NCBI GenBank assembly: GCA_025594325.1
Contig: JANHCV010000004.1
Span: 1,302,001 to 1,366,000 of the forward strand
Length of the DNA: 64,000 bases
Direction of reading: 5' to 3'
Source: Blastocladiella emersonii ATCC 22665
Taxonomy: Eukaryota > Fungi > Blastocladiomycota
In this document: positions 1 through 64,000 of the stretch, one piece after another
How the letters are laid out: every line of letters begins with the position of its first letter
How positions within the stretch are numbered: position 1 is the first letter of the stretch
Notes under the pieces: model-generated
What the model saw: the letters and a program-made list of their open reading frames with translations, nothing else
Database searches by the model: none
What the model was told of the DNA's origin: nothing
Translations under genes and position numbers: made by a program

Positions 1-2
1 GC

Positions 3-695
3 ATCGAGTTCTCGCAGAGCGCCGAGCCGCGCACCAACACCTCTTCCTCGTCGTCGGCCAAGAACCCGCGCGTCCAGACCTACTACGCGCGCGGCGGCTC
101 GCGCGGCGCCCGCGGCGGCGCCGAGGTTGTTACCATTGAGAACACCGAGTCCGGCACCCACGTCCAGTACGGGCCCAAGAGCCGCGCCGCCGCCGGGAAC
201 ATCCCGCTCGCGCCCGCGCCGCAGCAGGCGCCCGCCGCGGCGAGGGGTCACTCGGTCCCTCCCCGGCCCGTCGCGGTCGCGGCACCGGCCCCGGCGTACC
301 CGGCGTACCCGGGCTACGGCGGCCCGCCGCCGGGCATGCCGTACGGCGCCCCGGCCTACTACCCGCCACCACCGCTGCCGCACCCCGGGTACGGGTACCC
401 GACGGGCATGGAGTACGCCGCCGACCAGGGGTACGGCTACGGGTACGGCTACGGCCCGTACGGCGGGTACCCGCAGTACCCGGTGCCGCTGCAGCATCAG
501 CCCGAGCGGAGACGCGGTGCGCGCGGTGGGCGAGGCCGCGGCCGCAAGCCGGCGGCGCAGGACGAGGAGTTTGAGGATGAGGACGATGAGGTGGTCGCCG
601 AGACCGCGACGGGCGTCCACCACCGCGGGAACCGGCCGCTCGAGCACCCCGCGGCGTACTACGACGGGTACGACGACGGGTACGGCGGCATGTGA
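3..695 (+). CDS. 3' part of a hypothetical Pro/Gly/Tyr-rich protein (5' end outside the window)
   Basis: Frame 3 is open from base 3 to TGA at 695 with host-like GC3 codons; PY/GY-rich low-complexity region, RGG motifs and an acidic tail. No recognisable domain. Confidence 0.55.
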   Translation: MEFSQSAEPRTNTSSSSSAKNPRVQTYYARGGSRGARGGAEVVTIENTESGTHVQYGPKSRAAAGNIPLAPAPQQAPAAARGHSVPPRPVAVAAPAPAYPAYPGYGGPPPGMPYGAPAYYPPPPLPHPGYGYPTGMEYAADQGYGYGYGYGPYGGYPQYPVPLQHQPERRRGARGGRGRGRKPAAQDEEFEDEDDEVVAETATGVHHRGNRPLEHPAAYYDGYDDGYGGM

Positions 696-981
696 GGTAC
701 GTGTGGTGTCGATGGGCGCCGCTGTGGGCTCGCTGACGCCGTGTTCGTGTAGCACAGCAGCGACTCGCTTACGGGTGAGCACTCGACGGACGGACTCGGT
801 CTGTGACTTGCCCTTGCTCTCTACATACTGCGCGCGATGGACCCCTCGCCATCGACGCTGTACCTCGCTCGACCTCATCCCTTCACGCAGCGCAAACTGC
901 GCGTGGACTCTGCCGCTCTCCCCTTCTCTCCCCTCTACCTCCAGTTCTATATACTCTGCCACTTGGATTGCGTGCATCTAT

Positions 982-3900
982 TCATGGGATCCGAGACTTG
1001 ACGAGCGTGTACCGGTCGATCGTGGACAGCTTGTCGACCTTGGGCGCGTCGCCGCCGCCGCCCGTCTCCTTGCCTGCGGCGGACTTGCTGCTGCTGCCGT
1101 GGTCGCGCTTCTTGGCCCCGAGCTCGGGGATCGGCTGTACGACCTCGCCGGCCGCGATCCACTCCTGCTGCTGCGCGAGGCACTGGTCGAGCAGCGTCAT
1201 GCCGATGACGAGCTTGAACGAGAGGAGGCTACACAAATCGAGGTGAGCATCACATACGTCGCGGACGAGTGAGATCGCGGGGAACGCACAGCAAGTACGC
1301 AACGACCGCCGCGAGCGCGAGTACACCAAACTGGTCGACGACCGCGAGCCCCGCGACCGTGGCCCTCTCGCCACGGTCCACGACCCACGCGGGGACCTCG
1401 CGAACCACGGCCTGCGTCGCCGCCGCGCCCCACTCGGTCTCGACGAGCACGCGGCGGACGGCCGCGACACACGTCCCGGGGCTCAGGCGCAGCGCGGGCG
1501 GCGGGTCGGACCACGCAAAGTTCCACGTCACGCCCGCGGCCTCGGCAATGTCGAGCCACATGCGCACCGCGACCACGGCCAGCGGAAGCGCGCCGAACCC
1601 GATGCGACGCGATACGTACGGGACCATGTCCTGCGACAGTGCGTATGATGACGACACAGCGGCGCGGGCAGGAGAGGCAGCGGCTGGTTGCGGTTGCGCA
1701 GGCGGGATGGACTCGGCCGACCCGCGCGTCGAGGACGAAGTCGAAGCGAGCGTGTCGACGCTGAGCCACGCGTGCTTCGCCAACGCCGACGCGGGGACAG
1801 CCGCGGGCGCCGAGTTTGGGATCGGCCGGTTGAGCGCGGCCGCTGCCGCCGCCGGGAAATCGAGCGTGAGCGGCGGAACCGGCGGCGGCGGTGTCTCCGT
1901 GTGCCCGTCGCGATGGTGTTCGACGACCGTGTCGAGCGTCGACGACGCGCGGCGCGACCGCAGCGCGGGCATCCCGAGCGTAGGCGTCGTGGACGCGGCG
2001 CGCGACCGCGAGTGCGACCCGGACCGCGACCGCCCACCTGAGCTCGGCGAGCTGCGCCGGTGCGTCTTGGTGAGCCGTTCCGACGACTCGTCGGCGTGCG
2101 CCGCCGTGCCGCTGCGCCGCGTTGGGGTCGGGACGGGTGTGGGCGAGGGCGAGAGTTTGCGCGCGCCGCCGCGCGGCGTCACGGACCGCGAGCGGCCGAA
2201 CCGGACCGAGTTGCTGCTCCCGCTGTACCGGTCGCGGTAGTACGTCGACACGCGGACCGTCGCGTCCGACTCGCTTGCCGTGTCGTCGGGCGGCGGCTGG
2301 CGCTGCAGGTCGTCGGGCAGGACGGAGGGCGCGGGAGCTGGGTCGTCGGACAGCGCGGCAGCCGGCGGCGGGGGCGAAGGAGGCAGCGTGCGCACGACGT
2401 TGATGCTACCAACGCGCGGGCTCGAGTGGATCGGGCGGCCGCGGGGCTCCTCGGCGAGCACTGGCGCCGCCGCCTCGCCCGTCTCGTTGGCCTTCTCCAA
2501 CTCATGCGCTGCCGCCGTGGTTGAGACCGCGGACACGATATCGATACACAGGACGCGGCGGTACCTGCGGTACACCTCCTCGGGGCGGAGGTTATTGAAC
2601 TTGGTGATAAACGCGTGCTTGAGCCAGTCGACGAGCACCTCGCTGCCAGCAACGAGGAGCGCGGGCGACAGCACGTCGACGGCGAGCGGGACCCACGCGG
2701 GCGCGGTGCCGGACCACTCCCACCACACGACCTGCGACGTGACGGCCGCGTGCCCGACGTGGTACGCGTCGTTGGCGAGCGCGGCGCCGAGCGTGGTCGC
2801 GGTCTCGGCAAAGCTGGCGAGGACGCGGCTCCCGATATCGATGACGAGCGTCTGCGCGTCGGCAAGGAGGTTGGACGAGGACACGAGCAGCGCGACGAGC
2901 GCCGAGACCTCTGTGTACGCGACCTGCGCGCTGTGCGCAGCCAGCGACGCGACCTGCCACGCGTTGCCGCCGGGCGCCGCGGTCCACGTCACGTACGGCA
3001 GCGCGAGCGACAGGCTGGTGCGGCCGTCCGTGTTGTTGAGCAGCTCGAGGAAGTTGCGCGCCACGTTGAGCGACAGGTACACGGTGAGGTTCATGCGTTC
3101 GACCATATCTAGGCGGGCGCACGGCAAGGCGTTAGGGTGTGAACGGGGTCGGGGTTGACGAGGACGAACGGCGTACCCGCGCAGGACAGCTGGAACAGGT
3201 TCTCGGCCTCGAACCGCTTGAAGACGCTGCTCTTGATCTCGACAAACTGGTTCGAGATGAGCAGCGGGAGGAGGCCGTTCGAGTACGAGTTGATGGACAC
3301 GTTGAGCGTGACCATCTGGTAGTACAGGACGATTGAGTGGATCGCTACACGGGCGGGAACGGCGTGAGTTCAAGCGACCTCTGAAAACCATGGACAGCGC
3401 ACGCACTGACGTAGGCGCCAGCGAGAACAAAGTGGACGGGGAGCGGGAGCGACGTCTTCTCGGGCCCGTGCAGCGAGCGCGCGAACAGCGAGTCGAGAAT
3501 GTCCATGCCGAAGGAGCAGCACAGCTTGTCGCACACCTCGAGCAGGTTGAAGATGACGTAGAGCTTCATCATGGCTACACCGTCGCGCGTGGGTTACTCG
3601 GGCGGTCTCGCTTGGTGCGGGCGAGGGCGCGTACATTGACCTCGGATCGTGTGGTACAACCAACTCTACACGAGCGACTGTCAGCCTCGAATCCCAACTC
3701 AAGCGGAGACCAACGCGTACCGGATCAATCTGGTACAACGCAGCACACGCAGCGCCCATGATGACGGCGCGCCAGACGTCCATGATATGCTGGCGGTGCA
3801 TGAGCGGGGTGCGGCGGACCACGCTGCGGAACACGGACTGGAACGCGACGAGGACGCGCAGCGGGAGGATCGTGAAGATTGCGAAGAAGGCGTCGAGGCA

Positions 3901-4495
3901 CACTATGTAGCCGAGCCACAGGGTCTACAAGGTCGCGTCAGCTCGTGTCCCTGGAAGCGTGCCTCGCCTGACGCACCTTCTCGAGCTCGAGCGGCACGCT
4001 GAGAAAGTTAGACACGCGTTCGCTCTTCTGCTCGGCGCCCTGCAGCACGTCGGCGCCGTGGAGCGCCGCCGAGAGGTACTGGCGCGCCGAGATGCGCGGC
4101 GCGCGCTTAGCCGCCGCAGGACGCGTCTGGACCTGCGCCTGCGACTGCGGCGGCTGCACCTTGATGGGCGCAGACTCGGCCGTAGTACGGCGCGAGCGCG
4201 TTGGTTCCCGCGCAGGGATCAGTGGCGGTTGTGGCGGCGGGAGCGGCAACGCTGCAGTGCTCTTCGCGGCATCGTCGCGGTCGAGCGACGCCTCACTCGC
4301 GCGAACGTCTGCAGCGACCCTGTTCGCAGGCCCGAGCTCGCTCTCGACGAGCAGCGCGCGCAGCTGCGGCGCCGAGAAGCTGGTCATGAGCCGTGTCTCC
4401 TCGCCAGCGGCGGGGACAGCTGTGCGGTCCGCGTCGCCGCCGCCGCCGTCGGCTTTCGCGGTCGCGGAGGTAGTCTTGATCTCGTTTTGTATCAT
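982..4495 (-). CDS. TAPT1: TAPT1/Emp65 (DUF747) ER membrane protein, multi-exon
   Basis: Exon peptides include VCLDAFFAIFTILPLR, MKLYVIFNLLEVCDKLCCSFG, LLISNQFVEIKSSVFKRFE, DWLKHAFITKFN and the C-terminus LSTIDRYTLVKSRIP, all typical of DUF747. Confidence 0.9.
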
Positions 4496-4752
4496 CCCAG
4501 AGTAGTATGCATGGTGTGGTGAGTTTTGTTGGTTTGCGAGCGCGAGGGGAGAAGGGATCGGCGGCGACCGCGCGACGACTTGAGTTGGCGCTCCCTGAAC
4601 GGCGCGTCGCTGCCAACCAGCTCCGCGATGGTCATCTTTAGCTCAGCCGACATTAGGTATAGGATCACAAGTCTTAGAGGGCAGACACAAGGGCAGTAGA
4701 CAGCGGCGACAGCAGCGCTCGGGCATCGACAGGGAGAAGGAGGACGAGATGG

Positions 4753-6688
4753 TTACATGGCCGCGCCGCGCTCCGTGCCCGTGGTCGTCGCCGACGGTGT
4801 GGTGGTCGAGGCGTTAGTGCTGTTGGTGGTAGCCGAGGTCGACGCGCCGTACGCAGCCGCCGCGATCCCGCCGGTGCATCCGCTGAGGCTAGGATCCTTT
4901 GCGTGGTGCAAGGACGACGGCGTGGGGTGGTGGTGGTGGTTCGCGTTAGCCGATCCATCCGTGGCATCGAGGGACGCGGTGGAGTCGACCGCACCTTGCG
5001 CGTCCTCGGCGTGGGGTGCCGAGGCCGAGGCCGGCTTGGCCGCGTGGTGACCATGGTCATGGTCCTCGCCACGACTGCTGCCGCCGGCACTGCTGCTGCT
5101 CGAATCCGCCGCGTCGTCGGCGCCGCCGGCGGGCTCCATGTGGCGGTCGGCGGTATCGACGCGCCCGCCCTGCGTGGCGAACGCCGTGAAGAACTGCGGG
5201 TTGGGCGCGCCGCCGATCCCCTCGGTGTCGGTACTCTCCTGGCTGCTGTGGACGGCCGCCGCGTCGTCACCGCCGCCGCTGCCGCCGCCGCCCGCCGTGT
5301 GGATCGAGACATTGCTCGCGGCGTGCGACGCGACCTGCGTCGTGACCGAGTTGGTCGACCCCGAGTTGTTGCCCGCCGCGAGCGGCACGCCGAGCCCGAA
5401 GCTCATCTCGTGCGTGTTGAGGACCGACGCACCCGCGTGCGACGACGCGTCGCCGCCGTGCGCGTGGTCGTCGTCGTGGTGGTCGTCGTCGACGTGCACG
5501 CTGACGACGGGCGTCGGGCCGACCGTGCGCACGTTCGGGAGCGACGGCGAGTGGTGGAGCTCGGGCACGGGCGGCGTCTGGACCTGCGGCAGCCCCGCGG
5601 CGGGGTGCGGTCCAGTCGGCGTGTCGGGTGAGGATCCCGCCGACGTCGAGGTCGCCGCCGTGGCAATGGCGACCGGCGCAGCGGCAGATGCAGCCGCAGC
5701 GCCCGCGCTGCCAGCTGGTGGTGCCGAGGGCGTATTGTCGTCATTGGCGTCGTCGTCGTCGCCGAGCAGCGAGAGGTCCTCGACCGAGACGCTGACGCTC
5801 AGGTCGGCGAAGTGGCGGCACAGCGGGCACGAGAAGTTGGGCCAGGTGGCGAGGAGCGGGCGGGCGCACTTGTAGTGGAACGAGTGGCAGCACGGCGCGA
5901 TGAAAAGGGCCTGGAACGGCGCAATGGCGCCGAGGCAGATGCAGCAGTCGCCCGTGCCCTTAGTGTCCTTGTCGCTGGCGGCGGCCAGCGTGCGCAGCGC
6001 CTTGATGACCTGGGTCCTACACGCGTCAGCGGGCGGGTGGGTCAGCGGTGGCGGCGGTGGCGACCGGGCACGACGTGCGGACAACGAACCGGAACGCGTT
6101 GTTGCGGTGCTTGAAGGCCTCGCGGTTGAGCTCGACGCGCATGCGCACGCAGCGGAAAATGTCCTCGGTGCGGCCCTGGTAGTCGACGCCGAGCTGGATA
6201 ATGTCGCCGTCCTTGAGCTGGATCGGCGCGCTCTCCGTGTTGGCGGGCGCGACGCGCACGTTGTTGATGAAGGTGCCCGACGACGACTTGGTGTCGCGGT
6301 AAAAGAACTAGTACGAGGCGTCGGTTAGCCCTCGCGCCGCAGACACATCAAGCGCGGGGTCGCGACGTACGTTCATGCCCTCGGTCCACACCTCGCCGTG
6401 CTGCCGGGAGACGACCTTGGACTTGAAGGCGATGGCGTCCGACAGGTCGACGTTGCCCTTCTCGACGAACCGCTTGACGCGCAGGATCTTGCCGTTGGGC
6501 ACCTTGCGCTCCATGATGGGGAAGTTGAGCCCGCGGTGCACCTCGGTGATGTACGGGATGAACCGGACCGTCGGCACAAAGCCGGGGTCGGTCGGGCGCG
6601 CCGCCGCCGCCGCGTGGTGATCGCCCATAGCGGCGGCTGGAGGGGCGGCCGTTCGCCCGCTGGGCGCAGCGGGAGCGGGGTCCGCCAT
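4753..6688 (-). CDS. DMA1: FHA + RING-H2 E3 ubiquitin ligase, Dma1/Chf family (3 exons)
   Basis: FHA: FKSKVVSRQHGEVW, DTKSSSGTFIN, LKDGDIIQLGVDYQG. RING: CCICLGAIAPFQALFIAPCCHSFHYKC...FSCPLCR. Confidence 0.9.
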
Positions 6689-7204
6689 GGTTTACGGTGT
6701 GGGGGAGCCGTGCGGTTGAGAGGCGAGTCTACGCGAGAGCCAAAGTTACATTACCGTCCGCTGTAGCGACGAGCGGGTGCAGCCGGCCGTACTAGTGCTT
6801 GCGACCGGGACTCGCGTAGCTTGGCGCAGCAGAGCGAGCGCGCAGGTCTGGAACGACGGCGCGATCAGGCGTCGGCGGCGTCGGCGGATGCGGTGGTTGG
6901 CGATCGGGGTATCACAGCGGCGGCCCGCGCGATCCAGAGGCGTGTGAGGAGAGTGCGGGTGCGTGACGTCGAGATGCACCCAGGCCAAGCTTCATGTGCA
7001 GGGGGGAACGGGAGCGAGAGCGAGAGCGAGAGCGGTAGTATCAGCGCGATGTGTCGCACACTCAAAGCGCGCCAAAAACAGCCGCGCGGCGGGCGTCACA
7101 TGACGCGTGAAGAACGCGAGACAAGACGCGTCTCTCGCCACCTCCCGCAACCGCACGCGGTCCGCGTAAAACGATGTATGACTGCAGGCATGGCTCCCCC
7201 GCCC

Positions 7205-8477
7205 TCACTCCTCGAACGTCGGCCCGTCTCCCACCTCATCGCCGTCGCCGTCGTCGCTGCCGAGGGACAAGGCGGACAGATCCGGCGCCGGCGCGACCTC
7301 TTCCGCGAGCTGCTCGTGCCCGCGAAAACTCTCCTCGGCGAGCACATTGTCAATGAGCTCGCCGAGACTCCGTCTTGCCGAGTCGTCAAGCGGCGGGTCA
7401 TCGAACAGCGAGAGCGAGGACAGCGAGCACAACGACGACACGGACCCGCTTGTGAGCAGGCGCACGCGGCGCACGCGCTGGGACGGGTCGTTGTCGTCGG
7501 CCGGCGGCGAGTCGTGCGGGAAGACAAAGTGCGGCGGTTCGCTCACGGGCGCGTACACTTGTGGGCTGCCCGGAGACCGTGGCGACGTGGACCCGTTGAG
7601 CGGCTCGAGGATGGGCACGTACACGTCCATGAAGTCGCCCGCGCCCTCGAGACAGAGCGGCCTATTGAGTGGGAGTGTGAGTCCCGAAGTTTCGCGGCGC
7701 ATGTGGGCGCAGGAGTACCATTCTCGGACGGCGGGTTCGCTCTTGAGCGACGGATCCGTCTCGCGCATGTGGATCTCGCAGCGGATTGTGATGGGCCGGG
7801 AGCCGAGCTACACATCTTCGTCAGTCCACTTGCGTTCCCTTTCGTGATCAGAAAACGCACCCGCATCAGCTCGAACGGCGGTTGCCGAACACACTCGGTC
7901 GACGGGTTGAACGACGGGCCGAGGTCGAACACGACGTGGTCAATGAGCTCCGACTCGGCGTGCGGGTCGTCGCACCGCACAAACACGGTCCACAGGTGCG
8001 AGTTGTCGCGCTTGACGAGCGCGCTCTACACTCCCGCACACCCCTCGTCAGCCCCACCGCCATCACCCCGAAATCAACTACGCGGCAACGCAACCCTACC
8101 TCGAGCACGAACGTGTGCGAGTTCCCGACCGCGAGCTGGACGACGCGCGAGTAGCAGTTGCGCCACGCACGCGCATCGGCGTCGTCGAGCCGGTCGCGCA
8201 GCTCGTCGGCCTGGTGCTCGGACAGGGCCGACGTGGGCAGCGGGTGGTCGGTGAGGTCGCGCCACGCGTAGGGCCGGCGGCAGATGGCGCATGCGAGCGC
8301 GGCGGCAATGGCCTCGTCGAACCCGGGCGTGTCGGCGAGCGGCGGCGCGGGCGCGCCAAAGTGCCGCGTCGCGAGGCACGGCGCGCAGAACCGGTGCTGG
8401 CACGGCGGCGACCGCGGGTACGCCAGCGGCTTCAGGCATATCGAGCACGTGTGCGAGTCCATGGTGTTGTTATCCAT
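7205..8477 (-). CDS. RING-finger + YEATS-like domain protein (3 exons)
   Basis: Exon 1 has a C3HC4-type RING (CSIC...PCQHRFCAPC...CAICR). Exons 2-3 give NSHLWTVFVR...IDHVVFDLGPSFNP...VRQPPFELMR|LGSRPITIRCEIH, which follows the YEATS pattern. Intron about 7861-7809 (GTGCGT...CTGAC...TAG). Confidence 0.7.
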
Positions 8478-8739
8478 TGGCGGTGGGGTGATGCGTGTGG
8501 GCGGAGAGAGAGGGAGGAGGCGGAGCGGAAGCGTTGCACGAGCAGCAGCGGCACCAGCGTGGGCCCGCGGAGAACGAAGCGACCTGCAGGCCGTCGCGGA
8601 CATCACGCGATGTGAGCGCGCTCGCGGTCCACCACCTCAGACTCGAACACCCCCACACGCACGCAAATGTATGCCGAGTCGATGCAACGCACATGGAATT
8701 CCTGCCTCTAATGCTGGGCGTCTAGTACACTTTAGCGTC

Positions 8740-11595
8740 ATGGATCAGGAGCGCATCCTCGCGCTCTGCAAGGGGCTCCGGTGCATCGTCCACGTCGGTT
8801 CGTGCCCTCAACGCCGCTGCGCGAGTTGGCCGGGGCTGATACGGTCTCCTCGTGGTAGACTTGGACTGCTTCTACTGCCAGGTCGAACACCTGCGTCTGG
8901 GGATCCCGTCCGAAGTCCCGCTCGCTGTCCAGCAATGGCAGGGTCTGGTACGGCCATCGCCGACCAAAGTGCACCGAATCCTGCCTGATCTGTCGTTACA
9001 TTAGATTGCCGTCAACTACGCCGCCCGCGCGGCCGGGATCCAGCGGCACATGAACGTGCAGGAAGCTCTCAAAGCGTGTCCTGGTACACCACCGTCCCCT
9101 TCCGCTTACGATCGATCGAGTCCTCACCCCACGATTCCGTGTAGAGCTGACACTCGTCCACGTCGCGACCTACGCCGAAAACGACACCGAGCCCCGGTAC
9201 CACCCCTCGCCGACAGCCAAGTCGCACAAGGTGAGCCTGGAGCCGTACCGGCGTTGCTCGGCCAAGATCTTTGCCGTGATCGCGCGCTTCGCCAAGCTGT
9301 ACGAGCGCGCGTCCATCGACGAGGCGTACATGGACCTGACCGAGGAGGTGATCCGGCGCATCCTCGCGTCGCCGCCCGACACCGAGTCGCCGGCCATCGA
9401 GTGGGACACGGCGGCGCTCGGCGTCCTGCACGACCACGACGCGGACCCGCCGACCGGGTGGGCCGACTACATGCTGTGGCACGCGGCCGCCATCACGGCC
9501 GATCTCCGCCGCGCCGTGTTCGACGAGCTCGGCCTGACGTGCTCGGCCGGGATCGCCCACAACAAGACGCTGGCTAAGCTTTGCAGTTCCATGCACAAGC
9601 CCAACAAACAGGTCCGTTCGTTCTCCTAAGCTTGCGTATCTCGTCGACCGCACTGACGCGCGAACCGTGTAGACGACGATGCGGCAACGCTCAGCCATGG
9701 ACGTTCTCGCCGACGTGCCCATCTCCAAGATCAGACTCCTCGGCGGCAAGCTCGGCACGCAGGTCGAGGCCGTGCTGGACGTCAAGACGTGCGAGGACCT
9801 GCGCGTCTACTCGCTCGAGTTCCTGCGGACCAAGCTCGAGCCGTCGACCGCCACCTGGCTGTACGAGATCTGCCGCGGCAAGTGTAACATTCCGGGTACG
9901 CCCGGTAGCGCATGTGCTCCTTCCGCCGCCCCGCTGACCTTGGCGCGCGCGACTGTAGTCGTGACGCGGAACATGGCCAAATCGATGATGGCCGCCAAGC
10001 GCATGCGCCCGTACGCGCCCAACTCGGAGAGCATCGACCACTGGCTCGCGGTCCTGTGCGGTGAGATCTTCACCCGCGTCCGCGACGACTTCGAGATGCA
10101 CGCGCGCTGGCCCAAGAACCTCGTCGTACGCGCTCACGCTTGACTCCCTCCCCCTCACCTCTCCGCTCACCCATCCTCGTCCGCATAGATCGTGGCCCAG
10201 CCCGGCAACAGCGACCCGCGCAGTAAATCCACGGCCTTCCCGTCGCGCCACGCCGTCGGCGACTCGCCCGACACGCTGATCGAGAAGGCGCGGTCCGTGC
10301 TGCTCACCATGGGCAACATCCTGCCGTGCCAGTTCCTGTCGCTGCAGTGCAACGGGTTTGAGTCGGTCGAGAACAGCGACGCCCTCACCCGGTGGATCCG
10401 CCAGGCACGCGACGTGCCCGCGCCGCCTGTCATCATGGACGAGGAGCCGCTACCGGGACCGGTGCTGGTGCCCGAACCCGTGGTCCCCACGCCGCAGGCC
10501 GAAGCTCCCGCGGCAGCGGCACCGCCGACCGAGGTTCCCGTGGCGGGACTGGCCACCGAGGCGCCCAAGTCGTTCTTCCAGCGGCTCGAGGCCGAGCTCG
10601 GGGTCCCGGCCGTGAGCATCCCGGGTACTACGTCCTCGTTCGCGTCGGCTTCCCCATCGACCTCGGCCGCCGCTGCAGCCATGTCCTCGCCCGTGCGGTC
10701 CGCGTACGCCGACGCGCCAAGCTCTTCGCCGCCGCGCACCAGCAGCGGTCCAGGCACCGCTCCCGCGACACACCAGTACGCGAACGCGCAGCCTATCCAG
10801 AAGCTGGGCGCGTGGGCGCTGCTCGACAAGGCGAAGCAGGACCGCGACAAGAAGGCTGCGGCGCCGCGCAACGCAGCGAAACCCGGGTCGGGCGGGTTCG
10901 CCCTCCTCGAGGCGGCCAAGAAGAAGCCAAAAGGCTCCACGCCAAAACAGACCAAGCTGAGCTTCCCGGGCAAGTCGCTCGCGCGGCTCAACAAGCCCGT
11001 GACCAAGACCGAGCCCGACGGCCTGCGCATCACGGCGACGGGCGCCGCGAAACGCAGCCTGTTTGCGCTGCTGTCGGACGCGAGCGACTCGGACGAGGAT
11101 AACGAGAGCGATCTCGAGGGGATTGCCCACGAGCACCGGCCTACGGGCCGCGCGGGTGGGCCCAACAAGCGCGTGCGTGCACTGCAGGACGCCGAGATGG
11201 TGACGTGCCCCAAGTGCCACGAGGAGTACCCGCGGATCATCTTTGCCGAGCACTGGGACGTGCACACAGAGGAGGAGCGGGCGGCGGCGGCGGCGGCGGC
11301 GGCCGCGGCGGCCGCAAGTGGTGAGACGTCGTCGGGTTCGGGCGCAGAAGCGGCCGCGGCGGCGGCTGCCGCTGCTTCCGGTGCGACGACCGAGGTCGAG
11401 CACGCGCCGTCTACTGCTCGCGCGTCATCGCCACCGCGGCCATCGACGGCTACCGAGACCAGCGGCGGCGGAGGCGAGAACGACGACGAGTTTGCGCTCG
11501 TGACGTGCTCCAAGTGCGGCGACGCGTTCCCCAAGGTGATGATGGCCGAGCACATGGACCACCATTTCGCGCTTGAGCTGAGCGAGCAGGGTTAG
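8740..11595 (+). CDS. POLH: DNA polymerase eta (Y-family), multi-exon
   Basis: CIVHV|DLDCFYCQVE, LAVQQW, IAVNYAAR, KVSLEPYRR, ERASIDEAYMDLT, CSAGIAHNKTLAKLCSSMHKPNKQ, LGGKLG and C-terminal UBZ fingers. Confidence 0.95.
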
Positions 11596-11662
11596 CGGGA
11601 ATGGAACATGATATATACACTCAATGCACGAAACTCTCCAACTCTGGCCAGCGACCAGCACG

Positions 11663-12649
11663 TTACTCGCGCTGGGCGAGGAACCAGCGGATCAGGTCGG
11701 TGAGGGAGATGACGCCGGTGCACACCTCGCGGCCCGCGTCGTCGGTAGCGGGGGCGAGGACCCAGACGCGGTGCAGCGACCCGCGGACGATGCGCTGGAT
11801 CACGTCGGCGAACGTCGTGTCCTTGGTGCACGTGGCGACCTCGGGCAGCGTGCCGTCGTTGCGCGCGGCGAGGAACTCGGCGACGGGGAGGTCGAGCATC
11901 GCGACGGCCGCGGACGTGATGCCGCGGAGCGACGCGCCCGAGACGGTGGCGACGACGCGGCCCGCGGCGTCGAGCACGGGGACCGCCTGGACGTTCTTCT
12001 GCCACAGCGTCAGGAACGCGTCGCGTGCCGGGGTGTCGGCGCGCACGCTGATGAGCGAGGTGAACGTCGACTGCAGCGGCAGGGCGCCGAGCGGGGTGTC
12101 GGGCGTGACGCCCGCGGGGAGGAAGGCGGCAAGGTCGGCGGCAATGTACCGCAGCACGTCCGACTGGGTGAAGACGCGGGTCGGGTCGCCCGCGACGCTG
12201 GTGAGCAGGGCACGGTGGATGCCGCGCGTGAACTGCTGCAGCGTGAGCCGCATGTCGTCGTCGACGTCCGCGTCCCAGATGCGGTACGACTCGCGCGAGC
12301 TCTCGTGCAGCGGCAGCGCTGACTCGACGGCGGCGTCGAGCGCGGCCTGGCGGTCGGGCGCCGTGAAGATCTGGCCGACCAGGTCGAGGATCGACAGCAT
12401 GCCCGCGTACCGCGAGTGCGGCACGGCGCCGACGCCGCCCGACCGCGCGCGGATCGGCACCGACAGGATGTGGTGGCGCGCCATCACGGCAAGGCACTCC
12501 TTGACCGACGCCGTCGGCGACACGGCGACCAGTGGCGGGTGCACGCGGCCCTCGGCCTCGAGCGCGTTGATGACGGTGCGGAACGTGGTCTGCTCGAGCG
12601 TGGCGGCGGGCGATGACATGGTCGTGTTAGTTTGTTGTTGTTGATGCAT
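11663..12649 (-). CDS. Four-CBS-domain protein (Sds23/AMPK-gamma-like)
   Basis: Single ORF of 328 aa with CBS repeats: LVAVSPTASVKECLAVMARHHILSVPI, VQAVPVLDAAGRVV, LHRVWV...GVISLTDLIR. Confidence 0.85.
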   Translation of the reverse strand: MHQQQQTNTTMSSPAATLEQTTFRTVINALEAEGRVHPPLVAVSPTASVKECLAVMARHHILSVPIRARSGGVGAVPHSRYAGMLSILDLVGQIFTAPDRQAALDAAVESALPLHESSRESYRIWDADVDDDMRLTLQQFTRGIHRALLTSVAGDPTRVFTQSDVLRYIAADLAAFLPAGVTPDTPLGALPLQSTFTSLISVRADTPARDAFLTLWQKNVQAVPVLDAAGRVVATVSGASLRGITSAAVAMLDLPVAEFLAARNDGTLPEVATCTKDTTFADVIQRIVRGSLHRVWVLAPATDDAGREVCTGVISLTDLIRWFLAQRE

Positions 12650-12888
12650 GGGCGCGAGTGCCTTGGGGGAGAGCGAGCGAGGGCAAGACGAAAGCTTGCG
12701 TTGGGAGGGCGCGGCGCAACGCGTCGTCGTCAGGGCCGCCGATCGCCGACATCACTCACGCGCCTCGGCACGCGCCGGGACTGTTGATCACCTCCCTCCT
12801 CTCTCTCTCGCTGCCGACGCTACAGCTCCCGACCGGCCGCGCGCCGCATGAAACTACTTGTCGCACTGTTCCGGGCGGCACCAGCCCC

Positions 12889-14009
12889 ATGACGCTCCTC
12901 CCCAAGTACAGCCCGCTGAACCCGGCGACGCACGGCCCGCTGTGGCGGCTCGGCCGCATCGCCGTGTGCTGGAGCGTCGGCATGGCGTCCAAGCTGTTTC
13001 TCAACACGCTGCCCGGCCTCAAGGTGGATGGCCTCGACAAGCTGCACAAGCTGATCCTTGAGCGGCCGCCGGGCGTCCCGCTGATCACCGGTACGCGGGA
13101 CGGGTTCTCCGTGATGTGCGCGAGCTGGACTGACCACGACGTTTGTAGTCGCCAACCATGCCTCAACGTACGCGCTCGCGTTCTGCTGCGCGATGAACCG
13201 ATTCTAACGCTCCACACGACCCAGCATCGACGATCCCGTGCTGTGGGGCCTCCTGCAGCAGCGCTGCTTCGTGTCGCGCAACGACGACCTGCGCTGGACC
13301 ACGGGCGCGCAGGAGATTTGCTACAAGAACCTGTACGTGCTCACCCCCTACCCGTGCAATCCCGCCCCCTCGCTCACGCCGCTGCCGTTTAGCCCGCTGT
13401 CCCTCTTCTTCGTGTCCGGCAAGACGATCCCGATCATGCGCGGCCGCGGCGTGTACCAGCCCGCCATGGACTTTGCCGTGGCCAAGCTCGACGAGGGCCG
13501 CTGGGTCCACATCTTCCCCGAGGGCAAGGTGCACCAGGAGGACACGATGCTGCCGTTCAAGTGGGTACGCTGCTCACTCCTCGAATCCCACGCGTCTCTG
13601 TGTCACTTACGAGTAACCGCTCCGCGCGTAGGGCGTCGGCCGGCTGATCATGGACGCCAAGGTGGCCCCGATCGTGGTCCCCATCTACCACCGCGGCTTC
13701 GCCAAGATCCACCCGCTCGAGGGCGGCAAGCTCGGCGGCTGGCTACCGTCGCCCTTCCACTCGCTCGAGGTCACCATCGGCGACCCCGTCGACACGGCGC
13801 CGTGGCGCGCGCTCGGCGAGACCCCGTCCTTCGCGGACCACGCCCCCGCGGCCGAGGGTGAGCCGCCAAGCGCCGCCCTCGCCACGCCCTCAACCCATCG
13901 CGCGTGGATCACCGAGCAGATCCGCCTCAAGATGCTCGCGCTCGAGACCAGGAAGCTCGGCCACCCGCCACGGATGCTCCGCGGCGACGAGGTCAGCGAC
14001 AAGTCCTAG
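12889..14009 (+). CDS. TAZ1: Tafazzin, cardiolipin transacylase, multi-exon
   Basis: PLIT|VANHAS..IDDPVLWG, LRWTTGAQEICY, RGRGVYQPAMDFA, WVHIFPEGKV, FKW|GVGRLIM. Confidence 0.93.
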
Positions 14010-14307
14010 AATGAGCAGCTCGCGCTAGATACAAGTGTTCTAATAGTGAAACTGTTACATGAAATACAAAGCTAAAAGGTCTAGGGATAATAGATACTAT
14101 GTACACGGCGGCGGTGCCTGCGACCAGCGCAGGCGCGGGCACGCGGGCAGCGAACTGTTGCGCCCGCGTCCCTGCCGCCTCTTGACCAACACACACACCC
14201 GGACCACAGCCGAAATATACACATCGGTGGCCGTGTCCGGGTGCCCGGTCTTGACGAAACCACGGCGGGGAACTGTACCGTCTCGAGGCTCGAGTGTCGA
14301 GCCGAAA

Positions 14308-15926
14308 TCAAAGCGGCTGGGCGACGGCCGCGGCCATCTCCTCGGCCGACAGGGGCGTGAACGGGGCGTTCGGGTTGCCCATGTGGAACACGTCGAAGTT
14401 GCGCGTGACGCCGGGGGACCACCAGAGCTCGTTGAGCGCGCCCATCGTCGCGCGCAAGTCGCCGATAGCGTGCAGGAATATGAGCCCGAGGACCAGCGCC
14501 GCGCCCGCGTACTCGGGGCGGCGCGCCGCGACCACGTCGAGGACGCCGAGCCGCGTCGCCACGTGCGCCTGCGGCAGCGCCTCGGCGGCCTTGGTGACCA
14601 GTTCCGTGAACTTGGCCTGCTGCTCGGCCGAGACGCGCGCGCCGTTGGCCTGAAAGTGCGGCGCGAGGCCGCGGAACAGCGCGAGCGGGCGCGACACGAA
14701 CAGCTCGCCGTGCAGCGACCGCGGCGTCGGGCGCGCCGCCTTGTTGAACCGGTGGTACAGGTACAGGTCGCTGGGCTGGCCCGACGGGATCACCTCCTTG
14801 ACGAGGAGCTGGGCCTCGCGCGCGGCGTCTTCCAGGAACACGGGGAACCGAGCCGCCAGCGCGTCGAGGGCCGCGACCGTCGCGACCACCGACTCGTTGA
14901 ACTCGGCCGGGTTGTACGGCGTCGAGGCCATGAACGGCGGGAGGACCGGCGTGACCACCCGCGGCACGACGACCTGCACCGGAGCCGGCTCGGGGACGGC
15001 CGGGTTGCCGCCAAGCGAGACCTGGTTGCCGAGCGCGACCCGTAGCAGGTTGATCTCCTCCTGGCCGACGCCCGAGTCGCGGCGGTCCTGGTCCACGGCC
15101 GGGACCTCCTCCTCCGCTTCCTCCTCGACGCCCTCGTCGGTGGCGCGCGAGGACATGGCGGAGGTAGAATCGTCGGAACGGTCTGTAGGAACGCGAGGCG
15201 TTGAGAGTGAGTGAGCGTGAACACCGCATCAGAAACACAATTGAGAGCGAACGTACCAGTGCCCATGACCGAACCGACGCCACTCGAAGACGACTCGGCG
15301 GCGTCCGAGTACGCGAGGCCGAGCGAGCGGAGGCTGGCCTGCGCGAGGATCTTGGGCGGCGGGCATAGGAGCTGCTGCTGCTGCTGCGACTCGACCGACG
15401 GCGGCGACGCGAGCGACGACGACGGCGCGAACGCGGCCATGTTACCCGACAGGATGTACGCCGAGTCGACGTTGCACCGGGTCCCGTCGTCGCTCGTGTC
15501 CGACGGGAACCGCGCGAGCGACGGCTCGGGCGAGTACGAGGGTGCCGGCGAGACCGGAGCGGGAACGGGAACCGGGACCGGGACCGGGGCCACGTACTTG
15601 GGGGCGGGGAAGCACTGCGGCTGCGGCGGCTGCTGCTGCTGCTGGTGCTTCTTGTTGCGGTGGCCGGGCGACAGGCGGCGGACGCCGGCCATGAAGCGGG
15701 CCTTGATGCGGCCGAGGAGCGTGAGCTTGGCCTCGACCACGACGGGGACCGCGGGCTGGACCTGGACCGGAACCGGAGCGGCGGCGGCCTTGGCGGCGGC
15801 CTCCTGCTGCGCGGCCAGCATGCGGGCGATGACGGGCGACTTGGCCGACTGGCCGTAGCGCGAGGCATCAGCGCGGCGGCTGTGGTTGTTGACCTTGGGG
15901 GCGGCGACAAACGACTGGGCGTCCAT
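14308..15926 (-). CDS. Hypothetical protein (2 exons; low-complexity N-half, helical C-half)
   Basis: ATG at 15926 (MDAQSFVAAPK) in ORF 14790..16211, joined by a probable intron near 15.17-15.25 kb to ORF 14308..15156. Host-like codon bias; no recognised domain. Confidence 0.6.
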
Positions 15927-16584
15927 GTTGGTGATGGAGAGTCGAGCGTCGGGGAAGGTCTTGAGGAGGAACGGGGTGAGGTCCGAGCGGCGACGACGGG
16001 GTGTCGAAGGAGCGGAACTCGAGGGGGTGAGCTGCTTGTTGGAGCAGCTGCGGGGCGGTTCACCAAGTAGATGCAGTTGTAGGCCGACGCGGGTCGGAAG
16101 CGGGTGTGCCGGCGTGGAGAGACGACGGCGACGGGGGGCGACGGACGCGCGGGGGACGGCCTGGAGAACAGCTTCTTGGTGATGGGGGTTCTTCTTCGAA
16201 GCGGGTTGCACCGAGTTGGGGTCGGTACAGGGAGCAGCGAGGAAGAGGTGCTTGGGGGTTCTGTCTTGTCGGACAATTTGATGGACTCGAATGTTACTTC
16301 GTTGGGGAGCGGAGGGAGGGAGAGCGGGGGGAGCGCACCTTCTTGTACCCGCGCGCTCGCTCGGACAGCGCTCTCAAGCGTGGAGCAGGGCCGACTGGTT
16401 TCATAACCGGTGGCTCAGCGGCCCGTGACGGTTAGCGAGTCACAGCAGCGAGTGGCGGCGCCCGAGGCCGGCTTGCCGGGGAGTGCGGCCTGCTGTGCCT
16501 CTTGCGCTCAGGATCGGAACGAAACGGAACGGCTCGCAGCGCCGCACGGGCTCGCGCGCGCGGGGTCAGGTGGCCAGTCGCGCG

Positions 16585-17135
16585 TCACTGCCCCTCACGT
16601 GCGGAAACCCGGAGGTGGCGCGTCGCGTCCACCGGCCACGGGCCGGCCACCGAAGAACTGCAACGCGTGAGGCGATCTGCAACGGAATGGCCGATCGCTG
16701 ACTCCTGACGAAGTCCTTTGAGCGGATCCTCATAAATTTCGTGTATAGAGCGTTCGAACATGAAGACTTTGGGATCAGCACACGAGCCAGACCGAGAGCG
16801 TCCCCTTGGTCGGCGATGCGGTCGGCGACGGCGCCCAGCATGGCCTGTCGGCGGATCGGCCGGGTCCGCCTCGCCGACGCGAAGGTAACCGCTTGGAGAG
16901 CATAATGCTGCAAGTCGATCAGGACTACATGAGCGGATCACGAGTATCAGGATTGTTGGAGTGAGGGAAGATCGCCGACTTTGACGCGACGCGTTCGAGA
17001 GGGCGCGTTGCGCCACGCACCGCAGGCACTCGGCTGAGCCACTTTCTCCGTGTCGACTCCGTGTTGCTGCTCGAGCAACGCGAGGTCCGTGTTGGTGGAA
17101 GAGAGGCTCGAGCGAACTCGCTGCAACGCGCTCAC
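16585..17135 (-). pseudogene. Possible decayed F-box-like gene fragment
   Basis: GDLPSLQQ / ILILVIRS joined across a 1-nt frameshift resembles an F-box start; the downstream frames are broken. Confidence 0.25.
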
Positions 17136-17862
17136 CTACACTAGGACGTGATCGGCGACGGCACACGACCACGCTGGCGTACCACGTCGACGTGGAAGTG
17201 GTGAGCGCTGAGTGGGTGAAGAGCGGAAGCCTGTGGCGACAAGTCCATGGATCGTGTCAGATTACATGGATCAGTGGAAGCGGAGTGGACCGCCGCCGAG
17301 GACCGCCTGTAGTCTTGGTACGGGCAAGTCGCGGCGCGGTCGTGGCGGCAAGCGAAGCGCTGAGCCGTTGCCGGCCCCCTCACGCGCGGGTTCGCGAGTG
17401 CGTCAGTTGACCCGACGACGCGTCGACACCCAAGTCGAGCGCCCCGGCGCTGGCTGTCGCGCTCTTCTCACTCACACCAGCCGTGCGTCGGGATGGATGG
17501 TAGTCGCGGGATGTGCAGGCTGTGCGCGACCACAGCCGTTGGCGGTCGGCGAGCTGACCGGCGACGGGCCCGCAGTGATCGGTACTGTGATGAACCGGGG
17601 CGACCGTGTCTAACCCAATTTCATGGAGATTGCATGAGGTCCAGGCTGTTTCATTGAGTGTTGATCCATGGTAGCCATGGGCGGTGAAGTGAGAGGGGAG
17701 GGGAGCTGCCAGGGTACTGAGATGAAGCGATGGAGATGAAGCGATGATGAACGCGTCCCACGCGTGTTCGCACTCCTGTTCTCTTCGCACGACCGACCCG
17801 TCAGACAGATACGAATCCCTAAGTTACCATTCTGTATCACATTCCCAACTACTACAAGAACC

Positions 17863-19564
17863 CTACTGCTTGCCCATCGCGAACCGCATCGCGAACCGCT
17901 TGACCGCGTCCCACCCGTTGAAGGCGTTGAGGCCAAACGACCGGGTCCACGCGACGCGCGCGTTGTCGGTGCCGAACAGGTGGTGCAGACCGTCGCACGC
18001 CGACAGCATCGCCGCGTTGGCCGCGTACCGGTCGGCCGGGTACTTTTCCAGCACGTGCGGGTGGCCCAGGTCGCTCCCGTCCACGGCCGCCTCGCGCAGC
18101 ACACGCGCCAGGCTCTCGGCGTCGGCCAGGCCCAGGTTCAGGCCCTGCCCCGCGAGCGGGTGGATGACGTGCGCCGCGTCGCTACACATACATTCGAAGT
18201 TAGCAGCGGCTTGAGCCTCGGCGGTTCAGCGCAGTGCGTACCCGATGAGTGCAACGCGGTCGGCCGTGTACTCGAGCGCGTGGCGCACGCGGAGCGGGAA
18301 CATGGCGCGGCTGCCGTCGGCGACCCCGGCGACGTGCGGGGGCAGAATGACGTTGCTGAGGTCGACGGCGTTCTCGTGCACCTCGTCGCGCCACTCGATC
18401 TCCTCGAGCACGTCGAGCCCGAGCTCGTTGCGGAGCAGCTGCTCGACCTCCTCGGGCGGGTAGAAGAAGGCCGCGTTGACGAGCGCGGCAAACTCGTCGG
18501 CGGGCAAGTCGCGCGCCTTGGCCGCGAGATCGCGCGGCAGACTCCACACCAGCGACGCCGTGTGCGGGCCGAGCGGCAGCAGCGCGATCGGGCCCGTCGG
18601 CAGGAACCGCTGCCACGCCGTGTCGTTGTCGGCGGCCTCGATCTCGAGCGTCGCCACCACGCCCGCCGCGCCGTAGTCGTGCCCGAAGAACGCGTTGCCC
18701 GGCATCAGCTGCGACCGCACCGCCGACGCCGCGCCGTCCGCGCCGACCGCGAGCCGCGCGACGACCGAAGCGTCGTTGGCCAGCGGGAGCACCGGGTACC
18801 CGTCCGTCGCCTCCGTGTCGCGCACGAGCGGGCCGGCGAGCGGCGCGCCGCCGAGCTGGTGCACGTGCGGCGCGCGCTCCGTCAGCGCGTCGAGCAGCGC
18901 GGAGCGGAGCATCGGGATCTCGACCATGTACGCGACGGCCGGCGCACCCACCTCGCTCGCGTCAAACGTCACGGCGCCAGAGTCGCACGCGTCCCACACC
19001 TTCATGCTCGTGTACGGGTGCCGGCGCGACTCGGGGATCCGCTCCCATGCGCCGATGCCTAGAGTCGCGGATCGTGGTCAGGGGGGAGGTCGCCGTCGCG
19101 AAACTGTGGAGATCATGCGTACGCTCAAGGAAGGCGACCGAGCGCGGGGCCAGCGACACGACGCGGTTCGAGAAATCGCCGTCGGCGGGCGTGTACCGAG
19201 CGGTGAGGTCGTTGGCGTCGATCAGGGCGATGGTCTGGCCCTCGAGCTCCGGGGTCTGGCCTACACGGCATCGCGCGAGATTGTCAGCGGGTTGATGGCC
19301 ACGCGCTTCTTGAAGAACCCGACTTACCGAGAGCGCATGCGAGCGCAACACCAGCGACACCGCCGCCGACGATAGCTACACGACCGGGGGGCGGATCCGT
19401 CGTCAGCCGATCTAACCGGGTGCGCGATCGGCGCGAGCGCGAGCGAACCCACCGACATCGGCGTTCAGCGTCGAGAGCTGGCGGACGGCGTGCGACAGGG
19501 CGGTCGAGGTCGATGCATAGAGTGGCCGCCGTGCGGCGAGCGAGACGATGGTCCGAGTCAACAT
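17863..19564 (-). CDS. COQ6: Ubiquinone biosynthesis monooxygenase COQ6, multi-exon
   Basis: Mitochondrial presequence-like start, VAIVGGGVAG, FSNRVVSL, MKVWDA, LAVGADGAASAVR, AWQRFLPTGPIALLPL, RVALIG|DAAHVIHPLAGQGLNLG. Confidence 0.95.
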
Positions 19565-19726
19565 GACAGTGCGGGGGTTGGAGAGCCTTGTTGACGGCCG
19601 GCATCGCGGCCAGAGTTGTTTCAGGCCCGCCATGTTCGACACGCTGCGCCCGCACGACCTCGCTGCATGAGAGGCGGGCGGGAGCGCGGGGCGGGTCCTC
19701 GCTCTCGCACCACGCAACGAGTTTGA

Positions 19727-20593
19727 ATGGAGCTACATGAACCTGCCCTCGCCGCGGCCATGACCGCGACAGGATGTTCGTGGACCGGCCTGCTGCTGAC
19801 TCTTGCCGCCCTTGCCGCGCTATGGACCGTCGCGTACCGATGGGCTGGGTGGCGCTCTGCGCGGCCAGGCCATCCTCACCACCCTCCGAGCGCGAGCATG
19901 CTGGTCGTCCTCGGGTCGGGCGGGCACACCATGGAGATGCTGCAGCTGCTGCGCACCGTGACGCCCGACGTGTGCCCGTACGCGCGCGTGTACGTGGTGG
20001 CGCGCGGCGACGAGCACAGTCTTGCGCGTGTCGCGCACTTTGAGGTCGAGCAGGCGCACGGTCAGGTACGAGACGGGTGCGAGTATGAGGGTGTCGCAGG
20101 TGGCTGACGAGTCATGGGTGTAGGCGTACCACGTCCGACAGCTGCCGCGCGCGCGGCGGGTCGGGCAGTCGTTCTGGACAGCGCCGTGGACGACGCTGGT
20201 CGCGCTGGTGCATGCCGTGTGGATCGTGTACTCGGAGGCGCCTCGGCTGGTACGGTCGAGCCGATCGCTCGCGTTGGCGCGTCAACACTGACGACGTGAG
20301 CGTGTAGCTTCTCGTGAACGGTCCAGGAACGTGCCTGCCGCTGTGTCTCGCTGCGTCGGCGCTGAGGGTACGTTCGCTCATCACGCTCGCGCGGGCCCCC
20401 GCTAACACCGCTACCGTAGTGTATCGGCCTCATCCCGACGCGCCAGCTCTTCATCGAGAGCGTCGCGCGCGTGCAGACGCTGTCGCTGTCGGCCAAGCTC
20501 TATTACCACCTGCGGCTCGGCGACCTCGCCGTGCAGTGGCCGCAGCTCGCCAAGGCGTACCCTCGAGCACGGCATCGTGGCCTGCTCATCTGA
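19727..20593 (+). CDS. ALG14: UDP-GlcNAc transferase subunit ALG14, multi-exon
   Basis: N-terminal TM segment, VVLGSGGHTMEM, LPRARRVGQS, LLVNGPGTCLP, FIESVARVQTLSLSAK, VQWPQL. Confidence 0.92.
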
Positions 20594-20750
20594 ATCAGAG
20601 ATAGACGAGACTTGGGGTTGTGGGCAATACGTTATAGAGAGGAGGCTGTACACAGGGAGGGTGAGGGAGAGGGAGAGGACGGTATAGACATCAACGAGGG
20701 TGGGGAGAGTCAAACACACACAAAAGCGAGTCGGGCGAGCGCTTGGTCGC

Positions 20751-21227
20751 TCACGCCTTCTTGGCGGCCGACCCGCGCGGCGCCAGCGGCTGGCCAATGT
20801 CCTTGCCGCGCAGCTTGACGCCGAGCGCGCGCTCGAGCTTGGCCAGGACCTGCTGGTTGGGCGCGGCGCGGCCCGCCTCGTAGTCGGTGATGACCGTCGA
20901 CTTCTCACAAATCTTGGTGGCGAGATCCTTCTGCGTGAGGCCCTTGTCCTGGCGCGCCTTCATGATGGCGCGGCCCACATCGAGCGGAATCACCTTTCGA
21001 TGAAAATCCTCCTCTTCCCTGTCCACGCGGGCGGCGTGACGGTGGTCGACCGAGGCCGTGTTGGTGCGCTTGCCGACGATGGGGACGCCGGCGCCGTTGC
21101 GCAGCTGGCCCGTCGAGGCCGCGGGTGCGGCGGTCGCCGTCGCGGGGCGCGCCTTGGGCGCGGTGCGCTTGAACCGCAGCTCGGCGTCCCAGCTGAGGTT
21201 CGCGTCGGGGTTGAAGGTCGAGGCCAT
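20751..21227 (-). CDS. MBF1: Multiprotein bridging factor 1
   Basis: [65 protein letters not shown], the HTH of MBF1. Confidence 0.93.
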
Positions 21228-22156
21228 GGTCGGTGTCGGAGTAGCGGTGGTGGTGGTCTCGAGTAGAGTTACGTGTTCGGCGTCCGAAGAGCGCGGAAGG
21301 TTACGTTGCAGAAGGTGTTGCGGAGGGGAGCGAGGGAGGTTGAGCGGGCGAGCGTTCCTTTTGTACGCGTTCTCGGTCGCTGAGCATCGCGCTGCGTCAG
21401 CTTGACGCCGTTCCACGTCCTTCGCCTCACACGTGAGCGCCTAAAACCTCGGCACCGTCGACTCGCCCGCACGTGATGTCTCGCATTCTTGTCTCCGCCC
21501 TCATTGGTTCGCCAGAGGTCTCCTCACTGCCGTGTGGTCGACAGACTGTCCCTCGCCGTTGCTCGCTGTCCATCGGCTGGCGCGAGTCGCAACGGACTCG
21601 CCGCAAACAGGGGAGCTTGTTGCAGCCTCAGCTCGGCGCCGCTGCACGGGCTCAAGCTGAGGGCTCGAGATGATCACCTCCTGGTTCTCGCTCACCGACC
21701 GGGTTCGGGCGCGAGCCCCGTTCGTGAGGACTCTACTCGGACATTCGGGGCTCGCCGCCACAGCCCTCGAGACTCGAGTCCGGCCTCCATCCACGACACC
21801 GAGGGCCGATGACTCGCCATCCGTCATACCCGCGGAGATAGGCTCGCTCCAGCACCCGCCTCGAAGGCTGCTGCGGGCAACGGCGCTCTTGCACGCGCCC
21901 GAGTCTTGAAGTTGGCGCATGCGGTTGCGACGTGAGCCGCACGTCGCGTCTTGAACTTTGAAACCGCGTCGTACTTTTCGAAGCCCGCGCCGGCGGTCCG
22001 TGTCAAGGCGCTAAAAACTATACTCGACTCTACGTGCAGGCGACCGTTCTCGAGAGGTATAAGAAGTCGCCGGTCCCCCGCGGGCAGCGCCGGTGCGTCC
22101 GACGTAGACATCCTCATAGAGACCCTCGCGCACCGACGACCATCACCGCGACCATC

Positions 22157-23135
22157 ATGCACTCGAACACGCTCTTTTTCGCCTTTGTGGTGCTCATCGC
22201 GGCCACGACCTCGACTGCCTCGCCGCAGACGCCCATCAACGGTCAGATCGGCCAGCCCGGTCAGCCCGGCTTCAACGGCGCCGTGACGCCCATCAACGGG
22301 CAAGTCGGCCAGCCTGGCCAGCCCGGCTTCAACGGCGTCACGACGCCCATCAACGGCCAGGTTGGGCAGCCCGGCTTCAACGGGATCCCGGGCCAGCCCG
22401 GCGTCGTCAACGGGCAGACCAACAACTGGAACACGGGCAACCCGACGGCCGACTGCCAGCGCCAGTCCACGGCGGCCAACGCGTGCATCCCGCCGAGCAA
22501 CCTGATGCAGATGGAGCAGGCGACGGTGATTAGCCAGTTCGGAAACCAGTACTGCACGCCGCAGTGCCAGCAGACGCTGCGCACCATCAACACGCAGTCG
22601 ACGTCCGTGTGCACCGTGGCCAACTCGGGCGTGATGGGCCCGCTCCTCCCGGTCCTCGACCCTTGTACGTCTCGCTTCGACGGCTGATCGCTCTTCCGAT
22701 CAAACGACTGATCTCCATCGCCTGAACCCCTCCCTAGTCCACGAGCTGTCGTGCACCAAGAGCGGCAACACGTTCTGTTACCTCGAGCTGTACTACAACC
22801 TGGCGCGCAACAACCAGAACGCAACGATCCTCGAGCGCAACCCCGAGTCGGTCGACAAGCGCATCCTGTGCACGCCGTGCATGGAGGCGATGCTGCCGCG
22901 GTTCGAGGCCGTGACGCAGACGGCGCAGGCCATCATCGCGTCGCGCCAGCAGGAGCGCCTGCAGTTCAGCTCGCCCTCGGCGCCACAGATCCGCCGCATC
23001 TGCGGGTACGCGGCCCCTCGTTCCGCTAGCGGCGACGCCGGGTCCGGCATGTACAACGCCGCCCCGCGTGCGGCCGCCGCCGGGTCGCTCGCCCTCGCGG
23101 CCGCGGCGGTGGCGGCGGTGGCCATGCTGGCGTGA
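22157..23135 (+). CDS. Secreted, probably GPI-anchored Cys-rich protein with collagen-like Gly-X-Y repeats (2 exons)
   Basis: Signal peptide MHSNTLFFAFVVLIAA, three TPINGQ[IV]GQPG(QPG)FNG repeats, a Cys-rich domain and a hydrophobic C-terminus (GSLALAAAAVAAVAMLA). Intron about 22666-22737. Confidence 0.75.
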
Positions 23136-23464
23136 GCTCTCCCTTCCCCCAAACTCGTACCTGTACCTCAATAGATCTTAGCGCGTGTGTGTTTCTACCC
23201 CAATCTCAGTGTTCAGGTTGTGCAAGGTCCGTGGGTGCGGGAGGCTTGGCCCGAGGAGCGCGGGTGCGAGACGCGACGTGTGATGACATCGCCGAGCGAC
23301 GCCCGCGTTGCTCACACCTCTGTGAAAACAGGCTGGCTGCCCCAGCGCCTCCCCCGCTGGGCCCTGCCGCCCGCCCGCGCTCTCCTCGACGCGTCGTCCT
23401 CCCTTACAAGTACGGTCGTGATCCTGACCAAGTACCAGCAACGAGCGCACCGTCCGCCCGCACC

Positions 23465-25752
23465 ATGGATCTACTGTTCAACGTCGTCGAGGCGTTGGGC
23501 GAGTGGCTCGCGCCGCTCGTCATCTCGCTCGTGTCGCTGCCCATCCTCTCGCTGCTGCTGTACCGCCGCCCCGCGGGCAAGAACATCTGCGTGTCGCTGC
23601 CGTCCAAGGACCCGACCCACTCGCCGCGCTACCGCCACTACCGCGCCAAGGACGGCCTGCTCACGACCCCCAACCCGGCCATCAAGACCATCCACGACCT
23701 GCTCGTCTTCGCCGCGCGCGAGGCGGGCAACAGCCCCATGCTCGGCTCGCGCAAGCTGCTGCGCATCCACGAGGAGCAGAAGCTCGTCACCAAGGTGGTC
23801 GCCGGCCAGGAGGTCAAGGAGACCAAGACCTGGCAGTACTACGAGCTCACCGACTTCCGCTGGATCACCGCCAAGGAGGCCCTCGCCCGCTCGCTCACCA
23901 TCGGCGCCGGCCTCGTCAAGCTCGGCTTCAACGTCGGCGACAAGGCCTGCATCTACGCCCAGACCTGGTACGCGCCGCGGTGCTCCCCGTTCGCGACTTA
24001 TCATCACCTCGACTGACCGTACTTTTCTTCTACCATGTAGTGCCGAGTGGCGTCTCTTTGCCCACGGCTGCTTCTCGGTCGCCATGACCATCGCCACCGC
24101 CTACGACGTGCGTTTTTCGCTTGACTCCCACCCGTGATCCCCGCGCCGACTCACCTCGCCTTGACCTGTAGACCCTCGGTGCCAGCGGCCTCCTGTGGTC
24201 GCTCAACGAGCCGCAGATCCCCGTCATCTTCATGGGCGCGCAGCTCATCCCGACCCTCACCTCCATCTTCGCCCAGACCACGCACCTCAAGCACGTCATC
24301 TACTTTGGCGACGTCAAGCCCGAGCACCTCGACGCCCTGCGCGCCGCTGCCGCCAAGGCCGGCCGCCCGCTGTCGCTGCACACGCTCGAGGAGCTCGAGG
24401 CGCTCGGCCTGACCAACCCGTGCCCCGTCCGCGAGCCTGAGCCCGAGTCGATCGCGTGTATCATGTACACGAGCGGGTCTACGGGCAACCCCAAGGGCGT
24501 TATGCTCACCCACGCCAACATCATCGCCGCTATCGGGGGTATCAAGGCCGTACTCAACGGAGTGCTTACGCCAAACGACTGCTTCTTGGCTTTCCTCCCA
24601 CTTGCTCATATCCTCGCCTTTGTTGTGGAATGCTACCTCACGCATATCGGCATTCGCATCGGTTACGGGTCCCCCAAGACGCTGACGTCGGCGTCGACGC
24701 GCAACTGCGAGGGCGACCTCGCCACGCTCAAGCCCACGGTGATCGTCGGCGTCCCCGCCGTGTTCGGGCTCATCTCCAAGGGCATCCTCGCCAAGGTCGC
24801 CGGCATGTCGCCGCTCGTGCAGCGCGTGTTCTGGGCCGCGTACAAGCTCAAGAAGTTTGCCCTGTTCAGCGGCGTGCCCGTCGGGTGGATCGCCGACGCG
24901 CTCGTCTTCAACAAGGTCAAGGCGCAGACGGGCGGCCGCCTGCGCATCGCGCTGTCGGGCGGCGCGCCCATCGCCGAGGAGACCCAGCTGTTCCTGTCGA
25001 CGGTGCTCGCGCCCATCGTCCAGGGGTACGGCGCCACCGAGGGGTGCGGCATGGCCGCGCTGTACTCGCCCGAGATCGCGTTTGCGACCAAGAACGTCGG
25101 CGTCCCCGTGGCGTGCGGCGAGCTCAAGCTCGTCGACGTGCCCGAGGCCGGCTACTTTGCCCGGGCCAACCCGCCGCGCGGCGAGGTGTGGGTCCGCGGC
25201 AACGCGGTGATGCGCGGCTACTACAACCAGCCCGAGCTCACCCGCGAGACGCTGACCGAGGACGGGTGGCTCATGACGGGCGACATTGCGCAGTTCAACC
25301 CGGACGGGTCGCTGCAGATCATCGACCGCAAGAAGAACCTCGTCAAGCTCGCGCACGGCGAGTACATTGCCCTCGAGAAGCTCGAGGCTGTGTACGGCGA
25401 GTCCAAGTACGTGGCCCGCCTGTGCGTCTACGCCGACTCGCTGCGGTCGTACCCGATCGCCATCGTCCAGCCCGTGCCCGCCGCCATCGAGGCCCTCGCC
25501 CGCGCCGAGGGCATCACCTTCGACTCGTGGGAGCAGCTGTGCTACCAGAAGCTCATCGCCGACGCTATCCTCGCCGACCTCAAGGCCGTCGCCAAGCGCA
25601 ACACCTTTGTCCCCGCCGAGGTCGTCCAGGCCGTCGTCCTCGCCGACGAGGAGTGGACCCCGCAGTCCGGCCTCCTCACCGCCGCCATGAAGCTCCAGCG
25701 CCGCACTATCGTCGACCGGTACAAGTCCGAGATCGAGAAGGCATACAAGTAG
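23465..25752 (+). CDS. Long-chain fatty acyl-CoA synthetase (FAA/ACSL), multi-exon
   Basis: IMYTSGSTGNPKGV, FLPLAHI, LSGGAP, QGYGATE, GWLMTGDI, IIDRKKNLVKLAHGEYIALEKLE, LTAAMKLQR. Confidence 0.95.
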
Positions 25753-25902
25753 GCGTGTACGAGTGAGCGTGAGGCATGTTGTGGCCGGCGGGCGACCAGT
25801 GCGTCGCCGAGAGTTCGTGTTTGTCTTTCGTTCAGTATCCGGTATATATTTGTGATTCTCCTCCGAGTCGCTCCGCGAAAGCCGCAGGACCACCGCGACG
25901 CG

Positions 25903-26754
25903 TCACTCCTCGCGCCCAAGGTCGTCATGGCCCCGCCACCGCTGAGGAAACCGGCCCGTGCGCTTGACGTAGCGCATGGTGTTGTGGTACAGGAGGCCGA
26001 GCGCCGCGGCACCCGAGCAGAGCGCAAACGCCTTTCGCAGTACAGGGTACGCACTCGAGCTGAGCCCCGCAGCGTGCGCGTCGGCCCACGTCTTGCTCCC
26101 GTCGTACGGGTACTCGATCAGCGCCATGCCCTGCAGGAGCAGCGAGAAGGCGCCGTTCATGGCCGGTTCGGCGGCGGCGGCGGAGTGTGCAAAGGTTGAG
26201 ACGAGCGGGGCAACGGCGGGGCTGAGCGCGGCGGGGGCGCTGAGGAGCGCAAAGACGGCGGTCCGGATGATGGTCGTGCGCTGTGCCTTGTGCAGCTCAG
26301 AGTCTAGGTCCCGGCTGGCATGGCGTTTCGCACCTTGATTCGGATCGAGGGACGCGACCTGGTACGCAAGCGACGCGGTCGACACTGCGAGACCCCACTG
26401 CACCGTCGAGATCAGCTCGGTGCTGCCCGTGAGCACGTCGAACGAACACGCCGCGTACGGTCCCGCGCATAGGACCATGGCGGCGAGCGAGCCGCGCTGG
26501 ATGTTGCGCTTCAAGGGCGACAGGATCGGCGTGTCGGTTGAAGAGGAAGCTGCTTGCCGAGGGGAAGTTGTGTGGCTCCCGCTCGCCCGGGTATCCGTCT
26601 GGACCTGCCGCGCCGGCGGAAAGCGGTACGGCAGTGCAGCGGCAGAGAGGGCACGAGCAGGGCGGCCGAGCGACCCGCGAAGCTCACTGCGCAGTCCGTG
26701 GGTGAGAAGGTGGCAACAGTTTATGGTCGCGAGATTCATCGTCGAGTAATACAT
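25903..26754 (-). CDS. Hypothetical membrane protein, tandem paralog 1
   Basis: Contains PILSPLKRNIQRGSLAAMVLCAGPY...QWGLAVSTASLAYQVASLDP, homologous to the neighbouring copy. Confidence 0.55.
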   Translation of the reverse strand: MYYSTMNLATINCCHLLTHGLRSELRGSLGRPARALSAAALPYRFPPARQVQTDTRASGSHTTSPRQAASSSTDTPILSPLKRNIQRGSLAAMVLCAGPYAACSFDVLTGSTELISTVQWGLAVSTASLAYQVASLDPNQGAKRHASRDLDSELHKAQRTTIIRTAVFALLSAPAALSPAVAPLVSTFAHSAAAAEPAMNGAFSLLLQGMALIEYPYDGSKTWADAHAAGLSSSAYPVLRKAFALCSGAAALGLLYHNTMRYVKRTGRFPQRWRGHDDLGREE

Positions 26755-27089
26755 GGTCCGGTCGCGGGGGAGAAGGGACGGGTGGAGTCGCTGCGACTCG
26801 AGGTGGGCTCGCTCAACGCCACAAGTCGCGCATTCCGTACATAGGTCGGACGCCGAAAGGACCAACGATGAACCAAGTGGAATATCCTGTTACATTGTCT
26901 CTGCCACCGTGGAGTGGGGTGGTCAGGAGGAGAGTGGAAGGCCCGCGGAAGCGGACGCGTCCTGTGACGCGTCGTTCATCTCGCCGCCCAAGCGGCGCGA
27001 CTCGCCCGCTCACAGTAAGTCTACAAGAATCATGGTTTCATTGGCGCATTATCTGATCTCGAGTAGATATCCAGGTGCTGGCTGCTAAT

Positions 27090-27988
27090 TTAGTGCTCAT
27101 CACTCTTTGCCGCGACTTCGAGCGACGCGTCGGCCTGCTTCGCTTCCCCCAGCATCTCCTTGGCGGTGTCTCTCGCGATGACGACGTGGTAGATGACGCT
27201 AGCCGCCGCCGCGCCCGAGCAAAGTGCAAGAAGTTTGCGAAGCGCCGGGTACCAGCGAGGAATGAGCTCGGCCGTATGTGCTTCGGCCAAGTCCTTGCTC
27301 CCCTTGTACGGGTGCTCGCCGAGCGCCATGGTCTGCAGGATCAGCGCGGCCAGCCTCGTAGCTGGCCCCTCGATCGGATACCCGACTGCCGAGAAGAGTG
27401 GGTTGAGGAGCGGCGAGGCGACGGGACCGAGGACGGCGGGGACGGTGAAGAGGGTGTAGATTGAGGCTAGGAGGATCGACCCGCGCTGGCGCTTGCGCAG
27501 CTCAGAGCCTATATGCTCAGTTGCGAGAGTGAGCGGACGAGTCGGGCATGGTGCGCGCAAGCTGACATACCTCGAATTGGGTCGAGGGAAGCGACCTGGA
27601 AGACGAGGGACGCGGAGGACAGAGCGAGGCCCCACTGCAGCGTCGAGATCACATTGGTGCCGCCCATGAACAGGTCGAGCGAGCTCAGCGCGTACGGGCC
27701 CGCGCAAACGACCGTGGCGGCCAGCGAGGCGCGTTGAAGGTTCTGCTTGAAGGGCGACAGGATCGGCTTGTTGGCAGGCGACGGTTCAAGTGGCGGCGGG
27801 GAAGGGGAGCTGCCCATGCGCGACCCAGCATCGGTTTGAATCAGTCGCGCCGGCAGGTTTCGATGCGGCGCGGCAGCAGCGATGATGCCGGCGGAGCGGC
27901 CGAGCAGCCCACCGAAACGCCAACTTGCACCGCCGGAGCAGTGGCGCCGAAAGAGCGATGACGTCGCACGATACATTGAGTGATACAT
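27090..27988 (-). CDS. Hypothetical membrane protein, tandem paralog 2 (2 exons)
   Basis: Contains PILSPFKQNLQRASLAATVVCAGPY...QWGLALSSASLVFQVASLDP; a GTATGT...TAG intron joins ORF 27509..28033 to ORF 27090..27707. Confidence 0.6.
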
Positions 27989-28162
27989 GGGCGGTTCGGG
28001 AGAGGAGGAGCAGTCTACGGCGCGACAGCACAAGAATGCACGGCCCGCATTCCGTACTCGCCCTCACAGGACCATCGCCCACTCGATCGGCCTCGCCGGG
28101 CTTGGCGTGGGGAAATTGAAGTGTATGAATGAGTTTCTTCGTCTTCATGTCCACAACGTAGA

Positions 28163-29050
28163 TCACAGCCGGCGAAGGGTGCGACTCCGCGTGTCCACCA
28201 GAATGCGTGCCCGCTTCGTAGCGGGCTCACCACCACCGCTGGCCGATGATGATGTCGGCGGGCGCGATGATGAGGCGCTGGTACTCGCCGTGACCGACCA
28301 TGCCCGTTTGGCGGGTGGTGGGGCCGTAGAGGCGGCGGCCGGCCGCTGCGACTTGGTCGCGACCTCGGATGAGCCAGACGCGGCGGGACGGTTCTCCTCG
28401 ACGCGGCAGGTCAGTCGTGGACGAGGCGATGATGCAGAACCGTCGTCGGGAATCGCGTGGATCTGCGTGAACCGGCGCGCCGACTCGGCGTACTCGCCGT
28501 AGTTCTCGATGAGCTGCCGCCCCGCCTCCTCGTTGAGCGCCGACTCGGGGTTCGGGTGGATGAGCAGGCACTTGATCACGACGAGCACGTCACGGATCCC
28601 GAGGGTCGGCTGCCAGTCGCGCTTGAGCGTCTCGACGCAGATGTCGCCGTTGCGCGACACGTTCGGGTGGTAGATCTTGGTCAGGAAGGTGCCTGTGCGG
28701 AAGGTAAGATGGGTGAGAGATGTGCGGGAGCACAAGGAGATGGACGCGTACCCCTGGGCGGCGCCGTTGGAAAGTCGGACGGGAGCGACAGTCGGACGCG
28801 AAAGTGTCCGCCGTCGTACGGTGTTCCCTCTACCACAGCCGAGTCAAATGACTGACTTACGCTTCTCGTAAGCAGGAAGAATCGCACTCTCCCCGACGAT
28901 GATGGCCTCAATCTCGCTCAGATTGGACTCGTTGAGCTCGAGGCGCACGCCATCCGGCGGACTGGACTGCAGCGACTGCAGCTCACGTAGGACGCGTTTC
29001 AAAGCAGATCCACGCGAAGCGAGTGATTTGCTGGAAGTGGTTGCTAGCAT
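28163..29050 (-). CDS. UBE2S: Ubiquitin-conjugating enzyme E2 S (3 exons)
   Basis: [60 protein letters not shown] and the C-terminal RTLRRL tail. Confidence 0.88.
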
Positions 29051-29607
29051 TTTATGTGGAATTCATGGAGTTGGGGTGCGTCACCGGGAGCTGCGGAAGG
29101 CTGTGGGAAGGACGCGTCGATCACTCTTCTCGCGCGCCGCTCCTCGCCTCAAACTCCCTTCGCCTCGAATCCTGGTCGGACCGGCGAGCACCGTGAGTTT
29201 ATTGCGACAAAAACGCAGCTATGTAAACACGTATTATGGCCTGGGCGAGCCCTGGACGTGGCAGCAGGAAAGAAAGCCTTGTAGCCGGGTCACGCGAAAG
29301 TCACGTGCCAGATGTGAGACGCGTTTTCTGTCTCGCACCTGGGTCTCTATCAAGTCCATCGTGTTTGCCGGAGCCATGAACTCTCACGTACCTTCGTTGC
29401 ACGTGGCAATGATCAAGGATATGACTGAATGTGGCGATGAAATCCGCAGTTCGAGTACAACGCAAGCGCGCGTCCTAAGTCGCGCCACTCGCGCATCAAG
29501 TCGGTCGCTCGTCAAATGACTGACGCTAACTGCGAGTTTGTCGTCGATGGCGGCGGCGATTCCGACGCCGTCGCTGCTGCTCGTTTGCGCGTCGCGTTGT
29601 CAAGCAC

Positions 29608-30819
29608 ATGCTATGCTGGCGACTGCGGCGCGGCGCTCAGCCCATCAACCAGTTTGGCGGGTCCATCAAGACGGACGGGTGTTTGGCGCGCGTACTCGTG
29701 TACCGCGACGGCATCCGCCCGCACGACCACGCGCCTTCAACCTCGCCGATCGCCAGCCTGCGTGATCCCGACCTCGTGCACTGCGCCCTCGCCGGCCCGC
29801 TCGTCCAGCCCGCCGTCGCCCTCTACGACCCACCGCTCGTCTTCTCCCCACGTCCACCCCCTCGTGTCGTCCGTCGCCGCGGCGCCGGCAAGAACCTGCA
29901 CGACGGCCCGATCCCGATCGGCGAAGACAAGACCAAAGCCGTCTCGATTGATCCCGGAGCCAACTCGCCGATCAAGGCCTTCTCCGAGTCGATTCTCGCT
30001 CGTCGTCAACCTCGTTGAGAGCGTCAACCAAGCTGCCGCGCTGCACGCTGACCCGCCGCCACCACCACCCGCCGCTGCACCTGCCGACGGCGCGTTCGGC
30101 GAGGGCGCGCTGCCCGTTGGTGCACCGGCTGAACCGCTCGCTGGCGCACTCGGCCCGCTGCGCGAGTCCCTGCTCAAGGTGGCGCAGACCAAGGAGGGCC
30201 TCGACCACCGCTTCGACGGCATCTCGTACGCGTTCCACCACAAGGTCGGTGCGCGACTCAAGGTGCGCCGCTCGCGCAAGTCGCGTACGGCGTACGGGCT
30301 CGACGTGCACGACCGACTGCAGTCGCGCACCCCTCGCGTCCGCTCGCCGGCAAAGTCCAGACCAACGTCGTGGCCGAGGCGGCGACGCTGCTCGAGTCCG
30401 ACCGTCCCAGGCTCGGCCGCCTCAACTTCAACACACACCAGCGGCGCCAGAAGATGTTCGGCAAACTCAACGAGTCGCTCAAGTGCGTCGTCGTCCTGCT
30501 CAGTCACTGGCTCCGCTACGGTCGCGGTATCCGCGTACCTCGCCGCGGATCCGTCGTCGAGATGGTCGACAAGCTGCTCCGCCGCGGCACTGAGATCCTG
30601 CGCGTGTCCCAGCGGTGTACGTTAAAGCGGCGCTCCGTCTGCGCCACGACCATCGTCGCGAAGGATGGGAGTCGCGTCATGACGCGCAAGGACTTGGCCG
30701 TGGTACCGCGATGCCACGCGGCTACACGGCCCTCAAGGCTGGACCAACATCCATCCCCTGCATTTGGTGGCCCCAGACGGGGCCCTGGAGCGAGGATCAT
30801 CGCGCTCGGGTCCGTTTAA
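29608..30819 (+). pseudogene. Decayed Fanzor1 (TnpB-like) gene, 'Fanzor C'
   Basis: Three consecutive frames give FGGSIKTDG, KAVSIDPGANSP (RuvC-I, D at about 29950), RLNFNTHQRRQKMFGKLNESLKCVVVLLSH (bridge-helix region) and LRVSQRCTLKRRSVC (RuvC-II with E changed to Q). There are two frameshifts and no RuvC-III motif. Confidence 0.7.
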
Positions 30820-30920
30820 GGTGACGCGCCTTGCTGGTTGACTTCCGCACTCCCCAACTTACATCCCGATCTTCCCCGACCCAAAAATAACGTTCCTGGA
30901 CTTCCAAACGGACGCAAAAG

Positions 30921-30991
30921 GGGAGAGCCGGGGATCGAACCCGGGGTCTTCCGCACCCAAAGCGGACGCCGTACCACTTGGCCACACTCCC
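30921..30991 (-). tRNA. tRNA-Pro (UGG), intronless
   Basis: The minus strand reads GGGAGTG...TGGTA...TCCGC-TTTGGGT-GCGGA...GGTTCGATCC...CTCTCCC. It forms a cloverleaf with anticodon TGG and A/B boxes, and is followed by a TTTT Pol III terminator. Confidence 0.92.
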
Positions 30992-31245
30992 TCAGAACCG
31001 CTTGTCCTGCAAAAGCTGGGGGTTTTGGAAGAATATAAGGCTCAGTGACAGATCTCGAGTGCGAGGCAGTGCTCATCCGCTCTGCTGACACTCCGAGCAA
31101 GTTTCGGGCGCTCCTCGTAGTCGCGTAGTGTCGTGAGTGTTGGATGGCATGATGTGAAGCTGATGACTCGCCGATTGTTGGTCCTTCCCGAGCAACTTCG
31201 CTCGAGACTGCTCTCCCCTTTCGCAGCACCTTCAAATGTCAACGA

Positions 31246-33122
31246 ATGAACGACTTCATGCAAAACCTTCAACCATCTCTTGCGGACATGCCCGCGGACG
31301 TGCTCGACTCGCTTCAGCCGTTCCTCGGCGCGACCGATACAGCCCGCCTCCGCGCTACGTGCCGAAGCCTTTCCGGTCTCTCCATGATCGCTTTCGCTCC
31401 CGAGCGCTTCTAGTGGTGCCTTGACAACAAGAAGCACGAGTCGGCCGTCGACCCCGCGACGGGTGGCCCGCTGCACGACGCGCGTGGCGACCGTGTGTCC
31501 GTCCTCAACCAGCTGCTCGACTCGCCCCTCATCAATCCGCTCGTTAAGAAGGGGGACCCTGCGCGTCCGCCTAAACCTCGAGCCTTCAATCTCCTCAACA
31601 GTTCCGATTTTATCAACTTCGTCAACTTCCTCCGTGGGCCCCTCGTCGGCCCGATCGCTGAAAAGGTCACCGGTTTATCGATCGCCGCTGCGCACGGCGA
31701 CATCGCTGTTGTTCTCCGCTACCTCGTCGACCCCGAGGAACGCTTTATTGGACGGCTTAGAAAAAAAATGGATCCAACCGGCCATCGGGGCCGACATGCA
31801 TGTGTCCGGTGTCCGTTCCAGAATGCATTACGACGCCCTCGAGGCCTTCTTTGGCTCTGTCGGCGACATAGTATCTCGCCAAGGCGGCCGCCAAGCCGCT
31901 CACCAAAACCTTCGCTTGTTCATGCGCTATGGCCTTGCGTTCTGGAGCAGCTTTGCGAAGCTACACTTCGATTTGCTCCTCGCCGCAGTTCGGGACCCCG
32001 ATCCCGCCCTCACCACACTTCCTCACTCAAGCTCGCTTTCAGTATATCACGGAGCGGCGGGTCGCCGAGTCCGATCTCTTGGCATACAGCGCCGAGAAGC
32101 GACGCTTGAGCTCCGAGCTCGCTATCGCTGTCCTCCTCGGCGACATGGAGCGCATTGTCGCGCTGATCCCGCACATGGAGCTGCGCGATCCCACGCTTGG
32201 CCATGAGGGCTGGTACGCCGGCTGCGAAGCTGCGGTGTTTCTTGCGCTGCACGCTGATCAAGACGACGTTATGGCCGAGCTTGCGCGCCATGGCGGCGAG
32301 TATTCGCCGGTGCGTTCCGCGGGCAGCTCGTGCGACCGATCGGGTCGCAGTGACCACGGTCACGTAGTTTCTTACGCCATCGAGGTTGGCGCTGCCAAGT
32401 GCATTCGGCACCTCCACGCCAACGTTTCGTTTGGCATGCCCGCACAAGTCCTTGCCGAGGCGCTGAACTCGGGCAACCCACTTATCGTTCGCAACCTCAT
32501 CCTCGCGCTCATTGATCGCGATATCAAGCACGGCGTTTTGCCTCAAGCCCTTGACAGCGATGATGACGAGTTCAGCGACGAGCAAAGCGACTTCTCCATG
32601 GGGGAAACACTTAAGCACACTGCGTACGTTCCCCTCGCGCTCTCGTCGTACGTGCTTAACGGCAATCAGCTCGAGCCGGACATGATTCGCGTGATCATCG
32701 AGGTGATCCCGCCCAAGCTCCTCTTGGCCCCCAACGTGCGCGACGGAGCTGTGATCGTATCTGGGCTCAATGACGTCGATTCCGAGCCACTGCTCCGCAT
32801 GCTTGCCGACCATCCCGGTTTCGACGCGATTCTTCGCGCTTCCTCGCCGAGTGGCGAGCTCCCGCCAGGTGATCCCGTCCGCTGGCTCCTGGACGTGGTC
32901 AGCGTCGAGGGCTGTCTCGGACCGTTTGGCAAAGACCCGGACGTGGCAATTCTTGCTCTTCGCGCAGAGGAAATGGAGAGGCGACTGCAAGAGGTTTCGA
33001 TTTGGAGCAACCTGGTTCCGAGGCCGCTCTCGCCGCTTCCGCCTGGCCGCGAGATTTACGCTGGCCGCGGTCGCGGTTGGGTGCCCTACTCGGACTGGTT
33101 GAAGCCGCGTTCGTTGATCTGA
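31246..33122 (+). pseudogene. F-box + ankyrin-like repeat pseudogene
   Basis: F-box LADMPADVLDSLQPFLGATDTARLRATCRSL; ankyrin-like IAAAHGDIAVVLRYL, YAIEVGAAKCIRHL and ALNSGNPLIVRNL. In-frame TAG at 31411 and two frameshifts (one at the A-run near 31760); no clear introns; lower GC than host genes. Confidence 0.65.
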
Positions 33123-33262
33123 TAATGTTATGAGCCCTTAATTTGACGCCTAATTGCTGTACAATAATAGAGTAGCTGAACTGAGCCGTGCGATAAGATC
33201 TCTCGGCAGCAACCTCGCAATCCGGTCCGGAACGAAGCTTTCATGACATCCTGTCAACTATT

Positions 33263-35095
33263 AGAGGACCTGCGGGAAAAACGGCGCGGCCGCCGGAGAA
33301 AAAAAAGGCGCGACCTGAAACACGCGGGGCAGGTCACGCGCCGTGATCACCGCGGCCGAGTTTTGTCTCGCGCTGCAAGGCGCGACTTTGACGCGTCGGA
33401 GCGGCGCTGCCGCCTGCCGTAATAACACTCTTCTTGTCAGGATCGAGCTGAGGGCAGGCGATCGGCACTTCTTTGTCTTGTCAGCCCGCGGCCGCGACGT
33501 ACAGGCTCCCGCCAGCTGGGCAGCGGCGGGTGGCGAGGCGCCGCGCATCGAGACATTCGTCACCGTGCACTTAGTGGTGCCTGGAGCGGAGGGCGCCTAC
33601 CAGCTCTCGTCGCTCGACGCGCACGCGCCGCCGCCTGTGTTTCTCCAGGCGGAGGCAAGCGCGGCGAGTGCCTCTACGTGTTCTCGCAGGCCCGCAACCA
33701 GACGCTCGAGGACACAATCGTTGCCAACGCCCACCGCAAGTACATGGTTGAGATCAACGAGACCCGGGTCGCGTTCGCATGGAACATGCTCTTGGAGAGC
33801 CAGGTCGCCCTTCTCCCGTTCCGCCGCACACAGTGAAGCAGCGGTCCGTGCCACTCGTGTTCATTCACACCCATCTCTTCCCTCCTCTGTGTTCGTGCCT
33901 CATGGATAAACTCGATTCCCTTCGTACTTTGACTCGTCCTTGAAACGGTTGCGTCTTCACACACGAACTGGCGGGCTTTTTTCTGCTGTTCGCGCTCAGG
34001 TTTTAGGAAATCCGACTCTCGCTCTCCAACGTGGACAACGGGCGTGAATCAAACCGATGTTAATACACGAGCATACAAGGGCATGAGAGAGAAGCGCCTG
34101 TTTCAGAGAGCAAAGTGAACGTGGCCGCTGATACATGTCGACCGTCGGTTGCAGGATCCCGATCTTGCCAGTGATATGGTTGCCGCGATAGAGACAGGTC
34201 TTGAGTTTGGTGAACAGGAACGCGGCAAAGTACAAGTCGCGGAGCGGGTGCTTGTAAATCTGGTTGCCCTTGCGGTAGTCGATGAACGCCCACTGAGCGA
34301 AAGCCCCACTCGATCGTTGAGCGTGCCGAACTCATTGTGCGCTTGTACGCCGCAAGTTCGGGCGTGAGCTCTCGACGGGGCGGAGTCCAAAGTGTCAGAA
34401 ACTGAGGATACGCCGAGTCGGACAGCACGTAGTGACGACCGTCGGGTTTCCGCGGAAGAGCTTGGAGCCGATCCAAGAGATGCGAGTGTCGTAGCACCAC
34501 GGCATCGTTGCAGGTAGTTGACGATGTGGGAAAGGCGCGTTTCGTCGTACGGGAAGATGGTACAGAGGTCGCCCATCCGGCACGGGTAAGAAAGGCGGCG
34601 AAGAAGAACGCAAAGAGCAGCAAGGCGAGGGACGGGACCGTGCCGATCGCCAAGTTCGATGAAGCGAGGAAGGAGTCGCTCCGCGAGGTATGATGTCGTT
34701 GCGCTGGAAGCGGAACTTGGCCCAGCAATCAGCGTCGTCAAATTGATCGAAGTCAAACGGTGCGGGTTGCCACAGCTGCCGACCTCGCGGACGCGGGCGC
34801 GGGGTCATGAGAAGCCGCACATGCTGATGCAGCGCGAAGACGACCGCGGCGGCAAGTGCCATGGCCACGGCCTGACGACGTGCTGCATGGAAATTCTGTC
34901 ATTGATTCATTGTGTTGCATCGAGTTAGAGCGGTGTATTTTGCGTGCAGCACGACGTGCGGAGGAGAGAAAGGGTCGAGGGAGCGGAGCGCGGTGGGCGA
35001 GCGACCGTGGCGGTCACGGCGCGTGACCTGCCCCGCGTGTTTCAGGTCGCGCCTTTTTTTTCCGGCGGCCGCGCCGTTTTCCCCGCAGGTCCTCT
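33263..35095 (-). mobile_element. PIF/Harbinger-superfamily DNA transposon (non-autonomous or deleted copy)
   Basis: TIRs at 33263-33346 and 35014-35095 (start AGAGGACCTGCGG, near-identical); 3-bp TSD ATT at 33260-33262 and 35096-35098; internal transposase remnants. Confidence 0.9.
33996..34868 (-). pseudogene. Harbinger (DDE_Tnp_4-type) transposase, frameshifted and internally deleted
   Basis: FDQFDDADCWAKFRF, LCVLLRRLSYP, NDAVVLRHS, VLSDSAYP, MSSARSTIEWGF and KTCLYRGN lie in different frames. The segment with the first catalytic Asp (xDGT) is not found. Confidence 0.8.
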
Positions 35096-35142
35096 ATTCG
35101 GCTACTTCGCGTCCGCAAAGCTCGGGCGAGGTCGAGCCAGGA

Positions 35143-37717
35143 ATGGTCAAGCGCGCCTACATCGACGCGGTGGTTTTGTGGCCGTGCATCAGCTGCCGCC
35201 AAGCCGTGGCGGTTCCCGCAGGTGGTCCGCCGCAAGCTGATCCAGCGCATCCAGAACAACGTGCGCCGCGAGTCGGGCTGCAGCGACCGCCGCACCGACC
35301 TGCTCGAGCTGTCCAACCGGCTCCAGCGCGTGGTCCGCAAGTTCCAGCACGAGGGGCTCATGGACCCGTCGTTCAAGCTCGAGTACTCGCCGCCCAAGCC
35401 GCGGTACGGCGGCACCTTCTTCACGGTCACCATGACCACGCTCCAGGAGATGATGCGGTTCCCAAAGGACCGCGCCCCGCGAGCTACCGAGGAGGAGATA
35501 CGCGTCCTCTTCGGCAAGAACCCGCCCGCTGAGCTCAAGTCGCACATCGAGGCCATCAAGAAGGCCCGCAAGCAGAAGCAGGCGCTGTCGCCCGAGGAGG
35601 CCGAGGTCGCCGCGGCGGTCGACAAGATCGCCATCATGGACGCCAAGGCGTCATGGGACCAGCAGCTGCAGATCGCGTCGCTCCTGTTCAAGCCCCGCTT
35701 CCTGTGGCGGTGTGAGGGCCTGAACAAGCGGTACCGAAATTGGTACACGGGCACGCTCAAGACGGACGGCTACGCCCTGCACATGCTCATGTACTCGGGC
35801 GGCATCTCGGTCAAGAACTCCAAGTCGCCCTTTGGCAGGCCGCCCAAGGCCGCCGCCGAGGCCACCACCACCGCGGCCGAGCAGCAGCAGCAGCAGCAGG
35901 CCGCCGCCGCCGCCGCTGGGGCCGAGGCCGAGGAGGTCGAGAACACCATGCTCGACGAGGTGGCGGCCCTCGACCCGGTGACGCGCGAGATGGTCGAGGA
36001 CGTGGCCAACGCCATCTTCGGCGGCGACGGCGAGGACGACGACGATGATGACGATGAGGAGGAGGAGGAGGAGGGCGACGCGGGCGACGAGGCGGGCGGC
36101 GGGTCGGGCGACTTCATGGGCTTCAACGTGCGCAAGGCCGTCAAGGAGTTCGGGATCAAGAACGAGCTCATCCGCGTCGCGCGCGGTAAGTATCTCGTCG
36201 GGATCGACCCAGGCGTCAACAACTTCATTTCGCTCATCATCCTCGAGTTTGTGTTCGCGCGCTCGCTCGTCCACCGACGACGAGCGACGCACGGCGACAG
36301 CCCGGCGCCGCTGTCCGAGGCCGACAAGCTCGCCTTCAAGGAGGAGGTGCTCAAGGTGATCACGCACCCCAAGGGCCTCGGCGAGTACCGGTACCTGCAG
36401 ATCTCGACGCGGCGGTTCCAGGGCCAGACGGGCGGCACCCAGGCCAAGGCCGACGAGGAGCGCGTCCGCGCCGAGAAGAACCTCGACCCCGTGTACGCCA
36501 AGATGTCCGAGGCGGCCAAGTCCAAGGACAAGATCGCCATGACGCAGACCAACACCAAGTACTTTGAGCCCGTGTACACGACCCAGAACCGCCTCGCCCG
36601 CAAGCGCCGCCACTTCAACCAGCTGTCGCGGCGGCAGCAGTGGTGGTCCAACATTGCCAACATGCTGCGCGACGCGGTCGTGCTCATCGGCCACGCCAAC
36701 GAGTTCGGCCACATCAAGGCCAAGTCCAAGGCCCCCGTCAAGGAGTTCATCCGCGAGATGCGCAAGCGCAAGGTCGACATCCACATTGTCAACGAGGCCT
36801 ACACGTCGAAGCGGTGCTGCGCGTGCGCGGCGGTCGCTCCCGACAACGGCAAGAACGGCTCGTGCGACCTCGGCACAGACCCGCACCAGCCTGGCAAGAC
36901 GTGGGCCAAGAAGGTGTGCCGGCGGTGCTGCCACGCCCTCAACCGCGACCGCAACGCCGCGCTCAACATTGCGCTGTACGCGAGCAACCTGCTGCGGTTC
37001 GAGGGCGACCCCGGCTACGCGGACGAGCCCGCCGACGGTCCAGGTGGTGGTGGTGATGGTGGTGATGGTGGTCCGGGTGCAGGAGGTGATGAGGACGGCA
37101 ACGACCACGGCCTCGACAACATGGACCTGGATCAAGACGACGCCGACGGCCAAGCCCGCAGTCGGTCCTCCTCGCCAAGCAGCTCGTCATCCTCAAGTCG
37201 TTCAAGGAGCCGATCGAGATCGCCAAGTGCGTCTTCCTCGTCTCGCTCCGCGCCCGCTTCCGCGTCCCGCAAGCGCCGTCGCGTCGCGTCCCCTGGGTCC
37301 CCTGGGTCCTCGTCGCCCGACCTCGTCAATGTGCAGCCCTCGTTGGCCTCGACTGTCCAGCCTCGCGCTGCGACGTCGGGTCGCCCGACTTTTTCAGCTG
37401 CGACGACGATGACGATTACGGCGGCGGGGCGGGCCGCGGGGCTCGGCTTGGCGCCTCGGCGGGCTGCGGTGCAGCAGTACACCAAGGACCAGGTCTCGCG
37501 CGCGGTCATGGCGGCGATGGTGCCCGCACGGGGTGCCACGACCACCACGGCCAGCAGCAGCAGCAGCAGCAGAAGCAACAACAACGAGCAGGCGACCGCC
37601 ATGGACGTGGACGCGGCCGCGCGCGAGTCGCCCGAGGCGCGCGTGTACGAGCACGCTCGCGCGCGCGGTCATCGCGGTCGTCGCGGTCGCGGCAAGGGCG
37701 GCAAGGGCGACAACTAG
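35143..37717 (+). CDS. Fanzor1 RNA-guided endonuclease, 'Fanzor A' (5' end uncertain)
   Basis: In the 831-aa ORF 35222..37717: YTGTLKTDG, VGIDPG (D329), VNEAYTSKRCCAC (E525), CRRC, NRDRNAALNI (D576). The likely ATG at 35143 (MVKRAYIDA) is in another frame, so a 52-nt intron (35170-35221) or frameshifts are needed. Confidence 0.9.
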
Positions 37718-37819
37718 GGCGGGCGGGCGGGCGTATGGTCGTGTCCGTGGTCCGGTCCTCCCTCCCTCCCTTCCTTCCTTCCCCGCTGTTGTTTGTTTCT
37801 TCCTCTCTCTCCTCACTCG

Positions 37820-37990
37820 TCCTACCTGGGGGAACTGTCTTGGGGGTGCACCTCTCGGGGTGTGTGTCCGACGGAACCCTCACATGTCTTGTAATGTGGC
37901 CATGTCGAAAGTGACAGCCCGGATACACATCAGCTGATCGTGGTGCTGATCGTCCCTTGAAGGGACTCCCTTCTCCTTCACCTCCGCAAA
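37820..37990 (+). ncRNA. Candidate omegaRNA of Fanzor A
   Basis: An 11-bp stem (37860-37870 with 37920-37930, two G-U pairs) encloses hairpins CACAT/ATGTG and TGTC-GAAAGT-GACA. It is followed by ATCAGC/GCTGAT and GTCCCTT/AAGGGAC hairpins. The position 3' of the Fanzor ORF is where omegaRNAs lie. Confidence 0.5.
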
Positions 37991-38051
37991 CCCTTCCTCT
38001 CCTGTCTCGGCTCCCCGTCACATAACGCAACGCAACGCAACGCAACACACC

Positions 38052-38679
38052 ATGCAAAACGACCAGCTGCAGTCGAGCCTGTACCAGCGCGCGGCGCTGC
38101 CCGCGGGGCCCGCGTCCATCACCTCCGACGACAAGGGCACCAACGTGTTCCGCGTGTACTGTCCGAACCCCAAGTGCCGCTGCCTGCTCCTGCGCGAGAA
38201 CCTGGGCACGGTTGTCAAGCGCACGCCCAAGGTTTGTCTGATTGACCGCACCCGCGCTTGCGGCGCTCGTCCCTGATCTCTGCTCTATGTCTAGTACGCG
38301 CTCCCGCGCCTTGTCGCATCCGAGGCGTCCGACGAGGACAACGATGGCGAGGTCGAGACCGAGTACTTTGAGGTCCGCGACATGATGCAGTTTGAGAACA
38401 TTGGCTTCACCAAGACGCTCAACGGCGCCGTCAAGTTCCTGACTTGCGCGGGTACGCACGCCACCACCGCCTCCCTCGGTGCGCCACCCAAACACCCTCC
38501 ACTCACTCACACCCTCCTCGTCCAATGTAGACTGCGACCTCGGCCCGCTCGGGTTCCAGGAGGTCGGTGCCAACGCGTACACGGGCTGCTTCCTGCACGC
38601 GAGCCGCGTGCGGTACCTCGTACCGGCGCCCGCGACTGCGACCACGGCCGAGACGCCCGCCGCTGCTGCTCAGGAGTAG
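38052..38679 (+). CDS. MSS4: Mss4/RABIF/Dss4 Rab guanine-nucleotide release factor (3 exons)
   Basis: YCPNPKCRCLLL, DMMQFENIGFTK, KFLTCA|DCDLGPLGF. Confidence 0.88.
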
Positions 38680-38734
38680 GATGGAGAGAGGTGAAAACAG
38701 TATAACTACATATTATCTAGAGACTCGAACGGGA

Positions 38735-41700
38735 TCAAAACTTGAGCGGCGCCTTGATCGGCGGCCACTGCTTGCGCAGGGCGTCGACGGCCTCGGGCTT
38801 GACCCACAGGAGAACCGCCTCGAGGAGGAACTTGGGATTGGCCTTCCACGCGGCGAGGAGCTGGGCCTTGGTCGTCACGTTCTTGCCGACGAGCTGCTGC
38901 GTGAGCTCAACGACCTTGCGCTGGCCGCGGTACGTGTCCTTGCTCATGGCCGACGGCGAGGTCGCGAGGACGGCGGCGAGCGGCTTGAACGTGGCGAGGA
39001 CCGCGCCCTCGAGGAGGAACCGGCCGAACCAGCTGTGGACCGCGGGCGCCTTGGTGAGCGGGAGCATCGTGGTCGGCAGCTCCCACGCGTGCGGGCCGAT
39101 GGTCGGCACCACGTGCGCCAGGATCGTGTCGGTCTTGGCGACGTACGTCGGCGGCGGCACCTCGAGCGGTTTCCCAAAGTGGCACAGGGGCTTCCCAATG
39201 GACCCGACCCACGCGAGGTCGACCTCGGTCGCGCACCGCATCCACACGTTGGCGGACCCCTGCTGCAGCTGGCTGAAGACGAGCGCCGTGGGCCGGTGCG
39301 CGTGCAGGACCGAGGTGCGCTCGATGCACGCGGGCTGGTCGTTGAGCATCGTCTGGTAGTAGAACCGCTTGGACCCGTTGCCGTACACAGTGGGCGGGTT
39401 TGGGTGCGGGATCGCGAGGTGGTCGACGAACCCGGCGAGGATGAGCTGGCGCAGCAGCGTCATCTGGTCCTCGGACGGCGGGCTCATGCGCGGGTTCATG
39501 GTCACCTGCAGGCCCGGGTTGATGGTCTGCACCATGGCCGTCAGCTGCTTGCGCAGGGCGCGGATCTCGACCATGGCCTTGAGCCGCAGCAGGTGCGCCT
39601 GGCAGAACCGCGGGGTCCCGCCCGCGTACTCGAACGCGCCCACGAGGTTGAGCAGGTACAGCGCGTCGCTGGTCCGCTTGACGCCCGCGAACTTGGCCAT
39701 GACCTTGTCGAACGGCGTCGCCTTGACATCGGCCGCGTGCTCCTCGTCCTCCTCCTCCGACTCCGAGTCGCCGCCCTTCTTGCCCGTGGCGCGGGACATC
39801 TCGTTCTGCGACACAAACACCTCGCCGACCGAGAGCGCGGCGACCATGGCGATGGCGTACTCGATGAGCCCCTGCTGCATCCCCAGCAGCAGCATCTTGG
39901 CGTAGCGCGGGTGGATGGGTAGCTGCGACATCTTGACGCCGACGGGGGTGATCTTGCCGCGGTCGTCGACGGCGCCGAGCGACGCGAGCAGCTTCTCGGC
40001 CTTGGCGAGGTCGCCGCGGTTGGGCGGCGTCGGGAACGGGAAGTTGATGACGTTGTCGATGTTCATGGCCTTGAGCTGGAGCACGACGCCCTCGATGGGC
40101 ATGCGCAGCACCTCGGGCTCCGAGAACTGCACAAACTGGTGCTCGTACACGGCCGACGAGAAGAGCCGGTAGCAGTGACCGGGGCCCGTACGACCGGCGC
40201 GACCCGCGCGCTGGTCGGCCGACGCCTTGGACGTCCAGTTGACGACAAAGTTCTGGATCGACGTGTCGGCGTCGTACACCTTCTCCTTGACCTTGCCGCA
40301 GTCGACCACGTAGCGGATCCCCGGGATCGTGAGCGACGTTTCGGCGACGTTGGTCGCCACGACGCACAGCCGGTGGCCCTCTGGGACCGCGTCGAACACG
40401 CGCATCTGCTGGTCCGTCGACAGCAGCGAGTACAGCGGCAGCACGTGCAGGGGCTGCTTGGCCGCCTCGTCGTCGTCGTCCTCGGCCTCGTCGAAATCGT
40501 CGCGCGATGTCGGGTCGTAGTCCTCGTCGAGGTCCGCGTCCTGGCCGTCGTCCTCGTCGTCGGACAGCAGAAACTCTTCCTCGTCGTCCTCCGTCGCGGC
40601 AGCAGCGCCGGCGCCAGCAGCGGCGGTCGGGGCGGCGGCCGGGAGCGTGCCCTCGGCGGGCTGCAGGGTGACCGTGGTCCCAACCTTCTCGGACCGCTCC
40701 GCGGCCCGGGCCGCCGTCGAGACGGTGGCGCCGTTGACCATGCCCGTGTCGACCTCGGCGAGGCGCTCCTCGACGGTGGCCTCGGTGTCGATCTCGGGCC
40801 TGGCCGACTTGCGCGCCGCCGCCGCCGCGGGGGCGGGAGCAGCGCGGCTCTTGCCCTTCTTACCGCTCGTCGCGACAGCAGCAGGTGCGGGAGCAGCTGC
40901 GGCGTCGAGGGGCGACGGGTACTTTTTCCGGAGACGGTTGACGACGTCGTAGATCTCGTTCTGGCCGGTCATGAAGACGAGGATGCCGCCGGGCGGGAGG
41001 CGGGCGTGGATCTTGCACACCTTGCGGTACGCCTCGACGACGTGGTTCTGCGGGGTGCGGCGGTTGAAGTGGACCGTGACGGGGAACTGGCGGGCCTGGA
41101 CGTTGATGACGGGCGGGGGTGCCGGGAACAGGCGCGTGTTCATGGTGAAGTCCGAGACGCGGAGCGTGGCCGACATGATGATGAGCTTGAGCGGGGTGAC
41201 GCGGCGCTCGGTGAAGGTCTGGCCGAGGCGGTCGGCCGTGGCCTTCTTCTGGGTCCACTCGAGGTGCAGCTTCTGGCGCAGGTTGACGACGCGGCTGAGC
41301 ACACCGATCAAAATGTCCGTGTTGATGTTGCGCTCGTGGGCCTCGTCGACGATCATGACCGAGTACCGCGACAGGAGCAGGTCGGCCGACACCTCCTTGA
41401 GCAGGACACCGTCGGTCATGAAGTGGATGCGCGTGTCGCGGTTGGTGGTGCGCTCGAACCGGATCTGGTACGACACGTGGTCGGCCTTGTTGAGCTCGTG
41501 CCCGATGCGCTGCGCCATGGACACGGCCGCGACTCGCCGCGGCTGCGTGACGCCGATGAGCCCGGGGAAGTCCGAGGCCGGGTGCGAGAACCCGGCCTCG
41601 TACAGGAACTGCGGCACCTGCGTCGTCTTGCCCGACCCCGTCTCGCCACACAGCACCGTAACGGCGTGCGCGTTGATGGTCTCCATGACGCGGTCCTCCT

Positions 41701-42741
41701 CCTGCACGACGGGCAGCTTCATGCGCGACTCGACGACGGCGGGCTCGCGGTCGGGGATCACGTAGACCTTGGGCTTGGTCGACCCGCCCGTCGACACGAG
41801 GATGGGCTCCGAGTCGCTGTCCGAGTCGTCGATGCGGCGCGATGTGCGCGCCTTGGACGACACCTCCTCCTCGGCGCCGGCAGCAGCCTTGCCCTTCTTG
41901 CTGTTCTTCTTGCGCTTCTTGGACGGCGGCGCGTCCGCTGCAGCAGCGCCCGCAGACGACGAGGTCGCGGCGTCGGCGAGCGAGGTGGTCGAGTTGACGC
42001 CGGGTCCCGAGAAATCGACGACGGTGACGGCGGACGCGGTTCGCTTGAGCGTGGAGCCCATGGTGGCGGCGGGCCCGTCAACGGCCATGGCGTTGGGATC
42101 CTCGTCGACAAACTGCTGCGACTTGTTGGTCTTCTTGACGTAGAGGTCGTAGGACGGCGTGAGGCCCATCTTCTCCTCGGTCAGGGCGCGGGTGAGGACC
42201 TCCTTCTTGGTCTCTTTCTACACGGCGAGTCGGTGGGCGGGTGTGAGCGGGCTGTGCGCGAAGGGTTTGAGTATGCGGATCAGCGTACCGCTTGGCCGAG
42301 ACGCGCCGACGACTTGAGCAGCGAGTGGTTGAAGGACGACGTGGACAGCTTCTCGAGGAGCTCGCGGTGCTCCTCCTTTTTGCTCTTCTTGGCCTACGGA
42401 TCCCATCGCTGGTGTCAGTGGCGAGCCTTACGACGAGTGGGTCGCGAGTGACGTACGAGGAACTGCTCAAAGCGCTTCTTCTTGCGCTTGCTCATGACCT
42501 CGCCCTCGGGCTCGTCCTACATTCGCGATCAATCGGTCGATGGTGAGCATTCCATGGTACACGAATCGACGAGGCCAGCATTGTAGAGCCACACCTGCGC
42601 CTTGGCGGCGGCCTTGACGGCGGCGAGCTTGCTGGCATCGATGATCTCGGCGTTGGGGTCAAAGTCGGGGACGGCGGCGGCCGGGTCCACCTTTGGCTTG
42701 GTGCGGCCGCGCTCGTTGAAGCGGACGCGGTTCTTTCCCAT
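38735..42741 (-). CDS. DHR1: DEAH-box RNA helicase Dhr1/Ecm16/DHX37
   Basis: GETGSGKTTQVPQFLYEAGF, TQPRRVAAVSMA, DEAHER, MSATLRV, LVFMTGQNEI, ATNVAETSLTIPG, QRAGRAGRTGPGHCYRL; the first exon is MGKNRVRFNERGR. Confidence 0.95.
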
Positions 42742-42930
42742 GGTGGCGCAGATTACGCGTTGCTGGGGGTCAGATACATGGAATCGTTGCTCACCATGCG
42801 ACTCGCTCGAAACGCGTGGCTAGCCGCGACGGCGAGGAGCGTGGCGCGCGGCGCGACGTGCTCGATTCTGTGTACGCGACTCACGTGGAGTGGGCTGACG
42901 CGTCGCTCCCCGGCCGCTCGACCTCGAAAT

Positions 42931-45900
42931 CAGGGGACCTGCACTCGAGGACCGGTCACGTGACTACCCTAGTTGATTGCTGTGGCAGGCGCTCTGCTGC
43001 ACACGCGCGCCGCTGCTGCAGCCGTGGCCGCGGCCACCGTCGGCGATCACCTCGCGCATCCCGCCGGCTCGAACACACATATGATCAATGTAACGGAATG
43101 TATTAAAAGTTTCCGATGAGCGCGACCGCGACCGCGACCAGCGCGTGCGCGCAATCCCGCCGCGTCCCAACCCGCTAGTAGCGCGCGTTGACGATGGCCT
43201 TGGCGTTGGTGGGTTCGGCGGTGCGGGTCTTGAGCAGCGCCGTGTCGTGGAACGTGAAGAGGACGGCGAATCGGTGGCGGTCGACGATGGTCGCACAGGC
43301 GCAGCTGAGCCTTTGCTCGCGGAACACGTCGGCCTGGACCGTGCGCGTGCGTGGGCGCGGGCGTCGAGCTCGAGCTTGCGCGCGTGGGCGGGGTCGTTGA
43401 GGAGCGTACCCGACGCTCGGGGCGGCGGTGACTGGATCGGCGTGGGGGTAACCGGGTCGGCGCGAGGTCGGCGCTCCACTCGGGGTGCGTCTCGGTGTGC
43501 CGTGATGGCGCCCGTGCGCTGCTTGGCGAGGAGGTCAAAGGACCCGAGCTCACGCCACGCCTGGTACGCGCTGAGCCGCGTCGGGGGGTGTCGGAACGCT
43601 CCCGCTGCTGCTGCCGTGAACGGACGCCGCGTGGTAGACGGCGAGCACGCGGACCTCGTGCTGCAGCGCGAGGTGTCGCGGGTCCTGGACCGTGTCGGCA
43701 CCGCCGCCGCCCACCGGCTGCTGCTGCTGGAACAGGTGCGACGCGCCGAGCGCCTAGTCGACGCCCTCGTTGCGCAGGCGGCGGTACACGTCGAGGTACA
43801 CGTCGAGGAACACGTCGAGGAACACGTCGAGGAAGAGCTGTCCGAGGTCCAAGGTCGACCGGCGCGGGCGGCAGGGTGGGCCGACGCCTCGAGGTCGTAC
43901 GGCGCGGGCTCGGCGCGCCCAATGCACTCGGCGTGGCGCGGCGGCTGCTCTTTTCGGCGAACTTGGCGCGCTCCTGGCGTCGAAGATGACGAGCGCGAAC
44001 GACTGCATCACGAGGTCGCCGCCGGCCACGTGCTACAGGACGTGAATGAACTCGGACACGACCGAGTCGAGCGCAGGGCTCGCGACAAGGCACAGGTGTA
44101 GGACGATGAAGGGGAGCGCAACGGTGGCGACCTCGTGGTGCTGGGTCTGCGCGAGCAGCGGGTGCAGGGCGCGGAAGACGGCGATGAGCGCCGAGTCGGC
44201 GCAGTGGGCGGCGAGGCGGAGGCAGAAGTGGCACGCCCACACGGCGAAGGGCACGGCGCCGGGCTGGAACACGGCGGCGGCCGCGTCGGCCTCGGCCACG
44301 AGCATGGGCTCGTCGACGCGGTACTTGCTGTCCTGCAGGTGCCGCACCGTCGACCAGTCAAAGCCGTCGAGCGCGTCGAGGCACGTCTTGCGGTGCAGCT
44401 TGAGCAGCCGCTGGATCGCGTGCGCGACGATGGTCTGCGCGAAATGGAACGCGCCGGACCGGAGGAAGGGGATCAGACACGACTTGAGCACCTCGGCGCA
44501 CAGCACGGGGATCTCCTGGTGCGCGACGACGCCCGTCTTGAGCCCGCCGTCCTTGTCGGAGACGGTGGCCTCGCCGCGCATCGCGGCGGCCGCGGCGCCC
44601 AAAAATCGCCGAAATCGACGGCCCCGAGCTGCCCACGACACACGGTCGCGCGTACGGCGGGCGTCGGGTGGTACTCGGCGACGTTGACGAGAGCGTCGAC
44701 CACGACGTGCAGGTTGCGGACCATGGCGTCGGCCGACGACGCGTGGATCTGCGTGAGTAGCGCGAGGGCTTCGTCGAGCGAGGCCTCGGCGACGACGAGG
44801 TCGGGCGACACGATGCGCGCACACACGCGGGCGAGGCGGTCCTGCAGCGAGGGCGTCGCCGATTTCGCCGCGTCGATGCGCGCCTGGAGCGGCGCGAGGA
44901 CCGGGTGCGCGTGCAGGTCGGGCGCGTCCTCGAGGACCTCGGGCGTGGCGCGCGAGAAGAGGAGGTCGAGCAGCGCCGTTGTCGGTGTACCGACATCGAG
45001 GATGGCGGGTGTGCGCGCAGCGGAGAGGAGGATCGACGGCCAGAATTGGGCGAGCGTCTTGTCGCCGGCGACGCGCGCGAGGCTGGTCCAGCACTGCACG
45101 GTCTCGGCGGGGAACTCGGCCGCGTCGTTGGCGATGAGCGAGACGGCCTGCGATGCCAGGTCGGCGACCTCGCTGCCGGCGCAGGGCACGAGCCAGTCGA
45201 GCGTCGCGAGGGCGTCGGCCGGGAACGGGCGCGACGGGCCCCACCCACCGGTCGTGCTACAGGGCCTCGCTGAGGTGCGCGATGAGCAAAAAGTCGGTGA
45301 CCGTGACAGGCTTGCTCGACACGCGCTGCGCCCACAGGAGGCCCTCGGTGTGGCGGTGCAGGCACAGCTCGACGGCGAGGTTGAGCGAGGTGCGCTCCTT
45401 GGCGGCGGCGCCCGGGATCGACTGCAGCAGCGCGCGGATCGGGTCCTCCCACGGGCCGGGCTGCTCGAGCAGGACGGCGGGTGGCGCATGGCGGCGAGGA
45501 GATGTTTGCGGAGCGCGTGCGTCAGGGTCGCGGCGGGAAGGCAAGAAGCCCGGGGAGCCTCAGCAGAGGGACAGCCGGTGCAGTTTGAGCCAGCGACAGC
45601 AGTCGCAGATGCCGCTGAACGGGATGGCGACGAGGACCGACGGGTTGGCCATGGTGAAGGTGCGGCAGAACTCGGCCAGCGAGGTCAGCACCGGTGCCGT
45701 AGAATGGCCGTCGAGCAGCAGGTCGGCCCAACCTCAGTCGGTCACGGTGACGGGAAGAGTAGCCGTGCCCTCGCCGGCTATGGCAGCGACCAACGGGTGG
45801 GCGGAAGCGCGAGGAGTCGCGCCAGGCGGTTGGGCGCAGGATCAGCGAGGCGGTGGCCGGCGGGCGAGTTGCCGTGACTCAGATACATGTTTGGTAGCAT

Positions 45901-46073
45901 TTGGGGAATTGTTGGAGTGGGCAAACGAGCGAGTGGGGAGAGGAGCGGTCGCCTACCCGCTCGCCGACGGTGGCCGCGGGCGCCCTTGCAGCGGCGCGCG
46001 TGTGTTGGAGAGCGCCTGCCACAGCAATCAACTAGGGTAATCACGTGGCCCGTCCTCGAGTGCGGGTCCCCTG
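42931..46073. mobile_element. Pack-MULE-like non-autonomous Mutator element carrying an ATR/Mec1 fragment
   Basis: Inverted repeats at 42931-43046 and 45961-46073 start CAGGGGAC and share the core TACCCTAGTTGATTGCTGTGGCAGGCGCTCT. An identical 9-bp TSD, CCTCGAAAT, sits at 42922-42930 and 46074-46082. No transposase is visible inside. Confidence 0.85.
43090..45780 (-). pseudogene. Captured fragment of ATR/Mec1 kinase (UME domain to start of FAT domain; no kinase domain)
   Basis: UME-like WTSLARVAGDKTLAQFWP...ALLDLLF...PDLHAHPVL; RGQLGAVD (compare CLGxLGAID); AHAIQRLLK; DSKY; W..HF...ALPFIVL; AYQAWRELGSFD. It contains stops and frameshifts. Confidence 0.7.
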
Positions 46074-46186
46074 CCTCGAAATGGGCAGGGACGCTGAGCT
46101 GAGCGATCGACTGCTTCCCCTCCCCCCCTCCCTCACATAAACCAACCACGAATCTGCAACGCAATCGACCCCCCGCACGCACCGCC

Positions 46187-46739
46187 ATGTCCGCGCTACA
46201 GAACGAGAACCCGACCATCTACGAGCTGTCGAGCCACGGTCCGCGGGCGCCGCGCGCGCACGAGGAGGACGAGAGCGCGGCGGACCCGTTCGACGCCGAG
46301 GAGATCTTTGACCTGATCCGCAACATCAACGACCCGGAGCACCCGCTGACGCTCGAGCAGCTCAACGTGACGCAGCAGCGGCTGATCGACGTGGACGATG
46401 CGACGGGCACCATCACGGTGCGGTTCACGCCGACGATCCCGCACTGCTCCATGGCCACCCTCATCGGCCTGTGCATCCGCGTGCGCCTGCTCCGCGCGCT
46501 CCCCGCACGGTTCAAGGTCCGTGTCCTTGTCACTGAGGGCACGCATAACTCGGAGGTCGCCGGTACGTGTTTGGCAGTGGTGTGGCAGCGCGCCGATGGT
46601 GCGAGGCTGACGCTGCGTGCGCCTGTGCGTAGTCAACAAGCAGCTCAACGACAAGGAGCGCGTGGCCGCGGCGCTCGAGAACTCGGCGCTGTCGGGCGTC
46701 GTCAACCAGTGCCTCGCGTCGGCCATTCTGACGACGTAG
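46187..46739 (+). CDS. CIA2: Cytosolic Fe-S assembly factor CIA2/MIP18/FAM96B (2 exons)
   Basis: [53 protein letters not shown]|[17 protein letters not shown]. Confidence 0.95.
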
Positions 46740-46854
46740 AGACGAGCTGTGAGACGCCGCACATTTGTATATACACTCACTCGATCATCATCTTCGTCAT
46801 CATCACGACAATCGCCCTCCGGCGCGCGCCCCACGATGCGCGCGACTCATTGAC

Positions 46855-47400
46855 CTAGATGCCGAGCTCGGACCCGGGCGCCGACATGATGCGCGGGTCG
46901 CCGCCGCTCTCATCGCCGCCGGGCAGCGGGTCCGTCTGGCTGTGGTGGTCCGACCGCCCGCCGCCGCGCCCGCGGCCCGCGTCGTCCTGGATCTGGGCCT
47001 TGGCGGCAAACTCGTCGCCGAGCTGGGCCACGTTACGCGTCTCGCCGCCCGTGTCGCGGGCCGCCTGCGCCGCCGAGCGGTCACCGAGGTCGCACACGAG
47101 GTGGCCGGGCGACGACGCGTGCGGGTCCATGGCCTCGGCGTGCGGGACTTGGCCGTGGCGTTGCGGGCCGCCGACCGACTCGCCGGCGCCAGCGCCGCCA
47201 CGGGCACCGCCGCCTTGCGGGAGCTGCTGCGCCGAGCGCACGTTGGCGTCGAGCTGGTCGAGCGGGAACATCGGCGGCAGCGGCATGGTCTCGACGGCGG
47301 CCCACGGGCGGCCGAGCGCGTGGATGTGGCAGTGCGTGCCCGTCGGCGGCTGGCCCGAGCCGGGCACCGTGTCGTCGTCGCGCGTGTGGTGCGGGTCCAT
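46855..47400 (-). CDS. Hypothetical small hydrophilic protein
   Basis: 181-aa ATG-started ORF with host-like codon use, located between CIA2 and POC5. Confidence 0.5.
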
Positions 47401-47705
47401 GGTGGTGGTTGATGGATGGGTTTGAGCTTGATACGTCTTGGATAGCCGAGGGGAGAGCGGACCGGGGGCGGGGACGTGGCCCGCTCATCTAGGTCCAGGC
47501 AAGCAACGAAAGCGGGCGGGCGGACAGGCGGGCGCACAGGCGCGAGAAAGTGCTGCTGCGCAACCGATGAGCGACGCGATGCGCGTTGGGCGGCCGTCGG
47601 TGGCGCAACGCGCACACGCGGTCCAGCCCGACGCGTCCACCAACGCGTTTTCTGACCGGCCGACCGCCTCTTCTCGTCGTGTCTGGGTGAGCAAGTAGTA
47701 GAGTT

Positions 47706-49259
47706 TTATTCGCTACGCTCCGATCGGCCCAACCGGCCCTTCCCGCCCAGCACCGACGTGGACCCGGCGGGCCGCGGGTGCCGCGTCACGTACACGGCGG
47801 TCGTGATCCCGCGCGCCGCGGCCTGGCCCGGGAGTACCCCGGTCGCCGCGTACTTGATGGACCGGGGCGCTGGGCCCGGCGCGACTTGCTGGTCCCCGCT
47901 GCGCGGCTTGATGGTCGGGTCGTGCACGACGCGGGGCGGTGGGGTCGGTGGCGGAGCACTGGAACGGGTTGGCGCGGTCCGCGAAGAAGTGTACAGCGAG
48001 GCCGTCGACGGTGCGTGGCCGCTGCCGTTGCCCTTGAGGGAGCGCATCGAGGCGGCGAGGCTCGAGTCGCGCGGCGCAGGATCGAGGGCCGAGACGGAGA
48101 GCCGGCCGTGCGGATCGTCCTCGTCGTGGTGGTGCGGGTGGCACGTCGCGAGTCCGCCGGGCCGCGCCATGACGGGCGGGCCGACGGATACGTGTGCGTA
48201 GCTCTCGCCGTGGCCGAGATGAACGCCGCCCATGGACGCGGCCATGCTCGCGGGGGTTGGGGCCGACGGGTCGGCGTAGCGCGATCCCCTACACTCCGAG
48301 TGTGAGTCCACAGTCGCGCACCGCTGCGGTGCGATGACGACGTACGAGTGGTTGAGAGCCGACATGGTCTCCATGTTGAGCGCGCTGAGCCCGCGCATGA
48401 AGGCGGACCGGAGATCGTGCTCCTGGGCCTGGCGCAGGGCCTCGGTCTCCTGGTGCAGCCGGACCTGCTCGGCCAGCTCGGCCGTCAGCTCGTCGATCTT
48501 GCGCTCGTACTCGGCCTTGGCCGCGTCGATAGTCTCCTGCGCCTTGGCCTAGCGGGGGGTTACGATCGGTTAGCATCGCACGCCAACCGGCAGCGAGCGG
48601 TCGGAGCGTACCGCGGCCTTGCGCTCGCACATCCGCTTCCACGACCCGCGGACCGCAACCGCCCACGCCGCCATCGCCTTGCGCAACCTCGCGCGCGCGG
48701 CGTGCGTGGTGGCGACGTGGTGCTTGAACGCCTCGCCGTGCGCGTCGAACGTCTTCCGTCGCCACGCGAGGAACAGCTGTGCGCGGGTGCGGGCGAGCGC
48801 GCGGAGGCGGAACTGGCGGGCGAGGGCGCCGAGCGCGTGCAGGCGCCACTTGGACGTGGCCTCGAACTGCGCCGCGTCGGCCTGCAGGTCCTTGATCGCG
48901 GTCTCGACGGCCGTCAGGCTCGCCGTGTGCGCGGCGCGCTCGCGGTCGAGCGTCGCGCGGTGCGCGCGGTCCAGGTCCCTCTTCAGCAGCAGGTAGTCGG
49001 CCGCGAACGAGGTCTGTAGCGACACGAGCCACTTTTCGAGGTACGGCGGCGTGCTGGCGAGGCCCACGAGGGACTGCGAGATGGACGCGGTAGCCGAGTG
49101 CGGCGCGGGGTCCTCGGCGGATGCAAGGGATGCACGGGACGCCGAGGCGGAGGCGGAGCCCGCGGCGCTGAGCAGCTCGCCCGATTCATGGTGGTGGTGG
49201 CTGCCGGTGGCCACCGACGACGATGAGCTCGCGTCAATCGAGGCGGTAGAGATATCCAT
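47706..49259 (-). CDS. POC5: Centriolar protein POC5 (2 exons)
   Basis: Coiled coil with FLAWRR and MAAWAV motifs and the conserved AFMRGLSALNMETM; intron about 48610-48550. Confidence 0.8.
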
Positions 49260-49957
49260 GGCAGGTCTAGTGCGATGTGTGCGCGAGCAGAAGAGGGCGG
49301 GTGTGGCTCGGCCCTTCGCGCAGCGGACGGCGATCGCCCTCGGCGGTTGCGACGCGTCTCGCGCCGCTCACGGGACTCTGGTGCGAGACGCGTCGCGGGC
49401 GCGCACGCGCGAGTTCCCACCGACATCGCTGCGCTGCTTGAGGTCCTTCTTGTTGCCCTCAGAACCCTTGTCAGATGATGCGCAGGAGCACACGCGGGCC
49501 GGGTCCCCGGCTTCGCTCGCTTCGCTTGTGTTCGCGCCCCGCGGCCCGGCCGCGAATTCGCACTGCGCACGGCACGGCGATCCGCACTCTCCCCCCTCGC
49601 CCGTCGCGCCCTCCCACCGCCCGCGCTACGCCAGCGAATGAAGACTTGCCTTGTTTGGCACTAAGCGCACACGCACCACCATCTTCGCGCCGCCGGCGCC
49701 ACCACAACCACCACACCGGCCGTCCCGTGCGTGATAGAGTTTGCGATCGGAGGGCTCCGCAACGCGTCTAACCTCCTCCTCGACCGCGCCGACTCGGTGC
49801 AACGCGACCTGCTGCAGCGTCGTTTCAGGCTGCTCCGGCCCTCCGACGTTCCGCCTCGTCGGAAACTTTGCCGGTGCTGTGCCCTCGCTCGGCTTCCGGC
49901 CCGCCCTGCCCTTTCGCTCTCCCCACGCACGCACCCCCGCATCTCGATCCGATCCGC

Positions 49958-51574
49958 ATGTCATCTGCCGACGCCGCGCCAACGCCCGCCGCGGCCCTCG
50001 CGGCAACTGCTGCCGCCGCCGCATCGGCACCCACCGCGTCGCCGCTGCCCGAGATGCCCGACGACGCGCGGTTCAGCGTGATGAGCGTGGTGTGGCTGTC
50101 CGTCTTCCTCGCGCTCGCGGTGGGCCTGTTCTGCGCCAACGTGTACACGGCAGTCGCGACGCGGCGGCTGGCGGCGAGCTCGGGCGCGGGCAAGCGCGCG
50201 TCGCCCGTGCGCAACCGGCTCAACCTGCTGCTCGTGTTCGGGTCGGGCATGAACATGCTGAACCAGATCTATTTCCTCGTCATGGACGTGGGCCGCGGGC
50301 TGCCGTGCTCGGCCATCGTGACCACGGGCGGCGTGCTGTACTCGAGCATGGTGCTCTCCGTGACGTCCGTGCTCGTGCACCGGTCGACGACGCTGCTGCC
50401 GGCATCGCAGCGGCGCGTCGTGCGGGCCGCGCTGTTCGCGCTGATCCTGGCCGGGTTCTCGACCATCGCCGCGTCCAACGCGCTGCGCAAGTGGAACGAG
50501 GACCTGATAGCCGTCGGCGTGTGCTCGGCGATCTGGAACCGTACCCTCAACACGGTCGGCAAGGCGTGCCTGGTGGTCCTGTACCTGGTCGTCCTCGTCG
50601 TGTTCGTGCGCCCGCTGTACGCGCACATGCGCGCGGTGCGCCGGTTCAGCGGCGGGCTGCGCGCCGACGACCCGAGCGCGCACCGCCTCGAGGCCATGGT
50701 CCACACGCTCTTCATCAAGATCACCCTTGCCATCATCGCCATCGTCGCCAGCACCGTCCTCGGCATCCTCAACCTGTTCGGCCGCTACATCACCATCGAG
50801 TTCTCGATCCAGAACCTCGCCATGGTCTACGCCTCGACCCTCGCCCTCGAGCGGTTCGGCACTCGCCGGTCCTCGTCCGCCGGCGCCGGCGGGGATACCT
50901 CGGACTCGGCCACGCTCCTCGAGACCGTGTCGAGCGAGGCCCGCCGCGGCGGTGGGTCGACGCCGTACCTCATCCCGAAACGCCCCGCCGGCCCAACACC
51001 CTCCAGCGACCGCATGCGCCAGGCGTCCGCGAGCGTGCACCACGTGTCGTCGACCGCCGTCGACCTGTTCGACGACTCGTGCGGCGGCGGCGATAGCGAC
51101 GCGGACGATGGGCTGCCGGGCGGCGCTGCCGGCGTGAAGCGCGTCACGCCCTCGCCGTCGCCGAAACCAGCGCCCATGCCGCTCCGCCTCCTCCCGCGCG
51201 ACGAACCCATGCCGCCGCTCCCGCAGTTCGCCATGCCCATGGTCCCGATGCAGGTGCAGGCCGATACGCTGCCGTATCACCACCACCCGGCGTCGGCAGC
51301 GGCGCCGCTCGCGTCGCTCGCGCCCGAGTCCGAGGCGACCGTCAGCGCGGGCATGCGGCGCGTCGGGTCCGGCGTGTGGATCGGCGAACCCGAGCTCGAC
51401 GTGTCCGGCGACCCCGAGGGCGAGGACATGGGCGAGCCGCGCCTCGCCGACTACAGCGACCACGCGTACGAGCCGTCGTCGCTCGGGCCCTACGTGAACG
51501 CGGCCGCGGCCGTGCGGCGGTCAGCGAGCCGCGGCGGCGGCGACACCAAGAACCCGCGAGGCCGGCCACAGTAG
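49958..51574 (+). CDS. Orphan seven-transmembrane (GPCR-like) protein
   Basis: About 7 hydrophobic segments, with a Cys near the start of TM3 and one in the ECL2-like loop (GVCSA), then a long S/P-rich cytoplasmic tail. Intronless. Confidence 0.65.
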   Translation: MSSADAAPTPAAALAATAAAAASAPTASPLPEMPDDARFSVMSVVWLSVFLALAVGLFCANVYTAVATRRLAASSGAGKRASPVRNRLNLLLVFGSGMNMLNQIYFLVMDVGRGLPCSAIVTTGGVLYSSMVLSVTSVLVHRSTTLLPASQRRVVRAALFALILAGFSTIAASNALRKWNEDLIAVGVCSAIWNRTLNTVGKACLVVLYLVVLVVFVRPLYAHMRAVRRFSGGLRADDPSAHRLEAMVHTLFIKITLAIIAIVASTVLGILNLFGRYITIEFSIQNLAMVYASTLALERFGTRRSSSAGAGGDTSDSATLLETVSSEARRGGGSTPYLIPKRPAGPTPSSDRMRQASASVHHVSSTAVDLFDDSCGGGDSDADDGLPGGAAGVKRVTPSPSPKPAPMPLRLLPRDEPMPPLPQFAMPMVPMQVQADTLPYHHHPASAAAPLASLAPESEATVSAGMRRVGSGVWIGEPELDVSGDPEGEDMGEPRLADYSDHAYEPSSLGPYVNAAAAVRRSASRGGGDTKNPRGRPQ

Positions 51575-51732
51575 GCCGGTCAGTCGGTCGCGAAACCCGT
51601 CCATCATATTCAGCACCATTGCATCTCTCGCAACACTCTCATCCACATTGATCGCATCATCCTCATCCTCATCCGTTTCCCGTCTGAATACACCCACCGC
51701 GCACTTTTTGAAACTGCCATGTATCCTCCGCG

Positions 51733-52971
51733 CTAGACCTGCAGGCGGAGCTGCTCGACGCAAAACGCGGTAAAGATGCGGGCAAAGTTGACGAGCGTGG
51801 CGCGGTCGAGCGCGCTCGCGTTGTCGGCGACCTTGTGCCACACGTCCGGGAACGGGACGGGGATGACGTGGACGACGGGCACGCCGCGCTCGAGGAACGG
51901 CAGGTGGTCGTCCTCGATGGCCACGTCCGCGTACTGGTGGTTGGCCAGGATCGGCGAAAAGTACGGGTAGTGGTCGCCGTCGTCGTCGTCTTCATCGTGC
52001 TCGTCAGAGTGGTCGGAGGAAACGAGCAGGTCGTGCTCGCGGCGAAGCAGCGTCTCGAGGTGGACCAGGCGCTCGAACAACGACGTCGTCGGCCGCTGCA
52101 GGTTGAAGATGGTGGGTCGTGGCGCGCCGAGGAGGTCGAGCAAGACGAACGCGCTGATGCCCTGCAGCAGGTTCGCGGGCGCCGCGTCCCCCGACCCCAC
52201 AGCGGCGGGCCCGTTGGCCGCGGGCGCGGCGGGCACGACAAACGACGACGCCCACTTGGCAGCGAGATGGCGCGCGCCGTACAGCGAGTCGGCGCGGGAC
52301 CACGCCTTCCACGCCTCCTCGCCGTCAAAGAAGACGAGCTGCAGCGTGACGTCGGGCGTCCCACGAACCGCGTCGAGCGCGGGCTGCAGCAGCGACGCGA
52401 CCTCGAGCAGCACGGCGCACGGCGCGGCGCTGTCGGTCGCCCCGATGAACTCGCGGCCGCCGTCCATGAACATGGAGTCGTAGTGCGCGGCCAGCACGAG
52501 GCGGCGCTTCGCGCTCGGGTGCCGCGTCGCGACAATGTTGGCGAACGGCTTCACGCCGTACGGCGTCGTGTCGTTGAAGGCGTCGAGCTCGACGTGGAAC
52601 TGCAGCGCCGTCAGCGTTCTCACGAGGTGCGCGCGCGCCGCCGCGTGCGTCGGGGTGCCGGGGACCCGCGGTACTAGGAGCGGCGGCAGGTGCGTCTTCC
52701 AAAGCCGCTCGCTCGTCAGGTCGCCGTGCCGCGACGTCAGCAGCGACACGATGGTGTCCTCGTGCACCGCGGAGGCGGAACCGGACCGCCGCGCGCTCGT
52801 CGTCGATGACGAAGTGGCGACCAGCGCGACGAAGAGGAGGAGAGCGGCCCACGCGGCGGCCACGGCGCCCCGCTTGCGCCATGTCCACTTGCGCCACGCC
52901 GTGAGAGGGGACGACGGCGCGGAGTGCGGCGGCGGGCTCCCGTCGATGAGGGTGAACTGGGCTCGTTGCAT
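51733..52971 (-). CDS. QPCT: Glutaminyl-peptide cyclotransferase (M28 family)
   Basis: LVLAAHYDS, GATDSAAPCA, FFDGEEA, DSLYGARHLA, LLDLLG, IEDDHLPF. Confidence 0.92.
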   Translation of the reverse strand: MQRAQFTLIDGSPPPHSAPSSPLTAWRKWTWRKRGAVAAAWAALLLFVALVATSSSTTSARRSGSASAVHEDTIVSLLTSRHGDLTSERLWKTHLPPLLVPRVPGTPTHAAARAHLVRTLTALQFHVELDAFNDTTPYGVKPFANIVATRHPSAKRRLVLAAHYDSMFMDGGREFIGATDSAAPCAVLLEVASLLQPALDAVRGTPDVTLQLVFFDGEEAWKAWSRADSLYGARHLAAKWASSFVVPAAPAANGPAAVGSGDAAPANLLQGISAFVLLDLLGAPRPTIFNLQRPTTSLFERLVHLETLLRREHDLLVSSDHSDEHDEDDDDGDHYPYFSPILANHQYADVAIEDDHLPFLERGVPVVHVIPVPFPDVWHKVADNASALDRATLVNFARIFTAFCVEQLRLQV

Positions 52972-53330
52972 GGTTTACGGTCGTTGAAGCGGGAGGAGAG
53001 CGCGGTCCCTGCGGCGGCCTTCGAGGCGAGGAAGGGGCCGCGCCGCAGGCCGCGCCGCCCGCGTGAAACCGTCAGCTGACGCGCGACTACGCCACAGCGA
53101 CGTGCTTGCGCCCCCGGCCGACCCGCCCCTCGGAACGTGTCCTCGGCTCGCCCTCCCTCCCTCCCGCTGCCGCTCCTCCGACTAGACGCGCTGCAGCGCT
53201 GCAACGAAGCACTACCTACCCTGCCACGCACTACACGAAACGCGCCCGACGCCTCGCGCGGATCCCTTCCTCAACCCTCTTGATTCCCTCCTGTGGCGCA
53301 ACACGCCCCACCCTCCCGCCAACCGCCACC

Positions 53331-55462
53331 ATGTCGACCATGGACGACGTCAAGGTGTACTGCTTCAGCGGGTTCGTCAAGCACGCGTCGCTGGTCAACA
53401 AGGTGTACCCGACGCAGCCGGGCGAGGAGGGCGCGCGCGGGTCCGACCTGGCCTACCTCGTCTTCTACGCCAAGCACCGCCCCGAGAAGCTCGCCAAGGT
53501 CGGCCGCTACCTGCACAAGCACTACGGCTGGGACGCGGCAAAGGACCGCCGCGGCTACCACCGCGTCACCCTCGAGATCCTCGACGCCCTCATCGACTCG
53601 TGCCACGAGCAGCTCTCCTACTTTGCCGCCAACACCATCCAGATCCTGTCCGAGATGGCCGAGCTCGGCGACAGCGTCCTGCTCACCCACATCACCGCCA
53701 CCCTCATCAAGTTCAACGCCCACTACGACGGCGCACTCGACACGGACCCCGTCTTTGCCCCGCTCTTCCACGCCCTGCTCGACCGCTTCTGCGACTACGC
53801 CATGCCGCGCAGCGGCAGTAGTGGTGGGGCCAACCCGGCGTCGCACCAGACGGCGCTCGCTGGCCTCGAGGCCATCAAGTCGGTCGCCTTCTCGCGCTTC
53901 GTCTTCGCCTCGTCCAAGTCGGAAAAGTACGCCGCCAAGATCGTGCCGCCCATCATGGCCAACATCCGCCCCGGCGCGCCCGGTTCCGGATCCGGTGCCG
54001 CAACGACCGCCGCGACCACGGGTGCGCCCGCCAACGGGAGCGCGCCGTCGTCGCCCCCGCACAGCCCACAGCGCACCGAGGCCGCTGCCGCTGCCGCGGC
54101 GGCCGCGCGCGACGACGCCGAGTACGCGGCGCTGCAAGCGCAGCGGCGCGTGTCCATCTACGACGACCTGGTGCACGACGACGAGCTGTCGCACATTGCC
54201 CTGCAGTCGCTGCAGCGGCTCGTGCGGTCCGCTACCGCCACCACCATCGCCAACGTCATCCTGCCCGTGTTCGGGTACCTCGACGCCAACGCCAAGTGGG
54301 CCGACACGCCCTACACCACGCTCGTCATGCGCGCTATCACCGCCGTGTCCTCGGTACGGTCGCTTTCCCGTTCGCCCCTCCGCGCTGAATCTGACGACCG
54401 TGGAAAACTGATTCCCGCCAGACCCCCACCCAGACCATTGTCCTGGGCCAGATCCTGACGCGCCTCAACACGCCGGCGTTCCAGCACAAGGCGCGCCTGC
54501 TCGCCGTGCTGCCGCAGACCCGCCTCAGCACGCCGTGCCTCGCCATCTCGCTCACGGACGTCGTCGACTGCCTGCTGCGCAACTCGGCCGAGCACCCGGT
54601 CCCCGCGCAAAAGGCCCTCGCCTGGCTCACCGCCGCCTTCACCCACCCGCCCACCGCCGCCCGCGACGCGCTCGCCACCATGGTCCCGAAACTCGACCAG
54701 CCGTCGCAGCTCAGCGCCGTCCTAGGGGTGCTCGAAGCCCACGCCGACCGCGCAGGAGCGGAACCACCATCCACCGACCCGTTCGCCCTCGACACCCTCG
54801 AACCCCTGTTCCCGCTCCTCGCGCGCACCGACGACGCGAGCCGCGACATCCGCGCGCGCACCGCGACCCTCATCGCGCGCGCCGCACCCACCCTGCGGCC
54901 CGCCCCGCTCACCCTCCTCGCCGTCTACCTCCCGCGCATCGCCGACGCCACCGTCGCCCGCCAGATCGTCGCGCACCACTGGGCCGCACACCCGGTCGAG
55001 GCCGCGCGCCTCGTCCGCGGCGCCGCGCGCGGCGAGTACCCGCCTGCCCTCGCGCGCGCCGCGATCGACGCCGTTCGTCCGCGCGTGCCCGCGCTCGCGA
55101 CGCTCGCGGTGTTTGCGCCCGAGGGTGAGGGGCTTGAGGGCGAGAACGTGGATCTCGACGCGATCGCCGCGGCTATGGCGGGCCGCCCCGCGACCGCGGG
55201 GACCGCGACGACGTTTGCGACGGCGCAGACGTCGCGCGACCTCGACGCAGCCGAGTCGGAGGCCGCGGCGAGTGTGTCGGTGGCCGAGCTGCCCAAGCAC
55301 CAGAGCGTGCTCCGGTTCGCGTCGCTCGAGCGCAAGGCGACGACCGACGAGTTCCGTGCGATCCTCAACGGGAAGCCGGTGCTCGAGCGGCCGATTTCGA
55401 TGGGGCCCGGGTGGTCGGTGCCCGCGGACGACGATGTGGATGATGTGCTTGACAAGATTTAG
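53331..55462 (+). CDS. EFR3: EFR3, PI4-kinase plasma-membrane scaffold (2 exons)
   Basis: KHASLVNKVYP, LAYLVFYAKHRPEKLAKVGRYL, VTLEILDALIDSC; the downstream exon is ORF 54506..55462. Confidence 0.9.
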
Positions 55463-55514
55463 AGACTGCGAATGCAATGAAAAGTATTTTTTATAACTGG
55501 AGAGTGTGGAAGGG

Positions 55515-55721
55515 GTGTGGCGCAACGCGTCGATGTCTCGCGCCGGGTCTCAAGCGCGGCTCGCGGTGGTCGCGCAAACCACAAGTACCGGCGTCAACAA
55601 GGGCCGTGCATCTTACGGAAACGACCGCTGCGATCTTGACCACGCTCGCGGCTGAGGAGAAGGCCGTGGTCGTGGCAGGCGTGTGGCGCAACGCGTCGAT
55701 GTCTCGCGGTCTGTCTCAAGC
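55515..55721. repeat. Two direct repeats of about 41 nt (55515-55555 and 55681-55721) downstream of Fanzor B
   Basis: An identical 28-mer, GTGTGGCGCAACGCGTCGATGTCTCGCG, at 55515 and 55681, each followed after 4 variable nt by GTCTCAAGC. Confidence 0.9.
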
Positions 55722-55807
55722 ACGTCAGTTCGCGCGGGCCAGGCTCTCTCTCTTCGCAAGACAGCTACCAATGGAGCAAACTATGAACTATTGAACTATA
55801 ATGCTTA

Positions 55808-58021
55808 TCAAACCTTGGAGACCGCGAGCCGACGCAACTCAAGCTTGGGCTGCGCGGGGATCACGATGAACAGCGCGAGCGTGAACATGAGGAGGTTGAG
55901 CGACGCGTTCATGTCGCGGTCGACCTCGACGCGGCACCGCGGGCACGCTGAGCGGCGGCTGTCCGGCACGGGGCTCAGGTCGCACTCGCCGAGCGCCGCT
56001 GCGACCGGGTCGAGCGCGGCGCACACGGCGCACCACTTGGACGAGAGCGCCTCGCTCACCAAGTAAACGTGGGCACCCATGGACCGCAGCACGCGCGGGA
56101 TCTTCACGAGCAGCTCCGCCACCGACCCGCGGCCAAACTCGAACTCGCTGCCCAGCACCAGCACCGCGCGCCGGCACGCGTGCTTGAGCTGCCCGATCAG
56201 GTCCGGCGTCTTCGCCCCGTCCCGCCCCCGCCCCCGCCGCTCCCGCCGCAGCGCACGGTAGTGCTTGATCGACGACTGTACGAGCGCGTAATCGGCCGCC
56301 GGCTTGCGCTGCTGCACGAGAAACAGCAGCGTCCGCTGCAGCTCCTTGCGCGCCGCCTCGTCGCCCGGGTACGCGTCGCGCAGCGCTGCGAGGGCGAGAC
56401 GCACCGTCTCCTCGGCGCGATCGAGGCTCGCGGCGACGGCACGGTCGATCGCCGCGCGCGCGGCTTGCGCGCCGTCCGCGGCCGTGGCGCACGTGCTGAG
56501 CAGCGAAGCGAAGTCGATGGCGGCGGGGGAAGCGGACTCGGTGTTCAGCACGGGCGGGTCCGAGTTGAGGTCGTCGGTGGTCGCTGCGGACCCGTCGCCC
56601 GTCAAGACGTCGGGAGTGGCGTCATGGACGGGCGCAGCGGACCCGTCACCCGCCGAGATGTCAGCAGCAGCGCCGTGGATGGGCACAGCGGCGGACAGCG
56701 TGCGCTCGAGCTCGCGCACGATGAACTGGTCCTTGAACTCAGCCGAGGCCTCGGCGCCCAGCCGCTTGACGTGGGCGCGGGCCTTGCCGAAGACAATGTC
56801 GAAGCCGGCCTGCGCGCCCGCAAGCTTCTCAGCAAGCCCGTCAAGCGTCGCCACCAGCTCCTCGGCGCGCTCGGCGGCGGTGCGCAAGTCAAGAAGCGCG
56901 CTCGTGAGGAGAGACGTGAGCTTCCTGACCGTAAGCAGCCGGCCGGGCACGCTGCCGCGATACGCGAGCACGAGCCGCTGCAGCTTGACGATGAGCGACG
57001 CCGATACGATGCGGGCCGTGATCAGGAAGACCTGGCCCGGGTCGCCGATGATCGCGCTGAAGTTGGCGGGAAGCAGGATGTACCGCGTGTGCACGTCGCG
57101 CGAGCTCGGGTCCTGGAAGCCGCCGCTGAGCACGGGCCGCTCGACGATCGTGGCGAAGATGCCCCTGCCGCGGACAAACGAGTCGGGAAGGACGGGAAGC
57201 GCACCGCCGATTGCCGCGAGACGATCCGCGTAGCCGTCCGAGTCCATGGCACCAACCCAGTTGACAAGAGCGCCTGCGAGGCTCGCGTCGAGCGCGGTGG
57301 CGGCGTCCTGGCTGAGGGGCCGCATGCCCGATTTGACGAGGAGAGCGTGGATGCAGCGGCCGTTGGTGATGACGGTGCCGTAGAACTGGTTGCGGAGCTC
57401 GTGGCCAGTCCAGAACCACAGCAGCTTGGGCCGCATGATGCCTGCGAGGAGCGCGAAATCCGAGTCCCACTGCGCCTTGGCCACCTTGGCCCGCTCGAGG
57501 AGCTGAGCCGCGGCCGCGCAGTAGTCCTCGGGCCGCGCAACGCCCGCGTCGATCAACTGCAGAATCACCTCGTTGAGCGGCGGCGGCGACGAGCAGACGG
57601 GTTCGCTCTCACACGGAGCAGCGGAACCAGTGATCAGCTCGCGAAGGGCAGCGGGCGAGAAAGAAAAGAACTCGGGCTTGGGGAAGAACTCGGGGATCCA
57701 GACGGAGACGTAGAGACGGCGAGGGGTCCAACCCTCAGCCGTGATCCGCGTGGCAGCGTCGCAGAGCGCGTAAAGCACGACGGACCTCGGCTGGCCGTGT
57801 TCCGTTCGGGCAGACTCCATTCCTCTAGACTCGAGCGACGCGTCATTTTCCCGTGACGACGCGGCGGCAGGAGATCGGGAGCGTAACTTCGAAGTGGTAG
57901 TACCACCGCCCACTGGCGCAGCGGCGGCGGCGGACGCGAACACGGCAATGTCGGCTTGGCGGGGCGCGGATGATGTTGACCTGGATCGACTTGAAGCGCT
58001 GACGGCGTGAGGCGGGATCAC
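55808..58021 (-). CDS. Fanzor1 RNA-guided endonuclease, 'Fanzor B'
   Basis: 737-aa ORF: FYGTVITNG, AIIGDPGQ (D327), VLVLGSE, LVSEALSSKWCAVC (E657), CPRC, VDRDMNASLNL (D703). The true start codon is uncertain. Confidence 0.85.
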   Translation of the reverse strand: MIPPHAVSASSRSRSTSSAPRQADIAVFASAAAAAPVGGGTTTSKLRSRSPAAASSRENDASLESRGMESARTEHGQPRSVVLYALCDAATRITAEGWTPRRLYVSVWIPEFFPKPEFFSFSPAALRELITGSAAPCESEPVCSSPPPLNEVILQLIDAGVARPEDYCAAAAQLLERAKVAKAQWDSDFALLAGIMRPKLLWFWTGHELRNQFYGTVITNGRCIHALLVKSGMRPLSQDAATALDASLAGALVNWVGAMDSDGYADRLAAIGGALPVLPDSFVRGRGIFATIVERPVLSGGFQDPSSRDVHTRYILLPANFSAIIGDPGQVFLITARIVSASLIVKLQRLVLAYRGSVPGRLLTVRKLTSLLTSALLDLRTAAERAEELVATLDGLAEKLAGAQAGFDIVFGKARAHVKRLGAEASAEFKDQFIVRELERTLSAAVPIHGAAADISAGDGSAAPVHDATPDVLTGDGSAATTDDLNSDPPVLNTESASPAAIDFASLLSTCATAADGAQAARAAIDRAVAASLDRAEETVRLALAALRDAYPGDEAARKELQRTLLFLVQQRKPAADYALVQSSIKHYRALRRERRGRGRDGAKTPDLIGQLKHACRRAVLVLGSEFEFGRGSVAELLVKIPRVLRSMGAHVYLVSEALSSKWCAVCAALDPVAAALGECDLSPVPDSRRSACPRCRVEVDRDMNASLNLLMFTLALFIVIPAQPKLELRRLAVSKV

Positions 58022-58099
58022 GATGTTGCGTGCGCACGCGATGGCCGTCGGACATGACAGCAGCGGAAGCGATCGCGAGAGTGGTCAGTCGGACCGTCG

Positions 58100-60720
58100 C
58101 GTGAGTACCTGGTCGAAGCACACACGATGGGTTTCTAGGGCAGCGCGACGAGCGTGCAAGTTGTGAGTGATCGGCTGTGCTCACCGCGGTATGCGACCTA
58201 AAGTGACACGTCCCAGGTTGAGGGTGACCTGCGACCCTGGAGCCTTAGTCGAGCGACTTGGGCCCTTGCACTTGCGCACGGGCAGAGCCACGCAATTCTT
58301 ACTCCAACGGATGCTCGTGAGTGGGGGCGTCGGTCATGACGAAGCCGTAGTTGCGTACCGTCGTCCACGGAAGGCGAGCTTGCCCCTACACGAACAGCGA
58401 CGCTCATGTCAGTTCGTGCCGTGCAACGGGTCTTGGATGCACGCGTACCGGGACACCGGGATGGACCCGCTCGCTGCTATCACGCGATCCATGTTGAGCT
58501 CGACCTGCTTCTTGACTTACAGGTCACTCGGCCAGGGCGACGCGACGCGACGCGATGCGTGTGCGGCCGGAGCGATGTCGGCAAAGATGCGTCCCGCCCT
58601 CACGTGTGTAGCGAGCCTGATGTCGGGACCGGCGCGAGGTTGTCGGGTGCGGTTGCCGGTCGTTGCGGGCCCGACTGACCGGCCATGAGGGAGAACTCCT
58701 CGATGCCGCCGCCGTCTGGACGGACACGCGTAGCGTCAGTAGACATCTCGGCGCGTGCACCTTGTGTACCGGAGGTACAGCAGCCGAGCACGAGTGTAGC
58801 GCGACGCTCGAGATGCAGGCGTTGAGCGCCGACCGGTCGGCATACACATGCTGACGCGCAAGTCAGTTCTGGTTCCGATCGGCGGCCGTGGCCGTGCGCG
58901 TACCGAGCTTGAGCCCCTGCTGGGGCGTAGCCCTGAAGGGCGTAGCGACGCCGTGTCACTCGTCGTGCGACGTGTCGTCGCGCTATGCGGGACGCCAGGA
59001 CGCGTCCGGTCACGATGCGTCGATGAACAGCCCACGCGTATTGGCCCGCCTACGCACGGGTACGGGTTGCGTGCACGTCGAGCGAGTTTGCGTGGTGTTG
59101 CAGAAGCGCGAGGTGGAAGGCGGGGAGTCGATAGCGTCAAGGAGACAACCGGTTCGAAGAAGGAGCGTTGCCCGTAACGCGTAAGCGCGACGCGTTCTGG
59201 AGACAAGCGTGACTGGCGCGCGCGCGCACGTCAAGGCGTCGCGTCTCCCGCGGCCGCGAGACAATGCGTGACTTTCATGTGGCACTGTGACGCGGCAACT
59301 TTCGCCCCGCACAGTTTTACCATGAATGCAAGGGCTTCCAACAAGTCGTGGTACTAGAGGCACTCGCACCATTTCGAACCAGAGGTCGCCCCGATCGCCT
59401 GCCGCCTCGGCACGCTCGGGAAGCTGTTTGCCGGTTTCGGTAGCCAGCGAGCATGAGAACTCCACCTTGGGCCCAGCTAGACGTCGTCCATGATACGCTG
59501 AGCCAGTCACGCGAGGAGATCCGCCTGCCGTCGCGTCGCCGCCCTGCGCCCGATCGCCACTGCTCTGCACTCAAACCTCAGAGCTGCTCACATCCACAAC
59601 TCATCCACTCCATGGCGCCCACAACCGACCGGGTCCCACGACCCGATCGACTTCGCGGCTCCCCGTCCGCCTCGGTCTGTCGCGGGCCACTTGCCACCGC
59701 GGCGCCAGTGGCTCCGACAGCGGCATTCTTACATGTTGCTCCATGAGTTCGAGAAGAAGAGCGTGGAATGAAGAGCGCTGCAACTGCTTCCCCCAAGGAC
59801 GCGTTCCGATGCAACGCGCACGCCGTTGCCCCTTGCGCGCGCCGCATGTGAACGCCGCGAACACGGACCGCGTTGGCTCACGCGATCGTCGCGCTTCTCC
59901 CTTGCAACACGCTCGTCAAGCATGTCCAGGCGTCGCTCCGCTGTTGCCCTGGCAGCTGCTCTCGCGGTGAGGCGTCGACGTGCCCGAGGCCGCCCATGAA
60001 CGCCACGTCGGGCCAGCCGTCGTCGTCTCGCCCCTCACACCGCTCCGAAGCAAACGCATCGAATGGAACCCAACCGCAACTTGCTGCATTTTGTCGTCCA
60101 GATGTTCATGACTCTGTGGTTGGCACAGCCGGGCGGGATCCGGTGTTGGCCGTGCAGCGCCTGAGCGCGCATGCCGCACTCAGCAGGTTGGTCGGGTGGG
60201 CGTTCCCACGCTCAGCGATCGGGCACAACGGCATCTAGGTGTACGAGACCAAGGCGGTCGTAGACGGGCTGCACGGCGACTACCATCGCGTCAAGGAGTT
60301 GCTGTACGAGCTTGAGAAGCGCCCGTTGACAAGCTGCGCGATGCAACGATAGTCGCCGTCGCGATCTTGTTCCTTAGTTTTTGGATCGCGCTCGGCGGTG
60401 CGGCCTCTCTACGGCGCTGTTCTACCGCCTGCGCGCCACGTTCATCGCCTCGGCACAACGCTGCGGACTTTCACGGGCAACACAGGCATCATCGGCGGCA
60501 GCGTCGGCCTCGGCAAGAGCGCCGCCGCCACCACGGCCGACCTCATGAAGAAGGCCGACTCGTTTGTCGTCGGCCGCGCGAGAGCTTGCCGCCGCTCGTC
60601 TCGGGCCGCGTCCAGGCGCCGCCCCGCGTGTTTGAGTGTAGTTCGAGCGCGCGCCAACCGCGCTGCATCGCCGCCCATCATGTATCATTACCCATCCCGA
60701 TGATCGTTAGATTGACCAAA
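58100..60720. pseudogene. Decayed coding remnants (possible FAR1/WRKY-like finger on the minus strand; P-loop fragment on the plus strand)
   Basis: Broken frames give RRCSCRGKL...FVMTDAPTHEHPLE at about 58280-58410 (-) and TGIIGGSVGLGKS at about 60480-60520 (+). Confidence 0.25.
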
Positions 60721-61045
60721 TTCATTCCGTACGTTTCTGACCTGCCCTTTCCCATGTCGAGCGTGGTGCGCGCGGTGCGAACGTCCTTGAAACGCGACGC
60801 GATGTGGCTCTGCTCGGCCAGCCGCCGCGCCACCTCGGGCTGACTCCCCTCGGACCACTCACCGCCTTGCTCATCTTGCTGTTCATAAGGGCGACTGACT
60901 GGAACGGCGAGGATCGAAGAAGCTGAGAGCTCACTGAGCAGCTACGCTATAAAACTCGGCCGAGCCCCCACTTCCCTCCAGCTCTTGTTCCTCAACCCTT
61001 CAACAGGACCCTCTCATCGCAGACTCTGTTCCCTATACGACCATC

Positions 61046-62032
61046 ATGTCTGCCTCGATCGCTCTTGCCGCCCCCGTCTCGCCGTCGTCCAAGTCGCCCG
61101 TGTCCTCGGTCAAGCACTCGCTCCGCGTCGTGGTCGCTCCCGCGAACGGCACCAGTAGCTGCAACGTGCCCGGGAACAAGGTTGCCGACAACGAGTGCGC
61201 CGTCGACTCGACGCCGACCCCTACGGTCGGCACCCTCAAGGACCGCTTCGAGCAGCTCGCGTCTGCTCCAAGCTCGCCCGCCGGCACCAGCCCGCGCTCG
61301 GCCTGCTCGCGGTCCTCGGACCAGGTCCACGTCGTCAAGTTCATCGGCGACAACGGCCACTTCGTGCAGGGCGACGACACCATCAAGTCCAAGTCGGCTC
61401 CGGCGGGTCCCGCGACGGCGGCGGCGGTCGTGCTCGGGACGCTCGCGGGGGTTCATGTGGCTACCCTGCGTGCTTCCTTTGAGCCCACGACCGTCGCTGT
61501 GGCTGCTGTCGCTCCCGTCACCCCGGCTACCGACGTCCCGGCTGCCGTCGACACCCTCGCGTCGACTGCGGCGCCCATCAAGGAGATCGTCTCGTGCCCC
61601 GTCCCCGTCGCTGCTGCCCCTACCGCCGAGAAGAAGCGTAGCGCCGCTGGCAAAGTGCTGCGCTGGGTCCGCCGCCGTGCTGGCCACCGTGGCAGTGCGT
61701 CTCCGGCCGCGGTGGACCCCGAGGTCAAGGTGGTGGTGGCGGCGGAGGCCGTCGAGGCCAACGTCGCGAACGTCGTCGGCTCGAACCTGGCCGTCCTGTC
61801 GGCCGCGCTCGGGTCCGATCAGACGCTGGTTGACAACCACGAGTCGACCTCCCGCTGGTCGTCCTTCAAGGCCCGGATCGGCAGCCTCCTGGGCGGTGCA
61901 TCCAGTACCGTCAAGGCGTCCGCCGTCTCGTCCGAGTCCAAGCCGCACCCGATCAAGCGTGGCGGCGTCAAGGTTCTACCAACCACCCCGTCGCCTGTCG
62001 TGGTCCTGCGGTCCGCTGCCCTTGTTTCTTGA
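61046..62032 (+). CDS. Hypothetical Ala/Val/Ser/Pro-rich protein
   Basis: 328-aa ATG-started ORF with host codon bias and a TATA-like element upstream at about 60948; no recognised domain. Confidence 0.6.
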   Translation: MSASIALAAPVSPSSKSPVSSVKHSLRVVVAPANGTSSCNVPGNKVADNECAVDSTPTPTVGTLKDRFEQLASAPSSPAGTSPRSACSRSSDQVHVVKFIGDNGHFVQGDDTIKSKSAPAGPATAAAVVLGTLAGVHVATLRASFEPTTVAVAAVAPVTPATDVPAAVDTLASTAAPIKEIVSCPVPVAAAPTAEKKRSAAGKVLRWVRRRAGHRGSASPAAVDPEVKVVVAAEAVEANVANVVGSNLAVLSAALGSDQTLVDNHESTSRWSSFKARIGSLLGGASSTVKASAVSSESKPHPIKRGGVKVLPTTPSPVVVLRSAALVS

Positions 62033-62719
62033 GTCTTCTCTTTTGTGTTTCAGTTCGTGATACCTATCATCTAAACCGAAATCTCTGCTGTTTGCCTGCT
62101 TCGCGTGTAATTTGATCTCGGCTTGTTCTCATTCATTCTCGATGGTCTTTCGACTTTGACTTGGTGATGCGGTCCATGAATCGAATGTGAGTAACATGTA
62201 CCGGTGAGCTTTGATCATGTCATTACTGCAGCATGCTGTCGAGCCGGTGACCATGTGAAAAGCGTCGCGTTGTTCACGTCGCGGCTGCGCCACCCAGGGC
62301 TAAGCCACCACCACCGACACTCGGTCGCCCGCCGCCGCTTTCTGCTTCCACGGCTTCCCTTCCGTTTGCATCTCGTCTTCTCAGGTCGCCGTTGACAACG
62401 GGCTGTGCACCGGATTCAGGGAGGATCCGCAGCGGACGCTGACCGCACCTGCAGCTTTCCGCCGGAACGGAACTACGGCGCGCTGCGGCGCCGCCCCCGC
62501 GTCGTTGGACCACGCGCCGTGGAAGTCACCGCCATGCCTAGGATCCAGCGTGGGACTCTTCTCCCATGAAGACTCAACGACTATTGACTCAATGGCTCAG
62601 ACGTGGCGCTGATGATACGACGGCACAAGCAGAATGCACATCCTATAACTATGAGCAAACACCGCGTGTGATCGAGAGCTCACGAAGCAGGACGAGCGGA
62701 GGGCAGCGAGCGCGCGTGC

Positions 62720-63255
62720 TTCTCCATTCACCCGCGCCCTGAGCCCCCAAGGGGACCGAGCCAGAAGCGCAAGGGAGAAGACACGCGACGGCACACACGT
62801 TTCGTCTCCATTCACCCGCGTCCCGAGCCTCCATGGAGACCGAGCCGGACGACGCGGGGGAGAGTCCTCTGCGGCGGCCACGGCTTGACGGCGGCCTCGC
62901 GTCACGATCGCACTTTCGTCTCCATTTACCCGCGTCCCGAGCCTCCATGGAGACCTAGCCGGGCGACGCGGGGGAGAGTACTCGGGGGCCTCGCACACGT
63001 CCCGGGCCACTCCGTTCACCCGCGCCTCGAGCCCCCATGGGGGCCTAGCCGAGAACGCGGGGGAGAGCCCGTTTGCGACCACCTCTCGCGCGCGTTCGTC
63101 TCCATTTACCCACGTCCCGAGCCCCCAAGGGGACCGAGCCGGTGACGCAGGGGAGAGTACTAGGCGGCAGAGTTAGCGCCTCGTGTGCGCTTTCGTCTCC
63201 ATATACCCGCGCCCCGAACCCCCATGGGGGTCTAGCCGGGAGCGCGGGGGAGAGT
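62720..63255. repeat. Array of six structured ~60-65-nt repeats separated by 21-48-nt variable spacers
   Basis: Copies at about 62720, 62800, 62914, 63009, 63095 and 63191. Consensus: TTCGTCTCCATTYACCCGCGYCCCGAGCCYCCAWGGRGACCKAGCCGG..GACGCGGGGGAGAGT. Confidence 0.9.
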
Positions 63256-63299
63256 ACTCGGCGGCGGAATCGCGCGGGAGGAACGACCGACTGCTCGTG

Positions 63300-64000
63300 G
63301 TGCTGCCACTCTTCTTGATCTGCGACGCGGTACCGCGCACGACTGCTGCGACACGATCGAGTCGCGCCGGACAGTTGAGGCCGGGCGGAGGACCGAGTTC
63401 TTGACGATGATGGTCTTGAGGTCTCAGCAGTCGCGGACACGTCGAGGCTGATGATGAAACACGACGCGCGACAGCGACCGCGACCGCGGCGGATCGAGTT
63501 GAACGAGCGTGCGCCTTGGCCAGGCCTTGCCGCCGAGCTTGGTCACGGTGCCCAGTACTTGGTGTCGAGGTAGTTGTGGTGGTCGGACGTCGATACACTA
63601 CACGGCGAGGGTTATGAGTTAGAGATCAGAGAGACCGGTTTGGGTGCGCATCATGATCATACCTGTCGCGATGCACCACCAAGAACCGAGACTGGAGCTT
63701 GGGCAGGGCAACGAGACTCTCAGCCAGCTCGACGTGAACTCGATGCCGAGCACGCCTTGGCCGTGATCCAGATCATGTCGACGGGTCAAGAGGGGGCGGG
63801 CGGAACTTGAGCACCGTCGTGGCCGTCATGTTGCGACGGGTGCAGCAGGTCCTTGAGGCGTCGCCGAGCCGTGGTCGTTGATGATCATGTGGCCGACTCG
63901 GACGAGGAGGAGGGAGGCCGATCGAGTTGATATCATGGTGGACGGTGAAGACTTGATGAGGCCGAGAGGCAGCAGGAGCGACGGGAGCTCGAGTATTTGT
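63300..64000 (-). pseudogene. Degraded intron-containing gene running out of the window
   Basis: Intron-like GTATGA...CTAAC...TAG at about 63660-63600, with flanking short high-GC3 peptides in shifting frames. Confidence 0.3.

Follow-up and report, generated by a model that had tools for sequence, protein, structure and literature searches.

A Pack-MULE-like transposon family carrying a decayed fragment of the ATR gene in the fungus Blastocladiella emersonii

The main finding of this study is a family of cut-and-paste DNA transposons in B. emersonii ATCC 22665 that has four non-autonomous members and most probably belongs to the Mutator (MULE) superfamily. Each member carries a transduplicated 2.6-kb fragment of the gene for the DNA-damage checkpoint kinase ATR, and we give this Pack-MULE-like reading a probability of about 0.8. 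One member lies in the window, by which we mean the whole stretch of 64,000 nucleotides that was analysed (contig JANHCV010000004.1, positions 1,302,001 to 1,366,000); positions given without a contig label are counted from its first letter. Labels such as C1 and C5 denote contigs of the assembly, C16 being the one with the window copy.

The window copy is a 3.14-kb element (42931-46073) bounded by terminal inverted repeats (TIRs) of ~116 bp, the arms of which are identical at 102 of 116 positions. The left TIR (42931-43046, plus strand), which is at the 3' end relative to the cargo, starts with CAGGGGACC and contains GGTCACGTGAC, and the right TIR (45961-46073, minus strand), at the 5' end relative to the cargo, is its inverted-repeat match. 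The arms pair over 86 nt with 92% complementarity (42931-43016 with 45988-46073) and over an extension (43011-43046 with 45961-45996). A perfect 9-bp direct repeat, CCTCGAAAT, lies flush with both termini (42922-42930 and 46074-46082), and this target-site duplication (TSD) cannot be read as one of 8 bp. The inverted repeats of about 115 bp and the perfect 9-bp TSD reported in a preliminary description of this DNA are therefore real features of the element, and so is the lack of a transposase that it noted, since Pfam recognised no family, transposase or otherwise, in the three long interior ORFs. What remains of the interior is either ATR homology or element-specific spacers without ATR similarity, ~88 bp beside the left TIR (43047-43134, minus strand, including an AT-rich patch at ~43075-43110 and with the ATR alignment ending at ~43135) and ~196 bp beside the right one (45765-45960, minus strand, with a 36-codon ORF only). 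In the genome search with the 5' spacer, ATR similarity begins at query base 204, which is ~45757 in the window. Two sources for the spacers were considered and rejected. Two short direct repeats suggested that the 5' spacer had been copied from the flank beyond the opposite TIR; local alignment and short-word BLAST found chance-level similarity. A second captured host locus is discounted because the genome search of the spacers returned matches in the four elements only.

The intact parental ATR that had been sought lies on another contig (C1:3372539-3378280) and is an open frame of 1914 codons, in which Pfam identifies M-HEAT_ATR, FAT, HEAT_ATR, PI3_PI4_kinase (2-240 of 241) and FATC. The combination of FAT, PI3/PI4-kinase, FATC and ATR-specific HEAT domains places its product in the ATR/Mec1/Rad3 group, with ATR as the best match among PIKKs: human ATR is the top solved structure at 1e-148 and Mec1 scores 5e-85, compared with 8e-62 for ATM. 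ATR is essential in well-studied organisms; the B. emersonii parent is a single-copy gene. The captured region is found in the genome in this gene and the four elements only.

The cargo of the window copy (43135-45764, minus strand) takes up ~2.63 kb of the interior and corresponds to parent codons ~157-1120, that is, the middle HEAT region and the start of FAT, with neither kinase nor FATC. Its ATR origin is apparent from tblastn with the genome's ATR open frame (55-64% identity over 517 and 342 aa) and from DNA identity of ~86% over ~2.5 kb, the full 2.63 kb aligning to C1:3373016-3375882 at 81-86%. The ATR-like interior first described thus stands in its origin, and its length of ~2.9 kb has to be shortened to ~2.63 kb. 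The description was also right that the fragment is decayed and lacks the kinase domain: it contains 15 frameshifting indels and four in-frame stops (at ~45259, 44035, 43756 and 43177), and parent codon ~1120, where it stops, is far upstream of the kinase domain (codons 1599-1841). Having neither a kinase domain nor an open reading frame, the window cargo is not itself an ATR/Mec1/Rad3 kinase. It encodes no working protein, and any effect on ATR would need RNA or recombination. A 12-bp tandem repeat within the cargo (43771-43830) has most units in the window copy, fewer in the other three copies, and only a remnant in the parent.

The capture is not private to the window locus, as had first been supposed, but is one of four copies with the same cargo, the others being at C18:494701-497985, C1:1037028-1039950 and C5:403575-~406700. 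The C5 copy lacks the outer part of one TIR, and the other three are complete, with 102-111 of 116 positions identical between arms. The other two complete copies are flanked by TGATCCAGC/TGATCCAAC and CTCGAAATG/CTCGAATTG, so that each of the three has a TSD of exactly 9 bp (matches of 9/9, 8/9 and 8/9). Each of the complete copies having its own TSD, the unit must have transposed after capture. Genome-wide, the TIR is multi-copy, with seven copies all inside the four ATR-carrying elements (TIR BLAST at E <= 10; 20-mer search with <=3 mismatches). Individual copies have 12-15 frameshifts and three or four stops, and at least nine indels and two TAG stops are common to all four, from which it follows that the cargo was already a pseudogene before the family spread. 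The common lesions include frameshifting deletions at window positions ~45579 (46 bp), 43980 (28 bp), 43934 (70 bp) and 43437 (50 bp), and an 82-bp deletion at ~45476 is private to the window copy. The events shown are that the middle of ATR entered a founder element and decayed there to a pseudogene, after which the whole unit of TIR, spacer, ATR fragment, spacer and TIR moved to four or more sites on three contigs. Repeat-induced point mutation (RIP) was considered and rejected, since the private substitutions bear no RIP signature: their Ti/Tv is 1.84, and most of the C>T changes fall at CpG rather than CpA. The captured stretch of the parent is free of introns, which makes capture from DNA and capture from RNA indistinguishable, and the element junctions do not reveal the mechanism. 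The founder could have arisen by template switching or gap repair, the routes suggested for Pack-MULEs and Pack-TIRs, and movement would have been driven in trans by a transposase recognising the ~116-bp TIRs.

The assignment to Mutator is a structural one, made from the 9-bp TSD and the ~116-bp TIR. Mutator TSDs are ~9 bp, with 8-11 bp across the superfamily, and the family has the TSD length in its three complete copies, long TIRs (~100 bp or more), no transposase, and a host-gene interior with its parent elsewhere. TIR homology to an autonomous MULE with a MURA-type transposase is a Pack-MULE property that the assembly does not provide. The genome does have an apparently autonomous MULE (C1:5.09 Mb), coding for an 867-aa FAR1+MULE transposase between TIRs of ~95-105 bp, and the superfamily is therefore present and recently active; further MULE-type elements with MULE-domain matches are found at C17:0.85 Mb and C21:0.27 Mb. 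The TIRs of these three elements, with tandem TATTCTGCCCCCC units and GG termini, are unrelated to that of the ATR element, and the cleanest reading of their TSD is 8 bp, not 9. A search of the genome for PF00872 returned no matches. The search for an autonomous partner ended without a candidate, since the TIR searches (same thresholds) found only the seven family TIRs, the PF10551 TIRs are unrelated, and no Merlin or hAT locus matches the TIR. No element in the assembly pairs this TIR with a transposase or with a different cargo, so that the other TIR pairs with different cargo that had been looked for did not materialise, and of the autonomous MULE that had been looked for, the genome offers the FAR1+MULE element but none with the TIRs of the ATR element. 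Of the proposed capture of a host gene by a MULE, the non-autonomous TIR transposon with an ATR fragment is upheld, while the tie to MULEs is structural only and the TIRs of the genome's own MULEs are unrelated.

These unrelated TIRs, together with the 8-bp TSDs that the genome's MULEs appear to make, are also what would favour the same structure and the same captured fragment having been mobilised by hAT, Merlin or P rather than Mutator. Transposases of hAT and Merlin are present in the genome, and the CAGGG terminus of the element is one that we take to resemble hAT termini. We nevertheless consider another superfamily unlikely, since the TSD is exactly 9 bp in three complete copies where hAT would give 8 bp, the 116-bp TIR far exceeds the usual length in hAT elements, the TIRs of the only Merlin element are 43 bp long and unrelated, and no hAT or Merlin locus is matched by the TIR even at E <= 10. 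That there is no transposon at all, and that four ATR fragments arose by segmental duplication with the inverted repeats and 9-mers being incidental, is the least credible reading. It could draw only on the absence of an autonomous partner, and the copy boundaries and TSDs all but refute it: similarity between copies stops exactly at the TIR termini, and each of three copies, on different contigs, is flanked by a 9-bp direct repeat of its own.

Divergence from ATR is unevenly distributed along the cargo. In the central ~1.4 kb (44019-45404, minus strand), differences from ATR that are common to the four copies affect only 4.2% of sites, and none of the disabling lesions is universal, whereas the 3' third (43146-44018, minus strand) has 18.3% shared differences (Fisher p = 2e-23), both of the common TAG stops, and at least seven indels common to all copies, at least six of them frameshifting. 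Within the central part, copy relationships switch in tracts along the sequence. Site patterns cluster (31 adjacent identical patterns versus 8.6 expected, p < 5e-5), and the four copies are mosaics of one another. The much greater closeness of the central part to ATR and the tract switching point to ectopic gene conversion, by which the central 1.4 kb would later have been overwritten from parental ATR and traded between copies; its direction and partners are deduced from a comparison of ATR with the four copies. Measured against ATR, dN/dS is 0.31-0.37 for the central part and reaches 0.8-0.95 in the 3' third. The lower value, and the lack of a universal lesion in the central part, might suggest that a functional, truncated ATR-like gene has been retained, for instance one for a decoy or dominant-negative HEAT-repeat protein. 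This is highly improbable: each copy has its own frameshifts and stops within the central part, upstream deletions of 46 bp and 1 bp common to all copies break the frame, dN/dS between copies is ~1 in the 3' third, and a low central value is expected if that part was recently copied from a constrained parent. It is on the copy-specific and shared lesions that a functional truncated protein was rejected.

Perfect matches between cargo and ATR run up to 74-81 bp, and the genome has at least four Argonaute genes. On these sequence features, an antisense or small-RNA effect on ATR, as envisaged in the preliminary description, would be feasible. It is a speculative and rather improbable extension that the pseudocopies keep exchanging sequence with parental ATR while their read-through or TIR-driven transcripts feed RNAi with ATR-matching small RNAs. 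If this were true, a mobile element would modulate, or endanger, a DNA-damage checkpoint kinase.

The ATR element is a Pack-MULE-like transduplicate, a new example of a type of capture known in plants, animals and some fungi, and involves no new principle or mechanism. With the Pack-MULEs of rice, maize and Arabidopsis (Jiang et al. 2004, via PMC6446971 and PMC8277862) it shares long TIRs, a 9-bp TSD, no transposase, a host-gene interior with its parent elsewhere, multiple copies through transposition after capture and, for the window copy, insertion next to gene 5' ends. The differences are the blastocladiomycete host, TIRs tied to no autonomous MULE, and the finding of one family with one cargo. 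This cargo consists of one piece of 2.6 kb, whereas the median quoted for Pack-MULEs is ~305 bp (PMC8277862). Mutator-like gene capture has been documented mainly in plants, and among 100 animal genomes surveyed, Pack-TIRs were present and no Pack-MULE was found (PMC8277862). Animal Pack-TIRs, such as Ssk-FB4 in Drosophila, are likewise multi-copy TIR-flanked fragments with copies far from the parent, and tend to lose one TIR, like the C5 copy; however, Ssk-FB4 is coding and under selection (PMC8277862), whereas the ATR cargo is a pseudogene. The fungal transduplication cases that we found are hAT elements in Dothideomycetes, in which histone H3 was captured in Pyrenophora tritici-repentis and Mycosphaerellaceae (PMC3538342, PMC6710886). 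There too, a fungal DNA transposon amplified a housekeeping gene and post-duplication processes shape the fates of the copies, but those elements are of autonomous size, with 8-bp TSDs and a whole processed coding sequence in copies either intact or destroyed by RIP, whereas the ATR element is non-autonomous, with 9-bp TSDs, a partial gene and no RIP signature. Our literature search returned no description of a Pack-MULE-like element in fungi and no paper that connects Blastocladiella to Mutator elements. The known range of gene capture is widened by this clean multi-copy case from an early-diverging fungus, with an unusually large cargo, and the mosaic pattern offers a small, tractable system for the study of how a gene and its pseudocopies in transposons exchange sequence by ectopic conversion, with no RIP signature here.

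The window copy landed in a divergent promoter of ~286 bp. On one side is a gene for a DHX37/Dhr1-type DEAH helicase (38735-42740, minus strand; Pfam DHX37_C, HA2, Helicase_C and OB_NTP_bind), with a long exon at 38735-42169 and a probable first exon, the ATG of which, at ~42740 (MGKNRVRFNERGR...), is ~180 bp from the element; the start region was read from alignment and the intron deduced from the stop codons that separate the two exons. On the other side is a MIP18/FeS_assembly_P gene (46187-46858, plus strand; PF01883), with its ATG 105 bp from the element, and these two distances place the insertion between DHX37 and MIP18. The ORFs flanking the other three copies have no Pfam matches, so that a promoter context is shown for the window copy only. 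The long minus-strand ORF at 38735-42169 was also considered as the rest of ATR, and Pfam identified it as the DHX37-type helicase.

The element at window positions 42931-46073 is, with a probability that we put at about 0.95, a non-autonomous TIR transposon carrying a captured fragment of the host ATR gene. Its inverted repeat arms (42931-43016 and 45988-46073; 86 nt, 92% complementary) extend inward to ~43046 and 45961, giving TIRs of ~116 bp with 102 positions identical between arms. Immediately outside each terminus lies the 9-mer CCTCGAAAT (42922-42930 and 46074-46082), and 9 bp is the only length that fits the target-site duplication (TSD). The TIR and TSD structure noted in the preliminary description is therefore real and far beyond chance. 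The window has a G+C content of ~68%. The transposase said to be missing did not appear in Pfam searches of the three long interior ORFs, which matched neither a transposase nor any other family. The cargo, on the minus strand (43135-45764), matches codons ~157-1120 of the parental gene, that is, by offset from a structure match, roughly residues 940-1900 of human ATR, a stretch that takes in middle HEAT repeats and the beginning of FAT; as had been claimed, the kinase domain (parent codons 1599-1841) is absent. The ~196 bp adjoining one TIR and the ~88 bp adjoining the other lack ATR similarity and have genome matches in sister copies only, and we take these spacers to be the probable backbone of the original element.

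The parental gene presupposed by the preliminary description was found elsewhere in the same genome. With the complete element as query, a search of the assembly (21 contigs, 32.65 Mb) returned four further places: three with TIRs and 91-94% identity, and a fourth (C1:3373016-3375882) with 81% identity and no TIRs, within an uninterrupted frame of 1914 codons (C1:3372539-3378280). This frame contains M-HEAT_ATR, FAT, HEAT_ATR, full PI3/PI4-kinase and FATC domains, and its closest solved structures are human ATR (1e-148) and yeast Mec1, with ATM, SMG1 and mTOR behind. The frame is therefore the parental ATR gene in intact form. On the opposite strand, ~1.3 kb upstream, lies a gene that looks Tim22-like from its sequence, which limits the room for further 5' exons. 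At the protein level, a genome search found the captured region in the parent and the four elements only.

The idea of a single capture at the window locus was not borne out, as four copies share the ATR cargo. Three are complete—the window's own (C16), C18:494701-497985 and C1:1037028-1039950 (C1a)—and the fourth (C5:403575-~406700; cut-out locus L019, G000:C5:401800-408500) has lost the outer ~95 bp of one TIR, near C5:406700. The other two complete copies are flanked by 9-bp duplications (TGATCCAGC/TGATCCAAC and CTCGAAATG/CTCGAATTG), and CTCGAAAT is present in two of the three target sites. The TIR is multi-copy, with seven in the genome, every one in an ATR-carrying element; a genome search with it found no element combining these TIRs with the different cargo or autonomous transposase that had been envisaged.

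When the copies were aligned to the parent in its reading frame, each was found to carry 12-15 indels that shift the frame and a stop at 3-4 homologous codons, in keeping with the decay first reported. Common to all four are deletions of 46, 28, 70, 15 and 50 bp, a number of small insertions and, at parent codons 890 and 1099, two TAG stops, so the fragment became a pseudogene before the spread of the family. Private to the window's copy are an 82-bp deletion (~45476), a 34-bp deletion (~43146) and stops at ~45259 and ~44035. A 12-bp tandem repeat within the pseudogene (GGTACACGTCGA, + strand; 43771-43830) is expanded to unit numbers that differ among the four copies, and in the C5 copy private substitutions and small deletions crowd together at about alignment columns 1880-1950. 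RIP was rejected for these copies because private substitutions have a Ti/Tv of 1.84, with C>T chiefly at CpG and no CpA bias.

Divergence from ATR is unevenly distributed over the cargo. Sites at which all four copies depart from ATR make up only 4.2% of the central 1.4 kb (44019-45404), where no disabling lesion is common to all, against 18.3% of the 3' third (43146-44018; Fisher p = 2e-23), where at least seven shared indels and both shared stops also lie. From the centre to the 3' third, dN/dS against ATR rises from 0.31-0.37 to 0.8-0.95, and copy-to-copy dS falls from 0.03-0.09 to 0.015-0.03. Partially shared sites group C16 with C1a and C18 with C5 in columns 958-1576, and C16 with C5 and C1a with C18 in columns 2055-2430; in the short stretch of columns 1818-1879, C5 agrees with ATR wherever a site is family-derived. 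Adjacent identical site patterns number 31 against 8.6 expected (p < 5e-5). Uniform neutral decay under one history cannot produce this uneven divergence and tract pattern. The simplest reading, from a comparison of the four copies and the parent, would be ectopic recombination or gene conversion among copies, with the central part putatively overwritten from parental ATR.

Which superfamily the element belongs to is less certain. A 9-bp TSD and ~116-bp TIRs fit Mutator-like elements, a purely structural link, and we consider membership in Mutator probable; of the original Pack-MULE designation, the non-autonomous TIR transposon with captured ATR stands and the Mutator label is structural only. 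The genome contains an apparently autonomous 5.3-kb Mutator-like element (G000:C1:5089045-5094362; L052:1546-6863) with an 867-aa ORF bearing FAR1 and MULE domains, TIRs of ~95-105 bp with four TATTCTGCCCCCC units, and the TSD GCAAAAAA, 8 bp or 9 with one base more. Its deletion derivative on C17 (L053:2893-6907) is 98% identical and lacks 1.3 kb, and a 2.7-kb element of a related family (G000:C21:268438-271148; L054:2939-5649), with 88-bp TIRs of 99% complementarity and the 8-bp TSD CATGCGAG, looks recently inserted. The TIRs of these MULEs consist of TATTCTGCCCCCC units in tandem and have GG termini, their cleanest duplications read 8 bp, and they share with the ATR element a GGTCAC(A/G)TGA motif and nothing more. 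A genome search for PF00872 gave no match. The ATR element could instead be a hAT element, as hAT transposases occur in this genome, but hAT elements make 8-bp duplications and have short TIRs, unlike its 9 bp and ~116 bp. A single Merlin-type (DDE_Tnp_IS1595) element (G000:C19:1917750-1919232; L056:828-2310), which looks young, has perfect 43-bp TIRs unrelated to those of the ATR element.

An ATR fragment was captured between TIRs and decayed, the whole unit transposed to four or more sites, where repair of the staggered cuts left 9-bp duplications, and the copies underwent mosaic exchange. Mobilisation would have occurred in trans, probably by a MULE-type transposase, capture may have involved template switching or gap repair as in Pack-MULE/Pack-TIR models (PMC8277862), and parental ATR may have converted element sequence. 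Pack-MULEs have been described in plants (PMC6446971), and a survey of 100 animal genomes found Pack-TIRs but no Pack-MULE (PMC8277862). Transduplication in fungi is documented for hAT elements with histone H3 cargo (PMC6710886, PMC3538342), and Blastocladiomycota have few DNA elements in a survey of fungal DNA transposons (PMC5751038). Our literature search found no paper pairing Blastocladiella with Mutator, and our comparisons rest on one genome. The small-RNA effect on ATR raised in the preliminary description would be feasible: the elements match ATR perfectly over stretches of up to 74-81 bp, and the genome has at least four Argonaute-type genes. Two Argonaute (Piwi-domain) matches with identical scores lie 182 kb apart (G000:C17:1404132-1405055 and G000:C17:1586553-1587476), which suggests a recent segmental duplication.

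Pfam searches of the flanks of the other three copies gave no matches. In the window, Pfam identifies a DHX37/Dhr1-type helicase on the left (minus strand; likely start codon ~42740, MGKNRVRFNERGRTKPK...) and a MIP18/FeS-assembly gene on the right (plus strand; ATG 46187), which places the insertion in a former divergent promoter of ~286 bp. Within 42170-42745, the helicase seemingly begins with a short first exon from ~42740, followed by stop-containing sequence before the long ORF (ATG 42169), and these intervening stops make an intron there probable.

Follow-up and report, generated by a model that had tools for sequence, protein, structure and literature searches.

Six head-to-tail copies of a bulged hairpin lie in a non-coding stretch of contig JANHCV010000004.1, assembly GCA_025594325.1, of Blastocladiella emersonii, a water mould-like fungus, within the 64,000-nucleotide stretch of DNA analyzed here (the window). 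The reading favored here, with somewhat better than even confidence, is that selection has acted on an RNA from the minus strand and that the locus would be an array of six structured RNA modules that is lineage-specific and present in low copy number. The hairpin itself is probably an undescribed structured RNA. The RNA reading is the best one because each unit keeps its own pairing over considerable divergence, G·U pairs are found on one strand only, changes in the stems are nearly all transitions, and the linkers between the hairpins drift. An initial annotation, made from the letters of this DNA, had listed a polycistronic structured RNA, a guide-RNA array, and single-stranded DNA hairpins of a mobile element among the possibilities; a polycistronic or modular structured RNA is supported as the leading idea.

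The non-coding RNA biology of early-diverging fungi is almost unexplored. Here, sequence alone gives a clean sign, resolved by strand, that RNA pairing is under selection in an element outside the curated RNA families, and the tempting reading of the locus as a "eukaryotic CRISPR" or Fanzor array is removed as unsupported.

Position and units of the array

The units span positions 62716 to 63266, and their starts are spaced by 84, 114, 90, 90, and 97 nt. Six repeats, as first described, were recovered by TRF (period of 90/97), by a repeat finder (copies 62 to 92% identical to the reference copy), and by a search of the window with a 24-nt pattern, which gave 6 matches against 0 expected. The G+C content of the window ranges from 61 to 71%. 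Two other views of the contig were searched together with the window, making ~93 kb in all: L002, whose coordinates equal those of the window minus 51045 and which extends the view to ~72 kb, and L001, which lies upstream. Neither the pattern search nor a covariance model (R1), a check proposed at the outset, found further copies of the hairpin in the window, L001, or L002. Unit 1, the most diverged, is not among the cmsearch matches listed for R1 at default filters. Two weak R1 matches, at 28058-28131 and 19629-19698, fold differently and were rejected. The coordinates of the features are given in Table 1.

TABLE 1 Features of the hairpin array and its surroundings (window coordinates)
Feature	Position	Strand	Basis and description
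Whole array, six units and terminal linkers	62702..63278	-	TRF and repeat finder; limits are where the match to a differently flanked second copy in the genome begins and ends
Hairpin unit 6, first in minus sense	63196..63253	-	MFE -37.8 kcal/mol, z -3.06; R1 101.5 bits; P1 5 bp, 5-nt 3' bulge, P2 7-8 bp, 1-nt bulge, P3 3-4 bp, 4-nt 5' bulge GCUA, P4 6 bp, loop CAUG
Hairpin unit 5	63099..63156	-	R1 98.8 bits; loop CUUG
Hairpin unit 4	63009..63066	-	Folding and pair table; P3 with compensatory U-A
Hairpin unit 3	62919..62977	-	92% identical to unit 2; apex pair U-A; R1 98.2 bits
Hairpin unit 2	62805..62863	-	Apex pair U-A; 2-nt bulge GU; R1 94.3 bits
Hairpin unit 1, last in minus sense, most diverged	62721..62779	-	Folding and pair table
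Five linkers (span 62780..63195)	62780-62804, 62863-62918, 62977-63008, 63066-63098, 63156-63195	-	Ends conserved, centers fast-evolving, variable length
A+T-richer patch	62600..62660	-	60-120 nt downstream of the array in minus sense; TAG...TATAGGATGT-like elements; read from the sequence

Hairpin architecture, covariation, and strand

Every unit forms a bulged hairpin of 58 to 59 nt with 22 bp and three bulges at fixed positions. The minus-strand fold common to the six units consists of P1 (5 bp) with a 5-nt 3' bulge above it, P2 (8 bp), a bulge of 1 to 2 nt, P3 (3 bp), a 4-nt 5' bulge (GCUC or GCUA), P4 (6 bp), and a CAUG or CUUG loop. The single long hairpin described initially therefore stands, with an apical helix of 6 bp in place of the 4 bp then given. 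When both strands were folded, the minus strand was the more stable in all six units, by 2.2 to 7.9 kcal/mol.

Pairing was scored on a MAFFT alignment of the minus-strand units that was built without structural input. Standard pairs fill 131 of the 132 pair cells (99.2%), and the sole unpaired cell is the outer P1 pair of unit 4 (U·U), where the flanks form the Watson-Crick pairing GGGC/GCCC instead. Double-sided, compensatory changes were observed in 5 pairs (7 cells). The P3 pairs 33/58 and 34/57 change from C-G to U-A in one unit each, the apex pair 44/51 changes from C-G to U-A in units 2 and 3, and pair 29/60 is U-A, C-G, or U-G across the units. Every compensatory change listed in the initial annotation is present in the pair table, and the signal is stronger than first described. 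Not one of 500 shuffles matched the observed paired percentage or covariation score, in a control that ignores kinship among the units, and sliding the 3' partners by 1 to 3 columns lowered pairing to 31 to 61%. The covariation rests on six sequences, two of which are close duplicates, and on ~17 to 20 substitution events.

The two strands differ in the pairs that they can form. The minus strand has 113 Watson-Crick pairs, 18 G·U pairs, and 1 mismatch, whereas the plus strand has 113 Watson-Crick pairs and 19 mismatches; the 18 standard cells that are not Watson-Crick all hold G·U on the minus strand, which corresponds to A·C on the plus strand. P2 of unit 5, for example, holds a U-G and a G-U pair whose plus-strand equivalents are A·C mismatches, and one G·U pair is fixed in all six units. 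Unit 1 has three U-G pairs in P2 and a compensatory U-A in P3. The stem columns polymorphic for A/G are all compensated (5/5), and the uncompensated transition columns are all C/T on the minus strand (5/5). The structured strand is the minus strand, and, judged from the substitution pattern, pairing appears to have been preserved by evolution on that strand only.

Substitutions are distributed very differently over the array. Transitions and transversions number 98:5 in the stems, 20:27 in the loops, and 40:124 in the flanking linker columns, while the mean pairwise difference is 0.16 in the stems, 0.21 in loops and bulges, and 0.45 in the flanking linker columns, a linker divergence ~3 times that of the stems. 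With RNA parameters, the identical architecture was predicted in all six units, at MFE frequencies of 0.20 to 0.32. With DNA parameters, the apical registers shift, ensemble frequencies are low, and the apical helix is not consistently predicted, a difference between the models that would mildly favor RNA over single-stranded DNA.

Variants of the array and the minisatellite alternative

Evidence on other copies of the array comes from Logan contigs of four DNA runs from one sample. Among the 5 differences listed between a near-identical variant contig and the window, 63021 C>T and 63059 G>A fall on the two sides of a single P2 pair in unit 4 and constitute an additional compensatory event. 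Joints that leave out 113 nt (one unit) or 277 nt (three units) were also seen, with back-joints of 232 and 438 nt; these are versions of the array with other unit numbers. The summed contig depth over the array is ~1 to 3.5 times that of the stretch 63287-63474, which is a rough guide to copy number only and gives no sign of a high-copy family.

In form, the array is a minisatellite, with head-to-tail units in the 10- to 100-nt class and variation in unit number, a description of form and not of function. It is possible to go further and regard it as a neutral minisatellite with a quasi-palindromic unit, in which pairing is kept at the DNA level by intra-strand template switching or quasi-palindrome correction, together with gene conversion between units, and the hairpin is functionless. 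Template switching can make and maintain perfect hairpins and apparent compensatory changes (PMC8794818), the head-to-tail arrangement and the unit-number variants would be expected of such a repeat, and very G+C-rich genomes give many stable hairpins, the single-unit folding z-scores here being only -0.8 to -3.1. However, template-switch correction is Watson-Crick and strand-symmetric, so that it leaves unexplained the 18 G·U against 0 A·C cells on one strand, the G·U pair shared by all units, and the restriction of the 98:5 transition bias to the stems. Gene conversion does not keep the units alike, since their stems differ by 16% and their linkers by 45%, and yet pairing in these unhomogenized units stands at 99%. 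A neutral minisatellite is therefore considered unlikely.

Linkers between the hairpins

Delimited at the outer pair of the hairpin, the linkers are 25, 56, 32, 33, and 40 nt long, in place of the spacers of ~21, 48, 29, 27, and 32 nt first reported. In the alignment, read in the minus sense, most linkers open with CGAAAG, CGAAAC, or CGAACG and close with (C)GAGUAC or a variant of it. Their centers differ in both length and sequence, although some pairs align above shuffles (z-scores of 2.8 and 4.2). The earlier caveat that the spacers might be diverged homologs is borne out by these common ends and by the weak end-to-end similarity. The proposed search for spacer targets covered ~93 kb (the rest of the window, L001, and the tail of L002) and its longest match was 14 nt, a length expected by chance. 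The linkers are not unique acquired spacers, because their ends are homologous, their lengths are variable, and their outside matches are at chance level; the alignment indicates that they are the fast-evolving part of a repeat unit of ~90 nt. The conserved flank motifs are missing from units 1 and 4, where additional Watson-Crick pairs extend P1 in their place, which suggests that the flanks of the other units may also interact.

Coding potential

The initial annotation had argued from a broken reading frame that selection acts on structure rather than on protein. The argument from the frame is weaker than stated, since all but one of the five periods are divisible by 3 and ORFs of ~160 amino acids are open across units 1 to 5 on both strands. 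The conclusion itself holds on other grounds. The difference in G+C content among codon phases is 0.05 to 0.07 in the array and 0.3 to 0.5 in the neighboring genes, whose GC3 is 0.85 to 0.99, and neither homologs among 5.8 billion proteins nor gene-product records were found for the two long array ORFs. The array is non-coding because it has neither a codon-phase G+C signal nor protein homologs.

Translation of the repeats as an exon for a tandem peptide rich in proline and arginine, the outcome named at the start as a refutation and checked here directly, would account for the periods divisible by 3 and for the open frames. At 65 to 70% G+C, though, open frames arise by chance alone. Moreover, a 1-nt indel shifts the units into different frames upstream of it, and the peptide is poorly conserved, varying where pairing holds. 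Together with the flat codon-phase profile beside genes of high GC3 and the complete lack of homologs and recorded products in the searches above, this makes a translated exon highly improbable. The 99.2% pairing is in keeping with selection on structure.

Genomic context and mobile elements

The array lies within a 3.6-kb gap between convergent genes, in the sense orientation 2.4 kb downstream of a minus-strand phosphodiesterase gene. Its neighbors are a 328-amino-acid ORF without a Pfam domain, unannotated DNA, and the phosphodiesterase gene. No gene is annotated at the array locus in the B. emersonii assembly, and no promoter or terminator was identified for the array. The A+T-richer patch (Table 1) may, from its composition and motifs, be a region of 3'-end formation for the putative minus-strand transcript. 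On the minus strand at 63590-63666, an intron-like element of ~76 nt (GTATGA...CTCTAAC...TAG) without coding periodicity was noted, at a level expected by chance in 1.4 kb; it could mark a non-coding host transcript or be due to chance.

One contig matches the array from 62702 and another matches it up to 63278, and outside these limits both continue in unrelated sequence; therefore, at least one copy of the array is located between other flanks. To the left, the segment 62300-62525 is multi-copy, with a summed depth 3 to 4 times that of 63287-63474, and several contigs diverge at 62461 and at 62519-62522. The array thus lies outside a repeated element whose end is ~175 nt away. The segment 62300-62525 looks like a terminus shared by copies of this element and includes small G+C-rich palindromes at 62468-62490 and 62509-62521. 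Next to 62595, a loxP-like linker sequence was observed in one contig of run X4 together with many single-T insertions, which look like a library or platform artifact of that run. To the right, a second version of the flank was observed at 63492-63700 with ~85% identity (32 differences in 209 nt), and in one contig 63278 is followed immediately by 63492, with the 213 nt between them missing. The array and part of its right flank seem to be duplicated elsewhere or to exist as a very divergent variant.

These limits bear on the proposal that the repeats are single-stranded DNA hairpins of a mobile element, namely, a rolling-circle transposon (a non-autonomous Helitron2/Helentron element) of which the array would be the satellite-like tandem core or a series of termination hairpins. 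Strand-specific pairing would then be maintained through the reading of the hairpin by a Rep protein on the transposed strand, and single-stranded DNA also tolerates G·T wobble, so that strand asymmetry alone is no proof of RNA. The further copy between different flanks, with sharp limits at ~62702 and ~63278, the end of a multi-copy element ~175 nt away at ~62525, and the short array of six monomers, comparable with HINE cores of at most ~5 to 6 monomers (PMC7492417), would all fit. In the HINE layout, a 5' subTIR, an inverted repeat, and a microsatellite lie to the left and a 3' subTIR and a palindrome to the right (PMC7492417). At the array, by contrast, no subterminal inverted repeats, direct repeats, or target-site duplication were found between the flanks over the ~270 to 300 nt searched, and the microsatellite and terminal palindrome of that layout are absent. 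A comparison of 62450-62720 with 63256-63560 gave 0 inverted matches of 10 to 12 nt, no more than shuffles. Nor is there a canonical Helitron 3' end, in which a hairpin stands 10 to 12 nt before CTRR: on the structured strand the hairpin is followed by CGAAAG... and not by CTRR. All internal units keep their pairing, although termination should need the terminal hairpin only, and DNA parameters do not stably predict the apical helix, two of whose lower three pairs would be G·T. The summed depth, rough guide as it is, is also not that of a high-copy transposable element. The mobile-element reading is thus disfavored and given only a small probability.

Fanzor genes and the guide-array interpretation

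Two ORFs of the window have a Cas12f1-like TNB domain and are Fanzors. The array is 4.7 kb from one of them, as had been stated: Fanzor B, an ORF at 55808-58021 on the minus strand (annotated as H9P43_004223 in B. emersonii ATCC 22665). The 3' end of this ORF is at 55808, and the array lies on its 5' side, separated from it by a plus-strand gene. An omegaRNA occurs singly, overlaps both the end of the transposon and the 3' end of the nuclease ORF, and has its one guide at its own 3' end. The array is neither at nor overlapping the 3' end of a Fanzor ORF on the same strand, nor at the transposon end, and its hairpin does not recur as a scaffold with other nuclease copies: R1 matches nothing but the array in the window with its two Fanzors, L001, and L002.

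A 4.8-kb segment that includes the N-terminal part of Fanzor B occurs twice on the contig, at 57779-62580 of the window (6734-11535 of L002) and at 6733-11542 of L001, 224 kb apart and with 97.8% identity. In addition to the Fanzor part, it contains a finger-like remnant, a P-loop fragment, and the 328-amino-acid ORF, which is identical in both copies. Together with Fanzor B, the segment probably forms a transposon of ~7 kb with its far end near 62525. It ends ~140 nt before the array, and the copy 224 kb upstream has no array; an unrelated Gln/Ser-rich gene is found where the array would be. That gene, at 11667-12212 of L001, is annotated with 162 amino acids, consists of (Q-S)n-rich tandem repeats of 45 to 51 nt unrelated to those of the array, and has an in-frame TAG in the genomic sequence at ~12019.

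The initial annotation had called the array CRISPR-like and had named, among other readings, a guide-RNA array for a Fanzor or another protein, in which conserved scaffold hairpins would alternate with variable targeting segments. Conserved structured repeats do alternate with variable linkers, and the window does hold two Fanzor genes with TNB domains. Against this, the linkers have homologous ends and variable lengths, with matches of at most 14 nt in the window, L001, and L002; the hairpin stands beside no Fanzor; the array is on the 5' side of Fanzor B, beyond another gene; and the duplicated Fanzor-B segment lacks it. CRISPR arrays have near-identical direct repeats of ~23 to 55 nt and unique, unrelated spacers of near-uniform length. 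Here, the repeated core is 58 to 59 nt long with 62 to 92% identity and stems diverged by 16%, and the intervening sequences range from 25 to 56 nt and have both ends in common. No cas genes, effector, or leader were found adjoining the array, in agreement with the earlier remark that cas genes are lacking. A search for Fanzor paralogs returned two proteins, which are too few for a wider test of association. A guide-RNA array for a Fanzor or another protein is very hard to reconcile with these data, and neither a CRISPR-like array nor a Fanzor guide array is supported by the sequence comparisons.

Searches for known RNA classes

Rfam searches over the part of the window from 60 to 64 kb at E ≤ 10 returned nothing overlapping the array, and Rfam models at gathering score had no match in L001 or L002. 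ARAGORN recognized no tRNA-like unit, and inspection by eye found no K-turn, H/ACA pocket, C/D boxes, or Pol III A/B boxes or T-run. Two degenerate patterns used to look for relatives gave 0 matches in metagenome contigs, prokaryotic genomes, and viral contigs. A hammerhead ribozyme was considered, as the flanks CCGAGUAC ... CGAAA resemble CUGANGA ... GAAA; it was rejected, with U4 and G8, two essential positions of the core, lacking and no Rfam hammerhead match. On the plus strand, five TGATGA-type motifs occur within the 1.4 kb of 62% G+C surrounding the array (at 62610-62620, 63405-63460, 63870, and 63955). No D boxes matching them were found, and an Rfam C/D match at 63917-63985 is at chance level (13.8 bits).

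As in miRNA-like or RNase III-processed hairpins, the stem spans about two helical turns and is maintained by compensatory change, with 22 pairs, 99.2% pairing, and 5 pairs changed on both sides.

Possible function and mechanism

The six 22-bp stems are natural substrates of RNase III-family enzymes. Transcription of one minus-sense precursor may run from the unannotated 2.4 kb that follow the convergent phosphodiesterase gene towards ~62.6 kb, and each hairpin would be recognized separately by a double-strand-specific or hairpin-specific protein. The preferred mechanism, given somewhat more than a third of the total probability, is that an RNase III-family enzyme cleaves the stems. Cleavage could release unit-length or ~22-nt small RNAs, as in polycistronic miRNA or snoRNA clusters, or it could cut read-through between the convergent genes and so act as a fail-safe terminator. 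As a second option, with about a quarter of the probability, the array may serve as a multivalent protein-binding platform in the manner of lncRNA repeat modules. More broadly, it is plausible, although somewhat short of an even chance, that the array represents an undescribed Blastocladiomycota-specific family of tandem structured small RNAs or modular lncRNA, with its own recognition protein or RNase III-type processing and few dispersed arrays. Several points weigh against the RNA reading. No Rfam match assigns an RNA class, the conserved asymmetric bulges of 4 and 5 nt are unusual for Dicer-type substrates, the distance of 2.4 kb from the nearest minus-strand stop codon upstream is large for a terminator, and variation in unit number is ordinary minisatellite behavior. 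Explanations outside those named in this study are judged very unlikely.

Comparison with known systems

HINEs are Helentron non-autonomous elements carrying satellite-like arrays; these, like the array described here, are dispersed and short, with no more than ~six monomers and definite outer boundaries (PMC7492417). HINE monomers measure 140 to 180 bp and are flanked by a subTIR, an inverted repeat, a microsatellite, and a 3' palindrome (PMC7492417), none of which was found at the array; structural covariation among monomers is a feature of the array and not of HINEs. The Xist A-repeat is reported to have 7.5 to 8.5 G+C-rich hairpin cores separated by variable linkers (PMC4672913). Both systems consist of few tandem structured cores with linkers of variable length and would share the logic of a multivalent platform. 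The Xist core sequence is near-identical between copies, whereas in the array the mid-stem drifts and the pairing, helix base, and bulge positions are kept; the organism and context of Xist are unrelated to those of the array.

CRISPR arrays resemble the array in that a partly palindromic repeat alternates with variable intervening sequence. Unlike theirs, the repeats of the array are about twice as long and 16% diverged, with homologous ends to the intervening parts of 25 to 56 nt, and the array lacks cas genes, a leader, and protospacer matches (~93 kb searched) and resides in a eukaryotic genome. Fanzor/TnpB omegaRNAs likewise are structured non-coding RNAs, as the array is predicted to be, in a genome with Fanzor genes. 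In contrast to them, the array is six-fold, is 4.7 kb off on the 5' side, and is absent at the other Fanzor loci seen.

RNase III (Rnt1/Pac1) stem-loops with AGNN loops act as fail-safe terminators downstream of yeast genes. Like them, the array has sense-strand stem-loops downstream of a gene in a convergent intergenic region, and, by analogy, selection on double-stranded character may be a further likeness. Its loops are CAUG or CUUG rather than AGNN, it has six copies, and it lies 2.4 kb from the stop codon.

Tandem clusters of paralogous pre-miRNA hairpins, such as mir-430 and mir-17~92, and the polycistronic snoRNA clusters of fungi and plants, which are cut by RNase III, are also comparable. 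The array differs from these polycistronic clusters in its large conserved asymmetric bulges (4 and 5 nt) and in having no C/D or H/ACA boxes, pseudouridylation pocket, or Rfam match. It shares with the polycistronic clusters the head-to-tail hairpins of ~60 nt with stems of ~22 bp, the nearly invariant, seed-like 5' half of the 5' arm, and compensatory and G·U changes that keep the pairing while the linkers evolve fast.
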